Shown here piece by piece: positions 1 through 64,000 of a DNA stretch of 64,000 bases. Positions within the stretch are counted from its first letter, which is position 1, and every line of letters begins with the position of its first letter. Source of the stretch: an uncultured Bacilli bacterium (GTDB lineage: Bacteria > Bacillota_I > Bacilli_A > RF39 > UBA660); the NCBI GenBank assembly GCA_934120635.1, contig CAKOUR010000003.1, forward strand, positions 29,203-93,202, read 5' to 3'. The notes beneath the pieces are model-generated. The model made no database searches, was not told where the DNA came from, and saw only the letters and a list, made by a program, of their open reading frames with translations. Position numbers and translations under genes: made by a program.

Positions 1-1080
1 TTGTTCTTCTTTGATGATTGCGTTTAATAAGTAACTATTTTTAAGTCTAACTTCTGCTTCTTTCTTCATATGATTAACAATGTCTTCTTTAGTTGTTCCA
101 GCATATTTTAAGTATAATTCTTCAGTAATCCCTTGAGCAGACATATGACTCATGAAATCATTGTACATTGCTTCAGCTTCAGCGTCGATGATTTCTTCAT
201 CTAATTCGATAGTCATGTTGCTTACGGCTTTTTCTAATAGGGCATCAACATATTTCTTTTCTGCTTCTTCTTCTTTTTGGGCTTTGATTTCTTCTTTCAT
301 TTTCTTTTCTAAGTCTTCTTTAGTTTTAACATCTTCCATACCTAAATCTTCGAAGAAATCTTTATCTAATTCTGGTATTTCTTTGGTTTTGATTTCATTT
401 ACTTTTACTTTGAATACAACTTCTTTACCTGCTAGAGATTTTTCTTGGTATTCTTCTGGGAAAGTTAGGGTTAAATCTTTTTCTTCTCCTTTTTTCATCC
501 CAATGATTCCTTCTTCAAAACCAGGAATGAATGAGTGACTTCCGATTTCTAATGAATAGTTTTCTCCTTTTCCACCTTCAAAAGCAACACCATCTTTAAA
601 TCCTTCGAAGTCGATAACAGCAACGTCACCATTTTCTACTGATCCTTCTTCTTTGATAACTAATTCGGTATAATTTTTTAATAATTCATCAATTTTTTGT
701 TGTACTTCTTCTTTAGATACTTTAACATTTTCTTTTTTCACACCTAAATTTTTGTATTCTCCTAAAGTTACTGATGGTTCTAGAATGAAAGAGAAATTTA
801 CTTCTAATTCATCGTCATTTACTTTTACTACATCAATTTTTGGCTCTAAAATTGGTAAGATTTTTCCTTCTGTTAGAATTCTTTTATATTCTTGATCAAC
901 TAGGATATCTGCTGCTTCCATTACGATTTGACCAGGGAAGTTTCTTTCGAAGATATTTCTTGGTGCTTTTCCTTTACGAAATCCATCTACTTTATATTTT
1001 GGACTTATTTTTTTGAAAGCTTGATCTTTTGCTTTTTCCCAATCTTCTTTTTGTGCTTTGTAATTTACTACTTTTTTCAT
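1..1080 (-). CDS. tig: Trigger factor, N-terminal 360 codons (C-terminus lies beyond window start)
   Basis: Own translation from ATG at 1080: MKKVVNYKAQKEDWEKAKDQAFKKISPKYKVDGFRKGKAPRNIFE...; GFRxGxxP ribosome-binding motif and FKBP-type core GDVAVIDFEGFKDGVAFEGGKGENYSLEIGSHSFIPGFEEG; SD AGGAGG upstream; open to the window edge so absent from ORF track. Confidence 0.9.
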   Translation of the reverse strand, partial: MKKVVNYKAQKEDWEKAKDQAFKKISPKYKVDGFRKGKAPRNIFERNFPGQIVMEAADILVDQEYKRILTEGKILPILEPKIDVVKVNDDELEVNFSFILEPSVTLGEYKNLGVKKENVKVSKEEVQQKIDELLKNYTELVIKEEGSVENGDVAVIDFEGFKDGVAFEGGKGENYSLEIGSHSFIPGFEEGIIGMKKGEEKDLTLTFPEEYQEKSLAGKEVVFKVKVNEIKTKEIPELDKDFFEDLGMEDVKTKEDLEKKMKEEIKAQKEEEAEKKYVDALLEKAVSNMTIELDEEIIDAEAEAMYNDFMSHMSAQGITEELYLKYAGTTKEDIVNHMKKEAEVRLKNSYLLNAIIKEEQ

Positions 1081-1099
1081 TTCTTCCTCCTAAGTATTT

Positions 1100-1576
1100 T
1101 TATAATATTTCTACAATTTTAACATTATATGTTCCATTTGGGCTTTCTACTGCACGAATGTCTCCTGCTTTAGCATTCATGATGGCTTTAGCTAGTGGGG
1201 ATTCGTTTGAAATCTTATTATTTGATGGATCAGCCTCTTTTGATCCTACTATCATGTATTCTTCTGTGTCATCATCATCTTCTTCAATATATTCAATTTT
1301 TACTGTAGAACCAAGACATACAGCATCTGTTGAATTTTTTTCGATGATGTGAGCATTCTCCATGATTTTTTCTAATTCTTGAATTCTTCCTTCTACTTGT
1401 GCTTGCTCATTTCTTGCTGCATCATAATCGGCATTTTCAGATAAATCTCCTAATGCTCTTGCTTCTTTTAATGCTTTAATAACAGCGGGTCTTTTGACAT
1501 TTTTTAAATCGTTTAATTCTGTTTCTAATTCTAAAAAACCTTGATCGGTTAAATATACTTTTTCATTATTTTTCAT
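1100..1576 (-). CDS. greA: Transcription elongation factor GreA
   Basis: 158-aa ORF with GreA N-terminal coiled coil (GDLSENADYDAARNEQAQVEGRI) and C-terminal globular domain. Confidence 0.92.
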   Translation of the reverse strand: MKNNEKVYLTDQGFLELETELNDLKNVKRPAVIKALKEARALGDLSENADYDAARNEQAQVEGRIQELEKIMENAHIIEKNSTDAVCLGSTVKIEYIEEDDDDTEEYMIVGSKEADPSNNKISNESPLAKAIMNAKAGDIRAVESPNGTYNVKIVEIL

Positions 1577-1603
1577 TATGTAATCCTCCTCAACTATTTC
1601 AAA

Positions 1604-1632
1604 ATTTTACTATAAAAAGGGCTTTTTGTCAA
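1604..1632 (-). promoter_or_regulatory. Sigma-A type promoter upstream of greA
   Basis: Minus strand TTGACA (1632-1627), 17-nt spacer, TAAAAT (1609-1604). Confidence 0.5.
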
Positions 1633-1648
1633 GAAAAAAATAGAGATT

Positions 1649-3037
1649 CTATTCGTTTATATCATTTACTATTTTTTTGAAAATATCCCCTCTTTGATAA
1701 GCGTTTTTAAACATATCGAAACTAGCGCTTGCTGGAGAAAATAATACGACTTCTCCGTCAGTTGCTACTCTATTTGCGATATCGATGGCACTTTCTAAAT
1801 CATCTAGAACATAGATTTGTAAAGTGTTGTTTCCTTGTTTCTTTTTTTCTTCCATTACGGCATCATAAATTTTATCTTTAGTTTGACCGAATAATACTAA
1901 TTTAGAAACTTTCTCTAAGATTGGTTTTGCTAATGGAGTATAAGGAATATTTTTGTCACTTCCTCCAGCGATTAAGACAATTTTTTCAGAGAAAGCATAT
2001 AAGCCTCCTAAACATTTGTCTGGTGTTGTGCTAGCGGAGTCGTTATACCATTTTACTCCATTTATCTCTCTTACAAATTCTAGTCTATGTGGTACACTTT
2101 TGATGCTTTTTACTAGAGCTTCGATTTTGTTTAAGTCTGGTAAAAATTCTTTGGTGGCATTTAAGGCAGCACAGATGTTTAAGTAGTTGTGTTTTCCTTT
2201 TAGCATTAAGTTATTAGTATCTATTACTTTTTCTTCATTATAGTAGATTTTGTCTTCTTTTAAATAAAAGCCATCTTTTATTTCTTGATTGCCAAAGAAA
2301 GATACTTGACTTTTTGCTTCTTTGGAAAAGTTTTTCACGATTTCATCATCATGATTTAAAACTAATTTATTGTTTATACTTTGATTTTTAAAGATATATT
2401 TTTTGGCATTAATATATTCTTCATAGCTTCCGTGTACATCTAGATGATCAGGAGAGATATTGGTAATTACTGCAATATCAGGTGAAACTGGCATTTCCAT
2501 TAATTGAAAGCTAGATAATTCTAGAACAACAATATCTTCTTTTTTCATGTTTTCAATTTGATTAAAGAGAGGTGTGCCTATGTTTCCTCCGGTAAAGACA
2601 TGATACCCTAATTCTTTTAATATATGGGTAATGATAGTTGTTGTTGTTGTTTTTCCTTTACTACCCGTGATTCCTATTGTTTTACATGGGGCATAGCGAA
2701 TGACTTCTTCGATTTCACTAGTAATAATAGCCCCCCTACTCTTTTCTTTGATTAGATAAGGATTATTAGGTAGAAAGCTTGGACTTCTGAAGATGATATC
2801 AAAGTGGTTTAATCTTTCTAAGTATTCTTTGCCTAAAGATGCTTTTAAAATTCTTTTTTGAATTAACTTTTGAATTTCTTCATTTAAATTTTCTTCTTCT
2901 TTTTGGTCAAATAAAGTCAAATCACAGTTCAGTGATACTAATTTTTGAATTAAAGGAACATTGCTGACTCCTGCTCCAATGATGGCGATTTTTTGTTTGG
3001 TTAAATCTTTTAAAAATTCTTGGAATGTTTCTTTCAT
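1649..3037 (-). CDS. murD: UDP-N-acetylmuramoylalanine--D-glutamate ligase
   Basis: 462-aa ORF; N-terminal Rossmann IAIIGAGVSN, Mur ligase P-loop GITGSKGKTTTT, typical MurD length. Confidence 0.85.
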   Translation of the reverse strand: MKETFQEFLKDLTKQKIAIIGAGVSNVPLIQKLVSLNCDLTLFDQKEEENLNEEIQKLIQKRILKASLGKEYLERLNHFDIIFRSPSFLPNNPYLIKEKSRGAIITSEIEEVIRYAPCKTIGITGSKGKTTTTTIITHILKELGYHVFTGGNIGTPLFNQIENMKKEDIVVLELSSFQLMEMPVSPDIAVITNISPDHLDVHGSYEEYINAKKYIFKNQSINNKLVLNHDDEIVKNFSKEAKSQVSFFGNQEIKDGFYLKEDKIYYNEEKVIDTNNLMLKGKHNYLNICAALNATKEFLPDLNKIEALVKSIKSVPHRLEFVREINGVKWYNDSASTTPDKCLGGLYAFSEKIVLIAGGSDKNIPYTPLAKPILEKVSKLVLFGQTKDKIYDAVMEEKKKQGNNTLQIYVLDDLESAIDIANRVATDGEVVLFSPASASFDMFKNAYQRGDIFKKIVNDINE

Positions 3038-3072
3038 TTTTGCACTTCCGTTTCTATAATACTTAATTTTTT

Positions 3073-3396
3073 TTAAACTTTATATATATCTCTTATGATG
3101 GAGATAGGGATATATTCATTGTCAATAGTAATTAAATTGTTTTGATTTCTAGCCACAATTCTTTTTTTGATGGTTTCTGTATCTGTAATAATTTCTACAT
3201 CTGCTTTATAGACAAAATCTTTTTCTTTAAAAATCTGCTCAATTTTTTGATCAATAGAAATTGAAGAATACTTATTTTGTCTTAATTCATTATTTTTATG
3301 ATTTTCCATACTACTATAAACTTTTTGAATACTATTTACTGTTTTATTTATTTTATTGTGATACATTTTGGGTAATTCTTTATTCATGTTTTTCAC
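3073..3396 (-). CDS. Hypothetical protein (107 aa)
   Basis: Long ORF for AT-rich DNA, co-directional and downstream of the ClpX-like gene; no family recognised. Confidence 0.5.
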   Translation of the reverse strand: MKNMNKELPKMYHNKINKTVNSIQKVYSSMENHKNNELRQNKYSSISIDQKIEQIFKEKDFVYKADVEIITDTETIKKRIVARNQNNLITIDNEYIPISIIRDIYKV

Positions 3397-3450
3397 CTCA
3401 TTTCATTTTATGAGGATTTCTATTGAATATACATGAAAAAGAAATATACG

Positions 3451-4872
3451 CTAGATAATTTCTTTCTTTTCTAGAATATATCCTTTAGGATTTTCTTGAC
3501 TCTTTTTCTTTAATGTTAGACTTTTATATGCTGCTGGTTCTTGATTAATTTTGCTAAATGGTTCTTTGAATAGATTATCCACACAACCAATTAAGGCTCT
3601 TGCTCCTGTATCATTTTTGATGGCTTCTTTGGCTAAATCTTGATAAACTTCTTCATCAATTTGGAGCTTTATTTTTAAATCATTTAATATTTGGATTTTG
3701 GATTGGATAGTTTGGTTATGAGGATTTTTTAAGATTTGAATAAGATTTTCTTCTGTTAATGGGTTTAGTTCAATGATATTAGGAAGTCTACCAATTAATT
3801 CTTTTTTGATTCCATATTGATATAAATCTTCTGTGGTAATTGGTTCTTTCTGTTTTATTAATGATTCTTTTTGTTGAAATCCTATTGTTTTTTTCTTTTC
3901 TTGTTTTTTCTTTCGTAATCCAGTGAAAGCACCTGAAGCAATTACGGTAATATTTTTAGTACTTAAGGTAACATAATTAGGAAATAAAACATCTCCTAAA
4001 TTAATTCTGTATTCTCCATCTTCTAAAAGTTTTAAGAGTTCATCTTGGATGGAGGCTGTTCCTATTTGGGCATTAGCTTCTATGGTTGTACTAGCTTTTT
4101 TATCAATTTCATCAATGAAAATAATTCCTCTACTAGCTTTTGCAATATCGTTATTAGCTTTTTCAATCAGTTGCTTTAAAATATCTTCGATATTTCCTCC
4201 TTGATATCCAGATGCTGTTAGTGATGTAGCGTCTGTGATTACGGTAGGAACATTCAAACTTTTAGCAATATTTCTAATAATTTCTGTCTTTCCTACTCCT
4301 GATGGTCCAATAAGTAAAATATTATTTTTTACTTCACTTTTAGAATTTTGCCATAGGATAGAAACAATATCATCAATTGCTTTATCTTGACCAATGATTT
4401 TATCTTTTAGCTCAGTAACTAATTTTTTTGCATCAAATAATTCTTCTCTTTTTAAAATCTTTTTTGCTAATGGTAAATCTGCATCTACTGTATAATAGGG
4501 ATTAGGATTATGAGGTGTAAAGCAATATAGTGCTACATTATCATAATCTCCAATTTTAGGAACGGAAAATAAATATTTAAAATTTTTTATGACTTCAAAG
4601 TATCCTAAGGCGTAATTTTTGATGTATTCTTTGGGAGATGCTTTGATTAATTTTTGATCTTCTTTTGGGATAATAATCTTTTGCCGAAGTCCATAACCAT
4701 AGTTTTGTTCTAAATCTAACATGTAATTATACTTTTTTCCACTTATTGTAATGAATTCTTCTGTTGTTTCATCTTTTTTACCTACTACTACATGATGAGG
4801 GATATAGTTTAAAATTCCATTGGCTAATCTTTTTTTCTTGAATATAATTGCCACTTCTAAATTAGTTTTCAT
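3451..4872 (-). CDS. ClpX-family AAA+ ATPase with non-canonical N-terminal domain
   Basis: Walker A GPSGVGKT, GYQG (ClpX GYVG pore loop position), Walker B IIFIDEIDK, IGF tripeptide (KTIGFQQ), LIGRLP, sensor-2 GARAL; no C4 zinc-finger N-domain; start overlaps aspS stop by 11 nt. Confidence 0.7.
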   Translation of the reverse strand: MKTNLEVAIIFKKKRLANGILNYIPHHVVVGKKDETTEEFITISGKKYNYMLDLEQNYGYGLRQKIIIPKEDQKLIKASPKEYIKNYALGYFEVIKNFKYLFSVPKIGDYDNVALYCFTPHNPNPYYTVDADLPLAKKILKREELFDAKKLVTELKDKIIGQDKAIDDIVSILWQNSKSEVKNNILLIGPSGVGKTEIIRNIAKSLNVPTVITDATSLTASGYQGGNIEDILKQLIEKANNDIAKASRGIIFIDEIDKKASTTIEANAQIGTASIQDELLKLLEDGEYRINLGDVLFPNYVTLSTKNITVIASGAFTGLRKKKQEKKKTIGFQQKESLIKQKEPITTEDLYQYGIKKELIGRLPNIIELNPLTEENLIQILKNPHNQTIQSKIQILNDLKIKLQIDEEVYQDLAKEAIKNDTGARALIGCVDNLFKEPFSKINQEPAAYKSLTLKKKSQENPKGYILEKKEII

Positions 4873-6622
4873 TTTTCTTCTCTTCCTTCAACTGTAACCC
4901 TAATTCTTCTAATTGTTTTTCTGAAACAACATTTGGAGCTTCTGTTAATAGACATGAGGCACTTGCTGTTTTAGGAAATGCAATAACATCACGAATATTA
5001 TCTGTTTCAGTGAGTAACATAGTTAATCTATCTAATCCTAAAGCAAATCCTCCATGTGGTGGTGTTCCATATTTGAATGCTTCCATTAGAAATCCAAATT
5101 TTTCTTTGGCTTCTTCATCAGTAAAGCCTAGTGCTTCAAACATAATTTTTTGGGTATCTTGATTATGAATACGAATTGAGCCTCCTCCTGCTTCATAGCC
5201 ATTGATGACAATATCATATGCCTTAGCGTAGCAATTGGCTTTGTCTGTTAGTAATTTATCAATATCTTCATCTTTTGGTGCCGTAAATGGATGATGACAA
5301 GCTACATATCTATTTTCTTGTTCACTATATTCAAATACTGGGAAATCAGTTACAAATAACATTTGATATTCTTTATTGTTAATCATTTGATTATCTTTTG
5401 CTAATTTACATCTAAGAGCACCTAAGCTTGTTTTTACTATGTTGTATGCTCCGCTAATGATAAATACAATATCATTCTTTTCTAAATTTAATTGCCTTTT
5501 TAAAGTACTGATTTCTTCTTCACTTAAGTTTTTAGCAATGCTTCCTGATAAAGTATCTTCAACTTTAATGTAAGCAAGACCAGTTGCTTTATAAGTTTTT
5601 ACGAAGTCTGTTAATTTATCAATTTCTTTTCTTGAATATTTATCGGCTTTATTTTTTAATACTAAAGCATTAATGATACCTTTTTCTTCGATTACTTTTT
5701 TTAAGAATTCTATTGAAGTATTGTTGAAAATATTTGTAATTTCTTGAATTGGCATTTCATATCTTAAATCAGGTTTATCACTACCATAATTTTTTATTGC
5801 ATCGTTGTATTTCATTCTTTTTAGTGGTAATTTGATTTCTACTTGTTTCATTTCTTTAAATACTTTCGCAATTAATTTTTCAATTACATTCATGACATCA
5901 AATTCATCAACGAAGCTTAGTTCAACATCAACTTGAGTAAATTCTGGTTGACGATCTGCTCTTAAATCTTCATCACGGAAACATTTCGCAATTTGATAAT
6001 ATTTTTCAAAGCCACTTACCATTAATAATTGTTTTAAAATTTGAGGAGATTGTGGTAAGGCATAAAAGTTTCCTTTATTGATACGACTAGGGACTAAGTA
6101 ATCTCTTGCTCCTTCTGGAGTTGAACGACATAAAACTGGAGTTTCTATATCAATAAATCCTTCCGTATCCAAAAAATTTCTAATACATCTTGTAATTTTT
6201 GCTCTTGTTATTATTTTATCTTTCAAGCTTTGTCTTCTTAAATCTAAGTAACGATATTTTAATCTAGTATCTTCTAGAGCATTGGTATCATCTTTAATTT
6301 CAAAAGGAGTTTCTATAGAAGTATTAACTATCTCTAATTCTTGAATATCGATTTCTATTTCTCCTGTTTTGATATTAGGGTTAACTTTTTCTCTTTTTTG
6401 AACTGTACCAATTACTTTAATGACATATTCATTTTTTAAACGACTTGCTATTTCGTATGCCTTATTTTCTGGACGGATGGTTAATTGGATTAGTCCACTT
6501 CTATCTCTTAGGTCGATGAATATGACTCCTCCTAGGTCTCTTTTCTTTTGAACCCAGCCATATAATTCTAGGGTTTGTCCAATATTTTCTTTAGTAATGG
6601 TACTGTTTTCTATTGTTTTCAT
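4862..6622 (-). CDS. aspS: Aspartate--tRNA ligase
   Basis: Class IIb synthetase sequence throughout (OB anticodon domain, FRDEDLRADRQPEFTQ, GGGSIRIH, LGLDRL); start moved to ATG 6622 preceded by AAGGAA, because the 10 extra codons in the track run into the leader terminator. Confidence 0.95.
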   Translation of the reverse strand: MKTIENSTITKENIGQTLELYGWVQKKRDLGGVIFIDLRDRSGLIQLTIRPENKAYEIASRLKNEYVIKVIGTVQKREKVNPNIKTGEIEIDIQELEIVNTSIETPFEIKDDTNALEDTRLKYRYLDLRRQSLKDKIITRAKITRCIRNFLDTEGFIDIETPVLCRSTPEGARDYLVPSRINKGNFYALPQSPQILKQLLMVSGFEKYYQIAKCFRDEDLRADRQPEFTQVDVELSFVDEFDVMNVIEKLIAKVFKEMKQVEIKLPLKRMKYNDAIKNYGSDKPDLRYEMPIQEITNIFNNTSIEFLKKVIEEKGIINALVLKNKADKYSRKEIDKLTDFVKTYKATGLAYIKVEDTLSGSIAKNLSEEEISTLKRQLNLEKNDIVFIISGAYNIVKTSLGALRCKLAKDNQMINNKEYQMLFVTDFPVFEYSEQENRYVACHHPFTAPKDEDIDKLLTDKANCYAKAYDIVINGYEAGGGSIRIHNQDTQKIMFEALGFTDEEAKEKFGFLMEAFKYGTPPHGGFALGLDRLTMLLTETDNIRDVIAFPKTASASCLLTEAPNVVSEKQLEELGLQLKEEKKNEN

Positions 6623-6805
6623 TATTTTCCTTCTTTCTAATAAAAAGCGCACAAAAGAAATAAAGATAAAGACGAGATTTCTCCCGCGGTGCCACTTTAT
6701 TTCACTTATTGTGCTCTTTTTTTGATAACGGGATTGTCCCCGATTTGCTTATTTCCTATTTGTCACATTATAGGTCAACAAATAAATATATATGCATTAT
6801 AGCAT
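6623..6805 (-). promoter_or_regulatory. Candidate T-box leader (Asp) with extended -10 promoter and terminator
   Basis: Minus strand AAAGUGGCACCGCGGGAG (6698-6681) matches the T-box core GGUGGNACCGCG; arms AGAGCACAA (6717-6709) and UUGUGCGCU (6654-6646) followed by UUUUUAUU; GAC followed by A at 6764-6761; TGCTATAAT at 6804-6796; lies upstream of an aaRS gene. Confidence 0.55.
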
Positions 6806-6897
6806 AAAATGAGATGGATAGTTTATTTTTAACATAGGATTAATTTAGTAATATGTTGATTTATTTTTGAAAAATTTTGTGTTTATTAGTTAGTGTG

Positions 6898-8139
6898 TTA
6901 TGAATTTGTACGTTTTCTTTTTTTTACTAATGTGGAACTTTGTTCTTGTATCTCTTCTATATCTTTTGGAGAAGTATAATAATTAAAACTATATCCTTTA
7001 TTTGAAAAAGATGTAGGTTCATTTATTTTAGTTTTATTATTATTTCTTTCTAAGTTATCAGATGGGCTATTAGGTTTATTTTGTTTTTTTGTTTCATTGG
7101 TCTTTTTTTCTTCAATTATTAATTCATTTAAATATCTTTCGTTTTCTTGCTGTTGAAATTTAATTAGGCTTATTTTTTTTATTTGTGTTTCAATCAATTC
7201 TGAAAGTTTTTGTTCTTCCTTTTCAGCATCTTCAAAATTTTTGTATTCATCTTCTAGGGCATCTTCACCTAATTGTGAATTTAATTTTCTAAATACTTTT
7301 TTATGGTCTTTATTTCTTTTTATTATATATCCACTACTAACGGCACATCCTATGACAAGTGGTGTAAAAATGGATATGATACTAGCTAGTAATGGTGAAT
7401 TATATACAATTGCATCTTTTATTACTACAAGAGGAAATGTAATAAGAAGCATATTAAAAAGACCTGCTATCATAGAGACCATTATTATATTTGTTATTTT
7501 TTCAAATTTAGATCTTATTCTCCAGAAATTATTATGTAAATTTTTTTGTGTTGTTAGTATATCTAATTTATTATAGTGCTCTTTAATAATGTTAGATAAT
7601 TCTTGTGCTTTTTTTTCGGCTTCTTCTTTTGATTGGTGAGTTGTTTTAGTATTTAAATCATATTGACTAGCCATTGTTTGATAAGATTCTACTATTGTTA
7701 GAGTTTCTTCTATTGTTTTATTTCTATTATTTGCTTTTTCTAATTCTATTTGATACTGGATTTTTTCTTTTAATTTTTCTGCTTCAGTTTTAGCATTAGA
7801 AAATGACTTATATTTTTCTTTTATTTTGAGTCCTTTACTAATACAATGATTCATTAAAGTTCCAAAACAAAGAGAACTTCCAATTATTATTATGGGAAAA
7901 CTTAATGTTTGAATGATATTGTTAAATATCGTAAGTCCTACTTTTGTTATTTCTGAAAATGTTAAGAAAAAAAATAAATATCCTATTGCTGATAATCCAG
8001 AAATACTAAGTAATTTATTTTCAAGTGAATTTGCGGATGCTATTTTCATTCTTTTCTCATTTTTTTCTATTTGCTTATTATTTTTTTCTTTCTCTTCTAA
8101 CAATTCTTTTTTGATTTTTTCAAATTCTTCTATTTTCAT
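6898..8139 (-). CDS. Hypothetical membrane protein with alternating coiled-coil and TM blocks (413 aa)
   Basis: K/E-rich heptad-like stretches alternate with two hydrophobic clusters (LSAIGYLFFFLTF..., IIMVSMIAGLFNMLLITFPLVV...); N/K-rich tail; no family recognised. Confidence 0.6.
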   Translation of the reverse strand: MKIEEFEKIKKELLEEKEKNNKQIEKNEKRMKIASANSLENKLLSISGLSAIGYLFFFLTFSEITKVGLTIFNNIIQTLSFPIIIIGSSLCFGTLMNHCISKGLKIKEKYKSFSNAKTEAEKLKEKIQYQIELEKANNRNKTIEETLTIVESYQTMASQYDLNTKTTHQSKEEAEKKAQELSNIIKEHYNKLDILTTQKNLHNNFWRIRSKFEKITNIIMVSMIAGLFNMLLITFPLVVIKDAIVYNSPLLASIISIFTPLVIGCAVSSGYIIKRNKDHKKVFRKLNSQLGEDALEDEYKNFEDAEKEEQKLSELIETQIKKISLIKFQQQENERYLNELIIEEKKTNETKKQNKPNSPSDNLERNNNKTKINEPTSFSNKGYSFNYYTSPKDIEEIQEQSSTLVKKRKRTNS

Positions 8140-8184
8140 AAATTTGCCCCCTTATTTATATCAATAATTGTTAATTATCTTTTT

Positions 8185-9420
8185 TTATGATTTTTCTATT
8201 AATGTTGCTATTGCGTTTTTGATAGCAATCTTTCCATAGTTATAAGTTAGAGAACCTTGCTGATAAGCGATGTATGGTTCTCTTAATGGACCATCACAAG
8301 ATAATTCAATCGATGAACCTTGAGTAAATGTTCCTGCTGCCATAATCACTTGGTCTTGATATCCTGGCATATCCCAAGGAATTGGTTTTACATTAGCATC
8401 TATTGGACTTGATGCTTGGATTGCTTGGCAGTAGGCAATTAATTTTTCTTTATCGTGAAAAATAATATTTTGAACAATATCGGCTCTTTTTTCTTGATAT
8501 TTTGGTTCTGTTTCATAACCTATTTTTTCTAGTAGATAGCTTGTTAAAATGGCTGTTTTTATTGCTGAATTTACAACTGATGGTGCTAAATATAATCCTA
8601 GTAAAAATTGTTTATTTAGTCCTAAAGATGGTCCTACTTCTCTTCCCTCTCCGGGTACATTTAATCTTTCAGCACATAACTTAATTAAATCTTTTCTTCC
8701 TGTAATATAAGCTCCGTTTGATGCCATTCCTGCTCCTAAATTTTTGATTAATGATCCTACTGCTAAGTCTGCTCCTACTTCAATTGGTTCTTTGGTATCA
8801 ACAAATTCACAGTAACAATTATCGACCATAATAATGACTTCTTGATCAACTTCTCTAATTTGTTTAATTACTTCTTCTAAATCTTCAATTAAAATACTTT
8901 TTCTAGTGGAGTATCCTTTACTTCTTTGAATTTCAATTAATTTTATTTTTTTCTCTTTCAGTACTTTTTTGATTTCTGGAATATTAAAATGATTATTGAT
9001 TAAATCAATTTGCTGATAGTTTATTCCATAAGATTTTAAAGAACTATCATTTTCTTGAATTCCTATTACCTCTTCTAGAGTATCATATGGTTTTCCTGTT
9101 ATAGATAACAAAGTATCTCCTGGTCTTAGGCAAGCAAATAATGCTGTTGTTAAGGCGTGAGTACCTGAAATAAATTGGCTTCTGACTAAAGAATCTTCGC
9201 TTTTGAAAATATCAGAATATACTTTTTCAATGGTATCTCTTCCTAAATCACTATATCCATATCCTGTTGTCATATTAAAACAAGTTTCATTAACATTATT
9301 TTCTTTAAATGCTTTTAATACTTTTATAGAATTTTCTTCTTCTATTTTGTCATATTTGTAGTAAATATCTTTTAAATTAATTTCTGCTTCTTGCATTAAG
9401 TTTTCTATTTTTTCTTTCAT
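8185..9420 (-). CDS. YnbB / aluminium-resistance family PLP-dependent (Met gamma-lyase-like) protein
   Basis: 411 aa; TGYGYSDLGRD and SGTHALTTALFACLRPGD motifs are characteristic of this family. Confidence 0.7.
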   Translation of the reverse strand: MKEKIENLMQEAEINLKDIYYKYDKIEEENSIKVLKAFKENNVNETCFNMTTGYGYSDLGRDTIEKVYSDIFKSEDSLVRSQFISGTHALTTALFACLRPGDTLLSITGKPYDTLEEVIGIQENDSSLKSYGINYQQIDLINNHFNIPEIKKVLKEKKIKLIEIQRSKGYSTRKSILIEDLEEVIKQIREVDQEVIIMVDNCYCEFVDTKEPIEVGADLAVGSLIKNLGAGMASNGAYITGRKDLIKLCAERLNVPGEGREVGPSLGLNKQFLLGLYLAPSVVNSAIKTAILTSYLLEKIGYETEPKYQEKRADIVQNIIFHDKEKLIAYCQAIQASSPIDANVKPIPWDMPGYQDQVIMAAGTFTQGSSIELSCDGPLREPYIAYQQGSLTYNYGKIAIKNAIATLIEKS

Positions 9421-9433
9421 ATTGTGACCTTCT

Positions 9434-9703
9434 TTATAAAATATTTGTAAATAAGTAATATAAAATTATTCCTCCTAGAACAATTCCTAGGGCTACTTCT
9501 ATTAAAGTTGAAGTAAGAAGACTAAGAATAATATAGAGAATTAGTGATATTAAAGAAATTGGTGTTAGATAATTTAAGCAAGTAATTAATATATTTAATA
9601 TACTAGGGATATTAATAGAAAATAATTGTATTGCTAAAGTGAGGATAATTAGCATGGTTTCAACAATAATTATTTTTTTTAAAATAAATTTTATTGTTTT
9701 CAT
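9434..9703 (-). CDS. Small hydrophobic membrane protein (89 aa)
   Basis: Three hydrophobic helices; its start abuts the proS stop. Confidence 0.45.
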   Translation of the reverse strand: MKTIKFILKKIIIVETMLIILTLAIQLFSINIPSILNILITCLNYLTPISLISLILYIILSLLTSTLIEVALGIVLGGIILYYLFTNIL

Positions 9704-11133
9704 TAATATTGGATTCCCCAGATAACAAGATGTTTAGCTGGTTTACCACAGCATACACAAACTTCATCAATAGGTTTTTCTTCTTCCATGATACATCTAG
9801 ATTTACAGCCCTTTATTTCTTTAATTTTTTCTTCACATTTCTCTTCACCACACCACATGGCTTTAATAAAACCTGGTTGTGTATTTAGAATATTTTCGAT
9901 ATCTTTTAAGTTATGTGCTTCAAAAGTTAAATTTTTTCTTCTTTCTAATGCTTTTTTATACATATCATTTTGGATTGTTTCTAATAGAGTTTTTGTATAT
10001 TTAACGATATCCATTTCTGATAAGGTTTCGGTTAATTTTTCTCTTGTATCTCTTCTTGCAAATGTGATTTGATTATTTTCTAAGTCTCTCTCCCCTATTT
10101 CAATACGAATAGGGATTCCATTTACTTCTGCTTCTGCAAATTTGAATCCAGGAGATTTTTCCGTATTATCGATATAAGTTATAATATCGTTTTGCTGTAA
10201 TTTTTCTTGAATTTCTAATGCTAAATTTGCGACTTTTTCACTTTTTCCAATAGGAATAATTACCACTTGTTTAGGAGCAATTCTTGGTGGTAAAACTAAT
10301 CCATAATCATCAGAATGAACCATAATTAGTCCACCTATCATTCTTGTTGTTGTTCCCCAAGAGGTTTGGTAAGGATATTCCTCTTTGTTTTCTTTGTTGG
10401 TAAATTTAACATTATATGCTTTGGTAAATTTTTGCCCAAAATAATGACTAGTTCCTGATTGTAAAGCCACGCCATTATACATTAAGGCTTCGTTGGTTAA
10501 AGTATATTCTGCTCCTGCGAATTTTTCTTTTTCTGTTTTTTTTCCTTTTATGGAAGGAATTGCTAAAATCTCATTATGGAACCAGTGATAAATATCCATC
10601 ATTTTTGCTGTTTCTGCTTCAGCTTCTTCTTTTGTAGAATGAATTGTATGTCCTTCTTGCCATAAAAATTCACGACTTCTTAAAAATGGTCTTGTTTCTT
10701 TCTCCCATCTTAAGACATTACACCACTGATTATATAGTTTTGGTAAATCTCGATGAGAAGATATATGTGTTGCATAATAGTCACAAAATAATGTTTCACT
10801 AGTTGGTCTTATACATAATCTTTCTTCTAGTTTCTTTTGTCCTCCTTCTGTTACCCAAGCAACTTCTGGTGCAAAGCCATTTACTAAATCACTTTCTTTT
10901 TTTAGTAAGTTTTCTGGAATAAGTAGAGGCATTTGACAGTTAATGTGTCCTAATTTTTTAAATTCTTTATCTAATATAGATTGCATTTTCTCCCATATTG
11001 CATATCCATTTGGTTCGATTACTATACATCCTTTTACTGATGAATAATCTGCTAAGTGAGCTGCTCTAACGACATCTGTATACCATTTGGCAAAATCGAT
11101 ATCTCTACTGGTAATTGCTTTATTTTTTGACAT
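9703..11133 (-). CDS. proS: Proline--tRNA ligase, archaeal/eukaryote-like type
   Basis: 476 aa; FAKWYTDVV N-terminus, class II motifs, cysteine-rich C-terminal domain ending in Tyr (GIQY), no editing insertion. Confidence 0.93.
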   Translation of the reverse strand: MSKNKAITSRDIDFAKWYTDVVRAAHLADYSSVKGCIVIEPNGYAIWEKMQSILDKEFKKLGHINCQMPLLIPENLLKKESDLVNGFAPEVAWVTEGGQKKLEERLCIRPTSETLFCDYYATHISSHRDLPKLYNQWCNVLRWEKETRPFLRSREFLWQEGHTIHSTKEEAEAETAKMMDIYHWFHNEILAIPSIKGKKTEKEKFAGAEYTLTNEALMYNGVALQSGTSHYFGQKFTKAYNVKFTNKENKEEYPYQTSWGTTTRMIGGLIMVHSDDYGLVLPPRIAPKQVVIIPIGKSEKVANLALEIQEKLQQNDIITYIDNTEKSPGFKFAEAEVNGIPIRIEIGERDLENNQITFARRDTREKLTETLSEMDIVKYTKTLLETIQNDMYKKALERRKNLTFEAHNLKDIENILNTQPGFIKAMWCGEEKCEEKIKEIKGCKSRCIMEEEKPIDEVCVCCGKPAKHLVIWGIQY

Positions 11134-11212
11134 CTTATCTCCTCTTTTCTTTTTTTATGTGCTTTTATTATACTATAAAAGACTATAAAAAAAAAGAGTT
11201 TCTCTCTTTTTC

Positions 11213-11644
11213 TCATGATAAATAATTATCTTTAATAATTCTTATAAATTGAGGTCCTGTCTTAAGAACTAGAATAATTCCTAAAATAGTAGCAATATAG
11301 CCAATATATCCACTTCTTTTATTTCCTACTGACTCTGGAGATAGTATGTCATAATACAAAGTCATTTTATCTCCTATGTTAATATCTTTTTCATAATTAT
11401 CAATGGTTGCATTATAATTATTGTTATTTGCAATATAAGATAAATTAACTGCCCTTCTTTCAACATCTCCATCTGCTGTTTTAGCGATTGTTACTCCCGT
11501 TACGGTTCCTTCAGCACTTAATACTTTTAATCTAAAATTTTCTGTTTTTAAAAGTAATATTCCAAATACAGTTAGTACAGTTCCTACAATACAAAGAACC
11601 ATGATAGGAATATTTAACTCTTCTTTTTTTCTTTGTTTTCCCAT
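11213..11644 (-). CDS. DUF3592-like two-TM membrane protein
   Basis: 143 aa; an N-terminal and a C-terminal TM helix flank a beta-rich domain. Confidence 0.45.
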   Translation of the reverse strand: MGKQRKKEELNIPIMVLCIVGTVLTVFGILLLKTENFRLKVLSAEGTVTGVTIAKTADGDVERRAVNLSYIANNNNYNATIDNYEKDINIGDKMTLYYDILSPESVGNKRSGYIGYIATILGIILVLKTGPQFIRIIKDNYLS

Positions 11645-11765
11645 CTTATTCTCCTCCTATTTTAAGTATAGCAAAACTTCAGAAAAAAAACAATCTAATT
11701 TTTAGTTTTCTTCCATAATTTTAGGATTAATTCTATAGAAGTATTTTTTGTTTATAAAAAACACT

Positions 11766-12815
11766 TTATGAATTAGTAGGAATTTTTAATGTTTGACCAA
11801 TTTGTAATAGATTTGTGTTTAAATTGTTTAAATTTTTAATTTTATCTACTGTGGTGTTATATTTTTTGGCAATACTATATAAACTATCCCCACTTACTAC
11901 TTTATAATTTATTGTGTTATTGGAAGAATTACTTTTAATTTTTAGAATCTGTCCTATTTGCAGTAAGTTAGAATTTAAGTTATTTAATTTTTTTAAGCTG
12001 TCTACTGTAGTGTTATATTTCTTGGCAATACTATATAAGCTATCTCCTTTTTGTACAGTATAAGAAATATTTTTAATTGAATCAGTTGTTGAAGTATTTT
12101 TAGGTAGTTTTAATACTTGACCAATACTTAGATTACTGGTTGAAAGATTATTTAATGTTTTTAAATCATTTACACTAGTGTTATATTTTTTAGCAATACT
12201 ATACAAACTATCTCCTTTTTTAACGATATAATAATTATTATTAATTGGCGTATAAGGTACTTTTAGGTAAGTTGCTAAGGCAATAACTATTGCTTCTCCT
12301 ATATTTTCTAGATTATTTTTTAAATAAGAGGCTTCTTTTTCGTTATCAATATTTCCATAATAAATAATTATACTTTCATTATTAGCAGTATCTCTAATTA
12401 ATTTATTATAATCTTTTGATGTATCACTAGGTAACCTTCTTTGATAGTATTTTTCTACTTTTAAACCAATTTTTTCAAGATTTTCTTGAACTAACTTTGC
12501 AAGAGTGTTGCTATTTCTTAAGGAATAGATAATTTCAGCATTTTTTCCTCCTGTCGTTAAGGCATTAGAAATAACAATAACATTATTTCCTTTTCCATAA
12601 GTGGATTGAATTTTTTTTACTCGATCATCAATTGAAAGAGTATCATCATTATCTCTTGTTAGATAAGTTTTAATATTTAAGTCTTTTAATCTTTTATAAA
12701 TATATTTACTTAAGTCTAGGTTATAGTTTTTTTCAATGATGTCATGAATATTATTTCCAATGTCCTCTCCTCCTCGATAAGGATCGATGATTACTTTCTT
12801 TTCTGCTCTTTCCAT
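11766..12815 (-). CDS. Amidase_3-like (apparently non-catalytic) domain fused to three LysM repeats
   Basis: N-terminal IDPYRGGEDIG aligns to the IDPGHGG of MurNAc-L-Ala amidases; C-terminus has three copies of GDSLYSIAKKYNTxV...LQIGQxLKIP. Confidence 0.75.
   Translation of the reverse strand: MERAEKKVIIDPYRGGEDIGNNIHDIIEKNYNLDLSKYIYKRLKDLNIKTYLTRDNDDTLSIDDRVKKIQSTYGKGNNVIVISNALTTGGKNAEIIYSLRNSNTLAKLVQENLEKIGLKVEKYYQRRLPSDTSKDYNKLIRDTANNESIIIYYGNIDNEKEASYLKNNLENIGEAIVIALATYLKVPYTPINNNYYIVKKGDSLYSIAKKYNTSVNDLKTLNNLSTSNLSIGQVLKLPKNTSTTDSIKNISYTVQKGDSLYSIAKKYNTTVDSLKKLNNLNSNLLQIGQILKIKSNSSNNTINYKVVSGDSLYSIAKKYNTTVDKIKNLNNLNTNLLQIGQTLKIPTNS
11778..12233 (-). repeat. Three tandem LysM-coding DNA repeats
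   Basis: Near-identical stretches encoding GDSLYSIAKKYNT (aa 195-238, 251-293, 304-346 of the ORF). Confidence 0.8.
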
Positions 12816-12863
12816 AAAATATCACCTAATTTATTTTATGTTTTTTAGTTAATTTTGGTTTGT

Positions 12864-13805
12864 TTATTCTATTTTAAAACTAGTTTCATCTAAAAAAAGA
12901 TAGTTTTCATGATATTTTAGTTCTCTTACTAAACGAAATAGAGCATCATCTTTGGCTTTGGCTTCTAACATAATATCAACATCTTGATTTTTTTGTTTTA
13001 GAATGTTTAAAAATTGAATAAAAGAATTGGTATCAATATAGTCATTATGGGCTCGGTATTCTCTTTTGTTTTTAGGAGAACTAAAATGTATTTTTGGTGT
13101 CATTCCTTTTTTCTTCCAAGTGAGAAAGATATCGTTTAAGTAAGTGAACAATTCTTTGGATGTGGGATTGCATTGATGATGATGATAGTCTAAGACGACT
13201 GGAATATTTAACTTTTTAGCTAGAAATAAACAATCTTCTATATTGAATACTTTATCATCATTTTCTATGGCGATAATTTCTTTTAAATGATTGGGAAGGT
13301 TTTCAAAGGTATGAATAAAACGGGATAAAGAATTAGTTTTACCAAATGCATTACTTCCTATGTGAAGGAGAATAATTTTATCTTGAATATTTAATATTTT
13401 GAGTAATTGGTAATGATATTCTAATATGTTAATTGTTGATGTGATTACTTCTTTTTTTACACTATTTAAGACACAATACTGATTGGGATGGAAATCTACT
13501 CTTATTTTACTTTTCTGAAGAATCGAAGTTATTTTTTTATAATAAGGAAGGAATTTTTCTAAATAATCAAAAGAAACATTGGGATGTGTGGCTAAGGGGA
13601 TTATATTAGAAGAGATTCGATAAAAATGAATATGATTTTTCTCATTATAGATTAATGTTTGATAAAGAGATTCTAGATTTGAAGTAATAATATGATCTAA
13701 CTTTTCTTGATTTTTTTCTTTTTTCCAAGTTGTATATGGATAAGGTGTTGAAGTTGAAGTTTTTATTGATTTACTAATTGCTACGTATCCTAATCTTATT
13801 ATCAT
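12864..13805 (-). CDS. uvsE: UV damage endonuclease
   Basis: 313 aa; starts RLGYV, TIM-barrel pattern with LHIGS, VLDYHHH, HFSSPK, HNDYI typical of UVDE/UvsE. Confidence 0.75.
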   Translation of the reverse strand: MIIRLGYVAISKSIKTSTSTPYPYTTWKKEKNQEKLDHIITSNLESLYQTLIYNEKNHIHFYRISSNIIPLATHPNVSFDYLEKFLPYYKKITSILQKSKIRVDFHPNQYCVLNSVKKEVITSTINILEYHYQLLKILNIQDKIILLHIGSNAFGKTNSLSRFIHTFENLPNHLKEIIAIENDDKVFNIEDCLFLAKKLNIPVVLDYHHHQCNPTSKELFTYLNDIFLTWKKKGMTPKIHFSSPKNKREYRAHNDYIDTNSFIQFLNILKQKNQDVDIMLEAKAKDDALFRLVRELKYHENYLFLDETSFKIE

Positions 13806-13869
13806 TTTTCTTCACCTATATTTAGTATGTTTCTTCTTATCTTCTGTATTCAAAAAAGAAGATAGTTTA

Positions 13870-14763
13870 TTATTTTTCTTTTGATGGTAAATAATCTAAA
13901 ATTAGTTTATCTGTGATAAAGAGATAATCATAAAAATTTCTAATTTTTTGGCATAGTTCTAATTCATTAGTATTAAAATCAATTTTTTGAGGAATGGAGA
14001 TGAGGGCAAAAAAAAGTATTTTTTCTTCTTTTAACATAGGATAATGCATTTCATAAGTATGAAGAAGACTGCAAAAATCGAAGATTTGATAATAATTTTG
14101 ATAAAAGTTTACTAGATCATAAATAGGAATATCTTTTTTACTTTTATTCCAGCTAATTAAGTAAGGCTTTTGTTCAAGTAAGTAATGTTCTAATCTTAGA
14201 TTGTTATGAATTTGTGTTATACGAACTCTTTTCTTTTCTGAAATGATTTGATACCATTTATCGATTTGATTTTTGGAATAATTTAGAGCTAAAAAGAGTT
14301 TGGAGATATTTCTAATAAAAAGATAGGATGATGGAGACATATACTCTTCTCTTTCGATTAACTCTGTAATATCTTGATAATAATTTATTAAATATTCAAT
14401 TCTATTTATTGTAGTTTCATAAAGTTCTTTATAAGTATTTTCATCTATTTCTTTATAGAAAGTGGTTTTGCTGTGAAGAAGAGTAATTAATTTCATGATG
14501 TCATTAGCTTTTTCTTCTTTTTGTAATGGACTTTCTTCTATATATTCGTAAATATCATAATTTTTAGTTTGATAAAGAAGTTTTGGAAAATAGTCAAAAG
14601 ATCTAGACTTTAAATATTTATATAAAGTTTCTAGATCTTTTTCTCTTTTTTTAATTACTAATATTTCTTTGTCTGTTTCTATCATACGGGTATTATTTTT
14701 GATAGTTATTTTTTTGATGATAATGTGATTTTCAGCGAGTAAATTACGAAGTTCTTTATTCAT
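13870..14763 (-). CDS. ysxE: CotS/YsxE-family kinase-like spore coat protein
   Basis: 297 aa kinase-like fold; sits immediately downstream of the spoVID-like gene and overlaps it, as in the B. subtilis spoVID-ysxE operon; catalytic-loop region reads IHNNLRLEH. Confidence 0.55.
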   Translation of the reverse strand: MNKELRNLLAENHIIIKKITIKNNTRMIETDKEILVIKKREKDLETLYKYLKSRSFDYFPKLLYQTKNYDIYEYIEESPLQKEEKANDIMKLITLLHSKTTFYKEIDENTYKELYETTINRIEYLINYYQDITELIEREEYMSPSSYLFIRNISKLFLALNYSKNQIDKWYQIISEKKRVRITQIHNNLRLEHYLLEQKPYLISWNKSKKDIPIYDLVNFYQNYYQIFDFCSLLHTYEMHYPMLKEEKILFFALISIPQKIDFNTNELELCQKIRNFYDYLFITDKLILDYLPSKEK

Positions 14764-15511
14764 TTTTATTAGGGATAATAAGTTTCATACCAGGTTTCAT
14801 TTCTTCTAAGTTGTTGTATAAGTTTAATGTTTCTTTATCAATATTATATTTTTTCATAATGCTATCAATAGTATCTTGTTCTTTTACGATATATACATAA
14901 TAAGTAATGTATGTATCTGAATTATCTATGTTTTCAAATAAGTTAAAATTTTGTTGGGCTGTTTTTTTCTGCTTTTCTTCAAAAATTATGGTATCTTTTT
15001 TTGGTGAAGTAATTTCTGGAATTAATTTTTCTTCTCTTTCCTCGGAAGATGATTTTTCAGGTTTTTCTTCTTTATTTTCAGGAAAAAATGAAGAAGTAAT
15101 TTCAGTTTTCTCAAGGTTTGGAATTTCTATATTCATTTCTTTTGGTTGTTCTGTTTCTGATGGTACTTCTATTCCTTTTTCTTCTTTCTCTTTTTCCCCT
15201 TCAATATAAAGATCAATATTAACTTGAAGTGCTTCGTTGTTTATTACTTCATAATAAAAATTATCAATATCAACTGTTAATGTAGAAGGGATATATTTGC
15301 TTTCTAGTTCTATATCAAAGGGAATTTTGAATTTGAAATTTTCTCGATTAATGGAAGCTTCGGTCATTTTATAGTCACCAGTAATATGAAATTCTCCACT
15401 AATTTTATTGCTGTTTTTTATAGCAATGCTATGTTCTAGAGATATGGAAGTAATTTCACTTACTTTTGTTTTAAATAATAAATCTTTTTTAAATGGTATT
15501 ATTTGTTTCAT
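14756..15511 (-). CDS. spoVID: SpoVID-like coat morphogenetic protein (N-domain, acidic linker, C-terminal LysM)
   Basis: N-terminus IPFKKDLLFKTKVSEITSISLEH...GEFHITGDY resembles SpoVID; E/K/S-rich middle; C-terminal LysM YIVKEQDTIDSIMKKYNIDKETLNLYNNLEEMKPGMKLIIP. Confidence 0.6.
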   Translation of the reverse strand: MKQIIPFKKDLLFKTKVSEITSISLEHSIAIKNSNKISGEFHITGDYKMTEASINRENFKFKIPFDIELESKYIPSTLTVDIDNFYYEVINNEALQVNIDLYIEGEKEKEEKGIEVPSETEQPKEMNIEIPNLEKTEITSSFFPENKEEKPEKSSSEEREEKLIPEITSPKKDTIIFEEKQKKTAQQNFNLFENIDNSDTYITYYVYIVKEQDTIDSIMKKYNIDKETLNLYNNLEEMKPGMKLIIPNKNE

Positions 15512-15558
15512 ATTATCTTTCCTTTCAAGGAATTATATGAAATTTAATTTGATTTATG

Positions 15559-17598
15559 TTATTTTTTATATGTGATGTTTTTGAAATTTTTTAAAAAAGA
15601 TTTTGTTTGCTGTTCTTTTGATATTGGAGATAATATAAATATATTTTCTTTTGTATTTATTATACAAGTTGCTAGGAATAATTTTTTTTCATATATTTCT
15701 TTTTTTGTTTGTAATTCATTAAATGTATTGTTTATAAAAAATGGTAAAATAATATTTTGATATTTCTTTTTTGATTGTTCTATGGTTGAACAATTATAAT
15801 GCTCTTTATTATTAGAAATGGTTGTGGTACTTTGGTATTTAAATATTGAATTTTTTATTAATTCGCTTATTTCTTCTTTTTTTGATAAAATTATTTCTAC
15901 ATTGTTTTTATCTAATTTATTTAATAGGTTATTTATGGTTAATGCTAATGATTCTTTTTCTTTAAAATAATCGTTATCTTGATAAAAAAAGACTTTTATT
16001 TTTGCTTTTTGATTGCATATAATTTGGTTTAATGAAGTGATATTTTCTTGTAAAAATTGTTCAGTTAATTGAGTTAATTCTTCAAAAGAAAGATAAGTAT
16101 CTGGAAAAATGAACCATTTTTTTTGTTTTAAATAGTTTTTATATTCTAATTTTAATTTTAGTTGACTATTGAGAATTGTATTTTGGTAATTATTTTCTAC
16201 TATGATAAGGTAATTTTTTTTAGGAATGATATTAGTAATATTTAGGAAAATTGGATATGTATTTTCTAATTCTTTTTCTGTTCTTTGGTTTAAAGTTTTT
16301 TCTTCTATATAGTTATTTTTAATTAAACTTTTTTGATAATAAGTTAAAATTTTAGTTAATTCTTGTTTTTGGTTAGAGTTATATTTTTCTATTATATTAG
16401 AGTCTTCAGTTAGTGGAATTAGTGTTTTGGAAATAAATTCAGTGATATAACTGTCCATGGTAGTTTTTTTTAGGGTGTTATATATTTCTTCTTCTTCTTT
16501 TTTTTCCATTGGATATCTTCTTTTTATTAGTTCGTATGTTAATACTTCTAAGGTCTTTTTTTCTGATTTATATTTTTGATATAAATAGATATCTTTTTCT
16601 TTTGGGGAAATATTTAATAAATCATCTTTTTCTTGGTTAATATAGTGAATTTGTAATCCTTCTTTTAAAGAAAATAAATGATTTTCTTTTATATATATAT
16701 AATTTATGTTATTTAAGTAAAGAAAGTTTGCTATATTTACTTCTGTTTCATTTGACATTTTTTCATTTAAAATAGTACGAAAATGATTTTTTCTTTTAAT
16801 AATTTCTTTTTCGATAAAATCTTTTAAGGATAACTTGCTTTCTAAATACATTCTTTTATACAAATAAGAATGATAATCTTTAAATGTATCAAAATCTTTA
16901 TAATCTTTGTTTAAATAAATACTATTTTTAAATTCTTTATAAAATTTAGTAAAATCTTTTTTATTTGGATAAAGTATTTCTAAAAGATATTCTTTAAAGA
17001 TATGATATTTAATTGAATAAGTTATTTTTTGCTCTTTTTCTTTTAATAATTTTTCTTGATATTCTTCTAAAAGATAGCAATTTATTTCTAAATCATTTTT
17101 TGATAAAATCTTTTTTAGCTCTTCTCTGCTTTCTTTTTCTTTTGTTAGAATGATAAATTTTTCTTGTTTTACTTTTTCGTTTTGAATTGCTAATTTGATT
17201 TTTGCTGTGATAAAGGAAATATTATTTTTATTGTTAAAATAAATTAGTTTATTTTCGTTACTTAAAATAATATTTTTTTGATTATTATCTGTTATTTTGT
17301 TTTCATTGAAAAAATTTGTATATTCTTCTTTTTTTCTTTTTAAGTATTTTTGATTATGTAATTTTAATAATTCTTTTTCTTCTTTTTTTATTCTTTCTAT
17401 TTGTTGATAATTTTTATTTTCTTGATATAAGAATTGATAATCTTTTATTTTTTGATAAATGTATTTATATTGCATCATGAAAGATTTATAAGTATTGTAA
17501 TTGATATAAATATCTTTACTTAAAAAACGTGTATATTTAATTAAAAAATTATTGATGTCATAAAGTATTAAATTAGTATTATTATTGTTTTCTATCAT
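15559..17598 (-). CDS. Large K/N/E-rich protein with degenerate helicase IV/UvrD-like remnants
   Basis: 679-aa ORF; NETEVNIANFLYLNNINYIY resembles the helicase IV N-domain motif; STIEQSKKKYQNIILPF and LFLATCIINTKENIFIL resemble SF1 motifs V and VI; no Walker A or B found. Confidence 0.55.
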   Translation of the reverse strand: MIENNNNTNLILYDINNFLIKYTRFLSKDIYINYNTYKSFMMQYKYIYQKIKDYQFLYQENKNYQQIERIKKEEKELLKLHNQKYLKRKKEEYTNFFNENKITDNNQKNIILSNENKLIYFNNKNNISFITAKIKLAIQNEKVKQEKFIILTKEKESREELKKILSKNDLEINCYLLEEYQEKLLKEKEQKITYSIKYHIFKEYLLEILYPNKKDFTKFYKEFKNSIYLNKDYKDFDTFKDYHSYLYKRMYLESKLSLKDFIEKEIIKRKNHFRTILNEKMSNETEVNIANFLYLNNINYIYIKENHLFSLKEGLQIHYINQEKDDLLNISPKEKDIYLYQKYKSEKKTLEVLTYELIKRRYPMEKKEEEEIYNTLKKTTMDSYITEFISKTLIPLTEDSNIIEKYNSNQKQELTKILTYYQKSLIKNNYIEEKTLNQRTEKELENTYPIFLNITNIIPKKNYLIIVENNYQNTILNSQLKLKLEYKNYLKQKKWFIFPDTYLSFEELTQLTEQFLQENITSLNQIICNQKAKIKVFFYQDNDYFKEKESLALTINNLLNKLDKNNVEIILSKKEEISELIKNSIFKYQSTTTISNNKEHYNCSTIEQSKKKYQNIILPFFINNTFNELQTKKEIYEKKLFLATCIINTKENIFILSPISKEQQTKSFLKNFKNITYKK

Positions 17599-17674
17599 TT
17601 TAATCCCTATCCTTTTATTCTAAATTTGTTTTATCATATCACAAATTTATGAAAAAGAAAATAGGTATTTATAG

Positions 17675-17703
17675 TTGAAAAAGCAAGTAATTTTTGCTAT
17701 ACT
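17675..17703 (+). promoter_or_regulatory. Sigma-A type promoter for the 17730 gene
   Basis: TTGAAA (17675-17680), 17-nt spacer, TGcTATACT (-10 at 17698-17703). Confidence 0.5.
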
Positions 17704-17729
17704 CTAAGTATTGGTGAGGAGTGTAGATA

Positions 17730-18836
17730 ATGAAAGATAAATTAAAAGATATGGATAAGAAAAAAATTTATATGGTTATAGGTTTTTTTGTTGCTATTAT
17801 TATTATTTTATTTGGAGGAGCTTTTGTTTATAATAAGTTTTTTTATAAGCGTTCTTATGTTGAGATTGAAGATATTATGGTTAATGCTTCTAAAAATTAT
17901 TTAGCAAAAAATAAAGATAGATTTCCTAAAAACTATAATGAAGTTATAACGTTATCTGATAGTGATTTAGTCGGTGCTGAAGAGATGAAGACAATTAGTG
18001 AGTATTTGAAAGATGAAACTTCTACTTGTAGTGGTAATGTTACTGTTACTAATATTAATGGGCAATATCGTTATGTTCCTATCTTAGATTGTGGGGATAA
18101 ATATAAGACTGTTACTTTTATTGATTATATTAAAAAGGTTGTTCCAATTAAGGAGAATGGTGTTGGGTTATATCAGTTAAATGATGAACTTGTCTATCGT
18201 GGAGATTCTCCTAATAATTATATTAAGTTTAGTGGAAAAACTTATCGTATTGTTAAGTTTAGTGGAGATAGTGCTGTTATTATTTATACCGAAAAAGGTA
18301 GTAATGTTAATTGGGATAATCGTTATAATACTGAGAAGAATATGATGATGGGAATTAATGATTATTCTGTTAGTCGGATTAAGGATGAGGTAGATGCTTT
18401 TTATAAGGATGATAAAAAGATTACTCCTGATAATAAATTATTAGTTGTTGCTCATAATCTAGAGATTGGGAAGAGAGCTAGTAAAGATACAGATAAAACA
18501 GGTGGATTAGAAAAAAGTACTATTATTGAAAATCAATTTGCTGGGCTTTTGCCTTTATATGATTATATGAATGCTTCTTTAGACAATAATTGTACTACTT
18601 CTGTTAGTGCTTCTTGTATGAATTATAATTATTTATCTAAGTTTATTTATTCTTGGTGGACAATGACAGGAAATAATCAAAATACTTATTCTGTTTATCA
18701 AATTACGGGTTCTGGTAGCGCTTTATTAATTAATGCTGGAGTAAATGGATTTTCAAGACCAGTTCTTTATTTATCTAAAGATGCTTTATATGTGTCTGGT
18801 GATGGTAGTAGTGAGAATCCTTATATTGTAAAGTAA
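17730..18836 (+). CDS. Membrane-anchored extracellular protein, unknown function (368 aa)
   Basis: N-terminal TM IYMVIGFFVAIIIILFGGAFVY; cysteine-containing beta-rich ectodomain ending GDGSSENPYIVK; SD GGTGAGGAG. Confidence 0.65.
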   Translation: MKDKLKDMDKKKIYMVIGFFVAIIIILFGGAFVYNKFFYKRSYVEIEDIMVNASKNYLAKNKDRFPKNYNEVITLSDSDLVGAEEMKTISEYLKDETSTCSGNVTVTNINGQYRYVPILDCGDKYKTVTFIDYIKKVVPIKENGVGLYQLNDELVYRGDSPNNYIKFSGKTYRIVKFSGDSAVIIYTEKGSNVNWDNRYNTEKNMMMGINDYSVSRIKDEVDAFYKDDKKITPDNKLLVVAHNLEIGKRASKDTDKTGGLEKSTIIENQFAGLLPLYDYMNASLDNNCTTSVSASCMNYNYLSKFIYSWWTMTGNNQNTYSVYQITGSGSALLINAGVNGFSRPVLYLSKDALYVSGDGSSENPYIVK

Positions 18837-18866
18837 GTAGAAAAAATACTTACTTTTTATTTTTTA
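18831..18866 (+). terminator. Rho-independent terminator
   Basis: Perfect 9-bp stem AAGTAAGTA / TACTTACTT, loop GAAAAAA, then TTTATTTTTT; overlaps the stop codon. Confidence 0.7.
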
Positions 18867-18936
18867 CAAGGTTTACAAAACTCTTACAATTTTGGTATAA
18901 ATACAAGAATACAAATTTATTACAGACTCAGTAATA

Positions 18937-19995
18937 TTATTTTTTTCTATTTTTATATACTTGTTTACACAACTGGTAAGCCCTTTTTCCTTCTCCTTTT
19001 ATTTTTATTTCTTCTAAATTGGAATATATGTTGGGTAGTTTTATATTAAATTTTTCACATTCTTCTTTTGTTAGTTCTTTAAAAGCAGGACATGGTAGAA
19101 CAGTGCCATCAAATTTTATATCTAGTTTTTCCAAGCCAGCGTTGCATTGGTGCGTTTGCTCATCAAAAAATGGTGTTCCTATTCTTATGTTGCCGGTGTA
19201 ATATTTTTTAGATTGTTCTAATATAGTAAAGAATTCTTTTTTTTCTTTTTCAGATAGTAATAGTTCTTTTTTATTTATTCTTCCTCTTCCTTGAGGGAGA
19301 AAGTTTAAGATACTGATGTTTTGTATTTTGGCTATTTCTAATAATTCTAAGATATCAGGTATTTCTTTATAGTTTAATTTCGTTGGTATAAAGTGGATAT
19401 CTATGTTTATATTAGTTTGAGACGCTCTTATTATGGAATCTAATAGTGCTTGTCTTGATGGTTCTTTTCTTCCCATTATTTTATGATCTGTTTCAGCTTC
19501 ATAAGCTTGAACATCAAATACTATTTTATCTAAACCAATATCATTTAAAGTGTTTAATACTTCTTTACTTATTCCTCCTATTTCGCTTGGATTTAATAAG
19601 TTATTATAATAAGTTCTTATTTTCTCTAATAGAAATTGATTATCTGGTTCGTTTTGTTGTACTTCTTTTATTGCGTTATTGAATTCTTTTAAATAATACT
19701 TTTGGGCTGCATTATTGAGTTTGTTTTTTTTGATTACACCACTAGTAAATATTACTGTTTTTATATGAAGGGATTTTGTATATTTGACCATTTCTATTAA
19801 TTGAGGATGAAGAAATGGTTCTCCACCAGATAGAGATAGTTCTTGTATTCCCCCTGTAGACATAAAGTGGTCGATTACTTTTTTAAAGTTTTCAAATGTT
19901 ATGATTTGTTTTTTGTTACAGTTGGAATTGGAGGAACAAAACATACATTCATTTAAACATTTTTCGATAATTTCAAAGCATAAATCTTTTACCAT
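18937..19995 (-). CDS. Radical SAM protein with twitch/SPASM-like C-terminal cysteine motif
   Basis: CLNECMFC (CxxxCxxC) near the N-terminus, GGEPF SAM motif, C-terminal CNAGLEKLDIKFDGTVLPCP; start moved to ATG 19995, 8 nt after AAAGGAG. Confidence 0.8.
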   Translation of the reverse strand: MVKDLCFEIIEKCLNECMFCSSNSNCNKKQIITFENFKKVIDHFMSTGGIQELSLSGGEPFLHPQLIEMVKYTKSLHIKTVIFTSGVIKKNKLNNAAQKYYLKEFNNAIKEVQQNEPDNQFLLEKIRTYYNNLLNPSEIGGISKEVLNTLNDIGLDKIVFDVQAYEAETDHKIMGRKEPSRQALLDSIIRASQTNINIDIHFIPTKLNYKEIPDILELLEIAKIQNISILNFLPQGRGRINKKELLLSEKEKKEFFTILEQSKKYYTGNIRIGTPFFDEQTHQCNAGLEKLDIKFDGTVLPCPAFKELTKEECEKFNIKLPNIYSNLEEIKIKGEGKRAYQLCKQVYKNRKK

Positions 19996-20168
19996 ATTTA
20001 TTTCTCCTTTAATCATTTATCATTTATTATACACTAAAAATACTTATTTTGTCTTTTCTTTTAATTGATTTACAGTTTTGGTTAAGTATTTTTTGTTAAT
20101 TAAAATTTAGATTGTTTTTATTTTTGTTGAAATAATACTTATTTATCATATAATTTATTGGTGATATA

Positions 20169-20915
20169 ATGAATACTATTGAAATTGCTTTTCTTTTAAC
20201 GATATTAGCAGGATTTTCTACGATGTTTGGATTAATACCTATTTTTTTTAAGATATCTAATATTAATAAATTTATTGCTGGATGTCTTGCTTTTGCTAGT
20301 GGTGTTATGTTTTGCTTATCTATTACTGATTTAATTCCTGAGTCTATTTCGTTAATTCAAAAATATGTTTCTGATTTTGAGACTTTACTTTTGGTTTTTG
20401 GATTTATAATGATTGGGGTATTTCTTTCTTCTTTTATTCGAAAGAAGGTGGATAATGGGTGTAATCAATCTTCTTTATTTAAAGTAGGAATTATTTCAAT
20501 GATTGCGATTGTTTTACATAATATTCCTGAAGGAATTGCTACTTTTATTTCTACAACAAAAAACACAAGTCTTGGTATTTCCTTAGCTATTGCGATAGCT
20601 TTACATAATATTCCAGAGGGTATTTCTATTTCTGTTCCGATTTATTATTCTACAAAGAAAAAATCAAGAGCATTTTTCTATACTCTTGTTTCTGCTTTGT
20701 CTGAACCATTTGGTGCTGTTATTACTTATCTTTTTTTAATGCCTATTATTAATAATTTTATTTTGGGGTTATTGTTTGCTTCTATTGCTGGAATTATGAT
20801 TTCTATTTCTATTTTGGAATTGCTCCCCTCTTCTTTTGAATATTCTTATTTTAATATTTCTAGATGGTGTTTTGGTATAGGAATTGCTTTTATGTTATTG
20901 AAGTTTTTCTTTTAA
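20169..20915 (+). CDS. zupT: ZIP-family zinc transporter
   Basis: 248 aa polytopic; duplicated HNIPEGIA / HNIPEGIS metal-binding motifs. Confidence 0.85.
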   Translation: MNTIEIAFLLTILAGFSTMFGLIPIFFKISNINKFIAGCLAFASGVMFCLSITDLIPESISLIQKYVSDFETLLLVFGFIMIGVFLSSFIRKKVDNGCNQSSLFKVGIISMIAIVLHNIPEGIATFISTTKNTSLGISLAIAIALHNIPEGISISVPIYYSTKKKSRAFFYTLVSALSEPFGAVITYLFLMPIINNFILGLLFASIAGIMISISILELLPSSFEYSYFNISRWCFGIGIAFMLLKFFF

Positions 20916-20916
20916 A

Positions 20917-21267
20917 TTAATGTTTTGGTTTTAAAAATAAGCATAATATAAATGCTGATACTAAGGCAATACTAATTCCAGCGCTGGTTAAGTTAAATGT
21001 TCCGGTGGCTAATCCTAATGGTCCAATTTTTCCTGCAGTATCCATTGCACTATGTATAAGTAAATGACCAAAAGATGTAATAGGAATAATTGCTCCTGCT
21101 CCACAATATAAAACAAATTTGTCATATATTCCAAAAACATCTAAAAATGCGCCTATTACTACAAATAAGGATGTTACGTGTCCTGGTGTAAGTTTAGTAT
21201 TATCTAATATTAATTGTGAAATTAAACATATTGTTCCACAAAATAAAAATGAATTTAAATAAATCAT
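20917..21267 (-). CDS. spoVAE: Stage V sporulation protein AE (SpoVAEB type)
   Basis: 116 aa membrane protein with GAGAIIPITSFGH motif; follows spoVAD with a 4-nt overlap. Confidence 0.85.
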   Translation of the reverse strand: MIYLNSFLFCGTICLISQLILDNTKLTPGHVTSLFVVIGAFLDVFGIYDKFVLYCGAGAIIPITSFGHLLIHSAMDTAGKIGPLGLATGTFNLTSAGISIALVSAFILCLFLKPKH

Positions 21268-22259
21268 TCTACTGCCTCCAAACTTATTGCATGTGCTATT
21301 GCTGGAAGAGATTCTTTTTGAAAATATATAGTAGGAGAAAATAATGCTCCTGTTGGAACGATTAAGACATGTTTTAGCTTTTTTTCTTTTAATTGCTGAT
21401 AAATATAACTAAAGTTTACTAATGCACTACATGCTGGTCCTGAGCCACCTGCTAAAACTGGTTGTTTTTTTATATCATATAGCATTGTTCCACAATCATT
21501 ATATTGTTTAGAAATATCTAAATTATATACTTTTTTTAAATATTCTATTAAAATTTTTTTTCCATATTTTCCTAAGTCACCAGTTAAAATTAAGTCATAA
21601 TAGTCGGGGGTTCTTTTTAAACTTGTTAAATGTTCATATATGGTTTCTGCCGCTGCTGGTGCCATTACTGCTCCCATATGGTTTACATCTTTAGTTCCTT
21701 TATCAATAATTTTTCCTATGGTAGAGGACTCTATTTTTACTTTTGTTTTTTCGTTTGTTAGAAGAATTGCTGCTCCTCCTGTTGATGTAAATGTTGAAGT
21801 TTCTGGTTTAAGGGTTCCGTATTCGGTGGGATTTCGGTATTGTTTTTCTGCTGTCGCATTGTGGCTTACTGTTGATACAATACAATTTTTAGTTTTTTTT
21901 CCTTCGATAAAATTTGCAGCAATAATCATTCCTTCACTACTGGTGGCACAAGCGTTATAAATCCCTAAAAAAGGTATACTTAGTTCTCTTATAGCATAGT
22001 TACTTGATACAATTTGATTGGTTAAATCTCCTGAAATAATTAAGTCAATTTCACTTTCTTTTTTTCTGGCTTTTTTTAATAATATATTAATAGTATCTTT
22101 TAATAATTTTATTTCAGCTTTTTCCCAACTTTTTTCTCCAAAGTATAAATCTTTTGTATAGGTTTTATCAAAATAACTTTTTAAAGGACCGTTAGCTTCA
22201 TATATTCCTGCATAAGTGGATGTTTCTTTGATAAATACATTTTTATAAGTTGTAGTCAT
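21264..22259 (-). CDS. spoVAD: Stage V sporulation protein AD
   Basis: 331 aa thiolase-like; SHNATAEKQYRNPTEYG, MAPAAAETI, DLILTGDLG, IVPTGALFSPT match SpoVAD. Confidence 0.9.
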   Translation of the reverse strand: MTTTYKNVFIKETSTYAGIYEANGPLKSYFDKTYTKDLYFGEKSWEKAEIKLLKDTINILLKKARKKESEIDLIISGDLTNQIVSSNYAIRELSIPFLGIYNACATSSEGMIIAANFIEGKKTKNCIVSTVSHNATAEKQYRNPTEYGTLKPETSTFTSTGGAAILLTNEKTKVKIESSTIGKIIDKGTKDVNHMGAVMAPAAAETIYEHLTSLKRTPDYYDLILTGDLGKYGKKILIEYLKKVYNLDISKQYNDCGTMLYDIKKQPVLAGGSGPACSALVNFSYIYQQLKEKKLKHVLIVPTGALFSPTIYFQKESLPAIAHAISLEAVE

Positions 22260-22261
22260 TT

Positions 22262-22702
22262 TTATCCTCCTATAATTAATATTCTTAATATTCCAAATAA
22301 ATAAACTGCTACTACACCATATAGTAATACTGATCCTGCTAATTTAAATATATTTGAGCCTATTCCTAATATTAATCCTTCGTTTTTATATTCTATTGCT
22401 GCTGATGTTATAGAATGAGCAAATCCTGTAATAGGAATAATTAATGCACTTTTTACTTTTGATACTAAAATATCAAATATTCCTAATGCAGTTAAGATAG
22501 ATGCTACTATTATTAAAGTTAATATAACTAATATTCCTGATTCTTTTCTTGGTAAGTGTAAGAAAAACATATAAAGTTCTAGAAGTATTTCACTAAAAAG
22601 TCCAAGAAGTCCACCTACTAGGAATGCTATTAATCCATTTTTTGCCACTTTTGGTTTAGGAGTATACTTTTTAATAAATTCTTGATATTCTTGATTTTTC
22701 AT
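22262..22702 (-). CDS. spoVAC: Stage V sporulation protein AC
   Basis: 146 aa; AFLVGGL, ITGFAHSITSAAIEYKNEGLILGIGSNIFKLAGSV closely match SpoVAC. Confidence 0.9.
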   Translation of the reverse strand: MKNQEYQEFIKKYTPKPKVAKNGLIAFLVGGLLGLFSEILLELYMFFLHLPRKESGILVILTLIIVASILTALGIFDILVSKVKSALIIPITGFAHSITSAAIEYKNEGLILGIGSNIFKLAGSVLLYGVVAVYLFGILRILIIGG

Positions 22703-22716
22703 ATTTTCACCATTTA

Positions 22717-22745
22717 TAATATGAACTCTTTATTTAAAATTATGT
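22717..22745 (-). promoter_or_regulatory. Candidate forespore (sigma-G/F type) promoter for spoVAC
   Basis: Minus strand ACATA, 17-nt spacer, CATATTA (consensus GHATR-N17/18-CATnnTA); it lies very close to the SD, which lowers confidence. Confidence 0.3.
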
Positions 22746-22778
22746 AAAAAAACAATGAAGTTTATTTTTCTTCATTGT
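22745..22778 (-). terminator. Rho-independent terminator after xre
   Basis: Perfect 9-bp stem ACAATGAAG / CTTCATTGT, 9-nt loop containing the stop codon, followed by TTTTTTT on the minus strand. Confidence 0.65.
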
Positions 22779-23016
22779 CTATTCCTTTTACTAATGTTTC
22801 AAGATTAATTCCTAAAACATTTGCTATTTGAACTAAAGTATCTACTGAGAAATACTTTTTCCCGTTAGGAGCTTCGATTCTTCTTATAAACTCGTGTGAG
22901 TAATGTGCTCTATCGGCGAGTTCTGCTTGTGTAATCTTTGCTTCCTTGCGATATTTTTTGATATTTGCTGCAATAATTTCATAAATATCTTCATTTCTTC
23001 TATGCGTTGTCCCCAT
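22762..23016 (-). CDS. XRE-family helix-turn-helix transcriptional regulator
   Basis: 84 aa; IKKYRKEAKITQAELADRAHYSHEFIRRIE is a Cro/C1-type HTH. Confidence 0.8.
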   Translation of the reverse strand: MGTTHRRNEDIYEIIAANIKKYRKEAKITQAELADRAHYSHEFIRRIEAPNGKKYFSVDTLVQIANVLGINLETLVKGIDNEEK

Positions 23017-23062
23017 TTGTTCATCACCTAATTTTTATTCTCTCACAAAATCAAGTTTTTTT

Positions 23063-23083
23063 ATGTAACCAATTCGGTTACAT
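23063..23083. promoter_or_regulatory. Perfect 8-5-8 palindrome, candidate operator of the XRE regulator
   Basis: ATGTAACC AATTC GGTTACAT, 19 nt after the sigF stop and about 47 nt before the xre start; no U-tract in the minus-strand sense, so not a canonical terminator. Confidence 0.4.
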
Positions 23084-23101
23084 TTTTACCATTTCCTTAT
23101 T

Positions 23102-23782
23102 TTATAAGGGTTTACAAAGGTTATTTTTTAACTTTTTTAGTATTTTTTTCTCATTTCTAGAGATTTGAACTTGATTTGTACCAAAAAATTTAGCTATTTC
23201 GCTTTGGGTTTTATCTTCAAAGTATCTTAAATTGATTAATTCATATTCTTCATTTGTTAATGATTTTAACCCTTCTTGTAAAGAAATGTTTTCAATATAT
23301 TGTTCGCTATCTGAATAATGATCAGCGATTTTATCTAATAAGGTTAATTTTTTACCATCTTCCATAATTACTTCATCGAGACTTTTAACATTGTTTTGGC
23401 ATTTGATAACATCGTTAATTATAGTTTCTTCTATTTCTAAGAAAAAAGAAAGCTCTTTAGTAGTTGGTTCTTTCATTAATTTTTGTGTCAATAAAGTTCT
23501 AGCTTCCAAGATTTTTTTATATAAACTATAATAATCTCTTGATACTTTAATAAGGTTTGACTTTTTAACATATGCTAATACTTCTCCTAAAATATATTTA
23601 TACATATAAGTAGTTAATTTTACATTTTTATTTTTATCAAAACTTTTATATGCTTTCATTATGCCAATTATACTTACTTGATATAAATCATCGAATTCAT
23701 AATATTTGGTATATTTATTAATGATAGAACAGATTAATCCTTTATTTTCTTTAATTAAATTAAGTAATATTGTATCATTCAT
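23102..23782 (-). CDS. sigF: Sporulation sigma factor, SigF/SigG type
   Basis: 226 aa; IKVSRDYYSLYKKI, LTLLDKIAD and region 4.2 DKTQSEIAKFFGTNQVQISRNEKKILKKLK align well to B. subtilis SigF; follows a STAS gene and precedes spoVA as in Bacillus. Confidence 0.72.
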   Translation of the reverse strand: MNDTILLNLIKENKGLICSIINKYTKYYEFDDLYQVSIIGIMKAYKSFDKNKNVKLTTYMYKYILGEVLAYVKKSNLIKVSRDYYSLYKKILEARTLLTQKLMKEPTTKELSFFLEIEETIINDVIKCQNNVKSLDEVIMEDGKKLTLLDKIADHYSDSEQYIENISLQEGLKSLTNEEYELINLRYFEDKTQSEIAKFFGTNQVQISRNEKKILKKLKNNLCKPL

Positions 23783-23818
23783 AAAAACCCTTCTTGCTAT
23801 TATCTAGATATTCCTTTT

Positions 23819-24124
23819 CTAAAGATAAGAAAATACGTCTAATTCTGTCTCAAGATTTGGAAGAAAATTTTGAAATAATCTACTTTTCTTTTGATCATAG
23901 ATAATGAATAATTTTTTCTCTTTTCTAGTTTCTTTAAAATTAGTTATTTCTTTTATTTGATTTACTGAAATTGAATCTAATTTTTTTAGGTTAAATACTA
24001 TTTTTTTAATTCCTAATTCGTCAATTATATTTAATATTTCTTTTATTTTTCTTTCATTATCGTTCCTCCCTATTATTCTTACAAAAAATACTCCTTTTCG
24101 ATATTCTGTACTAATTTTTAACAT
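23819..24124 (-). CDS. spoIIAA: STAS-domain anti-anti-sigma factor, SpoIIAA-like
   Basis: About 101 aa; IVFNLKKLDSISVNQ aligns to IVLNLEDLSFMDSSGLG of SpoIIAA with the serine retained; start set to ATG 24124 after AAGGGTGA (the track uses an upstream GTG). Confidence 0.55.
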   Translation of the reverse strand: MLKISTEYRKGVFFVRIIGRNDNERKIKEILNIIDELGIKKIVFNLKKLDSISVNQIKEITNFKETRKEKKLFIIYDQKKSRLFQNFLPNLETELDVFSYL

Positions 24125-24245
24125 GTAATTCACCCTTTGCTATTTTAATTTATCATATAAATATTGTTGAAGAAAGTAATTCGACAATACTAGTTATTTT
24201 TTTTAATATCTATTATTTGACAAATAATTCTCTTCTAATTATATT

Positions 24246-24271
24246 ATTCTTTGTTGATATAGAAAAATCCT
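24246..24271 (-). promoter_or_regulatory. Candidate sigma-H-like promoter upstream of the spoIIAA-like gene
   Basis: Minus strand AGGATTT (24271-24265) and AAAGAAT (GAAT at 24249-24246); the spacer is about 1 nt longer than the consensus. Confidence 0.3.
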
Positions 24272-24287
24272 TCTTTTTTTAATAAAT

Positions 24288-24317
24288 ATGAAAAAAGAAG
24301 TAACGATAATTACTTCT
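24288..24317 (-). terminator. Rho-independent terminator after holA
   Basis: Stem AGAAGTAA / TTACTTCT (8 bp), loop TTATCG, followed by TTTTTT on the minus strand. Confidence 0.65.
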
Positions 24318-24325
24318 AATGAAAT

Positions 24326-25258
24326 TTATTGTAGAATAAATAATTTTAGGGCTAAGTTTTTGTCCATTATTCCTAATTTTATGTCGTGGTCAATTTTGGC
24401 TAATTTTTTAATGTTTTCTAAGATCATACTTTCAGAATAAGAATAGATTTTTTTAATGCTATATTTTACTCTGTATGGGTTTACTTCTAAAATTTTTGCA
24501 ATTTCTGTTTCTGATTTATTTTTGTTTAATAATCTTTTTACTTGAAATAAAAAATGAAATTGATTAGCTAATAAAAGAATTATTTGTATTTCATCATAGT
24601 TGACATTTAGAAAACTTTCTAGTAAATCTAATGCTTTTTTAGTATTTTTTAAGATAATAGCATCAGTTAGAGAAAATATTTCTTCTTCTAGTGTTTTTGT
24701 TGTTGTTTTTGTAATATCTTCGTTGGTAATTTTTTTTGTTTTTAATGTATACATTTTTAATTTATCTAGTTCATTATCAATATTATTTAAATTTGTTCCT
24801 ACTCTTTCTAGAAAAAAGTTTATGTCATCTATTTTATAATTATCTTCTTTTAATTTATCATTAATATATTTTGTTAAAAATGATTTATCTGCTTTATTTG
24901 CTTCTATTACTTTGTGACTTGCTAATAATTTATTTATTTTTTTTCTAGAATCTAATTTTTCAGCATTACAGATAAAAATTAAATAACTATCAGAATTATA
25001 ATGTTCTATATAGTGTTCTAATTTTTCTAGATTGTCGATTGTTTTATTGGCTCCTAAGAAGAAGCTGTCTTCTAAAATGATGATTTTTTTCTTATTAAAT
25101 AGATCTACAGTTGATGCATCTTCTACTACATCTTCTATTAATGTATTTGACATATCATATTTTATTAAATCTGCATCTTTTAAAGAGTTTATAATTTTTT
25201 TTATTTCATTTTTTATTAGGCCTTTATTTATTCCGTATATTACATAAAAATTTTCCAT
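24326..25258 (-). CDS. holA: DNA polymerase III delta subunit
   Basis: 310 aa; length and N-terminal YVIYGINKGLI...IILEDSFFL pattern typical of HolA. Confidence 0.7.
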   Translation of the reverse strand: MENFYVIYGINKGLIKNEIKKIINSLKDADLIKYDMSNTLIEDVVEDASTVDLFNKKKIIILEDSFFLGANKTIDNLEKLEHYIEHYNSDSYLIFICNAEKLDSRKKINKLLASHKVIEANKADKSFLTKYINDKLKEDNYKIDDINFFLERVGTNLNNIDNELDKLKMYTLKTKKITNEDITKTTTKTLEEEIFSLTDAIILKNTKKALDLLESFLNVNYDEIQIILLLANQFHFLFQVKRLLNKNKSETEIAKILEVNPYRVKYSIKKIYSYSESMILENIKKLAKIDHDIKLGIMDKNLALKLFILQ

Positions 25259-25259
25259 A

Positions 25260-26156
25260 TTATTGTCCTAATCTTTCTTGACATGAGTAGCCATCTGCTT
25301 TCTCTCTTGATAATGCTTCTTCGTAATTTGTTGGCTTGTTATAGCTGGAATCTACTATTGTTTTTAAATTTGTTTTAAATATATTATTTTCTTCATCTTG
25401 AGAAAATGAACTATTTTTTTCATCTTCTTCTATATATTTGTTAAAAGTTCCGTTTTGGATAAAATCTTGGTAAGAGTCTTTAGATGAAAATTGGTATTCT
25501 TTTGTTCTTTCAATATATTCTAGGTTTTCTTGGAGAGAAAAATGATAAGTATTTTCTTCTTTTATTTTTGCATCTAGAGTATTGCTTTGATATTCTTTAG
25601 TACAAATAAATGTTTTAATGCTATCTTTTACTTCAGTTGTCTTATCGTTATTTTTTGTCATGAAGAAATAAATACTTCCGCCTATTAAAATAATTAATAA
25701 AAGAAAAGTTATTTTGTGAAAAATTTTTTTCTTAGGCTTTATACTTTGGTTTTCTATTTCTTCCTTTTTGGGTTTAGGTATAGTTAAATTAATTAAGCTT
25801 TTTAAAACATCTTCTTTTACTTCTATTTTATTTGAACCAATAATTTCTATTTCTTCAATTGAGTCTAAAGAAATAAATTCAAAATCTTTAGTTGGTTCTT
25901 GGTTTATTATTTTGAAGATATATTCTTTAACTATTTCTTCTTCTTCTTTTTTTGTGGTTGCTAATGATAGTATTGAATTATTCTTGATATAACTACTTCC
26001 ATAAGAAATATAATTATATGTTGGATTTGGATCTGAATAAATGATATATAGATTATTGTTCTTAGTATATTTAAAAACTCCGTATACATTAACATATCTA
26101 TCGGTTGCTCCAAAAGTTAAATTATATTCTACTACTTTTAATACTTTTCCGTTCAT
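25260..26156 (-). CDS. Hypothetical single-pass membrane protein (298 aa)
   Basis: Central TM ITFLLLIILIGGSIYFF; ends 2 nt before holA; no family recognised. Confidence 0.55.
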   Translation of the reverse strand: MNGKVLKVVEYNLTFGATDRYVNVYGVFKYTKNNNLYIIYSDPNPTYNYISYGSSYIKNNSILSLATTKKEEEEIVKEYIFKIINQEPTKDFEFISLDSIEEIEIIGSNKIEVKEDVLKSLINLTIPKPKKEEIENQSIKPKKKIFHKITFLLLIILIGGSIYFFMTKNNDKTTEVKDSIKTFICTKEYQSNTLDAKIKEENTYHFSLQENLEYIERTKEYQFSSKDSYQDFIQNGTFNKYIEEDEKNSSFSQDEENNIFKTNLKTIVDSSYNKPTNYEEALSREKADGYSCQERLGQ

Positions 26157-26211
26157 TTTACACCTTCCATTCTTATGATATTATAGCAAAAAAAAGAAGT
26201 TCTTACAACTT

Positions 26212-28005
26212 TTATAAACTTCTTTTGAACATTTTTTCTAATTCATAAATTGTAAATTCGATAATTGTTGGTCTACCATGTGGACAATTAAAAGGGTTGT
26301 TACAGTTTCTTAATTGAGAGATAATACTTTCCATATCTTCTCTTGTTATTCTAGTATTTGCTTTTATACTTGCTTTACATGCTATAGTAGCGGCTAAGTG
26401 ATCTCTAAATTTAGCTAAATCAAAGTGATTTTCTTCTTTAATAATTTGTTCCATAATATTTTTTAATATTCCCTCTGTATTATTTTTAGGAAACCATGTA
26501 GGATGAGAAGTAACTCGAAATGAACTTGTGCCAAACTCTTCTATTTCGATATTTAATTCTTCTAAGATATGAATATTTTTTTTGATTATTAAAAATTCGT
26601 TCATGGGTAATTCTATTACAATAGGAATTAGTGTATTGATGGAATTTTTACTTGGATGAGAAAGTAAATAGGAATATTTTTCATAGTTAATTCGTTCTTG
26701 AGCCGCGTGTTGATCTATTAAATATACTCCTTTTTCATTTTCACAGATAATATAAGTTCCTAATGCTAATCCAATGGGATATAATTCAGGAAGTTTATCT
26801 TTATCTGATTGGACTTCTTCTATATAAGTATTATTTTCTACATTAGTTAATTCTTCTAATTCTTCATTTTCTATTTCTTTAAAGTTAATAAGATTAGATA
26901 GTCTATTTTTGTAATCATCATCTATGTTATCTTCTTTTACTAAATTTCTTTCCAAGTTTAGAGATAAATTTTGATATTTTGAAGGGCTTTCTTCTTTTGC
27001 TGTTTCTATTTTTGGGATAAGTAATTTTCTTTGAATAGTTGTAATAATCATATTGTGAATTAATTCTTTTAAGTCTTCGAAGTTTCCGAATTTGATATCT
27101 AATTTAGAAGGATGGACATTTACATCAATTAAAGATGGATCTGTTTTAATGATTAAGACTGTTATAGGATATCTGGTATCTTCTTTGAAACTGCTGTAAG
27201 AATCATTTATTGTTTTATTTAAGGCGGCGTTTTTAATTACTCGGCCATTTACAATAGTTGTCATATAATTTCTACTAGCACGATTAATTTCTGGCATAGA
27301 GATATATCCTTCTATACTGTAATCTTCGTTTGCTGCTTTAATAGAGAGCATTTTTTTTGTAATGTCTAATCCATAAATTGCTTTAATTACTTTTAGTAAA
27401 TTTCCTGATCCATCTGTATTTAATAGTTCTTTTTCATCATTGATTAATAAAAATTTTACTTTATTGTAAGATAAGGCCATTTTGTTTACATAATCCGTGA
27501 TTGCAGCTAGTTCTGAGTAAATACTTGATAAATGTTTTAATCTTGCTGGTGTGTTATAAAATAAGTTACTTACTGTAATACTAGTTCCTGTTCTTTCTTC
27601 AGCTTTAGTATTTTCTAAAAGTTGTCCACCTTTAATGTGAATTAGTGTTCCTTGTTCATCTTGACAAGTTTTTAATATTACTTCACTAACTGAAGCGATT
27701 GATGGTAAGGCTTCACCTCTAAATCCTAATGATGAGATATGAAATAGGTCATCTGCATCATATAATTTGCTTGTAGCGTGTCGTTGGAAGGCTAGTAAGG
27801 CATCTGTACTACTCATTCCTATTCCATTATCAATTATCTTAATTTCACGAATTCCAGCTTCTTTTAATTCTATTTTAATTTCCGTTGCTTTAGCATCAAT
27901 GGCATTTTCTACTAATTCTTTTACGATAGAAACACATTTTTCTACTACTTCTCCTGCTGCTATTTTATTTGCAAGGAGTTCAGACATTACTTTTATTTTA
28001 TTCAA
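26212..28005 (-). CDS. mutL: DNA mismatch repair endonuclease MutL
   Basis: 597 aa; GHKL ATPase N-terminus (IAAGEVVE, ELVENAIDA, DNGIGM), endonuclease motif DQHAAQERINYE and CPHGRP. Confidence 0.95.
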   Translation of the reverse strand: MNKIKVMSELLANKIAAGEVVEKCVSIVKELVENAIDAKATEIKIELKEAGIREIKIIDNGIGMSSTDALLAFQRHATSKLYDADDLFHISSLGFRGEALPSIASVSEVILKTCQDEQGTLIHIKGGQLLENTKAEERTGTSITVSNLFYNTPARLKHLSSIYSELAAITDYVNKMALSYNKVKFLLINDEKELLNTDGSGNLLKVIKAIYGLDITKKMLSIKAANEDYSIEGYISMPEINRASRNYMTTIVNGRVIKNAALNKTINDSYSSFKEDTRYPITVLIIKTDPSLIDVNVHPSKLDIKFGNFEDLKELIHNMIITTIQRKLLIPKIETAKEESPSKYQNLSLNLERNLVKEDNIDDDYKNRLSNLINFKEIENEELEELTNVENNTYIEEVQSDKDKLPELYPIGLALGTYIICENEKGVYLIDQHAAQERINYEKYSYLLSHPSKNSINTLIPIVIELPMNEFLIIKKNIHILEELNIEIEEFGTSSFRVTSHPTWFPKNNTEGILKNIMEQIIKEENHFDLAKFRDHLAATIACKASIKANTRITREDMESIISQLRNCNNPFNCPHGRPTIIEFTIYELEKMFKRSL

Positions 28006-28093
28006 AATACTTCACTCTTTCTTTTTTTTCTATGTTAATTATATCAAATTAAGGGTTGTTTCTCAAGAAAAAAGACAAGTAATTTTAACTGTA

Positions 28094-28996
28094 TTACTTA
28101 TCTTTTTCAACTTTTTCTGTTTTTAAACTTTCACTTAGGGTTACTCCTAATGAAGCAATATTTTGTAAATCTGATGGAATAATAATTTTAGTTGCTTTTC
28201 CATCTGCTACTTTTCCTAATGCATCTAAACTTTTTAGTGCAATTACTGATTTATCAGCTTTTGCTTCTTTTAGTAATTTTATTCCTTCTGCTTCTGCTTG
28301 TCTTAATTTTAATAGAGCTTCTGCTTCTCCTTCAGCCATTTTGATTTTTGATTGTTTATTTGCTTCTGCTCTTAATATTGCACTTTCTTTTTCTCCTTCT
28401 GCAATTAGGACACTAGACTTTTTCTCTCCTTCTGCTTGAAGAATTTTTTCTCTTCTTTCTCTTTCTGCACGCATTTGTTTTTCCATGGCTTCTTGGATAT
28501 CTCTTGGTGGTATAATATTTTTTACTTCTACACGATTAACTTTAATTCCCCATGGATCAGTTGCTTCATCTAAGATTGCTCTCATCTTTGTATTAATAAT
28601 ATCTCTTGATGTTAGGGTTTGATCTAATTCTAGTTCTCCAATTAGATTTCTAAGTGTTGTTGCTGTTAGATTTTCAATTGCACTAATTGGATTTTCTACT
28701 CCATAAGTATATAATTTTGCATCAGTAATTTGAAAATAAACTACTGTATCAATTTGCATAGTTACATTATCTTTAGTAATTACTGGTTGTGGTGCAAAAT
28801 CTTTTACGATTTCTTTTAATGTTACTGCTCCTGCTACTCTGTCAATAAAGGGAATTAGAAAGTGTAATCCATTTCCCCATGTTTGGTAATAAGAACCAAT
28901 TCTTTCTACAACATAACTTTTTGCTTGTGGAACAATTTTTATACAAGGTATGATAAAAATAGCAACAAGCACTAATATAATAATAAATATAGACAT
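28094..28996 (-). CDS. SPFH/band-7 (stomatin-prohibitin) family protein
   Basis: 300 aa; N-terminal TM, SPFH core, A/E-rich coiled coil EAMEKQMRAERERR. Confidence 0.9.
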   Translation of the reverse strand: MSIFIIILVLVAIFIIPCIKIVPQAKSYVVERIGSYYQTWGNGLHFLIPFIDRVAGAVTLKEIVKDFAPQPVITKDNVTMQIDTVVYFQITDAKLYTYGVENPISAIENLTATTLRNLIGELELDQTLTSRDIINTKMRAILDEATDPWGIKVNRVEVKNIIPPRDIQEAMEKQMRAERERREKILQAEGEKKSSVLIAEGEKESAILRAEANKQSKIKMAEGEAEALLKLRQAEAEGIKLLKEAKADKSVIALKSLDALGKVADGKATKIIIPSDLQNIASLGVTLSESLKTEKVEKDK

Positions 28997-29000
28997 CTTT

Positions 29001-29420
29001 TTACTCCTCCCACTCTTCTACCTCTAATTTAACCCCTTTAATTTTAAGTACTTTTACTGTACTTCCTTTTGGTAAGTTTTTATTGGAGATAGCAGACCAT
29101 CTTTTCCCATCTACTTTTACTTCTCCAATATCCATTTTTTTGATTTCTTCAGTTACTATTCCTTTCATTCCAATAATTCTATCTAAATTGGTTTTTTCTT
29201 TGTTTTTTAATAATCTCTTTTCCATATTTTTTTTGGTTAATATCATTAAGATAACTCCTCCTATGACAAAGATACCAAATTGAAGAACAAAATTATCGGT
29301 AAAGAATGAAATAATTAAGGAACATAATCCACTGATAACAAACCAAATACTTACCAAATTAATTGTTATAGCCTCTAATATTCCTAAAAAAGTAACTAGT
29401 ACTAACCAAAAATAAAACAT
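29001..29420 (-). CDS. NfeD-family membrane protein
   Basis: 139 aa; N-terminal TMs plus C-terminal OB domain GEVKVDGKRWSA; directly upstream of the SPFH gene, the classic pairing. Confidence 0.8.
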   Translation of the reverse strand: MFYFWLVLVTFLGILEAITINLVSIWFVISGLCSLIISFFTDNFVLQFGIFVIGGVILMILTKKNMEKRLLKNKEKTNLDRIIGMKGIVTEEIKKMDIGEVKVDGKRWSAISNKNLPKGSTVKVLKIKGVKLEVEEWEE

Positions 29421-29461
29421 ACTTCCCTCCTAACAATTTTATTTTATCATAAAATTTAATT

Positions 29462-29848
29462 TTAGTTATTAGTTTTTGATAATTTTTTGATTATATTCAT
29501 ATCAATTTCTTTTAATTCTTGTAAAATTGCTTGATTGGGAGGAAGGTGTTTAAAATAAATGTCTTTATTTCCATAATAATCTTCAAATTCATTAATATTG
29601 TTAATTATTTCCCAATTTGCCTTCTCTGCTATTCCATTAGCATCATAGATTTGGTTTTGGTAAAGAAAAGCAATATGATTTTTTTGACTGTTGATTACAT
29701 ATTGACCTTCTGGATAATAACTTTTTAATACTTTAGCTAATTCTAAGCACCCACCATTTAAAAAATAATATTTTGCTGATACTGGTGATAAATATTGATA
29801 GAATTCATCATTAACTAAATCTAGAATAAATTTTATAAAATACTCCAT
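29462..29848 (-). CDS. Hypothetical protein (128 aa)
   Basis: ORF only; no recognisable motifs. Confidence 0.45.
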   Translation of the reverse strand: MEYFIKFILDLVNDEFYQYLSPVSAKYYFLNGGCLELAKVLKSYYPEGQYVINSQKNHIAFLYQNQIYDANGIAEKANWEIINNINEFEDYYGNKDIYFKHLPPNQAILQELKEIDMNIIKKLSKTNN

Positions 29849-29864
29849 AATGCTCCCTTTCTTT

Positions 29865-30566
29865 TTATTTTACGATTGAGCCAATTTTTTCGCCTGTTAA
29901 GGCTTTTTTTAAATTTTCTAGTTTATTAATATTAAAGACTTGAATAGGTAAATTATTTTCTAAGCAAAGTGAAACTGCTGTTAAATCCATTACTTTTAAT
30001 TTTCTCTTCATTACTTCTAGGTGACTAATTTCTTTTATTATTTCGTAGTCATTATATTTTCTTGGATCTTTATCATAAATATAATCTACATTGGTTGCTT
30101 TTATTAATATATCTGCCTTTACTTCTGCTGCTCGAAGAGCGGCTGCTGTATCTGTTGAAAAAAATGGTGAACCTGTTCCTGCACCAAAGATTATTACACG
30201 TTTTTTTTCTAAATGTTTTAGGGCACGTGAACGAACAAATAATTCTGATATTTGCTTCATTTCAATACTAGTTTGTACTCTAGATTCTACTCCTACTTGA
30301 AGAAGGGCATCATTTAGAGCAAGGGCATTCATGGTAGTTGCTAACATTCCAATATAGTCTGCTGTTACAGAGTCCATTTGATTATTGCTTCTTCCTCTCC
30401 AAAAGTTTCCTCCTCCTACTACAATGGCTAGTTCAATGTTAGTGTCGCTTAGTACTTCTTTGATTATTTCTGCTATTTCTAATAGTTTATGATAATTAAT
30501 TCCTGTTCCGTTGTCTTTAGCAAGAGATTCTCCACTTAATTTTAATAATATTCTTTTATTTTTCAT
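29865..30566 (-). CDS. pyrH: UMP kinase
   Basis: 233 aa; RILLKLSGE, VVGGGNFWRG, GAGTGSPFFSTDTAAALRA. Confidence 0.95.
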   Translation of the reverse strand: MKNKRILLKLSGESLAKDNGTGINYHKLLEIAEIIKEVLSDTNIELAIVVGGGNFWRGRSNNQMDSVTADYIGMLATTMNALALNDALLQVGVESRVQTSIEMKQISELFVRSRALKHLEKKRVIIFGAGTGSPFFSTDTAAALRAAEVKADILIKATNVDYIYDKDPRKYNDYEIIKEISHLEVMKRKLKVMDLTAVSLCLENNLPIQVFNINKLENLKKALTGEKIGSIVK

Positions 30567-30849
30567 CTTTCTCCTCCAATTTTTTTAAGATAAAGTATTT
30601 ACAATCTACTGCACAGTTTTCTTTTAGATAAGTCTCTAAATTATTATAATTATTTATTGCTTTTACTTTTTTATTTTTTTGATCATAAAAACCTTTTAGT
30701 CTAAGTTTGTTATAAGCAATATCTCCTACTATGTAATCATATGGTTCAAAATAAGAGGTATATCTTTCTTTAAATATTTCTTCTTGAAAAGCTTCTTTAT
30801 GATTTTTTATTAATTCATAACTATTTTTATCAATTATAATTTTTAACAT
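30556..30849 (-). CDS. yutD: YutD-like protein (DUF1027)
   Basis: 97 aa; YDYIVGDIAYNKLRLKGFY pattern. Confidence 0.6.
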   Translation of the reverse strand: MLKIIIDKNSYELIKNHKEAFQEEIFKERYTSYFEPYDYIVGDIAYNKLRLKGFYDQKNKKVKAINNYNNLETYLKENCAVDCKYFILKKLEEKDEK

Positions 30850-30945
30850 TTTATTTCTCCTTTTTAATAAAATATATTTATATTTGGGTGTATTATATCA
30901 TAATGATGAAAAAGAAAATACCCCTAAAAAGATATTTTCCTATTT

Positions 30946-31857
30946 TTAAGATACTCCAATACCGTAAGTTATTACAAAATAAGTAATTACCCCACCTACT
31001 ATAAAAATCATTAAAAATAATAAAATGATTTTTAAAATTCCACCTTTTTTATTTAAATCTGAAAAGTCATCATCTACTTGCATAAAATCTTTTTTAGAAA
31101 ATTCATAAGAACTGGTAAAGAAATCATCGTTTACTGGAGCGACAGAAGGCTTTATAATATCAATATCGCTATTATCTTTTATTTGGTTGATTTGTTCTGT
31201 TTCTTCTTTAATTGGCTTAGTAACAATAGTATTTTCTGTTGGTTTTAAATCAGAAAATAAGTCTAGTGATAAGTCTGAATCTTGTTCTTGGTTATTCTCT
31301 TCTAGAGATAAGTTTTGATATTTTAACTCTCTAGTCATAGATAAATCATTTTCTATTTTTTTAAATTGTTCTTCTGGTTGTTGTTCTTCTTTAGTATTTA
31401 AATTGACAATTTTTTCATCATTTTGGTAACTTTGATAGTTTTTGCTAGCTTTTTTTAATTCTTCTAAAGATAATTCTGTACTTTGAAGAGTATTTAAAAT
31501 TTGTTTATTAACTTTAGGTATTGATTGGGTAGTTTCTTTTAATTTATCATTTTCATATTTGGCTTTTTCTAAAATTTTATTAATATCATAAACTTTTTGT
31601 TCATCAATATTTCTTTTTCTTTGTTCTAAAATATTTAGATTTTCTTTAATTGTATTACTTTTGGATTTTTGTCCTGATAATACTAATTCTTTTAATTTTG
31701 CCATATCTATTTCATCTGTATTATCTTCTAATGGTAAATTTTCTAGGTCATTATATTTTCCGTAAACTTCTTTATATAATCTTTTATTTCTACTACTTCT
31801 TGTGGAAGTGCTGTTGATGTTGTTTTCAGTGTAGTATCTATTGCTTCTACTATCCAT
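30946..31857 (-). CDS. Hypothetical protein with C-terminal TM anchor (303 aa)
   Basis: Polar low-complexity body with C-terminal [23 protein letters not shown]. Confidence 0.55.
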   Translation of the reverse strand: MDSRSNRYYTENNINSTSTRSSRNKRLYKEVYGKYNDLENLPLEDNTDEIDMAKLKELVLSGQKSKSNTIKENLNILEQRKRNIDEQKVYDINKILEKAKYENDKLKETTQSIPKVNKQILNTLQSTELSLEELKKASKNYQSYQNDEKIVNLNTKEEQQPEEQFKKIENDLSMTRELKYQNLSLEENNQEQDSDLSLDLFSDLKPTENTIVTKPIKEETEQINQIKDNSDIDIIKPSVAPVNDDFFTSSYEFSKKDFMQVDDDFSDLNKKGGILKIILLFLMIFIVGGVITYFVITYGIGVS

Positions 31858-31970
31858 ATTGCCACCTCTTACTCTTCTTTATCATATCATACTTTTAATA
31901 AAATTAAAATATTTTTATTGCTTTTTCTAAAATTAATTGCTATGATAAATTAGAAAAGGAGGAAATGAAA

Positions 31971-32174
31971 ATGTGTGTTAAACTTGATAGTGAAAAATGT
32001 ATTGGTTGTGGAAGTTGTGTTTCTTTAACTGATCAAAAAATCTTTGATTTTGATGATGAAGGTAAGGCTTATGTTGTTTCAGAAAATATTGCTGATGAAG
32101 ATATGGATGCTGTAAAAAGTGCTATTGATTATTGTCCAACTTCTGCAATTTATTTTGAATCAGAAAATAAATAA
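31971..32174 (+). CDS. Small [4Fe-4S] ferredoxin
   Basis: CIGCGSC...CP motif; start taken as the second ATG, 8 nt after AGGAGG (the track starts at 31965). Confidence 0.8.
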   Translation: MCVKLDSEKCIGCGSCVSLTDQKIFDFDDEGKAYVVSENIADEDMDAVKSAIDYCPTSAIYFESENK

Positions 32175-32215
32175 ATGTAAAATACTTATAAAGATTTTTG
32201 TTTAGATAATTTTTT

Positions 32216-32243
32216 GAATTGCTTAGTTCAATTCTTTTTTTTT
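32216..32243 (+). terminator. Rho-independent terminator after the ferredoxin gene
   Basis: GAATTG / CAATTC stem, 7-nt loop, then TTTTTTTTT. Confidence 0.65.
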
Positions 32244-32246
32244 GTA

Positions 32247-32302
32247 AATTAAAAAGAACTTTTCTTTATTCTAATTATGAATTTTAGAAAAAGTTCTTTT
32301 TT
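32247..32302 (-). terminator. Possible terminator after yidD
   Basis: AAAAAGAACTTTTC / GAAAAAGTTCTTTTTT inverted repeat with a 22-nt loop; A/T-rich and one bulge. Confidence 0.35.
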
Positions 32303-32314
32303 AGTATTTTTTAT

Positions 32315-32524
32315 TTATGGAACTTTGTCATATCCTTTTCCACCCCAAGGATTACATCTAAGAATTCTTTTGATTGCTAAATACCAGCCTTTAAGAAATC
32401 CATATTTTTCTAAAGCTTCTAGTGCATAATTAGAACATGTTGGATAAAATCTACAATTATTGTGCCATGGACCTGGAATTTTTTGATAAGTTCTAATTAA
32501 GTAACATGATATTTTTTTTAACAT
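32315..32524 (-). CDS. yidD: Membrane protein insertion efficiency factor YidD
   Basis: 69 aa; CRFYPTCSNYALEA...RILRCNPW. Confidence 0.88.
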   Translation of the reverse strand: MLKKISCYLIRTYQKIPGPWHNNCRFYPTCSNYALEALEKYGFLKGWYLAIKRILRCNPWGGKGYDKVP

Positions 32525-33735
32525 TGATTTGCCTTATTTATAATTTCTTTAGAAAAATTTCCATTTTCAAAAATTACTATTTCTTGATTTTTATCTGTTA
32601 TTGCAGTAATTGATAAATCTGATGTTCCTATCATGAAATCTACATGAATTTTAGAGGAATTGATTCCATGATTAATTAGTTCTTCTTCTTTCATTTTTAG
32701 CCCATTCTTCAAACATTCTGCAAAACCTGCTCCTAATGCTAAATGACAGCTTGCATTTTCGTCAATTAAGGTTGTTCCAAATGTAATATTTAAATTAGAA
32801 ATTGGACTATCGTATTCTACTAAAGCACATTCACCTAAATAGCAACTATTTTCATCTCCTTCAATAATTGCTTTTAAAATTTCTTTTCCTATTTTGGCAT
32901 CATAATCTACTGCTCTTCCTTCGACAAATTTAATCCAAAAATTATCTACTTTTTTACCGTTGTAATATAATGGTTTGGAATTATAAACAATTCCTTCAGT
33001 TTTTTTATAGTCTGGACTTGTAAATACTTCGTATGATGGCATATTTACAATTACTTTTTGATCTTTTGCACTAGAGAATTGGTAGTTTTTAGGTAAATAT
33101 ATATCTAGAGATGTTCCTAATGAATTTTGATAATGTAATTTTGTTAATTTTAGTTTATTTAAAGTGGTTATTAAATTTTGAGTTTTTTTTAAGTGATTAT
33201 CCCAGCAATCTAGAGGGTTATCTTTATCTAACATACAAGTTTTAAAAATTGCTTGTTTTAGTTTTTCTTCACTGTTTTCTTTATTAAATATATGCTTTGC
33301 CCATTCTTTTCCTGGATATGCTGCTATACACCAAGATAGTGTACAATTTTCTACCATCTTACGGTAAAGTGGTCTTGTTTCTCTTTTTCTTTTGGCAGCT
33401 AGGGCAATTAAGTCATCTGGTATATCTTCCATTAGGTTAGGATATTCTGTTTCTATAATGAGAAAACTAGCAAATTTATTAGCGTATTTATCCCAAATGC
33501 TGCTATTAAAGTATTCACTTTCTAAAATGCTTTTTTCTGTGCTTTCTTTTAATAAAGCATGAGTCTTATAAATATCTTCGCAATCTAGATATATTTCTAA
33601 TATTCCTTTTTCTTTTGCCTTTTTTATTAATTTTTGAATAAAGTTATCAATTTCTTTTTGATAATGAATAAAAAGGATTTTACTTTCTTTATCAATACAT
33701 TTTTCTAATAATAGTTCTATATATTTTTCTTCCAT
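32518..33735 (-). CDS. M29-family aminopeptidase (AmpS/PepS type)
   Basis: 405 aa; NMPSYEVFTSP, LGECALV, IDENASCHLALG, HVDFMIG. Confidence 0.8.
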   Translation of the reverse strand: MEEKYIELLLEKCIDKESKILFIHYQKEIDNFIQKLIKKAKEKGILEIYLDCEDIYKTHALLKESTEKSILESEYFNSSIWDKYANKFASFLIIETEYPNLMEDIPDDLIALAAKRKRETRPLYRKMVENCTLSWCIAAYPGKEWAKHIFNKENSEEKLKQAIFKTCMLDKDNPLDCWDNHLKKTQNLITTLNKLKLTKLHYQNSLGTSLDIYLPKNYQFSSAKDQKVIVNMPSYEVFTSPDYKKTEGIVYNSKPLYYNGKKVDNFWIKFVEGRAVDYDAKIGKEILKAIIEGDENSCYLGECALVEYDSPISNLNITFGTTLIDENASCHLALGAGFAECLKNGLKMKEEELINHGINSSKIHVDFMIGTSDLSITAITDKNQEIVIFENGNFSKEIINKANQC

Positions 33736-33771
33736 GTTATCACCATCATTATTTTATCATACTTTTTTTAT

Positions 33772-34251
33772 TTAGGATATAACTTGTGTTAAGGTTGTAT
33801 CTTTATCTTTATAAAGAGTTAACATTTCTAATACTATTTTTTTTATTTCATCTAAGTTTTTTGTAGATTCTATTTTTTTATCATATTCTTTTATCTTATT
33901 GTTTAAAGTTTTGTCTTTAGAATAATATTCAGTTACTAAAACTTCATCTTGATAAGTATTTTTTATTTTTTCTATATTTTTCTTATTTTCTGTTAAACCT
34001 ATAATAGATTTGAATAAGCCATCTTGGTCTTTGTAATATATGTAATTACTAATAGAAGTGTTATGAATCATATTATCATATGATTTATATGCTCCTGCTT
34101 GAATTAAATATATTTTTTCTCCTATTAAGTCCGTTTCTAGTTCTTTATCATATATTTGATATATTAATTTGCCACATATTGCTCCACATATTATAGATAA
34201 AAAAATAGGAGTTACTACTTTTTTTATTTTTTTTAACATTTTTATCACCAA
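33772..34251 (-). CDS. Membrane-anchored protein, possible SPOR-like domain
   Basis: N-terminal TM; YLIQAGAYKSYDNM resembles the start of a SPOR domain (weak). Confidence 0.45.
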   Translation of the reverse strand: MVIKMLKKIKKVVTPIFLSIICGAICGKLIYQIYDKELETDLIGEKIYLIQAGAYKSYDNMIHNTSISNYIYYKDQDGLFKSIIGLTENKKNIEKIKNTYQDEVLVTEYYSKDKTLNNKIKEYDKKIESTKNLDEIKKIVLEMLTLYKDKDTTLTQVIS

Positions 34252-34330
34252 ATAAAGTATACTTCTATTTTTATAATTATTTTGTCGATTTATATATTTT
34301 TAACATTATATTAAAATTTTATTTAGTTTG

Positions 34331-34861
34331 TTATTGTTTTTTTATAAAAAGGTTAATGCTATAGTCATCATTTGTATACATTGATTCTAATTTAATTTTA
34401 ATTGTTGCAATATTAGGATTACTTGATTTGTCTATTTCAATTCCCTTAAATAATAAAGATTTTTGTAATTTTTTTTGGTAATAAGAAACATCAGTGGTAT
34501 CGAAATTATTATTATCAAGTTTTCCGTAAGTTATTGTGATTTGTTGATTTTGTGAAATATCTGTTGAGGGGGAAGTTATTTTAATTTTTCTTTTTTCTTC
34601 TGATGTTCCAAAATTAGATGTTAAAATTACTTCACTAGTTCCATTGTTTTCGATACCAGTAATAATTTGGTTATCTAAGTCATTCATTATATTTTTAGTA
34701 ATTGCTATTTTATCTGAAGAATAACTAATGGATTGATAGATGTCTTCGTTTTTATTTTTAAATTGATAAGTAAGATTTAATAGGTATAAAGCAATGCTCA
34801 TTGCTAATACTGATGATATAACAATTTCTACTAACATATATCCTTTTTTGTTTAATTTCAT
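34331..34861 (-). CDS. Type IV pilin-like / pseudopilin (176 aa)
   Basis: Prepilin signal MKLNKKG|YMLVE with Glu at +5 and a hydrophobic helix. Confidence 0.7.
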   Translation of the reverse strand: MKLNKKGYMLVEIVISSVLAMSIALYLLNLTYQFKNKNEDIYQSISYSSDKIAITKNIMNDLDNQIITGIENNGTSEVILTSNFGTSEEKRKIKITSPSTDISQNQQITITYGKLDNNNFDTTDVSYYQKKLQKSLLFKGIEIDKSSNPNIATIKIKLESMYTNDDYSINLFIKKQ

Positions 34862-34870
34862 TTTATCACC

Positions 34871-35437
34871 CTATTCGATTGGAATGCTAGCATAGTAATT
34901 TTTTCCATTTTTTTCGATTTCTGTTATTACTAGGTATGTATAATTATTAGAACTTGTTCCAATGTTTGCATCTTTAATATTATAGTAATTTATTATATAA
35001 TCTATATAATCTTTAAATGTTTCGTTATAGTTCGTAAAAATTTCGTTATATTCTTTGGAAGTTTCGTTAGTTGGATCTTTTTTTGGAGGTTTTAAAACAT
35101 TTTCATCATAGTATGTAAATACCATATTTTGTATATTATATAATTTTTTTAAAGTAGTACAAAAATCATCATTTAATTGACATGTTTCAGATTTTATTAA
35201 TTCTATAGTTTCTTTATTTTCGTGATTGTTTAGAAAATTATTTAAATCATTTTCTAATAAATTATTAATCATTTCTTTTGTTGCATAAAATGCATCAATA
35301 TCATGATATACTTCTCTTTCTTTATATTTTGAAAAAAGAGAATTAAAACTAGAATAAAACAATATCATTCCTGTTAAAATCACTGTTGAAGTGATAATTA
35401 CTTCTACTAACATGAATCCTTTATTATTTTTAGACAT
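34871..35437 (-). CDS. Type IV pilin-like / pseudopilin (188 aa)
   Basis: Prepilin signal MSKNNKG|FMLVE with Glu at +5 and a hydrophobic helix. Confidence 0.7.
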   Translation of the reverse strand: MSKNNKGFMLVEVIITSTVILTGMILFYSSFNSLFSKYKEREVYHDIDAFYATKEMINNLLENDLNNFLNNHENKETIELIKSETCQLNDDFCTTLKKLYNIQNMVFTYYDENVLKPPKKDPTNETSKEYNEIFTNYNETFKDYIDYIINYYNIKDANIGTSSNNYTYLVITEIEKNGKNYYASIPIE

Positions 35438-35524
35438 CTTTGTTTCACTACTCCTTGCTATTTTTATAAAACTATTATATAATAATTATAGTTTAAAGTA
35501 AAGAATAAAAAGGGAATGGGATTT

Positions 35525-36805
35525 ATGGCAGAAATTAATAAAGAAGATTTATCTACTGCTTCTAGTGTTGGAGCAACTAATTTTAATGATTTAGCTACAA
35601 AAAAAGTAATTAATTTTGAAACAACTCCAATTGTCGATATTGTAAATTATATCTTAGTAACTGCTTCTAAAAAGAATGCTAGTGATATTCATTTTGATCC
35701 AGCCGATAATCATATGAAAGTTAGGTTTCGTATTGATGGTAAGTTAGATACATTTATTATTGTTCCTAATACTGCTAAACAAAATTTAATTGCTAGATTG
35801 AAAATCATGGCAGGAATGAATATTACTGAAACTAGGCTTCCACAAGATGGAGCTATTCGTACAGTTATTGAAGGTCTTAGTTTAGATATGCGTGTTTCTT
35901 CCCTACCAACTAAACGTGGCGAGAAAATTGTTATTCGTATTATGGATTATTCAATGAGTTTAAAAGGTTTGGAATCTTTATGTTTTAATGATATTAATTA
36001 TAAAAAAATACTGAAAATGATTAGTGAACCTAATGGAATAATTTTGGTAACTGGGGCTACTGGTAGTGGTAAATCAACTACAGTTTATTCACTTCTTCAA
36101 AGATTAAATACCGAGGATACTAATTTAATTACAGTTGAGGATCCTGTTGAGATGGAAATTGAGGGAATGAATCAGGTTCAAGTTAATAGTGAAATAGGTC
36201 TTACTTTTGCTACAGTATTAAGAAGTATTTTAAGACAAGATCCTAATGTTATTATGATTGGAGAGATTCGTGATAGTGAAACTGCTCAAATTGCTGTTCG
36301 TGCTTCTATTACTGGACACTTGGTTTTATCTACTATTCACACCAATAATAGTCTTTCTACTATTGAACGATTATTGGATATGGATGTTGAAAGATATTTA
36401 CTTGCTAGTGCTTTAGAAGGTATTATTTCTCAAAAATTAGCTAGAAAACTTTGTGATAAATGTAAAAGACTAAGACCTGCAAATAATTATGAAAAAAACT
36501 TATTTAGAACTGTTTTAGGATTAGAAGTTAATAAAGTATATGAACCTGTTGGATGTCCAGAATGTAATTTTGGTTATAAAGGGAGAGTTGCTTTACATGA
36601 AGTTCTTCTAATTAATCAAGATATAAGAGATGCTATCAGTAATAATGTTTCTAAGGAAGATTTGAGAAAATTAGTTTATAGCAAAGATGTTATTACTATG
36701 GTACAAGATGGTTTTTATAAAGTTTTAGCGGGTTTTACAACTATTACAGAAGTTTTAAAACTAATTGATTTAGATGATGAGATTGAAGAAAAAAATCAAA
36801 AATAA
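35525..36805 (+). CDS. GspE/PilB/ComGA-family type IV filament assembly ATPase
   Basis: Walker A GATGSGKSTT, Asp box, Walker B IMIGEIRD, His box TGHLVLSTIHTN, tetracysteine CDKC...CPEC; start at the second ATG (SD AAGGGA 9 nt upstream). Confidence 0.85.
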   Translation: MAEINKEDLSTASSVGATNFNDLATKKVINFETTPIVDIVNYILVTASKKNASDIHFDPADNHMKVRFRIDGKLDTFIIVPNTAKQNLIARLKIMAGMNITETRLPQDGAIRTVIEGLSLDMRVSSLPTKRGEKIVIRIMDYSMSLKGLESLCFNDINYKKILKMISEPNGIILVTGATGSGKSTTVYSLLQRLNTEDTNLITVEDPVEMEIEGMNQVQVNSEIGLTFATVLRSILRQDPNVIMIGEIRDSETAQIAVRASITGHLVLSTIHTNNSLSTIERLLDMDVERYLLASALEGIISQKLARKLCDKCKRLRPANNYEKNLFRTVLGLEVNKVYEPVGCPECNFGYKGRVALHEVLLINQDIRDAISNNVSKEDLRKLVYSKDVITMVQDGFYKVLAGFTTITEVLKLIDLDDEIEEKNQK

Positions 36806-36836
36806 CATAGGGATTAACTATTTCCTATGTTATTTT
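36804..36836. terminator. Shared hairpin terminator between the convergent ATPase and nrdG genes
   Basis: AACATAGG / CCTATGTT perfect 8-bp stem, 12-nt loop, then ATTTTC on the plus strand. Confidence 0.55.
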
Positions 36837-37406
36837 CTATACAAATAGAAGATGTTTTTCACTTCTTCCTCTTTTTGAATTTAATTCTTGTTTTTGAACA
36901 GGAGTGTATAAAATCGTTTCTTTTTTTATTAAACTATTTTTTACATCTATTAATCTTTGATTCTTAGAGCCTCTAAATATTACATCATAACTTTTTTGCT
37001 GATAAATAAATTTACCATCTACTAAGATATCAATTTGTTTTAAAAAAGTTAATATATTTTGGTTCATTTTGCTTTTTTCTAATAATTCTTCAAACGTATA
37101 TCCAGTATAACACCATACATTCAAATCTTTTTGATGGCAATATTTTGCTAAGACAGAGCATTCTAATGACTGTTCCATTGGGTCGCCTCCGGAGAATGTT
37201 ATCCCATCTTGTCCTTCTAAAGTATCTATTTTCTTTTTTATATCTTCAATATCAACAAGAAACCCATTCTTATAAGAGTGGGTTTCTGGATTATGGCAAT
37301 AAGGACAATGATGAGGACATCCTTGAGTCCAAATAACGGTGCGGATACCTTCTCCATCTACAATGCTGTCCCTTTGTATTTCAGCAGTTGCTAATCTTAT
37401 TTTCAT
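36837..37406 (-). CDS. nrdG: Anaerobic ribonucleotide reductase activating protein
   Basis: 189 aa; CPHHCPYCHN radical SAM cluster motif, GGDP; last gene of the nrd operon. Confidence 0.9.
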   Translation of the reverse strand: MKIRLATAEIQRDSIVDGEGIRTVIWTQGCPHHCPYCHNPETHSYKNGFLVDIEDIKKKIDTLEGQDGITFSGGDPMEQSLECSVLAKYCHQKDLNVWCYTGYTFEELLEKSKMNQNILTFLKQIDILVDGKFIYQQKSYDVIFRGSKNQRLIDVKNSLIKKETILYTPVQKQELNSKRGRSEKHLLFV

Positions 37407-37408
37407 AA

Positions 37409-37585
37409 TTATTTTGTTGCTTCTAAAATTCCTTCTGTGCCATGTTTTACACGATCGCGTTCTTCAGCTCTTTTTCCATTATTGAATCTATCTACTGTTC
37501 CAACTAGATATCCTGTAATTCTTCTAATTCTTTCAAAACCAATTCCTTCTCCAATAGTTTTAACTTCTTTTTCTTCTGCTTTCAT
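37409..37585 (-). CDS. Stand-alone NrdD C-terminal glycyl-radical domain (58 aa)
   Basis: Own translation MKAEEKEVKTIGEGIGFERIRRITGYLVGTVDRFNNGKRAEERDRVKHGTEGILEATK; RxxGY glycyl-radical fingerprint; GAAGGA 8 nt upstream of the ATG; in frame with nrdD, separated from it by TAA plus 9 codons; below the ORF-track size cutoff. Confidence 0.75.
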   Translation of the reverse strand: MKAEEKEVKTIGEGIGFERIRRITGYLVGTVDRFNNGKRAEERDRVKHGTEGILEATK

Positions 37586-37612
37586 AAAATAATTCCTTCT
37601 TTCTTTTTTTTG

Positions 37613-39910
37613 TTAACAACATGCATTTTTCTTAAAGTCATTTACTTTTTCAACACTAACCCCTTCTCCAGCTTTACGTCCACATCCTGGACAAACATCT
37701 CCAATAATTCCCACATAACCGCATACTGGATCTCTATCAACTGGATGGTTAATTGCTGCATATCCCATATTATTTTCTTTCATTATACGCACAATTTTTT
37801 CAAAAGCATCTAAATTCTTAGTTGTATCTCCATCTAATTCTATATAACTAATATGTCCTGCATTTGTAAGAGCATGATATGGAGCTTCTTTTTTGATTTT
37901 GTTAATAATAGAAATATTATAATACACTGGTACATGGAATGAATTTGTATAGTATTCTCTATCAGTAACTCCTTTTATTTTTCCATAAATTACTTTGTCA
38001 ATGTTTATAAATCTACCACTTAGTCCTTCTGCTGGAGTTGCTAAACAAGTGAAATTCAAATTGTATTTTTCAGAATATTCATCGCATTTTTTTCTCATAA
38101 ATCCAATGATCTTTAACCCTAATTCTTGTGCTTCTTCACTTTCCCCGTGATGTTTACCTATTAGTGCTTTTAAACATTCTGCTAAACCGATAAAACCAAT
38201 ACTTAAAGTTCCATGCTTTAACACTTTTCTTAAGCGATCAGTTGGTTTTAACTTTTCTGAGTCAATCCATACACCTTGTTCTAATAAAAATGGGAAATTA
38301 TATAATCTTTTATTACATTGAATTTCAAATCTCTCTAGTAATTGTTCACAAACTAAATCCATTAATTCTCCTAACTCTTTATAGAAGCCATCCAAGTCTG
38401 TTTTTTCGTTTGTAACAATTCCATGTTTAATACCTAATCTAGGTAAATTTATTGAAGTAAAGGATAGGTTACCTCTTCCTGGTGTAATTGCTTTGTTAGG
38501 ATCTACTACGTTTCCAATTACTCTTGTTCTACATCCCATATAACATACTTCTGTATTATAATCCCCTTTATAATATTGAGCATTAAATGGCGAATCCATA
38601 AATGAAAAATTAGGAAATAGTCTTTTGGCAGATACTTTACATGATAATTTAAATAAATCATAGTTAGGGTCACCTGGATTATAATTAATTCCTTCTTTAA
38701 TTTTAAAAATTGAAATTGGGAAAATAGGTGTTTCGTTTTTACCTAATCCTGCATCAACAGATAATAAATAATTTTTCATTACCATTCTTCCTTCTGCTGA
38801 TGTATCTGTTCCAAAATTAATTGAAGAAAATGGTACTTGTGCTCCTGCTCTAGAATGCATTGTATTTAAATTATGTACAAATGCTTCCATTGCTTGATAA
38901 GTAGCTCTATCTGTTTTTGCAATAGCGGTATCATATGCTTTTTCAAAGATTCTTCTAACTTCTTTACTTTCTTTATAGAAATTTTCAAAAATTCCAACAT
39001 CTACTGTAATAGAATTTAATTTATCTATTGCTTGAACTAATTTGTCCATATTTATGAAACTGATAAAATCAGTAAAATCAAGTAGTTCATATAATGCTTG
39101 TTTATATTCTTTTTTAAAAGTTTTTAATACACCAGGTGCCATATAGAAGTCAAATGCTGGAATACTTTGGCCACCATGTTGATCATTTTGATTAGATTGT
39201 ACTGCTATTGCTGCCAATGCACTATAAGCGTTAATTGATTGTGGTTCTCTTAAATGTCCATGACCTGTAGAAAAACCATTTTTAAATAACTTATTTAAAT
39301 CAATTTGCATACAAGTGGTAGTTCCCATTGCTAAGAAATCCATATCATGAATATGAATATCCCCATTTTCATGTGCTTCAGCAAATTTCTTTTTCATTAA
39401 ATATGCCTTTGCAAATTCTTTTGATACTGTCGAACCATATTGAAGCATTGTTCCCATAGCACTGTTACCATCAATATTAGCATTTTCTCTTTTAGCATCT
39501 TCTTCAAATGCCGATTTTAATCCTAGTCCTTCTAATGATTTTAGAAATTTATGCATTTTCTTTTCATCAGAAAACAATTTTCTTGATTTATCTCTTCTTT
39601 CACGATAATCAGAGAATGCTTCGTATACATCTTCATATTTGTTTTTTTTCAGCATTTCTTCAATTAAATCTTGGATTTCTTCTATTTTTATTTTTTCAGC
39701 ATCTTTATATTTTTTACAAATTTCTTTAATGACGCTTTGATACACTTTCTGAACATCTTTAGCACTATATTTTGATTCTTCTTCTTCATGTACTGTTCCA
39801 TCAAATCCTTTTTTTATTGCAATTGCAACCTTTGTAGTATCAAACGAAACTTTTTTTCCATTTCTTTTTACTACTTTTAGGTTGGCTATTATATCTTCAT
39901 TTATTGTCAT
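37613..39910 (-). CDS. nrdD: Anaerobic ribonucleoside-triphosphate reductase, large part lacking the glycyl-radical tail
   Basis: 765 aa; ATP-cone N-terminus, class III RNR barrel, C-terminal Cys cluster VCGYVGIIGDVCPGCG; ends at TAA before the glycyl-radical segment. Confidence 0.9.
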   Translation of the reverse strand: MTINEDIIANLKVVKRNGKKVSFDTTKVAIAIKKGFDGTVHEEEESKYSAKDVQKVYQSVIKEICKKYKDAEKIKIEEIQDLIEEMLKKNKYEDVYEAFSDYRERRDKSRKLFSDEKKMHKFLKSLEGLGLKSAFEEDAKRENANIDGNSAMGTMLQYGSTVSKEFAKAYLMKKKFAEAHENGDIHIHDMDFLAMGTTTCMQIDLNKLFKNGFSTGHGHLREPQSINAYSALAAIAVQSNQNDQHGGQSIPAFDFYMAPGVLKTFKKEYKQALYELLDFTDFISFINMDKLVQAIDKLNSITVDVGIFENFYKESKEVRRIFEKAYDTAIAKTDRATYQAMEAFVHNLNTMHSRAGAQVPFSSINFGTDTSAEGRMVMKNYLLSVDAGLGKNETPIFPISIFKIKEGINYNPGDPNYDLFKLSCKVSAKRLFPNFSFMDSPFNAQYYKGDYNTEVCYMGCRTRVIGNVVDPNKAITPGRGNLSFTSINLPRLGIKHGIVTNEKTDLDGFYKELGELMDLVCEQLLERFEIQCNKRLYNFPFLLEQGVWIDSEKLKPTDRLRKVLKHGTLSIGFIGLAECLKALIGKHHGESEEAQELGLKIIGFMRKKCDEYSEKYNLNFTCLATPAEGLSGRFINIDKVIYGKIKGVTDREYYTNSFHVPVYYNISIINKIKKEAPYHALTNAGHISYIELDGDTTKNLDAFEKIVRIMKENNMGYAAINHPVDRDPVCGYVGIIGDVCPGCGRKAGEGVSVEKVNDFKKNACC

Positions 39911-39942
39911 TTACTTCACTCCTTATTTCTTATCACAAATTC

Positions 39943-39972
39943 ATTATACATTTATCTGTGTTGTTTTGTCAA
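39943..39972 (-). promoter_or_regulatory. Sigma-A promoter of the nrd operon
   Basis: Minus strand TTGACA (39972-39967), 18-nt spacer, TATAAT (39948-39943); AAGGAGTGA SD downstream. Confidence 0.6.
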
Positions 39973-39991
39973 CATAAAAAACGAACATTTT

Positions 39992-40065
39992 GTATTTTTT
40001 TATTTTTTTGTATTTTTTTATTTTTTGTTATTGTTATTTTTTTGATTTTTTATTTTTTTGATTTT
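39992..40065. repeat. T-tract (A-tract on the coding strand) tandem repeats upstream of the nrd promoter
   Basis: GTATTTTTTTATTTTTT repeated twice in tandem, then TGATTTTTTATTTTTT about 1.4 times; T6-7 runs recur every 8-10 bp. Confidence 0.6.
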
Positions 40066-40412
40066 AATATTTTGTTTCTTATTTTCTATAAATCCTTTAT
40101 TTTATTGACTTTTTATTTATTTTTTTAGTTTTTGTATTCTAAAAAAAGTTGTATTTTTTCGCTTTTTTGTTTTTTCTTATTTCTTTATTTTTTTATTTTT
40201 AACTTTTTTGAATAGCACTCTTTTTACTACTGTTCGTATTTTTTTATACTCTTTATAGTTAATTTTTTTGATAAAATATTGATTTATATATCTTAAGTTA
40301 GTTACCCTATTATTTAGTAGTGTTTGTATTTGTTTTTTTTTAATTCTACTTAAAAATGAAGAAATCATTTCTTCTATTTTGAGTTTTATCCATAAAAAAA
40401 AGAAAATGTTTT

Positions 40413-41369
40413 TTATGAATCTAGATTTTCTATTTTATAAAATTCTTGATTATCAACAAGTAACATCACTGTTTTAACATTATAATTATCTTTCATAGAA
40501 AGACCTAATGTGTAAATTACCTCTTCTAAAATATGGTTATTATTATTGCTAAGAATAGCATTATTAAAATTTAATTTTAATTGTTCTTCTTCTAAAGAAT
40601 AATCTTTTAATACTACATTAGCATCTAAATAACTCATTAAATTTGTTTCGGATATTGGTGAGGTTGATAATTCATCTATAATAATTTTAATTTTATCATT
40701 TCCTTTATTATTAATATATTTAGTTATTGGTACATAATACTTATAATCATTTTGTTGACAGACATAGTAAACCGTATATGATTCAATAGAAGATGTTTTA
40801 GTTAAATCATATTTTTTATTTATTCCATACTTTTTATCTTGAGGAAAAGTAATATTTTTTTTACTATGTGGGAGATTTTCTAGAGTTTTTCCTTCTACTT
40901 GAATTATAATTTTGTCGATTCCATCAATACTAGTGGAGGAATATATAATAGATTCTATCATTTTTTCCTCTAATGAAGCATTGATATTTAATAATTCTTT
41001 TGAAAAATTTATAGTAAGTACTTTATTTTCTAAATTTAAATCTAATATTTCTGTTCCAGGCGGTATGATTGCTCGAAAACCATCAGGAATAATGTAACTT
41101 TTTTCTCCATCTATAATTAATGCTTTTATTACATCTAATGCTATTTCTTTTGTATCTAAATTTTCGCTTTTAATGGTAGTTCTTGCTATATAACCATTTC
41201 TATCTAATAAGTAAATAACTTCTTTTTTGTTATTATATTCATATTCTAAACTTGTATTTTTTATTTTATAAGATATTTTTTCATTATTAGGCATTATATA
41301 CAAAAGAAAAAGAGAAAGTAATGCTAATGATGTTATCATAATTTTTCTTGTATAAATTTTTTTTAACAT
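40413..41369 (-). CDS. gerM: GerM-like sporulation/germination protein (two GerMN-like domains)
   Basis: 318 aa; N-terminal anchor, then two repeats of the pattern ...ALDVIKALIIDG...PPGTEILDLNLENKVLTINFSKEL... Confidence 0.55.
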   Translation of the reverse strand: MLKKIYTRKIMITSLALLSLFLLYIMPNNEKISYKIKNTSLEYEYNNKKEVIYLLDRNGYIARTTIKSENLDTKEIALDVIKALIIDGEKSYIIPDGFRAIIPPGTEILDLNLENKVLTINFSKELLNINASLEEKMIESIIYSSTSIDGIDKIIIQVEGKTLENLPHSKKNITFPQDKKYGINKKYDLTKTSSIESYTVYYVCQQNDYKYYVPITKYINNKGNDKIKIIIDELSTSPISETNLMSYLDANVVLKDYSLEEEQLKLNFNNAILSNNNNHILEEVIYTLGLSMKDNYNVKTVMLLVDNQEFYKIENLDS

Positions 41370-41461
41370 ACTATCACCTAATAATATATATGAATTAACA
41401 AAAAGAAAAATACTTATCTAAAAAAATATTACTTTAAGTATTTTTCTAAATAAGTATTATT

Positions 41462-41665
41462 TTATAATTTTATACTTCCTAATCGTATTAATTCTACAAC
41501 AGCTTGGGCCCGACCTTTTACTCCTAATTTTTGCATAGCATTTGAAATGTGATTTCTTACTGTTTTCTCACTTATTCCTAGCACATTTCCAATTTCTTTT
41601 GTTGTTTTATTTTCTACTAATAAGAAAAAAACTTCTTCTTCTCTTTTGGTTAATATTTTTTTCAT
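41462..41665 (-). CDS. gerE: LuxR-type HTH spore coat regulator GerE
   Basis: 67 aa consisting only of the LuxR C-terminal HTH: LTKREEEVFFLL...TKEIGNVLGISEKTVRNHISNAMQKLGV. Confidence 0.78.
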   Translation of the reverse strand: MKKILTKREEEVFFLLVENKTTKEIGNVLGISEKTVRNHISNAMQKLGVKGRAQAVVELIRLGSIKL

Positions 41666-41705
41666 ATCAATTCCTCACTTCCCAAGGGTGGGATACAATC
41701 AATAG

Positions 41706-41733
41706 TATTGTATGTGAAGAATTAATTTAGGTT
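41706..41733 (-). promoter_or_regulatory. Candidate sigma-K-type promoter for gerE
   Basis: Minus strand AC, 16-nt spacer, CATACAATA (consensus AC-N16/17-CATAnnnTA). Confidence 0.35.
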
Positions 41734-41739
41734 CATAAT

Positions 41740-42243
41740 TTATGATTGAAATTGTACTGAAATATACATTTTTTTATTAAATTCTTCTTGAACAGTTCGC
41801 ATAATATTATTTGCTAATGATTTTGAGTTTTCACATTTATCTACAACTATTTTTATGGAATTATCTTCAATCTTAGCAAATGTTTCACATTTGTATGTAG
41901 ATTTTAGTTTTTTCTCAATTGACTCTTCTGTTCCACTATTTGCTTGAATTGTTTTAATTTTTTCATAAATTGTATTTTTTTCCTGTGAAGTAGTGTCTTT
42001 ATTAGTTAATTTATCTTGTAGTTCTTCTAATGTATCATTTGTTTTTGAAGTATTTTCTACCTTTAATGCTGAAATAGCATCGCTTTCTTCTATTGAAGCA
42101 TTTACATTATCTTTTTTATCTAAATTTGTTTGAGCGTTAGTAGATGCTGCTAATAAATCATTTGGCATAGTGACATAATAAATACTAAGTACTAATACTA
42201 AACTAAATAATGTTAAAAACCATAAATTTTTCTTATTCATCAT
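41740..42243 (-). CDS. spoIIIAH: Stage III sporulation protein AH
   Basis: 167 aa; N-terminus KKNLWFLTLFSLVLVLSIYYV and C-terminus EKIKTIQANSGTEESIEKKLKS...IKIVVDK...VQEEF align to B. subtilis SpoIIIAH. Confidence 0.75.
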   Translation of the reverse strand: MMNKKNLWFLTLFSLVLVLSIYYVTMPNDLLAASTNAQTNLDKKDNVNASIEESDAISALKVENTSKTNDTLEELQDKLTNKDTTSQEKNTIYEKIKTIQANSGTEESIEKKLKSTYKCETFAKIEDNSIKIVVDKCENSKSLANNIMRTVQEEFNKKMYISVQFQS

Positions 42244-42279
42244 ATATTTTCCCCTTTTCTAGTTAAATATATGTTCTTT

Positions 42280-42786
42280 TTAGGAATAAATACCTAATAA
42301 TTTTTCTTGATTATCTTTATCTAGCTTTTCAACTTTCCACTGATTATTTTCGTCTTGTTCTACTTTAAATTGGATAGTATAAGTTGTTTTCTTTTTTACT
42401 TTTTTTAAATTTTCTAGTAATTTTTTAGAGTAATTTAAATCTTTTTCTTCTTCTAATTTTCTTTTTTCTTTACCATAATCTAAAACAGTAATTTCTACTA
42501 ATACGTTTGCTTTAGTACCATTAATTTCTTCTCTTTTTATCGAATAGCATAAATTTCTATATTGTTTTTTGACTATTTTTTGATACTCTTTTTTATCATT
42601 TTCTGTCAAATATTTTTTATCAATTAAAAGAGATTCATTAAGATCGATACTTTTATCTAGTTGTTGATATTTAGATAAATATTCTTCTACTCTAGATGTT
42701 GGTGTATTAGCTAAATTACAACCTGTTAAAAAGAATATAAAAATTACTATTATTAATTTAATTAAATTTTGTTTCTTTAAATTCAT
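42280..42786 (-). CDS. Lipoprotein, unknown function (168 aa)
   Basis: Signal peptide with lipobox FLTGC. Confidence 0.7.
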   Translation of the reverse strand: MNLKKQNLIKLIIVIFIFFLTGCNLANTPTSRVEEYLSKYQQLDKSIDLNESLLIDKKYLTENDKKEYQKIVKKQYRNLCYSIKREEINGTKANVLVEITVLDYGKEKRKLEEEKDLNYSKKLLENLKKVKKKTTYTIQFKVEQDENNQWKVEKLDKDNQEKLLGIYS

Positions 42787-42846
42787 TATTAATTCACCAT
42801 TTTTAGTATGAGAAAAAAACTAATTAATATGTAAAAAGAATCTATA

Positions 42847-43419
42847 CTATTTTTTAGATTCTTCTGTTTTTTTATCTTGATTTTGATTTGGTAAATAATT
42901 ATTATCTATGGAATTATCAATGTCTTTTGCAATATTATCATCATATTCAGTATCTTCAATAATGTCCCATGGTTCTTCTTCATCTTCCACAGCGACTTTA
43001 ACTTTTGTATCTCCAACAATTTCTATTCCTAATTCTTTTTCTATTTCTACTTTAATACTTTTATTATTTTCTTTAGCATTAGTACAATTTGGCTGTTTTA
43101 GACTTCTGACAACAATATCTTTTACTGTTGAATCAGTACTTTCTCTTTGGCGTACCATAACAGACTCGCTATAAGTTATTTTTTTAGTAATTACTGTTGT
43201 TTTTGTATCATTATCATAAGAGTACCAAATATTAATATCAAAACTACCATCTACTACGATTTTTCCTCCAACTTCTGATCCTTTAAATTTGTGATTGATT
43301 ACCCAACAACCTAATACTGTTGTTGGAATGTTTTCTGTTTCTATTGTATAGGAATTCTTATAATATTTTTTGCCTTTACCAATAATTGCTTTTGTTACAA
43401 TTTCTTTAAAAGCTGGCAA
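42847..43419 (-). CDS. cotE: Spore coat morphogenetic protein CotE
   Basis: FKEIVTKAIIGKGKK, LGCWVINHKF, DINIWYSYDNDTKT, QPNCT and an acidic tail align along the full length of B. subtilis CotE; start taken as TTG 43419 after GAGGGGTGA. Confidence 0.85.
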   Translation of the reverse strand: MPAFKEIVTKAIIGKGKKYYKNSYTIETENIPTTVLGCWVINHKFKGSEVGGKIVVDGSFDINIWYSYDNDTKTTVITKKITYSESVMVRQRESTDSTVKDIVVRSLKQPNCTNAKENNKSIKVEIEKELGIEIVGDTKVKVAVEDEEEPWDIIEDTEYDDNIAKDIDNSIDNNYLPNQNQDKKTEESKK

Positions 43420-43734
43420 CTTTATCACCCCTCTAGTTTAATTTATGTTAAAACTTTAATTTAAGAACATTTTATTATATTTCTAAAAAATATTTGTGGT
43501 AATATTTATTTGGTTAGAAAATACTTATTTAGTTTTTAGTTAAGTAGTTATAGAAGGAAGGATAGTATTGTAATTTTTTATTTATAGTATTCTTAGAGTT
43601 AATTTATTACTGTTTACATCATCAAAGTACTCTTTAATTTAGGAATATTCCTTATTTTTAGAAAAGTATATTAAAATAAATATTGCGCTATAGAAAGGTG
43701 AGGTGATTTTACTAAATAAAACTTAGTAATTATA

Positions 43735-44409
43735 ATGAAAAAAGAATTCGTGCAAAAAAAGAAAAAATTGGAAAAGTTAATTTTAAATAATTATACTGAA
43801 ATTAATATTATTATTTATTTTTTACTTATTAATCATAAGCTTGATAATATTATAGAAAAGTTAGATGATAAAGAGGTTACTATTAATCAAATTAGTGTTG
43901 TCAAGAAAGGTTATTTAACTAGTGAAGAACAATTATTAGATACTTTAAAATATATTATTGATTGTTTTGATAATGAATTTTGGTTTATTAAAACTAATAG
44001 AAATATAATTATTGATTGTTTGATTAATTCTCCTAGAGCTAAAGAACTTATTTATTCAAAGAAATATATTGGTGATAATCAATATATTGACTATTTTTTT
44101 GAATTATTTCAAAATATTATGATTGATAATTTTAAAAAAATTTTACTCTATTCAACAATTGATTTACAAGAAATATTTAAAAAAAATAAAATTAAAAACT
44201 TGAATGATGTAAAGAATGTATACAGATTACTTAAATTAATTTGTTTATGCAATTGTACTTCTTATAATTTAATTTATTTATTTGATAATCATATTGATAC
44301 TACTGGAAAAGATTTTTGTCTTATACAATTAGAAATTTTATTTGATAGGACATATAAATTACAAGAAGATGCTTTAAATTTTATTTATAAAGGAAATTTT
44401 TTATCATAA
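43735..44409 (+). CDS. Hypothetical protein (224 aa), lone plus-strand orphan
   Basis: Long open frame in AT-rich DNA; no SD adjacent to the ATG; no family recognised. Confidence 0.5.
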   Translation: MKKEFVQKKKKLEKLILNNYTEINIIIYFLLINHKLDNIIEKLDDKEVTINQISVVKKGYLTSEEQLLDTLKYIIDCFDNEFWFIKTNRNIIIDCLINSPRAKELIYSKKYIGDNQYIDYFFELFQNIMIDNFKKILLYSTIDLQEIFKKNKIKNLNDVKNVYRLLKLICLCNCTSYNLIYLFDNHIDTTGKDFCLIQLEILFDRTYKLQEDALNFIYKGNFLS

Positions 44410-44418
44410 AAGAAGAAC

Positions 44419-45033
44419 CTAATTTGGTTCTTCTTTTAATTTTTCTAATAAAAGGTTTAAGTTATCTTCTTTATATTCTGGTTTTTCTATTATTGTGCCT
44501 GTCTTATAGGATAATATTCCATATTGATTATCCTTTTTTATGATAATATTTTGGAAATTATATCCTTGTAAAAGATTGTTGTTTAATATTCCTACTTGAT
44601 CATAGATAATAGGAACAATTATTTTTCCTGTATTATCAATAATACCTTGTTTAGATTTTAATGTTACAATAAAATGTTCTTGATCTAGAACTGTATAATC
44701 TTCATAAGAATTACTAATCATTTTTCCTGTTCTATAATTAAATAATAATGTTTTATTACTGTTATTATATTCTAATATAACATAATTATTATCTATACTT
44801 CTTTTATAAAAAGGACATTCTTTGTCTTTGCAATCATATTTAGAGTATATTAAATTTTTCTTTTCTTGTGTTTCTGATACACAAAGGTTTCCTTCACATT
44901 CATAGAAAAATAATTCATTTTTTGTTAAATATTGGTATTTAATTTTATAATTCATTACCATTAATAGTATTTCTATTAATAACAGGAATAAAGATGTAAC
45001 CCATAATATTCTTCCAAAATTATGTTTTTTCAT
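44419..45033 (-). CDS. Membrane-anchored WG-repeat (KWG-like) protein
   Basis: TM ILWVTSLFLLLIEILLMV; repeats QGIIDNTGKIIVPIIYDQV and QYGILSYKTGTIIEKPEY; start at ATG 45033 after GAGGA, 1 nt past the upstream stop. Confidence 0.6.
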   Translation of the reverse strand: MKKHNFGRILWVTSLFLLLIEILLMVMNYKIKYQYLTKNELFFYECEGNLCVSETQEKKNLIYSKYDCKDKECPFYKRSIDNNYVILEYNNSNKTLLFNYRTGKMISNSYEDYTVLDQEHFIVTLKSKQGIIDNTGKIIVPIIYDQVGILNNNLLQGYNFQNIIIKKDNQYGILSYKTGTIIEKPEYKEDNLNLLLEKLKEEPN

Positions 45034-45034
45034 C

Positions 45035-45823
45035 TTAATCCTCACTTTCAAAACTTTCAATTTTAGTTAATTTAAATTCATAGTTATTTTTGTAATCATT
45101 CCAGTCTTTAGGAATAAAGGTTATTTTGTCTTTTGCTAGATCTTTTCCTTTTGTTAAGTAAGTGAATGCTATTGCAGTTCCATCATCACTTGTAATAGTT
45201 AAGTTTTCAAATGTATAAGTCTTTCCTTTTTGATTTACATCTAAACGAAGTGTATACTGTCCAGTTTTATTTGGAGTAAATTTAAAATTTTTTTTGTTTG
45301 ACATATAATAGTATGTATCATATTTTCCATCTAGCATAAAGAATGCCTCTACAGTATCATTGCCATTTCCTCCCCAATTACCAGCAGTATCACAAGAAAA
45401 AGTATATGTTTTTGATTTTTCTAAGTAAGCATATGCATTTATAAAAGTATAACCATCATCTTCTTTAGAAGTAACAGTTACTTTTTTGTTTTTTACTGAA
45501 TATATTGCTCTATTATTAGAATCTGTAACATTTTCAACATTATCTAAACCAAATAGCAAGTTAATATTGGATGATATTTCAAAAGAATATTTTCCTGTTG
45601 TTAGAGCTTTTCTTTCTGTAAGTGCTTTTTCAATACCAATATTACTATCATTTGTTACGTCTTTTAATTTAAAACTTTCCTCTAGTTTTACAGTTGATCT
45701 TTCCAACAGTTGTTTTTTTGTTTGTAACCCGTTTAAAATAGAAAACATTAATAGAATAAATAAAATAAATAATGTGTATAAAATTCCTGTGATAGCAAAT
45801 CCTTTGTTGTCTAGTTTTCTCAT
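45035..45823 (-). CDS. Pilin-like N-terminus fused to a beta-sandwich (CBM-like) domain
   Basis: MRKLDNKG|FAITG plus a hydrophobic helix (no Glu at +5); beta-rich C-terminus with aromatic/Gly pattern AGNWGGNGNDTVEAFF. Confidence 0.55.
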   Translation of the reverse strand: MRKLDNKGFAITGILYTLFILFILLMFSILNGLQTKKQLLERSTVKLEESFKLKDVTNDSNIGIEKALTERKALTTGKYSFEISSNINLLFGLDNVENVTDSNNRAIYSVKNKKVTVTSKEDDGYTFINAYAYLEKSKTYTFSCDTAGNWGGNGNDTVEAFFMLDGKYDTYYYMSNKKNFKFTPNKTGQYTLRLDVNQKGKTYTFENLTITSDDGTAIAFTYLTKGKDLAKDKITFIPKDWNDYKNNYEFKLTKIESFESED

Positions 45824-45846
45824 GATCCACCTTCTATTCTACTAAC

Positions 45847-45875
45847 ATTATAAACGATATTTTCTAAAATAGCAA
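45847..45875 (-). promoter_or_regulatory. Sigma-A promoter for the 45823 gene
   Basis: Minus strand TTGCTA (45875-45870), 17-nt spacer, TATAAT (45852-45847). Confidence 0.5.
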
Positions 45876-45933
45876 CCAACTTACCCACTAAAATTTTATG
45901 TTAAAACAAAAGTACTAATTCAGTATTTTTGCA

Positions 45934-45967
45934 CAAAAAAAGATGCTTTTCAATAAACATCTCTTTC
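45934..45967 (-). terminator. Possible terminator after rplQ
   Basis: AGATG / CATCT stem (extendable with A-U and G-U pairs), 12-nt loop, TTTTTT. Confidence 0.4.
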
Positions 45968-45971
45968 TTTA

Positions 45972-46313
45972 TTAAACTAACTTTAAGATAACCATTAAAG
46001 CGTTATCTCCACGTCTTTCTTCTGTTTTAATAATTCTTGTATATCCACCTTGTCTATCTTCATATCTTTTTGCAAGGTCATTGAATACTTTATTTACACA
46101 TTCTTCATCATTATGTAGGAATGCTAACGCAAGTCTACGTGTTACTAAAGTATTTTTCTTTCCATAAGTAACCATCTTATCAAAGCATTTTCTTACTTCT
46201 TTTGCTCTAGTTTCAGTTGTTGTAATACTTTCGTTTAAGATTAGTTGTTTTGTTAGGCTTGCTAACATGCTTCTTCTATGTTTGTTATCTCTACCTAATT
46301 TTCTATAAGCCAT
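45972..46313 (-). CDS. rplQ: 50S ribosomal protein L17
   Basis: 113 aa; [17 protein letters not shown]...GGYTRI. Confidence 0.95.
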
Positions 46314-46329
46314 AATATCCTCCTTCTAA

Positions 46330-47286
46330 TTAATCATCATCTCTAAAGTTAAGACCCATGCTTTTTACTTTATCGATAACTTCTTTTAATGATTTCTTTC
46401 CTAAGTTACGGATTTTCATCATTTCATTTTCACTCTTATCAACAAGATCATGTAATGTTAAAATACCAGCACGTTTTAAGCAGTTATATGCTCTAACACT
46501 TAAATCTAAGTCATCAATAGAAGTTTCTAATGCTTTTTGATTAGGATCTTCTGCTTTAGAACTCATTAATCCTGTTTCATCAGCAATTTCATTTAAATCT
46601 GCTAAAATATTAAAGTGCTCAATTAAAATTCTACTTGCTAGAGCAACAGATTCTTCTGGAGTGATTGATCCATTTGTCCATACTTCTAAGATTAATTTGT
46701 CATAGTTATTATCTTGTCCAACACGAGCGTTTTCTACTTCATAATTGATTCTTTCGATAGGAGAAAATAGACTGTCAATAAATATTGTGTTTTGTTTTGC
46801 TCCTTCGCCATATAAAGTTTTGTTTTCTTCTGCTCTATTGTATCCTCTTCCATGACCAATTGTCATTTCCATATCGATACTAGCACCTTCTGCTAGAGTG
46901 CAAATTAATTGATCTGGATTTAAAATTTCGATATCTGTATCAGCTTCAATATCTCTAGCATATACTTCTCCTTCAGTATTTTTATGAATTCTTAAAATAT
47001 AGTCATAATTATCAGAATGATTTTTAATTACAACGCTTTTTAAATTTAAAACGATTGCTGTTACATCTTCAATTACGCCATCAATTTTTTGAAATTCATG
47101 GGCAACACCTTCGATTTTTACGCTAGTGATTGCATCTCCTGGTAAACTTGATAACATTACTCTTCTAAGGGCATTTCCTAGAGTTGTACCAAATCCTCTT
47201 TCTAAGGGTTCAATTTCAAATTTACCATAATTGTCGCTTTCAACATATTCTTTTACTTTATAATCAGGTTTTTCAAATTTTAACAT
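46330..47286 (-). CDS. rpoA: DNA-directed RNA polymerase alpha subunit
   Basis: 318 aa; alpha-NTD plus alpha-CTD (LDLSVRAYNCLKRAGI). Confidence 0.97.
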   Translation of the reverse strand: MLKFEKPDYKVKEYVESDNYGKFEIEPLERGFGTTLGNALRRVMLSSLPGDAITSVKIEGVAHEFQKIDGVIEDVTAIVLNLKSVVIKNHSDNYDYILRIHKNTEGEVYARDIEADTDIEILNPDQLICTLAEGASIDMEMTIGHGRGYNRAEENKTLYGEGAKQNTIFIDSLFSPIERINYEVENARVGQDNNYDKLILEVWTNGSITPEESVALASRILIEHFNILADLNEIADETGLMSSKAEDPNQKALETSIDDLDLSVRAYNCLKRAGILTLHDLVDKSENEMMKIRNLGKKSLKEVIDKVKSMGLNFRDDD

Positions 47287-47315
47287 TTAAAACACTCTCC
47301 TTTACTTATTTTATC

Positions 47316-47708
47316 TTATCCACGACGTTTTTTTGGTGGACGACAACCATTATGTGGAATTGGTGTTTCATCAGTAATTTTCGTTACTTTTAAACCTGTA
47401 GCTTGTAATGAACGAATTGCCATTTCACGACCAGCACCTAATCCTTTTACTACAACTTCAACTTCTTTCATTCCCATTTCTACTGCTTTAGCTCCTGCAA
47501 TTTCTGCACTTTTACCAGCAGCATATGGAGTAGATTTTTTACTTCCTTTAATTCCTTGTGTACCACTTGATGCCCAACATAAAGCATTTCCTTCTTTATC
47601 TGTAACTGTTACTACAGTATTATTAAATGTTGATTGAATATGTACAACACCTGATGGAACATTCTTCTTTACTTTACGTTTTCTTGCATTATATTTTCCA
47701 TTTGCCAT
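47316..47708 (-). CDS. rpsK: 30S ribosomal protein S11
   Basis: 130 aa; conserved S11 sequence and operon position. Confidence 0.96.
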
Positions 47709-47726
47709 AAAAGATTCCCTCCTTCA

Positions 47727-48092
47727 TTATTTCTTCTTATTAGCAACTACTTTACCTTTACCTTTACGAGTTCTTGCGTTTCTTGATGTTCTTTGTCCTC
47801 TTACTGGTAGGCCTTTGATGTGTCTTTTTCCACGATAGCATCCAATTTCTTTTAAGTTTTTAATACTTAAAGCAACTTCTCTTCTTAAGTCACCTTCTAC
47901 TGGATATTTATCGATTTCTTTTCTAATTGCTGCTAATTCTTCATCTGTTAAGTCTTTTGCTTTTTTATTTAAATCAACATTAGCATCATTTAAAATTGTT
48001 TTTGCTAATTGTCTTCCAATCCCATAAATATAAGTTAATGATACTTCAATTCTTTTTTCATTAGGGATATCAACGCCTTTAATACGTGCCAT
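47727..48092 (-). CDS. rpsM: 30S ribosomal protein S13
   Basis: 121 aa; [14 protein letters not shown]... Confidence 0.96.
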
Positions 48093-48108
48093 TTAAAATT
48101 ACCTCCTA

Positions 48109-48222
48109 TTATCCTTGCTTTTGCTTATGTTTTGGATTTTCACAAATAACCATAAGCTTTCCATTTCTTTTAATAATTTTGCATTTATCACAAATAGGTT
48201 TTACTGACGCTCTTACTTTCAT
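48109..48222 (-). CDS. rpmJ: 50S ribosomal protein L36
   Basis: Own translation [37 protein letters not shown]; too short for the ORF track. Confidence 0.93.
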
Positions 48223-48233
48223 AATTCTTCCTC

Positions 48234-48452
48234 CTATTTTTTATTATAGATTATACGCCCATGTGTTAAGTCGTAAGGTGACAATTCTATAACAACGGTA
48301 TCACCTGGTAAGATACGTATATTGTTTACGCGCATTTTACCAGAAACATGGGCTACTACCTCGTGTCCTCCATCAAGTACAACCTTGAATTTACCACCGG
48401 GTATTAAATCTACTACCTTTCCTTGAGTTTCGATAACATCACTTTTACTCAA
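48234..48452 (-). CDS. infA: Translation initiation factor IF-1
   Basis: [40 protein letters not shown]; likely TTG start at 48452, 9 nt after AGGAG (the track ATG directly abuts the SD). Confidence 0.92.
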
Positions 48453-48510
48453 AATAATCATCTCCTGTTAATTATTTATCACCTATATTTAAGTAATATT
48501 TATTTATTTT

Positions 48511-48539
48511 AAGTAAAGTACTGATTCAGTATTTTACTT
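48511..48539. repeat. 29-bp near-perfect palindrome containing the recurrent AAAGTACTGATTCAGTATTTT motif
   Basis: AAGTAAAGTACTGA T TCAGTATTTTACTT (13 of 14 arm positions pair) in the adk-infA spacer; related copies at 45908-45930 and 59769-59780. Confidence 0.6.
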
Positions 48540-48556
48540 AAAACTTTTATCTTTGT

Positions 48557-49219
48557 TTAATTATTTTCTAATATCTTTTTTATTTTATTAAAAATATCTT
48601 CAGCAGAATCTGACCCGCCTACTATAATATCTTTCAAAATTCCCTTTTCTCTATAGTAATCAATAATTGGTGTTGCTTCTTTTACGTAAGTAACAAACCT
48701 TGCATTAAAAGTCTCTTCACTATCATCACTACGAGTAGCTAAGGTATGTCCACATTTATCACAAAAACCATCAATTTTTGGTGATAAAGCAGGAACGCTT
48801 TTGTTATAACTAGCTCCACAACTAGAACAAATTAATCGATCTAACGAACGCTTTAAGGCTAAATTTTGGTCAATATCCATATGAATAACTATTCCTTCGT
48901 CTAATCCCTGCTCTTTCATTAAATTTTCATAAACTTTTGCTTGTTCTAAAGTTCTAGGGAAGCCATCTAAGATATAACCATTATTGCAATCTACTTGTTG
49001 GATACGATTTCTTAATAAATTCACAATTACATCATCTGAAATTAATCCACCTTGATCCATAATGCTTTTTAAGTATTCTCCCATACTACTTCCACTGGAA
49101 ACTTCATCACGAAGTAAATCTCCAGTTGAGATATGAGGAATATTATATAAAGCACTAATCATTTTTGATTGTGTTCCCTTCCCTGCTGCAGGAGGGGCGA
49201 TTAATATAATATTCTTCAT
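48557..49219 (-). CDS. adk: Adenylate kinase (zinc-lid type)
   Basis: P-loop PPAAGKGTQ; lid CSSCG...CDKCG. Confidence 0.96.
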   Translation of the reverse strand: MKNIILIAPPAAGKGTQSKMISALYNIPHISTGDLLRDEVSSGSSMGEYLKSIMDQGGLISDDVIVNLLRNRIQQVDCNNGYILDGFPRTLEQAKVYENLMKEQGLDEGIVIHMDIDQNLALKRSLDRLICSSCGASYNKSVPALSPKIDGFCDKCGHTLATRSDDSEETFNARFVTYVKEATPIIDYYREKGILKDIIVGGSDSAEDIFNKIKKILENN

Positions 49220-50481
49220 AGACTTTTCCTTCTTTTATTGTAACTTCTATTGACAAGACTGCTTTCTAATTGACGCATTGTCTCTAAGGCAACACCTACA
49301 ATAATTAATATACTAGTTCCACCTACACTTACACTAGTTGGTAAGTTTGTACTCATGAAGCTTGATACAACAATAGGAAGTCCTGCAATAACACAGATGA
49401 ATATTGCTCCTATTAGTGTGATTCTACTAAGTACTGTTTTAATATAACTAATTGTTTCTTTTCCTGGACGAACACCTGGGATATATCCACCCTGTCTAGA
49501 TAAATTTTTAGATAATTCTTCTGGATTAACTTGGATAAATGTATATAAGAAACTAAATGCAAAAATTAAAACTAAGTAAACAATAAAACCAGTTGGTGTT
49601 GTATAAGTTACATATTTTTTTACAAATGTTACAAATCCATTTTCACTTTTCATTAAATTAGCAATAAATGTTGGTACCGTAAAGATTACTGATGCAAAGA
49701 TTACTGGCATAACGTTTGCTGAATTTAATTTAAATGGAATATAGTTTTGTTTTGCTCCATAAGAGGAGTTTGTTTGATTAGAATACTGAATAGGAATTCT
49801 TCTTTCTGAATTTTCGATAAATACAACGGCTATGATTATTGCAATATAAACTGCAATAAATAAGATAAATTCTAATATTCCAAGGAATAAACTCGAATTA
49901 TCTAAAATTAATGTTTTAAATGTATCGACGAAAGTTTTTGGAATGGTAGATAAAATACCTGCCATAATAAGAAGCGATATTCCATTTCCTAATCCTTTTT
50001 GTGTGATTTGATCTCCTAACCATAATAGAAAAGCTGTACCTGCAGTTAATATTACTGTTATTCTTAAATAATCGATTGCCGTTGCATCTTTTACTAGAGC
50101 AAAAGACATGGCAAATCCTTCAATAAAAGCAATAATAATTCCAAGATAACGATTAATTTGATTAATCTTTTGACGTCCTGCTGCACCACTTTCTTTTAAT
50201 TCTGTAAAATATGGTAGAATATCCATTTGTAATAAACTAGTAATAATTGTTGCTGAGATATAAGGCATAACCCCTAAAGCAAAGATAGAAAATTGCTTTA
50301 GTGAGCCTCCAGTGATTGCATTTGCTAAATCACCAAAATCTACATTCTTTAGAGAAGTTACTCCAGGAACTGGAATCGTTGTTCCAACGATAAAAATAAA
50401 TAAACAAAGTAATGTAAATCCTAATCTCTTTCTAATATCTTTATTCTTAGGACTAAATATTAGCTTAAGATTTTTAAACAT
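49216..50481 (-). CDS. secY: Preprotein translocase subunit SecY
   Basis: 421 aa, 10-TM pattern, conserved SecY sequence and operon position. Confidence 0.96.
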   Translation of the reverse strand: MFKNLKLIFSPKNKDIRKRLGFTLLCLFIFIVGTTIPVPGVTSLKNVDFGDLANAITGGSLKQFSIFALGVMPYISATIITSLLQMDILPYFTELKESGAAGRQKINQINRYLGIIIAFIEGFAMSFALVKDATAIDYLRITVILTAGTAFLLWLGDQITQKGLGNGISLLIMAGILSTIPKTFVDTFKTLILDNSSLFLGILEFILFIAVYIAIIIAVVFIENSERRIPIQYSNQTNSSYGAKQNYIPFKLNSANVMPVIFASVIFTVPTFIANLMKSENGFVTFVKKYVTYTTPTGFIVYLVLIFAFSFLYTFIQVNPEELSKNLSRQGGYIPGVRPGKETISYIKTVLSRITLIGAIFICVIAGLPIVVSSFMSTNLPTSVSVGGTSILIIVGVALETMRQLESSLVNRSYNKRRKSL

Positions 50482-50482
50482 A

Positions 50483-50920
50483 TTAGATCACCTCGATTGT
50501 TCCGCCAACGCTTTCAATCTTTGTTTTTGCTGTTTTTGAGAAACTTGTTGCTTTAACTGTTAATTTTTTAGTTAATTCACCGTTTCCTAAAATTTTAACG
50601 CCATCTAATTGCTTTTTTAATAAACCAGTTTCAATTAATAATTCTGGTGTAACTACTGTACCATCTTCGAAACGATTTAAATCGCTTACATTAACTGTTG
50701 CATATACAGTAGCAAATCTAGTATTGTTGAATCCTCTTTTTCCTAATCTTCTGAATAGTGGTAATTGTCCACCTTCAAATCCTACTCTTACTCCGCCGCC
50801 TGATCTAGCGTTTTGTCCTTTTTCACCTTTACCAGCAGTTTTTGAATATTTTCCACCACGACCAATTCTCTTACGAGATTGTTTTGAACCGTATGCTGGA
50901 CTTAAGTTTTCTAATTTCAT
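50483..50920 (-). CDS. rplO: 50S ribosomal protein L15
   Basis: 145 aa; [23 protein letters not shown]. Confidence 0.95.
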
Positions 50921-51540
50921 TATCCTCTGATCTCCTCTATTGTTTTTCCTCTTAACTCAGCAACGTGAGATGGGCTTTTTTGTTCAGCAAGTGCTCTTAG
51001 AGTTGCACGAGCCATATTAATTTTAGTACTTGATCCAAGGCTTTTAGAAAGGACATCTTTAACACCAGCTAATTCTAATACATCACGAACAGGTCCGCCA
51101 GCTTTTACTCCAGTACCTTCTGTTGCAGGTTTTAACATTACACGAACTGCTCCTTCTTTAGTGATGATTTCGTGAGAAATAGTACGATTATCGATTAATT
51201 CAACATTGATTAGATTTCTTGATGCTGCTTGAGTTGCTTTTTTTACAGCATCTGGCATTTCTTTGGCTTTACCAACACCAATACCAACTTTTCCTTTTCT
51301 GTTTCCTACTACAACAGTGGCAGAGAAACGGAATTGACGACCACCTTTAACAACTTTAGTAACACGTTTAATATCGATTACTTTATCTTCTAAATCTGTT
51401 TTTGGTTTAGAAAAATTATTGTTACGACGAGGACGTCTATTATTATTGTTGTTACGTCTAAATTCTTTTTTACCAGTTTCAGATGAAGAAGTATTTTCTT
51501 CTGTTGTAACAACTTCTTTCTTAACGTTTTCTTCGTTCAT
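50920..51540 (-). CDS. rpsE: 30S ribosomal protein S5 with N-terminal extension
   Basis: Conserved core from [20 protein letters not shown] onward; preceded by about 40 extra N/R/E-rich residues; its stop overlaps the rplO ATG by 1 nt. Confidence 0.95.
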
Positions 51541-51555
51541 TAGTTATCCTCCTTA

Positions 51556-51918
51556 TTAGAATTCTAAGCCGTTTTCACGTGCTGCTTCTGCTAAAGCTTT
51601 TACACGTCCATGATATAAGTATCCACCTCTATCAAAAACAACTTCTTTAATATTTGCTTTATTTGCTCTTTTAGCAATTTCAGCTCCAATGATTTTAGCT
51701 GCTTCTACATTTCCACCATTTTTAAGGTTTAATTCTTTTTCAAGACTAGAAGCACTAACTAATGTTACGCCTTTTTCATCATCGATGATTTGAGCAGTAA
51801 TGTTTGCGTTTGAACGAAAGACATTTAATCTTGGACGAGTACTAGTACCAGCAAGATTTTCACGAATTCTTGAATGTCTTTCTTTACGCATATCATTTCT
51901 TGAAACTTTACTTATCAT
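51556..51918 (-). CDS. rplR: 50S ribosomal protein L18
   Basis: 120 aa; conserved L18 sequence and operon order. Confidence 0.95.
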
Positions 51919-51942
51919 ACGAATTAGTCTCCTTTACTTTAT

Positions 51943-52482
51943 TTATTTAGATGCTTTCTTTCCTTCTTTACGACGGATATGTTCACCAACATAATGAATT
52001 CCTTTACCTTTATATGGTTCAGGTTTTCTTAATTCACGAATTTCTGCCGCAAATTTTCCAAGAGCGCATTTATCAATTCCGGATAATTCGATTTCAGTAT
52101 TGCTAATTTGTTTTACTTCAATACCTTCTGGAATATCTACATTATCTAAATGAGATTTACCATCTTGAACAGTTAATACTTTTCCTTTTACTGTAAAACG
52201 ATAACCAACACCAACAATCTCTAATCCTTTTGTATAACCTTCTGTTACACCAATTAACATATTTCTAATATTTGCATTAGTAGTACCATGCATTTCATTA
52301 GTATGTTTTAAATTATTTAATACTTCAACAGCAATTTCATTATCTTTAATGTTTACTTTAATGTTTTTATCAATTACTAAAGATAATTCTCCTTTAGGTC
52401 CTTTTACTGTTAAATTTTGTCCATTTAATTCTACATTAACTTTTTCTGGTATTGTTAAAATTCTTTTTCCAATACGACTCAT
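51943..52482 (-). CDS. rplF: 50S ribosomal protein L6
   Basis: 179 aa; MSRIGKRILTIPEKV... Confidence 0.95.
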   Translation of the reverse strand: MSRIGKRILTIPEKVNVELNGQNLTVKGPKGELSLVIDKNIKVNIKDNEIAVEVLNNLKHTNEMHGTTNANIRNMLIGVTEGYTKGLEIVGVGYRFTVKGKVLTVQDGKSHLDNVDIPEGIEVKQISNTEIELSGIDKCALGKFAAEIRELRKPEPYKGKGIHYVGEHIRRKEGKKASK

Positions 52483-52500
52483 AGCAACCTCCTTTTGGGC

Positions 52501-52893
52501 TTACCAAATGTAAGCAATTACCTCTCCACCAACATTATTTTTTCTTGCAAGCTTATCTGTCATTACACCTTTAGATGTTGAAATAATAGCTATTCCAAGT
52601 CCGTTTAATACTTTAGGAATATTATTTGCCTCAGCATATACACGAAGACCTGGTTTTGAAATTCTCTTTAAGCCAGTGATTACTCTTTCTTTATTTTTAC
52701 CATATTTTAAAGTCAATGTTAAGATATTTTGAACATCATTTTTTTCAATACTAAAATCAGTAATGAAACCTTCATCTTTTAAAATAGATGCAATTGTCTC
52801 TTTCATTTTAGAAGATGGCATTGACACTTCTTTTGCATGATTTTGGTTTGCATTACGAATACGTGTTAGCATATCTGCGATTGGATCTGTCAT
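52501..52893 (-). CDS. rpsH: 30S ribosomal protein S8
   Basis: 130 aa; [15 protein letters not shown]. Confidence 0.96.
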
Positions 52894-52924
52894 TAAAATC
52901 CCTCCTTCTTTTATTCAAATTGGA

Positions 52925-53110
52925 TTACCAACTAGATTTTTTTACACCTGGTATTTGTCCTTTATACGCTAATTCTCTAAAACAAATACGGCAAATACCA
53001 AACTTACTCATTACAGCGTGTGGTCTTCCACAACGAGAACAACGAGTATATTCTCTTACTTTATATTTTTGTGGTCTAGATTGTTTTACAACCATTGATT
53101 TTCTTGCCAT
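52925..53110 (-). CDS. rpsN: 30S ribosomal protein S14, short zinc-ribbon (type Z) form
   Basis: 61 aa; [10 protein letters not shown]...CRICFRE. Confidence 0.95.
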
Positions 53111-53121
53111 GTTTTTCCTCC

Positions 53122-53661
53122 TTATTTCCTAAAAGGAACTCCAAGTTCTTTTAATAAATCATAAGCTTCTTCATTTGTTTTTGCGGTAGTAACAATAACA
53201 ATATCCATACCTCTTACTTTTGTTACTTCATCAAAGTTAATTTCAGGGAAAATTAATTGTTCTTTAATTCCAATTGTATAATTTCCTCTTCCATCAAAAC
53301 TTCTTGAAGATAATCCTCTGAAGTCTCTTACCATAGGTAAGCTGATTGAAATTAACTTATCAAGGAATGTATACATTTTATCTCCTCTTAAAGTAACTTT
53401 GCAGCCAATTTTGTTTCCTTCTCTTAATTTAAATGAAGAAATTGATTTTTTAGCAGTTGTTTCAATAGGTTTTTGACCAGTAATTTTCTCTAAATCTTCA
53501 AGAGCTGCTTCTAATAATTTAGAATTCGATAAAGCATCTCCTACACCCATATTTACAACGATTTTATCAATTTTAGGTACTAGCATTACTGTGCTATAAC
53601 CACGCTTAGACATTAAACTTGGAACAACTTCATTTCTATATTTTTCTTCTAGGCGGTTCAT
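53122..53661 (-). CDS. rplE: 50S ribosomal protein L5
   Basis: 179 aa; conserved L5 sequence and operon order. Confidence 0.96.
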
Positions 53662-53699
53662 TTGAAATCCACCCTCCTTCCAAAACGTTTATCGCGATT

Positions 53700-53945
53700 T
53701 TATTTTTCTTTTTTATTTTTTGATTTTTCTTTTACTTCTTCTAATTTTACATTTGAACGATGAATAGGAGCTTCTGTTTCTCTAATTTCTCCTGTACCGT
53801 TGTTGTATTTAGGCTTGATATGCTTTTTTACAATATTTACACCTTCAACGATTACTTTATCATCAACTACTTTTAAAACTTTACCAGTTTTTCCTTTGTT
53901 TGCACCTGCAATAACAGTAACTTTATCACCAGTTTTTAATTTCAT
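53700..53945 (-). CDS. rplX: 50S ribosomal protein L24
   Basis: [26 protein letters not shown]; start at ATG 53945, 7 nt after AGGAGG. Confidence 0.93.
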
Positions 53946-54043
53946 GAATATCCCTCCTAACATTTATAAATGTATTGTTTCTTTCGTTAAAATACTTAAA
54001 AGTTTTGAATCTTTAAATTATAGTGTCAAACCCAAGAAGTATT

Positions 54044-54412
54044 TTATAGTACATCTTTCGCTAAACTTACGATTTTCATGAAACCTTTTTCTCTAAGTTC
54101 ACGAGCTACTGGGCCTAAAACACGAGTTCCTACTGGGCTTTTGTCATCTTTAATAATTACGCAAGCATTATCATCAAATTTGATATAACTTCCATCTTCT
54201 CTTCTTACACCAAATTTTGATCTAACAATAACTGCCTTTACAACTTTTCCTTTTCCAATATTTCCATTAGGAGTTGCTTTTTTTACAGTTCCTACAACAA
54301 TATCTCCAATATTCCCAGTTTTTACTTTACTTCCTCCAAGAACTCTAATTACTAATAATTCACGAGCTCCACAGTTATCAGCCACTTTTAAACGGCTTTC
54401 TTGTTGTATCAT
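54044..54412 (-). CDS. rplN: 50S ribosomal protein L14
   Basis: 122 aa; [16 protein letters not shown]. Confidence 0.97.
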
Positions 54413-54439
54413 TTAAATTCCTCCTTCCAACAAAAGAGA

Positions 54440-54700
54440 TTATAATATAACAGCTTTTTCAATAATTTCTGCTAACTCATATCTTTTGGTTTTTGATAAT
54501 GGTCTAGTCATAACAAGTCTTACCTTGTCACCAACGTGTGCTTGATTTTCCTCGTCATGAGCAGCAAACTTTTTAGAATGTTTTACTCTTTTTCCGTAGA
54601 TTGGATCTTTTCTAAAGTAATCTACTCTGACTGTGATTGTCTTATCTGCCTTATCACTTACAACTGTACCAATTAATTCTTGTTTTTTTCTTTCGTTCAT
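54440..54700 (-). CDS. rpsQ: 30S ribosomal protein S17
   Basis: 86 aa; conserved S17 OB fold and operon order. Confidence 0.95.
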
Positions 54701-54717
54701 AAGGACTATACCTCCTC

Positions 54718-54924
54718 TTAATTTTCTATTTTACGACTATTTAGAATTGTTTTAAGTCTAGCAACATCTTTTCTAAGTTCAGGAATGCGTGCTGGGTTTT
54801 CCAAAGTACCTGTTGCTTGTTTCATTCTTAATTTTAGCAATTCTTCTTTTGCATCTTTAATTTTCTTATTAATCTCTTCAGTGGTTAAATTTTGAAATTC
54901 TTTCATTTTGTCTTTATGCTTCAT
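54718..54924 (-). CDS. rpmC: 50S ribosomal protein L29
   Basis: [25 protein letters not shown]; start uncertain (ATG 54924 follows GGTGAT; ATG 54906 is also possible). Confidence 0.9.
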
Positions 54925-55345
54925 TCTTATCACCACTTTCTTCTTTCTTTACAAATTTACATTTGATTGGAAGTTTATGAGAGGCAAGTCTTAAAGCTTC
55001 TCTTGCAACATCTTCTGTAACTTCGTCAATTTCAAACATAATTTTTCCTTCTTTAACAACAGCAACCCAAACTTCTGGTTCACCTTTACCTTTACCTTGA
55101 CGAGTTTCAAGAGGTTTTTTTGTTAAAGATAGATTTGGGAATATATTTACCCATACTTTTCCGCCACGTTTCATATATCTTGTCATTGCAACACGAGCTG
55201 CTTCGATTTGATTTGCTGTAATCCAAGCTCCTTCTTTGGCCATTAATCCATATTTACCAAAGTGAAGTTCTGTATTACCACGTGATTTTCCTTCGTATTT
55301 TAAACGGAAAGTTTTTCTATGTTTAGTTCTTTTTGGCATTAACAT
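54914..55345 (-). CDS. rplP: 50S ribosomal protein L16
   Basis: 143 aa; [11 protein letters not shown]. Confidence 0.96.
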
Positions 55346-55997
55346 GAGAATTACCTCCCTTATTATCTTTATCTAAGATTTCACCTTTATAAATCCAAAC
55401 CTTTACGCCAATCTTACCATAAGTAGTATCAGCTTCAGCAGTAGCATAATCGATATTTGCTCTTAGGGTATGCAAAGGAATTGTTCCTTCTGAATATCCT
55501 TCTCCACGAGCGATATCTGCTCCGCCTAATCTTCCAGATACAAGAGTTTTAATTCCTTTTGCACCTGCTTTCATTGTATTTCTAATTGCTTTCTTTTGAG
55601 CAACTCTGAACGATACACGATTTTCAATGTTGTGAGCAATTGTTTCTGCTACTAATTTTGCAATCATATCAGGATTTTTTACTTCAACAACAGAAATTTG
55701 CATATCTTCATTTACTAACTTAGAAAGTTCTTTCTTAACTTTTTCTATTTCTGCACCATTTTGACCAATTACTAGACCAGGTTTTGATACATACATAATT
55801 ACTTCTGCTCTTTTAGCATTTCTTTCGATTACGATTTGAGAAATACCAGCAGTTTTAAATTTCTTTTCTAAATATCTTCTGATTTTTACATCATTATTTA
55901 AATATTTAGAGAAATCTTTATTGTTAGCATACCATTTTGCATCCCAGTCTTTATTAATTCCAATTCTAAGTCCAATTGGGCTAACTTTTTGTCCCAT
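55323..55997 (-). CDS. rpsC: 30S ribosomal protein S3
   Basis: 224 aa; [14 protein letters not shown]. Confidence 0.97.
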
Positions 55998-56015
55998 CTA
56001 TGGTCCTCCTTTACT

Positions 56016-56357
56016 TTATTTTTCTGCTACAATCACTGTAATGTGACTTGTTTTATGATCATTTCTTCCAACGTGTCCGCGTGAATCCATTTTTGCTCTT
56101 TTTAGAACCATACCTTCATCAACGAAACAAGTTTTAACATATAAATTTTCTTCATTCATATTATAATTATTCACTGCATTTGCAACACTAGAGTTTAATA
56201 CTTTTTCAATTACTCTAGCTGCGCGTTGTGGTTGATTAGCTAAAATGCTTCTAGCATCCATAACGCTTTTTCCTCTGATTAAATCAATGATTAATCTTGT
56301 TTTACGAGGGGCAATTCTTACAGTTTTTAAAACTGCTTTTGCTTCAGTATTTGCCAT
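56016..56357 (-). CDS. rplV: 50S ribosomal protein L22
   Basis: 113 aa; conserved L22 sequence and operon order. Confidence 0.95.
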   Translation of the reverse strand: MANTEAKAVLKTVRIAPRKTRLIIDLIRGKSVMDARSILANQPQRAARVIEKVLNSSVANAVNNYNMNEENLYVKTCFVDEGMVLKRAKMDSRGHVGRNDHKTSHITVIVAEK

Positions 56358-56383
56358 TCTTAGTTCCTCCTTACAACAGTTTT

Positions 56384-56653
56384 CTATTTCTTCTTATCTG
56401 CGCCGTGTCCACCAAATTTACGAGTCATAGAGAATTCTCCTAATTTATGTCCTACCATATCTTCAGTAACATAAACTGGAATGAATTCCTTACCATTATG
56501 TACTGCAAAAGTGTGTCCAATAAAATCAGGATAAATTGTTGAACGACGAGACCAAGTTTTAATTACTTCTTTTTTTCCAGATTCATTTAACTTTTTAACC
56601 TTATCTAATAATCTATCAAAGACATAAGGTCCTTTTTTTAAACTTCTTGCCAT
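56384..56653 (-). CDS. rpsS: 30S ribosomal protein S19
   Basis: 89 aa; [11 protein letters not shown]. Confidence 0.97.
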
Positions 56654-56675
56654 TTAAACTTTCAATCCTTTCTTT

Positions 56676-57506
56676 TTATTTCTTACGACGAGTCACGATA
56701 TATTTATCTGATTCTTTTTTATTTTTTCTAGTTTTATATCCTAGTGCTGGTTTACCCCATGGAGTCATTGGTCCACTTCTACCGATTGGAGCTCTACCTT
56801 CACCACCACCATGTGGGTGATCATTAGGGTTCATAACAGATCCACGTACAGTAGGTCTAAATCCTTTATATCTTGTACGACCTGCTTTACCAATTTTAAC
56901 AAGTCCAAAATCTTCATTTCCTACAACACCGATTGTTGCACGACAAGTTCCTAAGATTTTTCTTTGTTCACCACTAGCAAGTCTAATTAATACATACTTA
57001 CCTTCACGGCCTAAAATTTGAGCACTATTTCCAGCACTTCTAGCAAGTTGTCCACCTTTTCCAGGTCTTAATTCAATGTTATGAATTACAGTACCAACTG
57101 GAATATTCATGATTTCCATTGTATTACCAGTTTTTACATCAACTTTACTGCCTGATTCTACAACATCACCAACTTTTAGTCCTTTAGGAGCTAAAATGTA
57201 TGATTTTGTACCATCTTTATAAGTAATTAATGCAATGTTAGATGATCTATTTGGATCGTATTCAATTGCATTTACAATAGCAGTAATTCCATCTTTTGTT
57301 CTTTTAAAATCAATTAGACGATATTTTCTTTTTACACCGCCACCACGATGTCTTACTGTAATTTTTCCTTGGTTATTACGACCATTTGTTTTTTTCTTGG
57401 TTACAACTAAACTTTTTTCAGGAGTGGTCTTGGTAATTTCTTCATTTTTCAAAGTACTTTTTTGTCTTTGACCATTGGTAATTGCTTTATATACTTTTAT
57501 AGCCAT
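56676..57506 (-). CDS. rplB: 50S ribosomal protein L2
   Basis: 276 aa; [13 protein letters not shown]. Confidence 0.97.
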
Positions 57507-57524
57507 TATAATTTTCCTCCTTTA

Positions 57525-57800
57525 TTAGTCGAAACTAATCGTATTTCCTTCTGCTAATTTTACAATAGCTTTCTTATAACGATTTGTTTTACCAGTATAT
57601 CTTCCTACTCTTCTATCTTTTGGATGAACATTAATAGTACGAATATCAATAACACGTACATTAAAAGCATCTTCGATAGCTTGTTTAATTTGTGTTTTAT
57701 TTGCTCTAACATCTACTTTGAAAACGTATTTTCCTTCACTTTCCATAGATGCAGATTTTTCAGTGATTACAGGAGCAAATATAATATCATAATTATTCAC
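57525..57800 (-). CDS. rplW: 50S ribosomal protein L23
   Basis: 91 aa; conserved L23 sequence and operon order. Confidence 0.95.
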   Translation of the reverse strand: MNNYDIIFAPVITEKSASMESEGKYVFKVDVRANKTQIKQAIEDAFNVRVIDIRTINVHPKDRRVGRYTGKTNRYKKAIVKLAEGNTISFD

Positions 57801-58428
57801 GAGTAAGCACCTCCTCTAATTTGTTTAGAGCACTTTCTGTAATTAACATGTTGTCAGCATTTACAGTATCGAACGCATTTACTTCTTCAAATGTTACTAA
57901 TTTTACATTTGGTAAATTACGACATGCTAAGCAAACATTTTCTGTTAATTCATCTACTACTACTAGTACTTTATTATTTCTAATTTTAAGATTATCTAAT
58001 AGATTAATCATATTTTTTGTTTTATTATCTTCAAAACTTAAATTTTCAAGAATAATTAACTCTTTATCTAAGTTCTTATAAGATAATGCAGATAAAACAG
58101 CAAGTCTTCTTTCTTTTTTGTTTTGTTTCTTTTTATAGTTTTTGTTTGGAGTTGGTCCAAATACAATTCCACCGCCACGCCATTGAGTTGCACGAATGCT
58201 TCCTTGACGAGCGTTACCTGTTCCTTTTTGTTTCCATGGTTTTCTTCCACCACCACGAACTTCACTTCTAGTTTTTGTTGATGCACTAGCTTGGCGTGCA
58301 TTAGCCATATTTAAAACAATTGCATTATGTAACACTGCATCGTTTGGTTCGATTGCAAAAATGTTATCATTTAATTTAATATCCTTAACCTTTTCACCGT
58401 TAATGTTTAATAATTCTATTTTAGCCAT
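57793..58428 (-). CDS. rplD: 50S ribosomal protein L4
   Basis: MAKIELLNINGEKV...; start at ATG 58428, 7 nt after AAAGGAAG. Confidence 0.94.
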   Translation of the reverse strand: MAKIELLNINGEKVKDIKLNDNIFAIEPNDAVLHNAIVLNMANARQASASTKTRSEVRGGGRKPWKQKGTGNARQGSIRATQWRGGGIVFGPTPNKNYKKKQNKKERRLAVLSALSYKNLDKELIILENLSFEDNKTKNMINLLDNLKIRNNKVLVVVDELTENVCLACRNLPNVKLVTFEEVNAFDTVNADNMLITESALNKLEEVLTRE

Positions 58429-58515
58429 TTTCTTCTTCCTTTCTGCCATACTAATCATTTAAGAATAACTTTTCTATATTATAGTGTGTTCTTTATAAAA
58501 CAATAATACTTAAAA

Positions 58516-59247
58516 TTATTCTTCTGTTTGTGATGGTACTTCTTCAGAAGTATTTTCTTCTACTACTTCAGGAGTTTCAACTTCGTAAGTAATTAATTCT
58601 AAAGCTTCGTTTGCTTTTCCTTCGTGTTTAATAGAAGATTTTACAAATACTAGTGAATTTTTAGGTCCAGGAACGTTTCCTTTAATTAATAAGCAATTGT
58701 TATCTAAATCAACTGAAATGATTTCTAAGTTTTGAACAGTTACTTGTTCTCCACCCATTCTACCAGGCATTTTCTTTCCTGGTAATACTCTCATTGGTAA
58801 CATTGTACCTAATGATCCTACACCACGGTGATATTGGCTACCATGTCCCATAGGTCCACGAGATTGGTTCCATCTTTTAATAACACCTTGTGTTCCTTTT
58901 CCTTTTGAAGTGCCAGTTACGTCTACAACTTCTCCTACACTAAATACATCAGCCTTTAATTCTTGGCCTAAACTGTATCCGCTAACATCAACACCTCTAA
59001 GTTCTTTTAAGAAGCGCTTAGGTGTAGTATTAGCTTTCTTTAAATGACCGATTTCTGGTTTGTTACTACGACGTTCTTTTTTCTCTACACTAGCAAGTTG
59101 AATTGCTTCATATCCATCATTTTCTTTTGTTTTGATTTGACTTACGATATTTGGTTCAACTTCTACTACTGTAACAGGAACTAATTTACCGTTTGTAGCA
59201 AAAACTTGAGTCATTCCTCTTTTGATACCTAAGATTCCTTTCATCAT
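58516..59247 (-). CDS. rplC: 50S ribosomal protein L3 with acidic C-terminal tail
   Basis: [16 protein letters not shown]...; about 30 extra E/T-rich C-terminal residues. Confidence 0.95.
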
Positions 59248-59261
59248 TAGTCTTTCCTTTC

Positions 59262-59570
59262 TTAATATTTGATTTGTATATCAACACCACTAGGTAAATC
59301 TAAGTGACTTAATGCACTTATTGTTTCTTTACTTGGGTTATTGATGTCAATTAATCTTTTGTGCGTACGAATCTCAAATTGTTCTCTTGAGTCTTTGTAC
59401 TTATGAACTGCTCTTAAGATTGTATACTTTTGTACCTTAGTTGGTAATGGTACTGGTCCTGATACTTCTCCACCAGTTCTTTTTACTGTTGCAACAATTT
59501 TAGCTGCTGCCTCATCAATGATTTGGTGTTCGTATGCCTTTAGCGTAATTCTAACCTTTGTACTTGACAT
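59262..59570 (-). CDS. rpsJ: 30S ribosomal protein S10
   Basis: [19 protein letters not shown]...; start at ATG 59570, 7 nt after AAAGGAGGAG (the track ORF extends into the leader). Confidence 0.95.
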
Positions 59571-59700
59571 ATCTAAACTCCTCCTTTCGCCTATATCTGG
59601 TATAGACATAGCTCCGAACAAATTACCTGATACCCTTATAAATGTTTAACAACTTAACCGGGTGTATCAGCAACTTTGCACATCTCTGCCATCTACACGA
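59571..59700 (-). promoter_or_regulatory. Structured 5' leader of the S10 operon (candidate ribosomal protein autoregulatory leader)
   Basis: About 130 nt, relatively GC-rich; hairpin CUGAUA(CA)CCC (59670-59660) / GGGUAUCAG (59635-59627) with a 24-nt loop; second hairpin CUAUA CCAGA UAUAG (59605-59591) just 5' of the SD. Confidence 0.35.
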
Positions 59701-59705
59701 TTGAT

Positions 59706-59734
59706 ATTGTACTATAAAAAATTAGTAATTGCAA
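59706..59734 (-). promoter_or_regulatory. Sigma-A promoter of the S10-spc-alpha cluster
   Basis: Minus strand TTGCAA (59734-59729), 17-nt spacer, TACAAT (59711-59706). Confidence 0.6.
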
Positions 59735-59950
59735 GCGTTTTTTACCTTTTTTTCAACTTTTTTGTATTAAAGTACTGATTAGAATATTAGCTAATATATT
59801 TAACTAAAATACATAAATACTTTTTTGTTTATATCTATTTAATAATTACCTATTATCTTTCATAAAGACGAATCATTTATAAAACTAAAATCTCTCTTTC
59901 GTTATATCTAACTAATCTTATCAATCTTAAAAATTTAGATTTTAATAATC

Positions 59951-59981
59951 AAAAAAAATCACACATAAAATAAAATGTGCA
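59951..59981 (-). terminator. Possible terminator after the M16 peptidase pair
   Basis: GCACAT / ATGTGT stem (5 Watson-Crick pairs plus one G-U), loop TTTATTTT, then GATTTTTTTT on the minus strand. Confidence 0.4.
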
Positions 59982-60041
59982 ATTTAATTTAGAATTCAAA
60001 GATTATTACTTTTTTTCTTTGGTTCTTGCTTTTATAGTTGA

Positions 60042-61313
60042 TTATTTCTTTAATATAACTATAGAATAGTTTTTTAAAGACAAATTACTGATTACCTTGT
60101 TCATTTCTTGAATGTTTAAGGATTTTAATAATCCAATCATGTCTTTTTCTATTTTACCATCAAATATAATATTATCTACTATCATATCATTAATAACTTC
60201 TATATTTTCAAAGCTAAATAACTCATTGCTAATTAATACTTTCTTTTTTCTATTTAAATCATCTTCAGTAATTTTAATGTTTTTTAGTGTATTTTCTATT
60301 TTTGTGATTACAGATTCATAAGATGGTGTTTCATTGATTAATGAAATTAAGGCATGGCTATCACAATTTAGTAGATTTAAATATAATGAATTTGTAATTA
60401 TGTTCTCATCTTTAGCTTCACGATCGAAATCAGATGTATCATCAAATAAAGAAGAGAATAGAATAAATAAATATAAATTGTATTTTCGAATATCCATTTC
60501 AATATCTTTTAAAGAAATTTTTATATTGTATGCTAATTTTGGAACTGGTGTATCCATTTTAATTATTTCTTTTTGTTTAACTACTTTATTTGGTTCTTGA
60601 TATTCTTTTATCTTTATTTTTTGTGGAGAATGGAATTTTTTTTCTGATTGATTTTTTTTAATTGCTTCTAATAAATCTTCTTCATCAAAATTTCCTGTTA
60701 TTACCAAAAACATGTTTTCTGGATGATAGAACGTGTTATAACATTCATACAAAATATCTTTAGTAATTTTACTGATATCATTTGTTGTCCCTATAATACT
60801 ATCTTTAAATGGATTATTATAAAAACTATTTTTTCTAATATACTCATATAAAACATCTGTTGGATTGTCATCACACATATGAATTTCTTGAGTAATAATT
60901 CCTTTTTCACTTTCAACATTTTCTTCCGTGAAATATGGTTCTTGAACATAATCTAATAGATATAATATATTTTCTTTTAAGTTATTTGGTCCAGAAAATA
61001 AATAAGTAGTATTTTTAAATGTGGTATAAGCATTACATAAAGCTCCACTTTTTGAAAAGAACTCTTCTGGTTGTAATCCTTCTTTTTGTACAAAAACTTT
61101 ATGTTCTAAAAAATGTGCTACTCCGTGAGGAACCTTTTTCATTTTAAATTCTTCTAGTGGTACAAATTCATTATAGATTGATCCAAATTTTGTTGTAAAT
61201 GTTACATAATTATTAGTTGAATCACTCTTATTGTATAAAAAGACTTCTAAACCATTTTCTAACTTTTCATAAGTAATTTCTTCTCCTATAGTATTTAACT
61301 TAATTTTTTTCAT
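60042..61313 (-). CDS. M16-family zinc peptidase (active-site HxxEH subunit, YmfH-like)
   Basis: 423 aa; GVAHFLEHKVF contains the inverted zincin HxxEH motif. Confidence 0.8.
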   Translation of the reverse strand: MKKIKLNTIGEEITYEKLENGLEVFLYNKSDSTNNYVTFTTKFGSIYNEFVPLEEFKMKKVPHGVAHFLEHKVFVQKEGLQPEEFFSKSGALCNAYTTFKNTTYLFSGPNNLKENILYLLDYVQEPYFTEENVESEKGIITQEIHMCDDNPTDVLYEYIRKNSFYNNPFKDSIIGTTNDISKITKDILYECYNTFYHPENMFLVITGNFDEEDLLEAIKKNQSEKKFHSPQKIKIKEYQEPNKVVKQKEIIKMDTPVPKLAYNIKISLKDIEMDIRKYNLYLFILFSSLFDDTSDFDREAKDENIITNSLYLNLLNCDSHALISLINETPSYESVITKIENTLKNIKITEDDLNRKKKVLISNELFSFENIEVINDMIVDNIIFDGKIEKDMIGLLKSLNIQEMNKVISNLSLKNYSIVILKK

Positions 61314-62580
61314 CAGTTTCCCCCTCTTTTTTCCCTTCTAAAAGATATAGTGTATGCATAGATATTTTTTTGGAAACTGCCATAATATCTTCTTTTGTGA
61401 CTTTTTTTATGTTTTCAATCCTTTTTTCAAAATCATCTGAATTTACTAGCATTCTTGCATAATAAGTATTAATAATACCACTGGGACTATCTGTACTTGC
61501 TTTTATAGAGGCAATTATTGTTTCTTTGGAATTATTAAAAACCTCGTCGCTAAATTTTCCTTTTGATACATCTTGCAAAGTTTTTTTGATTAACTTTAAT
61601 ACATTCTCTGAATTTCCATTTTCTATTCCAGAATATATCATCAAAATATTATCATAGGCTTTTTGATTAGAATTAATATAATAGGCATAAGAGTTTTTTT
61701 CACGTACTGTATCAAATAATAATGAATTAGAACTTCCCCCTAGCATTTCGTTATAAACTAGTAATACATATTTTCTTTCAAAATCAGTCAATTTATTCAT
61801 TGTACATAGTATAGTTAGTTGTGATTGATTGGCTTCATACTCTTCAATTAATTTTTTTATTCTTTTTCTAGGAATTAATTCATTTACTAAGATATCTTTT
61901 TTATACTTTTTAAATGTATTAATCTTAAAATTTTTTTTAAATAGTTCTTTTATTTCGTTTGTTTCTACATCTCCTACTACAAAGACATCTACAAAATCAT
62001 TGGCTAAAACTGATTGATAGTATTGATACAAGCTTTCAGATGTTATTGATTCTAAATCTTCTAAATATCCAAATGAATTATAAGAATATGGCATATCTTT
62101 TGTTGTTTCTAGTAATTTGATTAATGTATATTTTAATTTATTATCTGATAATTTTTGAATACTTTTTTCTAACTTGCTTTTACATTTTTTTAGCCCATCA
62201 TCGAGAAATTTTTCGTTTTCTATATTTGGATTAAATAATACATCCATAAGAAAAGATATTGAATATTCATTCATTGATTTTTCTGTGTATTTTTCATTTA
62301 AAAATCTGACTTTAAAAGATAAATTAGAGTCGTTTCCTATTCTCATATTAGAACTAACTAATTTTAAGTCATACAAATTTTCTGTTTCACGAATAAGTTC
62401 TTGCTCGGTTTTAAAATCTTTTGTTGTATATAATAAAATTGATTTTAGTAAATTTCTAATAGTAATTTCTTCTTTTTTTAATTTCCTTCTAAAATTTACT
62501 TCTACTGTAATTGTCTTAAATTTTGTTGTTTTTATAACATGCAAATTATAGGATCCCATATTAATTTGTTCATAGTTCAT
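61300..62580 (-). CDS. M16-family peptidase partner lacking HxxEH (YmfF-like)
   Basis: M16 fold pattern, no HxxEH; overlaps the downstream M16 gene by 14 nt; start at ATG 62580, 5 nt after GAGGTGA. Confidence 0.72.
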   Translation of the reverse strand: MNYEQINMGSYNLHVIKTTKFKTITVEVNFRRKLKKEEITIRNLLKSILLYTTKDFKTEQELIRETENLYDLKLVSSNMRIGNDSNLSFKVRFLNEKYTEKSMNEYSISFLMDVLFNPNIENEKFLDDGLKKCKSKLEKSIQKLSDNKLKYTLIKLLETTKDMPYSYNSFGYLEDLESITSESLYQYYQSVLANDFVDVFVVGDVETNEIKELFKKNFKINTFKKYKKDILVNELIPRKRIKKLIEEYEANQSQLTILCTMNKLTDFERKYVLLVYNEMLGGSSNSLLFDTVREKNSYAYYINSNQKAYDNILMIYSGIENGNSENVLKLIKKTLQDVSKGKFSDEVFNNSKETIIASIKASTDSPSGIINTYYARMLVNSDDFEKRIENIKKVTKEDIMAVSKKISMHTLYLLEGKKEGETDEKN

Positions 62581-62612
62581 GCTTTCACCTCTAATTATAT
62601 TATAACTAATAT

Positions 62613-63347
62613 TTATAATTTTAAACAAGTTTCTAATGCTAAAATAATCATATTATCTAATTTTTCTTCTCTTTCTTGACTTGTTATTATAACATCTTTT
62701 TCAAATTTTGAATCTACTATTGTTAAAAGGCAAGCAGATTTTTTATGTAACATTGAGGCAATATAAAATAAAGCAAAAGCTTCCATTTCACTTGTAACTA
62801 TAGAAATATCTTTAGGAAGTGCATCAATCAAATCATTAAATTGATTTTCCTCTAAATAAAAATCAAAAGCTTCATTACAAAGTCCATATCCTTTTTTATA
62901 AGAAATATTTTTTTCTTTTGCAGTTAATTCTATTTTATCATTTATTGTATCATCCGCTAATGATAAATGTGTATTTTTATCTCTATTTATTGCTAATGCA
63001 AAATTACTCTCTGTATAAGAACCTTCTAATAAAACAGTATCTAAAATTTTGAAATTTTTATCAAAACTTCCACTCGTTCCGATTCGTATAATCGTTTCTA
63101 CTCCGTAGAATTTATATAATTCATATGCATAAATTCCCATACTAGGCATTCCCATACCTACTGGAAAGATTGTAATTTTTTTATCTTTATATTCTCCAGT
63201 AAAAGCTGTCATTCCTCTTACTGAATTTACTATTTTTGCATTTTTTAAATACTTATTAGCAATATATTGGCACCTTTTGGGGTCTCCTGCTGTTATAACA
63301 ATTGGAGCAATTTCTCCTACTTTAGCTTCTATATGTAGTGTTGGCAC
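62613..63347 (-). CDS. deoD: Purine nucleoside phosphorylase, DeoD type
   Basis: 244 aa; TLHIEAKVGEIAPIVITAGDPKR, VRGMTAFTGEYK, GMGMPSMGIY, RIGTSGS align to DeoD. Confidence 0.85.
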   Translation of the reverse strand: MPTLHIEAKVGEIAPIVITAGDPKRCQYIANKYLKNAKIVNSVRGMTAFTGEYKDKKITIFPVGMGMPSMGIYAYELYKFYGVETIIRIGTSGSFDKNFKILDTVLLEGSYTESNFALAINRDKNTHLSLADDTINDKIELTAKEKNISYKKGYGLCNEAFDFYLEENQFNDLIDALPKDISIVTSEMEAFALFYIASMLHKKSACLLTIVDSKFEKDVIITSQEREEKLDNMIILALETCLKL

Positions 63348-63394
63348 TTTATCATTCCTCTCTTATTTATTTGTGTTATTATTTAGATTAGTTT

Positions 63395-63946
63395 TCAATT
63401 GGTTGAAGTAGATATTTTTTGAGTAATATCCATTTTATAAGTAATTAGATTATTCTTTCTAATTCGTGTTATTCCTAAAAGTTCTTGTTCTCCGTTTAAA
63501 AATTTATCAATTTGTTCATTAATATTATCGGAATTATTTAGTCTTTTTTGGCAGGACTTAATTAGTATTTTATAAATTTTGTTAAATTTTTCGATATTTT
63601 CTTCATCATTAGAAATATTAATTGTTAAATTCAAGTTGCTATATTTAAATTCATAGGTTGTTTTTGACTCGTTTATTGTATATGAAATAAATATAGAATA
63701 ATTTTTTAATATCGCAGATGCTACAATACTATCTTTTGTTAATTCTTGAACATCTGTACTATTATTAAAATTATTTACAATATCTAAAAGAGCGTTATCA
63801 ATAGCTTCTGAAGTTGAATTTTCTACTGGTTGTTCCCTTATATTTTGATTAGGACTGCCAAAAAATTTAATATAATTTAGAGCTAAAATCAATATGATCA
63901 AAAAGGTTAAACATATCCACATTATTACTGTTTTTTGTTTATTCAT
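63395..63946 (-). CDS. Hypothetical N-terminally anchored protein (183 aa)
   Basis: TM VIMWICLTFLIILILALNYI; no family recognised. Confidence 0.5.
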   Translation of the reverse strand: MNKQKTVIMWICLTFLIILILALNYIKFFGSPNQNIREQPVENSTSEAIDNALLDIVNNFNNSTDVQELTKDSIVASAILKNYSIFISYTINESKTTYEFKYSNLNLTINISNDEENIEKFNKIYKILIKSCQKRLNNSDNINEQIDKFLNGEQELLGITRIRKNNLITYKMDITQKISTSTN

Positions 63947-64000
63947 TTTTACTCCTTTTATTCTTATTTTTTGTTTTTTTATATTTCATTATTTTCTTTT

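Follow-up and report, generated by a model that had tools for sequence, protein, structure and literature searches.

In Bacillus and Clostridia, the canonical spoIIA operon consists of spoIIAA, spoIIAB and sigF, is followed by spoVA, and works with SpoIIE. The switch formed by SpoIIAA, SpoIIAB and SpoIIE is the textbook mechanism confining sigma F activity to the forespore. Among the mycobacterial sigma-F antagonists, RsfA is an anti-anti-sigma factor that is regulated without phosphorylation, a precedent for phospho-serine-independent function of STAS proteins.

The absence of spoIIAB and spoIIE in order RF39, to which the DNA described here belongs, is already on record, as a gene-content survey found both genes to be reduced or absent in this order (PMC10868615, Microb Genom 2024). 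The survey scored the presence and absence of KOs; its text names neither spoIIAA nor sigF, and spoIIAA, spoIIAB and spoIIE have no KO row in its supplement. The retention of an orphan STAS protein, the loss of its serine, the Spo0A box and the xre unit reported below are not covered by that survey.

The window, that is, the whole 64,000-nt stretch of DNA analysed, comes from a host genome of 92% completeness in 25 contigs. All open reading frames of the locus lie on the minus strand, in the order spoIIAA-like, sigF, xre and spoVAC-AD-AE, with the following features.

24180-24186, minus strand: perfect Spo0A box TGTCGAA, 62 nt before the start codon of the spoIIAA-like gene
23819-24124, minus strand: spoIIAA-like gene, 101 aa (family profile and AF2 fold)
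23783-23818, minus strand: 36-nt spacer holding only the ribosome-binding site of sigF, at the position of spoIIAB in canonical operons
23102-23782, minus strand: probable sigF orthologue, 226 aa, diverged (best NCBIfam model spore_sigF, and tree)
23063-23083, no strand: operator-like palindrome ATGTAACC-N5-GGTTACAT, with perfect arms, between sigF and xre
22762-23016, minus strand: xre, XRE/Cro-C1-type HTH protein, 84 aa (Pfam HTH_3, 44.3 bits)
22739-22784, minus strand: hairpin and U7 run, probable intrinsic terminator (folding energy versus shuffles)
22717-22745, minus strand: putative forespore-type (sigma G/F-like) promoter motif of spoVAC (pattern match only)
22262-22702, minus strand: spoVAC (Pfam and NCBIfam)
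21264-22259, minus strand: spoVAD (Pfam and NCBIfam; 435.7 bits, over the cut-off)
20917-21267, minus strand: spoVAE (Pfam and NCBIfam)

SpoVAC, SpoVAD, SpoVAE, the sigma factor and the HTH_3/XRE protein were identified by Pfam and NCBIfam, and an Rfam search of positions 20500-25500 gave no match at E <= 0.1. The original prediction, made from the letters of this DNA, had described this gene order, a 36-nt gap between the STAS and sigma factor genes that leaves no room for SpoIIAB, and a neighbourhood orthologous to spoIIA-spoVA; the coordinates bear out the order and the gap. Orthology of the neighbourhood is supported by the same-class relatives L014-L017, which carry spoIIAA-spoIIAB-sigF-spoVAC, and the arrangement seen in L014 is probably the ancestral one. 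The locus is like the canonical operon in how spoIIAA, sigF and spoVAC are placed and ordered, in a Spo0A box about 60 nt upstream, in a STAS fold of the SpoIIAA type and in a sigma factor that groups with the SigF clade in the tree; it is unlike the canonical operon in that SpoIIAB, SpoIIE and the phospho-acceptor serine are missing, the loops reading GELDHHT and DSSGLG in canonical proteins have drifted, and xre is inserted in the host subclade.

The earlier claim that spoIIAB is missing also held when a canonical copy was sought elsewhere in the host genome, the genus, the family and the order. The SpoIIAB models TIGR01925 and PF13581 matched only histidine kinases of 347-620 aa in the host genome, SpoIIAB was not found in 17 congeners, no match exceeded the cut-off among 36 family genomes and one same-order genome, and at E <= 1e-15 there was none in 121 order genomes (each at least 90% complete). 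SpoIIE (PF07228, TIGR02865) likewise had no match in the host genome, and the phosphatase domain PF07228 is absent from all 41 family genomes searched. spoIIAB has been lost, not relocated, and both SpoIIAB and SpoIIE are without a counterpart in the host and in every sampled relative of the order.

We put at about 72% the probability that the locus is a spoIIA-spoVA region without its kinase, retaining an orphan SpoIIAA and SigF and later receiving xre. Under this reading, it would be the orthologous spoIIA-spoVA region of a genome-reduced, uncultured gut lineage of the class Bacilli, in which, no later than the base of the order, spoIIE disappeared and a deletion removed the spoIIAB that had separated spoIIAA from sigF. 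The remainder would be a two-gene operon of SpoIIAA and SigF orthologues driven by a promoter with a Spo0A box, the former having kept its STAS fold and not its phospho-acceptor serine. The textbook kinase/phosphatase partner switch would then be unable to operate, so sigma F would most likely be controlled mainly by Spo0A-dependent transcription plus one further step. Since purifying selection on it persists, the orphan STAS protein may be involved in that further step. The xre gene would be a later insertion in one subclade, its product probably an autoregulated repressor acting at its own site and at a site upstream of lonA, and spoVAC-AD-AE would be transcribed separately from a forespore-type promoter.

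The spoIIAA-like gene starts with the ATG at 24124, preceded by the ribosome-binding site AAGGGTG. The STAS/SpoIIAA-like identity of its product, as proposed earlier, is backed by the family profile and the predicted fold and not by Pfam, as the window protein scores below the gathering threshold of Pfam STAS (PF01740) and is among the non-matching members of a family in which 28 of 30 orthologues match. The family profile A1 matches the SpoIIAA structures 1TH8_B, 1TID_B and 1AUZ at E of about 1e-19, and the AF2 model of the window protein (pLDDT 88.9) has 1TID_B as its top Foldseek match (TM 0.79), followed by RsfB chains (TM 0.83-0.85, PDB 8IH8). Profile and model together point to a SpoIIAA orthologue of 101 aa that is degenerate but has a STAS fold. 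The match to RsfB is a likeness to the mycobacterial sigma-F antagonists (UsfX with RsfA/RsfB); unlike that system, in which UsfX is a HATPase-type anti-sigma factor, no such factor was found in the host lineage.

The claim that the protein retains its phospho-acceptor serine did not survive alignment. The acceptor of SpoIIAA is the first serine after the aspartate in D57-S58-S59-G60 (MDASG in 1TID_B versus MDSSG in 1TH8_B). In an alignment of the family and four canonical SpoIIAA sequences, S53-V54-N55-Q56 of the window protein occupies the DSSG position, with Val54 as the acceptor equivalent, and Ser51, the residue originally proposed, is Phe in three congeners. Among 35 family members the S58 column contains Leu (9), Ile (5), Val (4), Glu (3), Asp (3), Met (2), Asn (2), Thr (2), Ser (2), Ala (1), Gly (1) and Lys (1), so that only 4 of the 35 have Ser or Thr, whereas DSSG is found in all four canonical relatives. 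With its acceptor serine lost, the SpoIIAA orthologue is predicted to be non-phosphorylatable. The gene is nevertheless still under purifying selection (dN/dS 0.15-0.21).

Such selection is also what one would expect if the orphan SpoIIAA had been repurposed to work independently of phosphorylation, either as an anti-sigma factor or chaperone of sigma F or as an antagonist of a non-homologous anti-sigma factor. A protein-level sigma-F switch would then persist with new partners. Consistent with this, 36 of 41 family genomes have the gene, and in 28 of 30 family loci it immediately precedes sigF, often with an overlap; moreover, despite the missing kinase, residues of the old interaction loop are kept in most family members (Asp57 in 29/35, Gly60 in 27/35). 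However, Asp57 and Gly60 are also gone in the host genus, three family genera have sigF-spoVA without any spoIIAA-like gene, and in one other genus (G018) the gene is unlinked from sigF; these last two observations suggest that the orphan STAS protein is dispensable or sigF-independent in some lineages. The HMM scores of the spoIIAA-like proteins, falling from 150 to 40 bits across genera, also look like relaxed constraint. We therefore regard repurposing as possible but doubtful. Still more tentative, and in our view rather unlikely as a whole, is an order-wide scenario in which the first compartment-specific step of predicted endospore formation runs without anti-sigma kinase or phosphatase, a non-phosphorylatable SpoIIAA having been repurposed onto sigma F/RNA polymerase directly or via a non-homologous partner as a second, independent solution to the problem of sigma-F activation, and in which a genus-level XRE layer, with one site downstream of sigF and another downstream of sigE and upstream of lonA, ties Lon proteolysis to the early sigma cascade.

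The sigma factor groups on the SigF side, as had been suggested. Its best NCBIfam model is TIGR02885 (spore_sigF) at 181.8 bits, below the 321-bit cut-off, compared with 144-155 bits for the SigG models and 80.6 bits for the SigB model. In a tree that took in no SigB sequence, it clusters with SigF proteins linked to spoIIAB (SH-aLRT 89), apart from the SigG clade (94), and a separate SigG is encoded at G000:C23 (360 bits). The window sigma factor is thus probably a diverged SigF orthologue and not SigG.

The perfect Spo0A box upstream of the spoIIAA-like gene is accompanied by a weaker TGTCAAA about 38 nt further upstream. Of 41 orthologous loci, 34 have a TGNCGAA box in the 160 nt preceding the spoIIAA-like start, among them the canonical relatives L014 and L015; the box reads TGTCGAA in every match listed, mostly 55-66 nt from the start, whereas the genome as a whole has 58 boxes in 1.34 Mb, a background of 0.007 per 160 nt. 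The motif is conserved and marks a putative Spo0A-dependent promoter of spoIIAA-sigF. A separate forespore-type promoter had also been proposed for spoVAC, and a matching motif is present (ACATA at 22741-22745, 17 nt, CATATTA at 22717-22723) that relatives conserve as G[TC]ATA-N17/18-CATAxTA. By pattern match, a similar GTATA-N18-CATGATT precedes spoIIR.

These motifs bear on the possibility that sporulation is decaying in the lineage, in which case spoIIAA-sigF-spoVA would be relics and the missing switch one step of the decay. Two 0.8-Mb family genomes have sigma A only, spoIIAA has been lost in the three genera mentioned above, in several genera the STAS protein shows strong degeneration, and sporulation has been lost repeatedly in related orders (PMC10868615). 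On the other hand, sigF (dN/dS 0.06-0.11), spoVAD (0.04-0.13) and the STAS gene are under purifying selection, dozens of genera share the Spo0A box and the forespore-type promoters, and other genes of the pathway are present, namely those for Spo0A, SigG, YlmC, SpoIIGA, SigE, SpoIIR and SpoIVA. Decay therefore seems unlikely. A large and abundant order of human and animal guts has retained Spo0A, SpoIIGA, SpoIIR, SpoIVA, SpoVA and each of the four sporulation sigma factors tested, but not the switch, and either it sporulates with a different control of sigma F or it shows which parts are dispensable. How sigma F is controlled can be approached through sigF itself, its Spo0A box and the orphan STAS protein.

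A functional SpoIIAB or SpoIIE could also have been missed, lying in the unassembled 8% of the host genome or being too divergent for the models, and the invisibility of the window STAS protein to Pfam indicates that an equally degenerate SpoIIAB could in principle escape. This is very improbable. SpoIIAB is absent from 121 order genomes that are all at least 90% complete and the SpoIIE domain from 41 family genomes, and family members with easily detected STAS proteins are still without SpoIIAB. A lineage-near profile built from four same-class SpoIIAB proteins and run with --max against all six-frame ORFs of the host genome again returned histidine kinases only. With the same searches, SpoIIAB was detected in seven same-class genomes as positive controls and SpoIIE in all four SpoIIAB-positive controls tested (G042, G050, G054 and G056), one of them a genome of 0.9 Mb; both proteins were thus found in reduced, AT-rich genomes of the same class. 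Small HATPase-like ORFs in relatives (G001:C24, G006:C15 and G019:C47), considered as relic SpoIIAB, proved to be histidine kinases cut at contig ends, and the 260-nt spoIIAA-sigF spacer of L036 contains no SpoIIAB remnant.

The product of xre matches PF01381 (HTH_3) with 44.3 bits against a cut-off of 23. A syntenic xre is restricted to the host genus and to L019, L027, L047, L053 and L079, whereas elsewhere most family loci run directly from sigF to spoVAC; the gene thus appears to be a later, subclade-specific insertion between the two, and since the loss of spoIIAB is order-wide, it is not a general replacement of SpoIIAB. A takeover of SpoIIAB's function in regulating sigma F by the XRE protein is hardly credible, as xre, which does directly follow sigF and is the most constrained gene of the locus (dN/dS 0.014-0.037), has this confined distribution and homologues in unrelated contexts elsewhere in the family, and as its product, 84 aa with nothing but an HTH and with a conserved palindrome to match, fits a DNA-binding repressor.

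The unit was originally described as autonomous, with a perfect palindrome and an intrinsic terminator of its own, and both elements are borne out. The palindrome at 23063-23083 has no mismatch, and in six congeners and another genus (L019) the arms of TGTAACC-N5-GGTTACA are invariant while the spacer varies; the L027 palindrome has one mismatch. G020 and 14 of the 18 genus genomes contain the exact palindrome, which is absent from 39 other family genomes, three of them with a syntenic xre (G026, G070 and G073); it is restricted to xre-bearing genomes, and a reversed-pattern control gave no match. We also considered the palindrome as a terminator of sigF and rejected this, because the coding strand continues with an A-run instead of a U-run and because the arms are invariant, not covarying, across genera and between two loci. 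The hairpin overlapping the xre stop folds at -11.7 kcal/mol (z = -4.17; none of 200 shuffles folds as well); a consensus terminator scan reported no site, the stem being too poor in G-C pairs. Upstream of xre no sigma A, F, G, E or K promoter could be assigned, and only a conserved TTTGTGAGAGAATAAA block was seen.

In having a small HTH_3 protein and an 8+8 palindrome just upstream of its gene, the unit resembles the autoregulated repressors of the Cro/CI (XRE) type. Unlike such repressor units, the window xre adjoins no toxin partner, phage or mobile genes; it is embedded between sigF and spoVA, and a second putative site lies between sigE and lonA. We infer that XRE is an autoregulated HTH repressor predicted to bind TGTAACC-N5-GGTTACA both in front of lonA and at the promoter of xre itself, and the putative operator pair of xre and lonA would constitute, in an uncultured organism, a small regulon amenable to testing. 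On the other hand, the second copy of the palindrome, at G000:C2:97275-97293 upstream of lonA, is some 100 nt away from the best sigma-A-like promoter, on its upstream side.

The genes around the sigma factor gene are arranged as follows.

24326-25258, minus strand: holA (gene map of the window)
24180-24186, minus strand: predicted Spo0A box (pattern match)
23819-24124, minus strand: 101-aa spoIIAA-like ORF (STAS gene), its ATG preceded by an AAGGGTG ribosome-binding site; a 36-nt spacer on the same strand separates it from the sigma gene
23102-23782, minus strand: sigma factor gene (226 aa) with sigma-70 regions 2, 3 and 4; best model spore_sigF
23063-23083, between sigF and xre: operator-like palindrome
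22762-23016, minus strand: xre, 84-aa HTH protein (HTH_3/XRE in Pfam/NCBIfam)
22717-22745, minus strand: candidate spoVAC promoter, ACATA-17-CATATTA (pattern match)
22262-22702, minus strand: spoVAC, clear identity (Pfam/NCBIfam)
21264-22259, minus strand: spoVAD, clear identity (Pfam/NCBIfam)
20917-21267, minus strand: spoVAE, clear identity (Pfam/NCBIfam)

The 298-aa ORF between mutL and holA (25260-26156, minus strand) has no Pfam/NCBIfam match, and is kept in congeners yet evolving fast (53-89% identity, dN/dS 0.1-0.3).

Same-class genomes that bear SpoIIAB show the order spoIIAA-spoIIAB-sigF-spoVAC, and the arrangement in the window is this operon minus spoIIAB, which bears out the original prediction of a neighbourhood orthologous to spoIIA-spoVA that lacks the kinase gene. 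In the window's genome (1.34 Mb in 25 contigs, 92% completeness, the window being part of contig 3), a search for a SpoIIAB/RsbW-type HATPase_c anti-sigma factor with TIGR01925 and PF13581 at E <= 10 matched only the ATPase domains of histidine kinases of 347-620 aa, and an unfiltered search of all six-frame ORFs with a profile of four same-class SpoIIAB proteins returned the same histidine kinases only. SpoIIAB was above the cut-off in none of 36 family genomes and one same-order genome, and at E <= 1e-15 in none of 121 genomes of the order (73 genera, each at least 90% complete). These results show that spoIIAB is missing and not relocated. A few small HATPase frames in relatives were rejected as SpoIIAB, being kinases truncated at contig ends. 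SpoIIE is likewise absent from the window's genome, where neither its PP2C domain nor the full SpoIIE model was found, and the PP2C domain is absent from all 41 family genomes. Because the same searches recovered SpoIIAB in seven same-class genomes (152-190 bits) and a SpoIIE-type protein in all four of these that were tested, one of them only 0.9 Mb, they evidently work on reduced AT-rich relatives.

The sigma factor scores 181.8 bits against spore_sigF, under the 321-bit cut-off, versus 144-155 bits against SigG models. In a maximum-likelihood tree with sigma A as outgroup, 33 family sigmas group with four spoIIAB-adjacent SigF genes (SH-aLRT 89), apart from the SigG clade (support 94), which includes the window genome's own SigG. 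The window sigma is probably a diverged SigF orthologue, in keeping with its original description as SigF/G-type. Since Spo0A (272 bits, above cut-off), SigG (360 bits, with ylmC adjoining), spoIIGA-sigE, SpoIIR (139 bits) and SpoIVA are all encoded, the genome has the backbone of the sporulation programme. Its close relatives are gut MAGs, Hadza among them, titled 'uncultured Bacilli bacterium'.

The 101-aa protein alone matched no family in Pfam/NCBIfam. Homologues of 105-140 aa are spread across the family, being detected by profile in 36 of 41 genomes and lying immediately 5' of the sigF-like gene, frequently overlapping it, in 28 of 30 loci; 28 of 30 family members match Pfam STAS, the window copy not among them. 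The family profile aligns with the entire length of the SpoIIAA structures 1TH8_B, 1TID_B and 1AUZ (E about 1e-19). Moreover, an AF2 model of the window protein (pLDDT 88.9, pTM 0.81) shows the succession of strands and helices typical of STAS domains, the third helix being shortened, and its top Foldseek match is SpoIIAA 1TID_B (TM 0.79). The phospho-acceptor of SpoIIAA is the first serine after the aspartate, because 1TID_B reads MDASG where 1TH8_B reads MDSSG. It had been suggested that this serine is retained, which proved incorrect: DSSG is present in all four canonical same-class SpoIIAA proteins, the window protein reads S53-V54-N55-Q56 at this motif, and the serine originally proposed, Ser51, is replaced by Phe in three congeners. 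Among 35 family members, the acceptor column contains L9 I5 V4 E3 D3 M2 N2 T2 S2 A1 G1 K1. Loss of the acceptor serine fits the loss of both kinase and phosphatase. Within the genus, dN/dS is 0.15-0.21 for the STAS gene, which is therefore not a pseudogene, 0.06-0.11 for sigF and 0.04-0.13 for spoVAD.

Conservation of the STAS gene is uneven, with profile scores from 150 down to 40 bits between genera. Three sigF-bearing family genera lack it (loci L121, L122 and L123 of genomes G062, G034 and G031), and in two of the three spoVAC-AD lies directly downstream of sigF. The best-conserved family copy (150 bits; L109, G018:C28) has metK downstream of it in place of sigF; this genus has kept the STAS gene but not its linkage to sigF. 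Two genomes of 0.8 Mb (G024 and G061) have sigma A as sole sigma, and sporulation was presumably lost in both. A SigE/SigK-like sigma gene lies directly 5' of spoIIAA-sigF in two relatives (L036 of G081 and L021 of G019), and in L036 an unusual non-coding spacer of 260 nt separates spoIIAA from sigF.

In 34 of 41 loci, canonical relatives included, the 160 nt before the STAS start codon contain a perfect Spo0A box, usually TTTGTCGAA, mostly 55-66 nt from that codon (genome background 0.007 per 160 nt). Partner-switch kinase, phosphatase and acceptor serine are all missing; the STAS gene, sigF and the predicted Spo0A-box promoter persist under selection. Sigma F would then be governed mainly by Spo0A-driven transcription plus one further step. 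A KO survey found spoIIAB and spoIIE reduced or absent in RF39 and predicted spore formation with different regulation, leaving spoIIAA and sigF undiscussed (PMC10868615). The kinase-less operon is real and found throughout the lineage, a variation on a well-known system that has been documented in part; the window contributes a STAS copy that is unusually degenerate and a predicted XRE regulon confined to one subclade.

An xre gene between sigF and spoVAC occurs only in the window's own genus and a few others (L019, L027, L047, L053 and L079), which form one subclade of the sigma tree (support 96); in most family loci outside it, sigF is directly followed by spoVAC. This confinement marks xre as a later insertion, and the absence of spoIIAB, which extends across the order, cannot be put down to it. 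The xre gene is under the strongest constraint of any gene at the locus (dN/dS 0.014-0.037). Its autonomous appearance, part of the original prediction, is supported by the palindrome, whose arms are invariant and spacer variable in six congeners and another genus, and by a hairpin (-11.7 kcal/mol) with a U7 run at the transcript end, a predicted terminator. Of 18 genus genomes, 14 have the exact palindrome motif, as does xre-bearing G020; 39 other genomes of the family all lack it, including G026, G070 and G073, which carry a syntenic xre. A reversed-pattern control gave zero matches. The window's genome has exactly one more perfect copy (G000:C2:97275-97293; about 4276-4296 of L087). It is located outside the window, in the interval between lonA and sigE, the latter with spoIIGA before it, and about 140 nt separate it from the start of lonA, which lies downstream. 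Five further genomes of the genus (L091, L094, L096, L098 and L102) have the motif in this same interval. Judged from these motifs, the simplest interpretation is that XRE may repress its own gene and have a second operator 5' of lonA.

A separate forespore-type promoter for spoVAC, also anticipated, remains plausible as a motif match, the pattern G[TC]ATA-N17/18-CATAxTA being kept in relatives. The region upstream of spoIIR (G000:C18; L131:1400-1500) has the same type of pattern, GTATA-N18-CATGATT.

It is also observed that spoIVA is broken in its ATPase domain near residue 121-124, the halves lying on separate contigs of the window's genome (G000:C8:80141-80518, or L133:1501-1878, and G000:C5:4920-6002, or L132:1531-2613). 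A large serine recombinase of 456 aa is immediately upstream of the C-terminal part, and the split and adjoining recombinase together resemble an intervening element of the skin type. Three genomes of the genus (G004, G012 and G014), as well as G022, G026 and G027, share this break point; spoIVA is intact in most relatives.

What the first reader, a model, noticed from the sequence alone, without database searches (positions are those of the whole stretch)
37409..37615. nrdD is cut by one in-frame TAA, so the glycyl-radical domain is a separate 58-codon ORF with its own Shine-Dalgarno
The 765-aa NrdD frame ends ...CPGCGRKAGEGVSVEKVNDFKKNACC at TAA (37615-37613). Nine in-frame codons later (CAA AAA AAA GAA AGA AGG AAT TAT TTT), an ATG at 37585 opens MKAEEKEVKTIGEGIGFERIRRITGYLVGTVDRFNNGKRAEERDRVKHGTEGILEATK. 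This peptide carries the RxxGY glycyl-radical fingerprint that normally forms the extreme C-terminus of class III RNR. It stops 2 nt before nrdG and is too short for the supplied ORF track. The spacer provides GAAGGA 8 nt upstream of the ATG, so independent initiation looks feasible. It also contains an A8 run. Three explanations are possible. (i) A sequencing error or recent nonsense mutation. (ii) Stop-codon readthrough. (iii) A genuinely two-piece RNR whose radical-bearing loop is supplied in trans, conceptually like the GrcA/YfiD spare-part glycyl-radical protein for pyruvate formate-lyase. I am not aware of a described two-piece class III RNR.
Basis: partly seen in the sequence, partly recalled or inferred. 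Interest (0 to 1): 0.7.

Follow-up and report, generated by a model that had tools for sequence, protein, structure and literature searches.

The report
Two-piece anaerobic ribonucleotide reductase
The enzyme that makes DNA building blocks without oxygen is here encoded in two genes, a large catalytic body and a separate 58-residue peptide that carries the radical-bearing glycine; this split is conserved in many gut bacteria, gut phages carry the small gene on its own, and I found no published description.

Summary
nrdD (765 aa) ends at TAA 37613-37615. A 27-nt spacer with an AGAAGGA Shine-Dalgarno follows. An ATG at 37585 opens a 58-codon ORF carrying the RRITGY glycyl-radical loop, and nrdG starts 2 nt after its stop.

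It is not an error. The junction is identical in five independent metagenome assemblies. All 80 best species-representative genomes (uncultured gut Bacilli, Fibrobacter, Clostridia) encode the glycyl loop as a separate short ORF.

It is not recoding. Spacers range from an 11-nt overlap to 175 nt. The small ORF lies in frame 0, +1 or +2 relative to nrdD (39/21/19). A Shine-Dalgarno precedes 95% of the starts. The core has dN/dS of about 0.07.

The large subunit keeps all catalytic residues but has no radical glycine. The best reading is therefore an obligate two-polypeptide class III RNR whose glycyl-radical loop is supplied in trans and activated by NrdG.

Unexpectedly, 74 of the 80 best phage-contig hits carry the small gene alone, next to endolysin or terminase genes. 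This suggests an exchangeable "radical cartridge".

No dedicated Pfam, NCBIfam or PHROG family exists, and no paper in the searchable library describes it. A 2026 review says spare-part proteins are known only for formate lyases. There is no expression or biochemical evidence yet.

The parts
39943..39972 (-). Sigma-70-type promoter-like site (TTGACA, 18 nt, TATAAT; 12 of 12 matches) about 33 nt upstream of the nrdD start. It is the likely operon promoter.
   Evidence: One search finds this as the only 12/12 match in 36600-40450. It is a consensus match only, and function is inferred. No comparable site lies in the nrdD-small ORF spacer.
37613..39910 (-). nrdD large subunit, 765 aa plus TAA. 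It has an ATP-cone (aa 12-108), the RNR barrel with all catalytic residues and a Zn ribbon (..DPVCGY..CPGCG). Its 20-aa tail, KAGEGVSVEKVNDFKKNACC, has no radical glycine.
   Evidence: PF13597 scores 632.6 bits and NF005497 scores 1018 bits (cut-off 764). One search aligns it to 8P23: HIHD, Cys200 = Pc Cys171, Cys460 = Pc Cys416, Asn481 = Pc Asn435.
37616..37675 (-). C-terminal tail of the large subunit (aa 746-765). The conserved element EGV-S/P-phi-E-K/R-phi echoes the start of the small subunit and is followed by a Cys pair. The tail is absent from fused relatives.
   Evidence: alignments; 49 of 79 tails have at least 2 Cys in their last 8 residues.
37613..37615 (-). TAA stop codon of the large subunit.
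   Evidence: It is identical in five independent assemblies. TAA is the usual stop in this window (34 TAA, 3 TAG, 2 TGA).
37586..37612 (-). 27-nt intergenic spacer. It holds the A8 run (37604-37611) and the Shine-Dalgarno AGAAGGA (GAAGGA at 37594-37599, 8 nt before the ATG).
   Evidence: A Shine-Dalgarno match of at least 4 nt lies upstream of the small ORF in 95% of 80 loci, against 17% at control positions.
37409..37585 (-). Small subunit gene, 58 aa plus TAA. It encodes the autonomous glycyl-radical peptide. The GxGV-x-FERIRRITGY motif is present, and the predicted radical glycine is Gly25 (codon 37511-37513).
   Evidence: matches the C-terminal 30-36 positions of the NrdD models and 8P23 residues 707-738; the 120 best homologues are all 56-83 aa; the 150 best 50%-identity clusters are all short; dN/dS about 0.07.
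36837..37406 (-). nrdG, the radical-SAM activase (189 aa). It starts 2 nt after the small ORF's stop.
   Evidence: TIGR02491 scores 142.8 bits (cut-off 126.1). In the 71 of 81 loci where a downstream nrdG-like ORF was found, it lies between a 23-nt overlap and 12 nt downstream in 69.

Best explanation
This is a real three-gene operon: nrdD-large, a small glycyl-radical gene, and nrdG. It encodes a class III (anaerobic, formate-type) ribonucleotide reductase whose catalytic chain is divided into two polypeptides.

The 765-aa large chain carries the ATP-cone, the substrate barrel, the thiyl-radical cysteine loop and the Zn ribbon. It has no radical glycine. The 58-aa small chain is translated from its own Shine-Dalgarno and ATG. 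It consists of the buried Gly loop (RRITG25Y) plus the short helix and tail that, in single-chain enzymes, lie over the top of the barrel.

Inferred mechanism: NrdG abstracts the hydrogen from Gly25 of the small chain. In single-chain NrdD this step requires the glycyl-radical domain to flip out of the barrel. The small chain then sits in the barrel of the large chain next to Cys460 and supplies the radical for each turnover.

What is shown: the gene architecture, its conservation, independent translation signals, purifying selection, and retention of the catalytic residues. What is inferred: assembly in trans, activation of the free or docked peptide by NrdG, and enzymatic activity.

The junction looks like a fused gene plus an insertion of about 29 codons that duplicates the GEGV-x-phi-E-K/R-phi segment. 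This suggests origin by a partial tandem duplication followed by a stop codon, a Shine-Dalgarno and an ATG.
For: Architecture and boundaries
- The large ORF covers NrdD profile positions 3-713 and the small ORF covers 710-745. The cut falls between the Zn ribbon and the Gly loop of 8P23.

Conservation
- The 120 best homologues of the small protein are all free-standing 56-83-aa proteins, seen on up to 179 contigs each.
- The 150 best 50%-identity clusters are all 52-196 aa, and 683 clusters reach E <= 1e-10.
- 80 of 80 GTDB species-representative loci have the short ORF. 78 have the roughly 765-855-aa large ORF directly upstream.
- An nrdG-like ORF was found downstream in 71 of 81 loci, directly adjacent (23-nt overlap to 12-nt gap) in 69.
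- Cultured Fibrobacter succinogenes has it: RefSeq WP_041260231.1, 48 aa, on a 3.84-Mb contig.

Independent translation
- Frames 0/+1/+2 occur 39/21/19 times and all three stop codons are used.
- An ATG start is present in 79 of 81 loci.
- A Shine-Dalgarno is present in 95% against 17% at control positions.

Selection
- Median dN/dS is about 0.07, with synonymous sites near saturation.

Not an assembly artefact
- The junction is identical in five independent assemblies.

The large chain still needs a radical
- HxHD, Cys200, Cys460 and Asn481 align with the catalytic residues of P. copri NrdD and are invariant in the 26-row alignment of the window's protein with relatives (8 split large chains, 17 fused NrdDs).

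The small chain can act without being tethered
- 74 of the 80 best phage-contig hits encode the small protein with no nrdD or nrdG within up to 10 kb on each side (mean locus 13.7 kb). Neighbours include endolysins, a terminase and a DNA methyltransferase.
- The GxGV-x-FERI signature is shared by operonic and phage small proteins and absent from 114 fused relatives.

Published structural work
- The glycyl-radical domain must flip out of the core for NrdG to act (PMC12662201).
- That domain is highly mobile in P. copri NrdD (PMC11226230).
Against: - There is no transcript, ribosome-profiling, proteomic or biochemical evidence for the small protein, for a complex, or for activity.
- My AlphaFold2 model of the concatenated chains was poor: mean pLDDT 58.5, with the C-terminal 80 residues below 50. 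There is therefore no structural support for docking.
- Frame 0 is over-represented (39 of 79). I attribute this to related lineages sharing one junction, but I did not test it phylogenetically.
- The top-80 lists are the best matches to this window's peptide, so they do not give the fraction of all NrdDs that are split.
- I could not check whether these genomes carry a second, single-chain RNR elsewhere.
Confidence: 0.85

Rival explanations
1. Sequencing or assembly error, or a recent strain-specific nonsense mutation. On this reading nrdD is a pseudogene or is really one gene.
For: A single in-frame TAA next to an A8 homopolymer is the kind of site where errors occur.
Against: - The junction is identical in five independent assemblies from different samples.
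- The same split is seen in 80 of 80 species-level genomes with very different spacers.
- The small ORF has dN/dS of about 0.07.
- All 120 best large-chain homologues are 764-769 aa.
Confidence: 0.01
2. Programmed recoding: readthrough of the TAA, slippage on the A8 run, or ribosomal bypassing. On this reading the real product is a fused chain of about 833 aa.
For: In this window the two ORFs are in frame, 9 sense codons apart, and an A8 run follows the stop. Frame 0 is the most common arrangement (39 of 79).
Against: - Forty of 79 relatives are out of frame, including the closest ones (L001, L002, L018).
- Spacers range from an 11-nt overlap to 175 nt and have no conserved sequence apart from a Shine-Dalgarno.
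- All three stop codons occur.
- An ATG preceded by a Shine-Dalgarno is nearly universal.
- No Rfam element is found in 35000-42000.
- Phages carry the small gene alone.
- A minor readthrough product in this particular strain cannot be excluded.
Confidence: 0.03
3. The small protein is not a subunit. It is a regulator or decoy, for example one that titrates NrdG. The truncated large chain is then inactive, or has another function, or gets its radical elsewhere.
For: No biochemical data exist. Orphan phage copies could in principle act as inhibitors of the host enzyme rather than helpers.
Against: - The large chain keeps every catalytic residue and the ATP-cone under conservation, which makes sense only if a glycyl radical is supplied.
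- The small chain keeps the complete invariant Gly loop and the following helix that contact the barrel in 8P23.
- The three genes are tightly coupled in one operon.
Confidence: 0.06
4. The two chains are joined after translation, by intein-like trans-splicing or another ligation, to regenerate a single-chain NrdD.
For: None beyond the fact that the pieces are adjacent segments of one protein.
Against: - The extra segments are only about 20 aa (large tail) and about 16 aa (small N-terminus). That is too short for split-intein halves.
- No intein or Hint domain hit was found in Pfam or NCBIfam.
- The tail sequences differ between lineages.
Confidence: 0.01

Closest known systems
Single-chain class III ribonucleotide reductase NrdD with NrdG. 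Examples: Prevotella copri NrdD (PDB 8P23), phage T4 NrdD (1H78), Streptococcus thermophilus NrdD (9D3X). The nearest fused relatives are in Erysipelotrichales (Coprobacillus, Thomasclavelia, Allocoprobacillus), about 57-58% identical.
   Same: - Same fold family and same ATP-cone.
- Same catalytic Cys/Cys/Asn set (formate type).
- Same Zn ribbon, same RITGY glycyl loop sequence and same adjacent activase.
   Different: - The glycyl loop is on a separate, independently translated polypeptide of 44-64 aa.
- The large chain has an extra tail of about 20 aa, and the small chain an extra N-terminus of about 16 aa with a GxGV motif. Both are absent from fused forms.
GrcA/YfiD, the autonomous glycyl-radical 'spare part' protein for pyruvate formate-lyase.
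   Same: - A small free-standing protein that is essentially the glycyl-radical segment of a glycyl radical enzyme.
- It is presumably activated by the cognate radical-SAM activase and inserted into a large catalytic chain in trans.
- The segment duplicated at the junction is reminiscent of the beta-strand that overlaps between YfiD and O2-cleaved PFL, as described in PMC13450708.
   Different: - It is homologous to the NrdD C-terminus, not to the PFL-type Gly_radical domain PF01228.
- It is much shorter: 58 aa against 127 aa (the GrcA length is from my own knowledge).
- In the bacterial operon it is obligate, because the partner has no glycine loop of its own, so it is not a replacement for a damaged one.
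- The 2026 review states that spare parts are known only for formate lyases.
Other split ribonucleotide reductases: class II NrdJa/NrdJb of Pseudomonas aeruginosa, and class Ia NrdA-a/NrdA-b of Aeromonas phage Aeh1.
   Same: The RNR catalytic subunit is encoded by two adjacent genes that must assemble (NrdJa/NrdJb as cited in PMC9669993).
   Different: - They belong to different RNR classes and are split at a different position.
- Those splits do not place the radical-storing residue on a mini-protein.
- The Aeh1 split is caused by an inserted homing-endonuclease gene (from my own knowledge). Here the spacer is 27 nt with no inserted gene.
Glycyl radical enzymes with small accessory subunits: benzylsuccinate synthase beta/gamma and 4-hydroxyphenylacetate decarboxylase gamma.
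   Same: A large glycyl-radical-enzyme barrel works together with very small partner proteins encoded in the same operon.
   Different: In those systems the glycine radical stays on the large chain and the small subunits are Fe-S or regulatory proteins (PMC12590467 title and abstract; PMC13450708). Here the small chain itself carries the radical site.

Membership tests
Class III RNR catalytic subunit NrdD (PF13597 / TIGR02487 / NF005497) | Sequence match to curated NrdD models above their cut-offs | tested here: met
   Large chain: PF13597 632.6 bits (cut-off 26.2), NF005497 1018 bits (cut-off 764), TIGR02487 572 bits (cut-off 326). The small chain alone scores below the NCBIfam cut-offs (45 bits) but matches only the last 30-36 model positions.
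Class III RNR catalytic subunit NrdD (PF13597 / TIGR02487 / NF005497) | Catalytic residues: thiyl-radical Cys on the finger loop, second Cys on the first barrel strand, Asn (formate type) or a third Cys, and the HxHD phosphate motif | tested here: met
   Alignment to 8P23: Cys460 = Cys416, Cys200 = Cys171, Asn481 = Asn435, HIHD 186-189. The residue roles are taken from PMC11226230. All are invariant in alignment A3.
Class III RNR catalytic subunit NrdD (PF13597 / TIGR02487 / NF005497) | Radical glycine (RxxGY) at the C-terminus of the same polypeptide | tested here: not met
   The large chain ends ...GEGVSVEKVNDFKKNACC with no RxxGY. The motif RRITG25Y is on the separate 58-aa ORF. The pair of chains together meets the feature; the large chain alone does not.
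Class III RNR catalytic subunit NrdD (PF13597 / TIGR02487 / NF005497) | Four-Cys Zn ribbon preceding the Gly loop | tested here: inconclusive
   Only three Cys align (..DPVC730GY..C740PGC743) where P. copri has RCLDCGY..CPKCG. The fused Erysipelotrichales relatives share this three-Cys pattern. Metal binding was not testable.
Class III RNR catalytic subunit NrdD (PF13597 / TIGR02487 / NF005497) | Cognate radical-SAM activase NrdG encoded alongside | tested here: met
   TIGR02491 scores 142.8 bits (cut-off 126.1) for ORF 36837-37406. An nrdG-like ORF was found downstream in 71 of 81 loci and is directly adjacent in 69.
GrcA/YfiD autonomous glycyl radical cofactor | Small free-standing protein consisting of a glycyl-radical segment | tested here: met
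   58 aa with its own Shine-Dalgarno and ATG. Homologues are 44-83 aa and free-standing.
GrcA/YfiD autonomous glycyl radical cofactor | Homology to the PFL-type Gly_radical domain (PF01228) | tested here: not met
   The small chain hits only PF13597 (the NrdD C-terminus) and has no PF01228 hit. The only PHROG hits are C-termini of NrdD families.
GrcA/YfiD autonomous glycyl radical cofactor | The partner enzyme has its own glycyl-radical domain, and the small protein replaces it after O2 cleavage | tested here: not met
   The window's large chain has no glycine loop, so the small chain is obligate. For the phage-borne orphan copies the partner is unknown, which these tools cannot test.
Programmed recoding site (readthrough / frameshift / bypass) | Fixed frame relationship and conserved stimulatory sequence across homologous sites | tested here: not met
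   Frames 0/+1/+2 occur 39/21/19 times. Spacers run from an 11-nt overlap to 175 nt. Only a Shine-Dalgarno is conserved. No Rfam match.
Split RNR created by a mobile-element insertion (Aeh1 nrdA type) | Homing endonuclease or other inserted gene between the two halves | tested here: not met
   The spacer is 27 nt in the window and at most 37 nt in 73 of 79 loci. Only viral L107 has two 93-aa ORFs between the halves, and I did not characterise them.

The most novel reading that the evidence does not exclude
On this reading the small chain is a consumable, exchangeable 'radical cartridge'. It can be charged by NrdG off the enzyme and swapped after O2 cleavage or radical loss without remaking the 765-aa body. 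Gut phages would exploit this by carrying orphan copies next to their lysis or moron genes, keeping the host's anaerobic dNTP supply running during infection. That would be a spare-part system for class III RNR, parallel to GrcA for pyruvate formate-lyase and to cyanophage psbA for photosystem II. It would also be a new class of phage auxiliary metabolic gene.
Probability: 0.4. Interest if true: 0.9.

Novelty: new variant of a known kind. Interest (0 to 1): 0.8.

Why it matters
Class III RNR is the textbook case of a glycyl radical enzyme that stores its radical on its own C-terminus. If the two chains do assemble as inferred, this family shows that the radical-bearing loop can be a separate gene product of about 6 kDa.

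- **A handle on activation.** It offers a natural, minimal substrate for NrdG. It is a direct way to study how the glycyl-radical domain leaves and re-enters the barrel, an open mechanistic question for all glycyl radical enzymes.
- **A possible repair route.** It suggests a way for strict anaerobes of the gut and rumen to recover after oxygen damage.
- **Annotation.** Large-scale RNR surveys that drop proteins under 400 aa (for example PMC9531940) would count these enzymes as ordinary NrdD and miss the small gene. Annotation pipelines name the 48-58-aa proteins "anaerobic ribonucleoside-triphosphate reductase" or "hypothetical protein".
- **Phage biology.** The orphan copies in phages would be a previously unrecognised auxiliary gene.
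- **Testability.** Fibrobacter succinogenes is cultured, so the idea can be tested directly.

Tried and rejected
- **Structure model.** An AlphaFold2 model of the large and small chains concatenated (alignment A3, 26 rows) gave mean pLDDT 58.5, with residues 747-823 below 50. It is uninformative, so I made no fold search and draw no structural claim from it. The readthrough translation could not be submitted because of the stop codon. A first alignment misplaced the small proteins at the N-terminus.
- **Rfam.** A scan of 35000-42000 at E <= 0.1 found nothing.
- **tRNAs.** None in the window.
- **Isolated phages.** In the GenBank/INPHARED collection only six unannotated human-faecal "Bacteriophage sp." contigs match the small protein. 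No cultured phage does.
- **Literature.** Phrases such as "split nrdD", "truncated nrdD" and "two-subunit class III" gave 0 papers. Broader searches returned only work on single-chain NrdD, GrcA/YfiD and split class II.
- **Extra copies.** No second copy of the small gene or of nrdD lies in the window.
- **Internal promoter.** None convincing between nrdD and the small ORF.
- **Split intein or protein ligation.** Considered and rejected on segment length and the lack of Hint domains.
- **Stop-codon reassignment.** Considered and rejected: TAA, TAG and TGA all terminate long ORFs in the window.
Full report
**1. The observation**

Reading the minus strand and the ORF list confirm every detail.
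- The 765-aa NrdD frame (37613..39910) ends ...CPGCGRKAGEGVSVEKVNDFKKNACC-TAA.
- Twenty-seven bases follow: C, A8, GAAAGAAGGAATTATTTT. They contain no alternative start codon.
- An ATG at 37585 opens a 58-codon ORF, MKAEEKEVKTIGEGIGFERIRRITGYLVGTVDRFNNGKRAEERDRVKHGTEGILEATK. Its TAA is 2 nt before the ATG of a 189-aa gene.

Profile searches identify the three products.
- The large chain is NrdD with an ATP-cone: PF13597 632.6 bits, NF005497 1018 bits against a cut-off of 764. It covers model positions 3-713 of 746.
- The small chain matches model positions 710-745.
- The downstream gene is NrdG: TIGR02491 142.8 bits against 126.1.

Against solved structures, the large chain aligns with Prevotella copri NrdD (8P23) up to Ser704, the end of the CPKCG zinc-ribbon motif. 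The small chain aligns with residues 707-738, which include the radical Gly711. According to the P. copri paper, residues 676-739 form the glycyl-radical domain: a Zn site, then the buried Gly loop, a short helix and a tail (PMC11226230). The cut therefore falls inside that domain, between the Zn ribbon and the Gly loop.

**2. Not an error**

The window's small protein is found on 16 contigs. In five independently assembled contigs from different samples the 57 bases around the junction are identical, including the A8 run and the TAA.

The 120 best database homologues of the small protein are all free-standing proteins of 56-83 aa at 77-100% identity. Some were seen on more than 100 contigs. 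In a library clustered at 50% identity, the 150 best clusters are all 52-196 aa, and 683 clusters reach E <= 1e-10. The 120 best homologues of the large chain are all 764-769 aa.

**3. Conserved architecture, independent translation**

- They come mostly from uncultured gut Bacilli ("Tenericutes", Clostridium sp. CAG:302 and CAG:417, Candidatus Coprosoma and Pelethosoma).
- They also include Fibrobacter succinogenes and other Fibrobacter, Oscillospiraceae, Hydrogenoanaerobacterium and other Clostridia.

In all 80 the Gly loop lies in a stop-to-stop ORF of 51-101 codons. In 78 a large nrdD ORF ends just upstream. The other two loci lack upstream sequence.

The junctions differ widely.
- The stop is TAA in 48, TAG in 30 and TGA in 1.
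- The distance to the small ORF's start runs from an 11-nt overlap to 175 nt.
- The small ORF is in frame 0, +1 or +2 relative to nrdD in 39, 21 and 19 loci.
- The window's nearest relatives (L001, L002, L018) are out of frame.
- The start is ATG in 79 of 81.

A Shine-Dalgarno match of at least 4 nt lies 4-18 nt upstream in 95% of loci, and of at least 5 nt in 85%. At random positions inside nrdD the figures are 17% and 5%.

An nrdG-like ORF was found downstream in 71 of 81 loci. In 69 of these it lies between a 23-nt overlap and 12 nt downstream.

Over the 37-codon core, synonymous sites are near saturation (mean pS 0.72) while pN is 0.09. The median dN/dS is about 0.07.

These facts exclude a pseudogene. 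They also exclude readthrough, frameshifting or bypassing as the way the family works. The in-frame arrangement and the A8 run in this window are incidental. TAA, TAG and TGA all end long ORFs in the window, so there is no sign of codon reassignment.

**4. What the two chains contain**

The large chain keeps the HxHD motif, Cys200, the finger-loop Cys460 and Asn481. These align with Cys171, Cys416 and Asn435 of the formate-dependent P. copri enzyme (residue roles from PMC11226230). All are invariant in my alignment. The large chain is therefore a complete catalytic body that still needs a glycyl radical but has no RxxGY.

The small chain has an almost invariant core, GEGVxFERIRRITGYLVGTxDRFNNGKRAEExDRVKH.

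Compared with the nearest fused enzymes (Erysipelotrichales, about 767 aa, 57-58% identical, junction CPxCGRxExEHxGFERIRRITGY), the split locus has about 29 extra codons. These comprise a tail of about 20 aa on the large chain and about 16 extra N-terminal residues on the small chain.

The tail (GEGVSVEKV...) echoes the start of the small chain (GEGIGFERI...). MAFFT in fact aligns the fused GFERIRRI segment to the tail. The GxGV-x-FERI signature is present in 80 of 80 operonic small proteins, 73 of 76 viral ones and 109 of 114 cluster representatives. It is absent from 114 of 114 fused relatives. I infer that the split arose by partial tandem duplication of the junction. This step is inference only.

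A neighbour-joining tree of the barrel region places the window inside a monophyletic, all-split clade of uncultured Bacilli (76-83% identity). Other split lineages (Fibrobacter, Clostridia, two phage loci) interleave with fused ones at about 56-60% identity. This suggests more than one fission or fusion event, or horizontal transfer. The tree is crude.

**5. An unexpected extension: orphan copies in phages**

The same query found 443 relatives in IMG/VR. Of the best 80:
- four are fused NrdDs;
- two are complete split operons;
- 74 encode the small protein with neither nrdD nor nrdG detectable (tblastn, E <= 1e-3). This holds for windows of up to 10 kb on each side, with a mean locus of 13.7 kb; several windows cover the whole contig.

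The neighbours are phage genes: endolysins directly downstream in L085 and L090, a large terminase, a DNA methyltransferase and PAPS-reductase-like genes. No cultured phage in GenBank carries the gene; only six unannotated human-faecal phage contigs match.

The orphan copies show that this peptide is maintained without a tethered partner. That fits a protein that works in trans. Whether it helps or hinders the host enzyme is unknown.

**6. Mechanism proposed**

Shown: a conserved three-gene operon, probably transcribed from a perfect sigma-70 consensus promoter at 39972-39943 (consensus match only). The two chains are separately translated.

Inferred: NrdG forms the radical on Gly25 of the small chain, and the small chain occupies the barrel next to Cys460.

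This is mechanistically plausible for two reasons. In single-chain enzymes the glycyl-radical domain has to flip out of the core to reach NrdG (PMC12662201). That domain is also highly mobile in P. copri NrdD (PMC11226230).

A further, more speculative step is that the small chain is a replaceable cartridge. It is the part destroyed by O2, so it could be replaced without remaking the large chain.

**7. Comparison with what is known**

The system works like GrcA/YfiD with pyruvate formate-lyase but is not a member of that family. The small chain has no PF01228 match, and the partner lacks its own loop, so the small chain is obligate.

Other comparisons:
- Split RNRs are known in class II (NrdJa/NrdJb; PMC9669993) and in class Ia (phage Aeh1, from my own knowledge). 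In neither is the radical residue placed on a mini-protein.
- Small subunits of benzylsuccinate synthase and related enzymes do not carry the radical.

[quoted passage not shown] Phrase searches for a split or two-subunit NrdD returned nothing, and broader searches found nothing relevant. The large RNR phylogeny discarded proteins under 400 aa (PMC9531940).

Databases do hold the small proteins, named "anaerobic ribonucleoside-triphosphate reductase", "hypothetical protein" or "putative uncharacterized protein". One example is Fibrobacter WP_041260231.1. There is no dedicated Pfam, NCBIfam or PHROG family.

The literature library covers open-access papers and bioRxiv only, so an earlier description elsewhere cannot be excluded.

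**8. Limits**

- There is no expression or biochemical evidence.
- The AlphaFold2 model was too poor to use.
- The top-80 lists are biased towards close matches to this peptide.
- The share of all NrdDs that are split was not measured.
- Whether these genomes hold another RNR was not measured.
- The hosts of the orphan-bearing phages were not identified.

**9. Verdict**

This is a real, widespread and apparently undescribed two-polypeptide variant of class III RNR, with phage-borne orphan copies of the radical peptide.

- Confidence that it is a genuine two-gene enzyme: 0.85.
- Probability of the exchangeable-cartridge and phage-helper reading: about 0.4.
- Interest: 0.8.

Noticed in passing
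IMG/VR loci L081-L160 and L161-L234 (e.g. L086 3992-4159, L090 3998-4135, L085 4004-4168): In 74 of the 80 best phage-contig hits, the NrdD-type glycyl-radical mini-protein is encoded alone, with no nrdD or nrdG within up to 10 kb. It often sits beside endolysin, holin-like or terminase genes.
   Followed up: partly
window 37616-37675 (-), and the large-chain tails of L001-L080: The extra C-terminal tail of the large chain ends in a cysteine pair (..NACC, NSCNC, CDCR) in 49 of 79 loci. The enzyme is nevertheless formate-type (Asn481) and should not need a redox tail. A few small chains also end in Cys-rich tails. The role is unknown.
   Followed up: partly
window 37409-37585 (-), aa 12-15; all autonomous small proteins: A GxGV motif just before FERIRRITGY marks free-standing small proteins (80/80 operonic, 73/76 viral). 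It is absent from 114 of 114 fused Erysipelotrichales NrdDs. A similar EGV element sits in the large-chain tail, which suggests a junction duplication.
   Followed up: partly
window 37700-37725 (-), large chain aa 722-743: The Zn ribbon has only three aligned cysteines (DPVC..CPGC) where P. copri NrdD has four (RCLDC..CPKC). The fused Erysipelotrichales relatives share this pattern.
   Followed up: no
window 39943-40200 (-): A perfect TTGACA, 18 nt, TATAAT promoter consensus lies at 39972-39943. Upstream of it is about 230 nt of very A-rich, repetitive sequence (AAAAAATA-type units), followed by a lysine-rich 63-aa ORF at 40177-40368.
   Followed up: no
L237 (ENA ERZ28616226), locus coordinates 1176-3473: In one metagenome assembly of the same species, nrdD is additionally broken after the ATP-cone (108 aa + 647 aa). 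This may be an assembly error or a strain variant.
   Followed up: no
L107 / L186 (IMGVR_UViG_3300045988_167296, 167-kb contig): This is a phage-borne complete split operon in which two 93-aa ORFs of unknown function lie between the large nrdD and the small gene.
   Followed up: no
L081-L083 (3758-4396), L120 (3842-4135), L146 (3830-4198): In some viral versions the FERIRRITGY segment is embedded in longer ORFs (97-212 aa) with unrelated N- or C-terminal extensions. In L120 and L146 the GxGV motif is missing.
   Followed up: no
window 36837-37406 (-): NrdG is 189 aa. The TIGR02491 match ends at residue 156, at the last position of the 154-position model, leaving about 33 unmatched C-terminal residues. 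Relatives in the Bacilli clade have similar lengths (181-192 aa).
   Followed up: no
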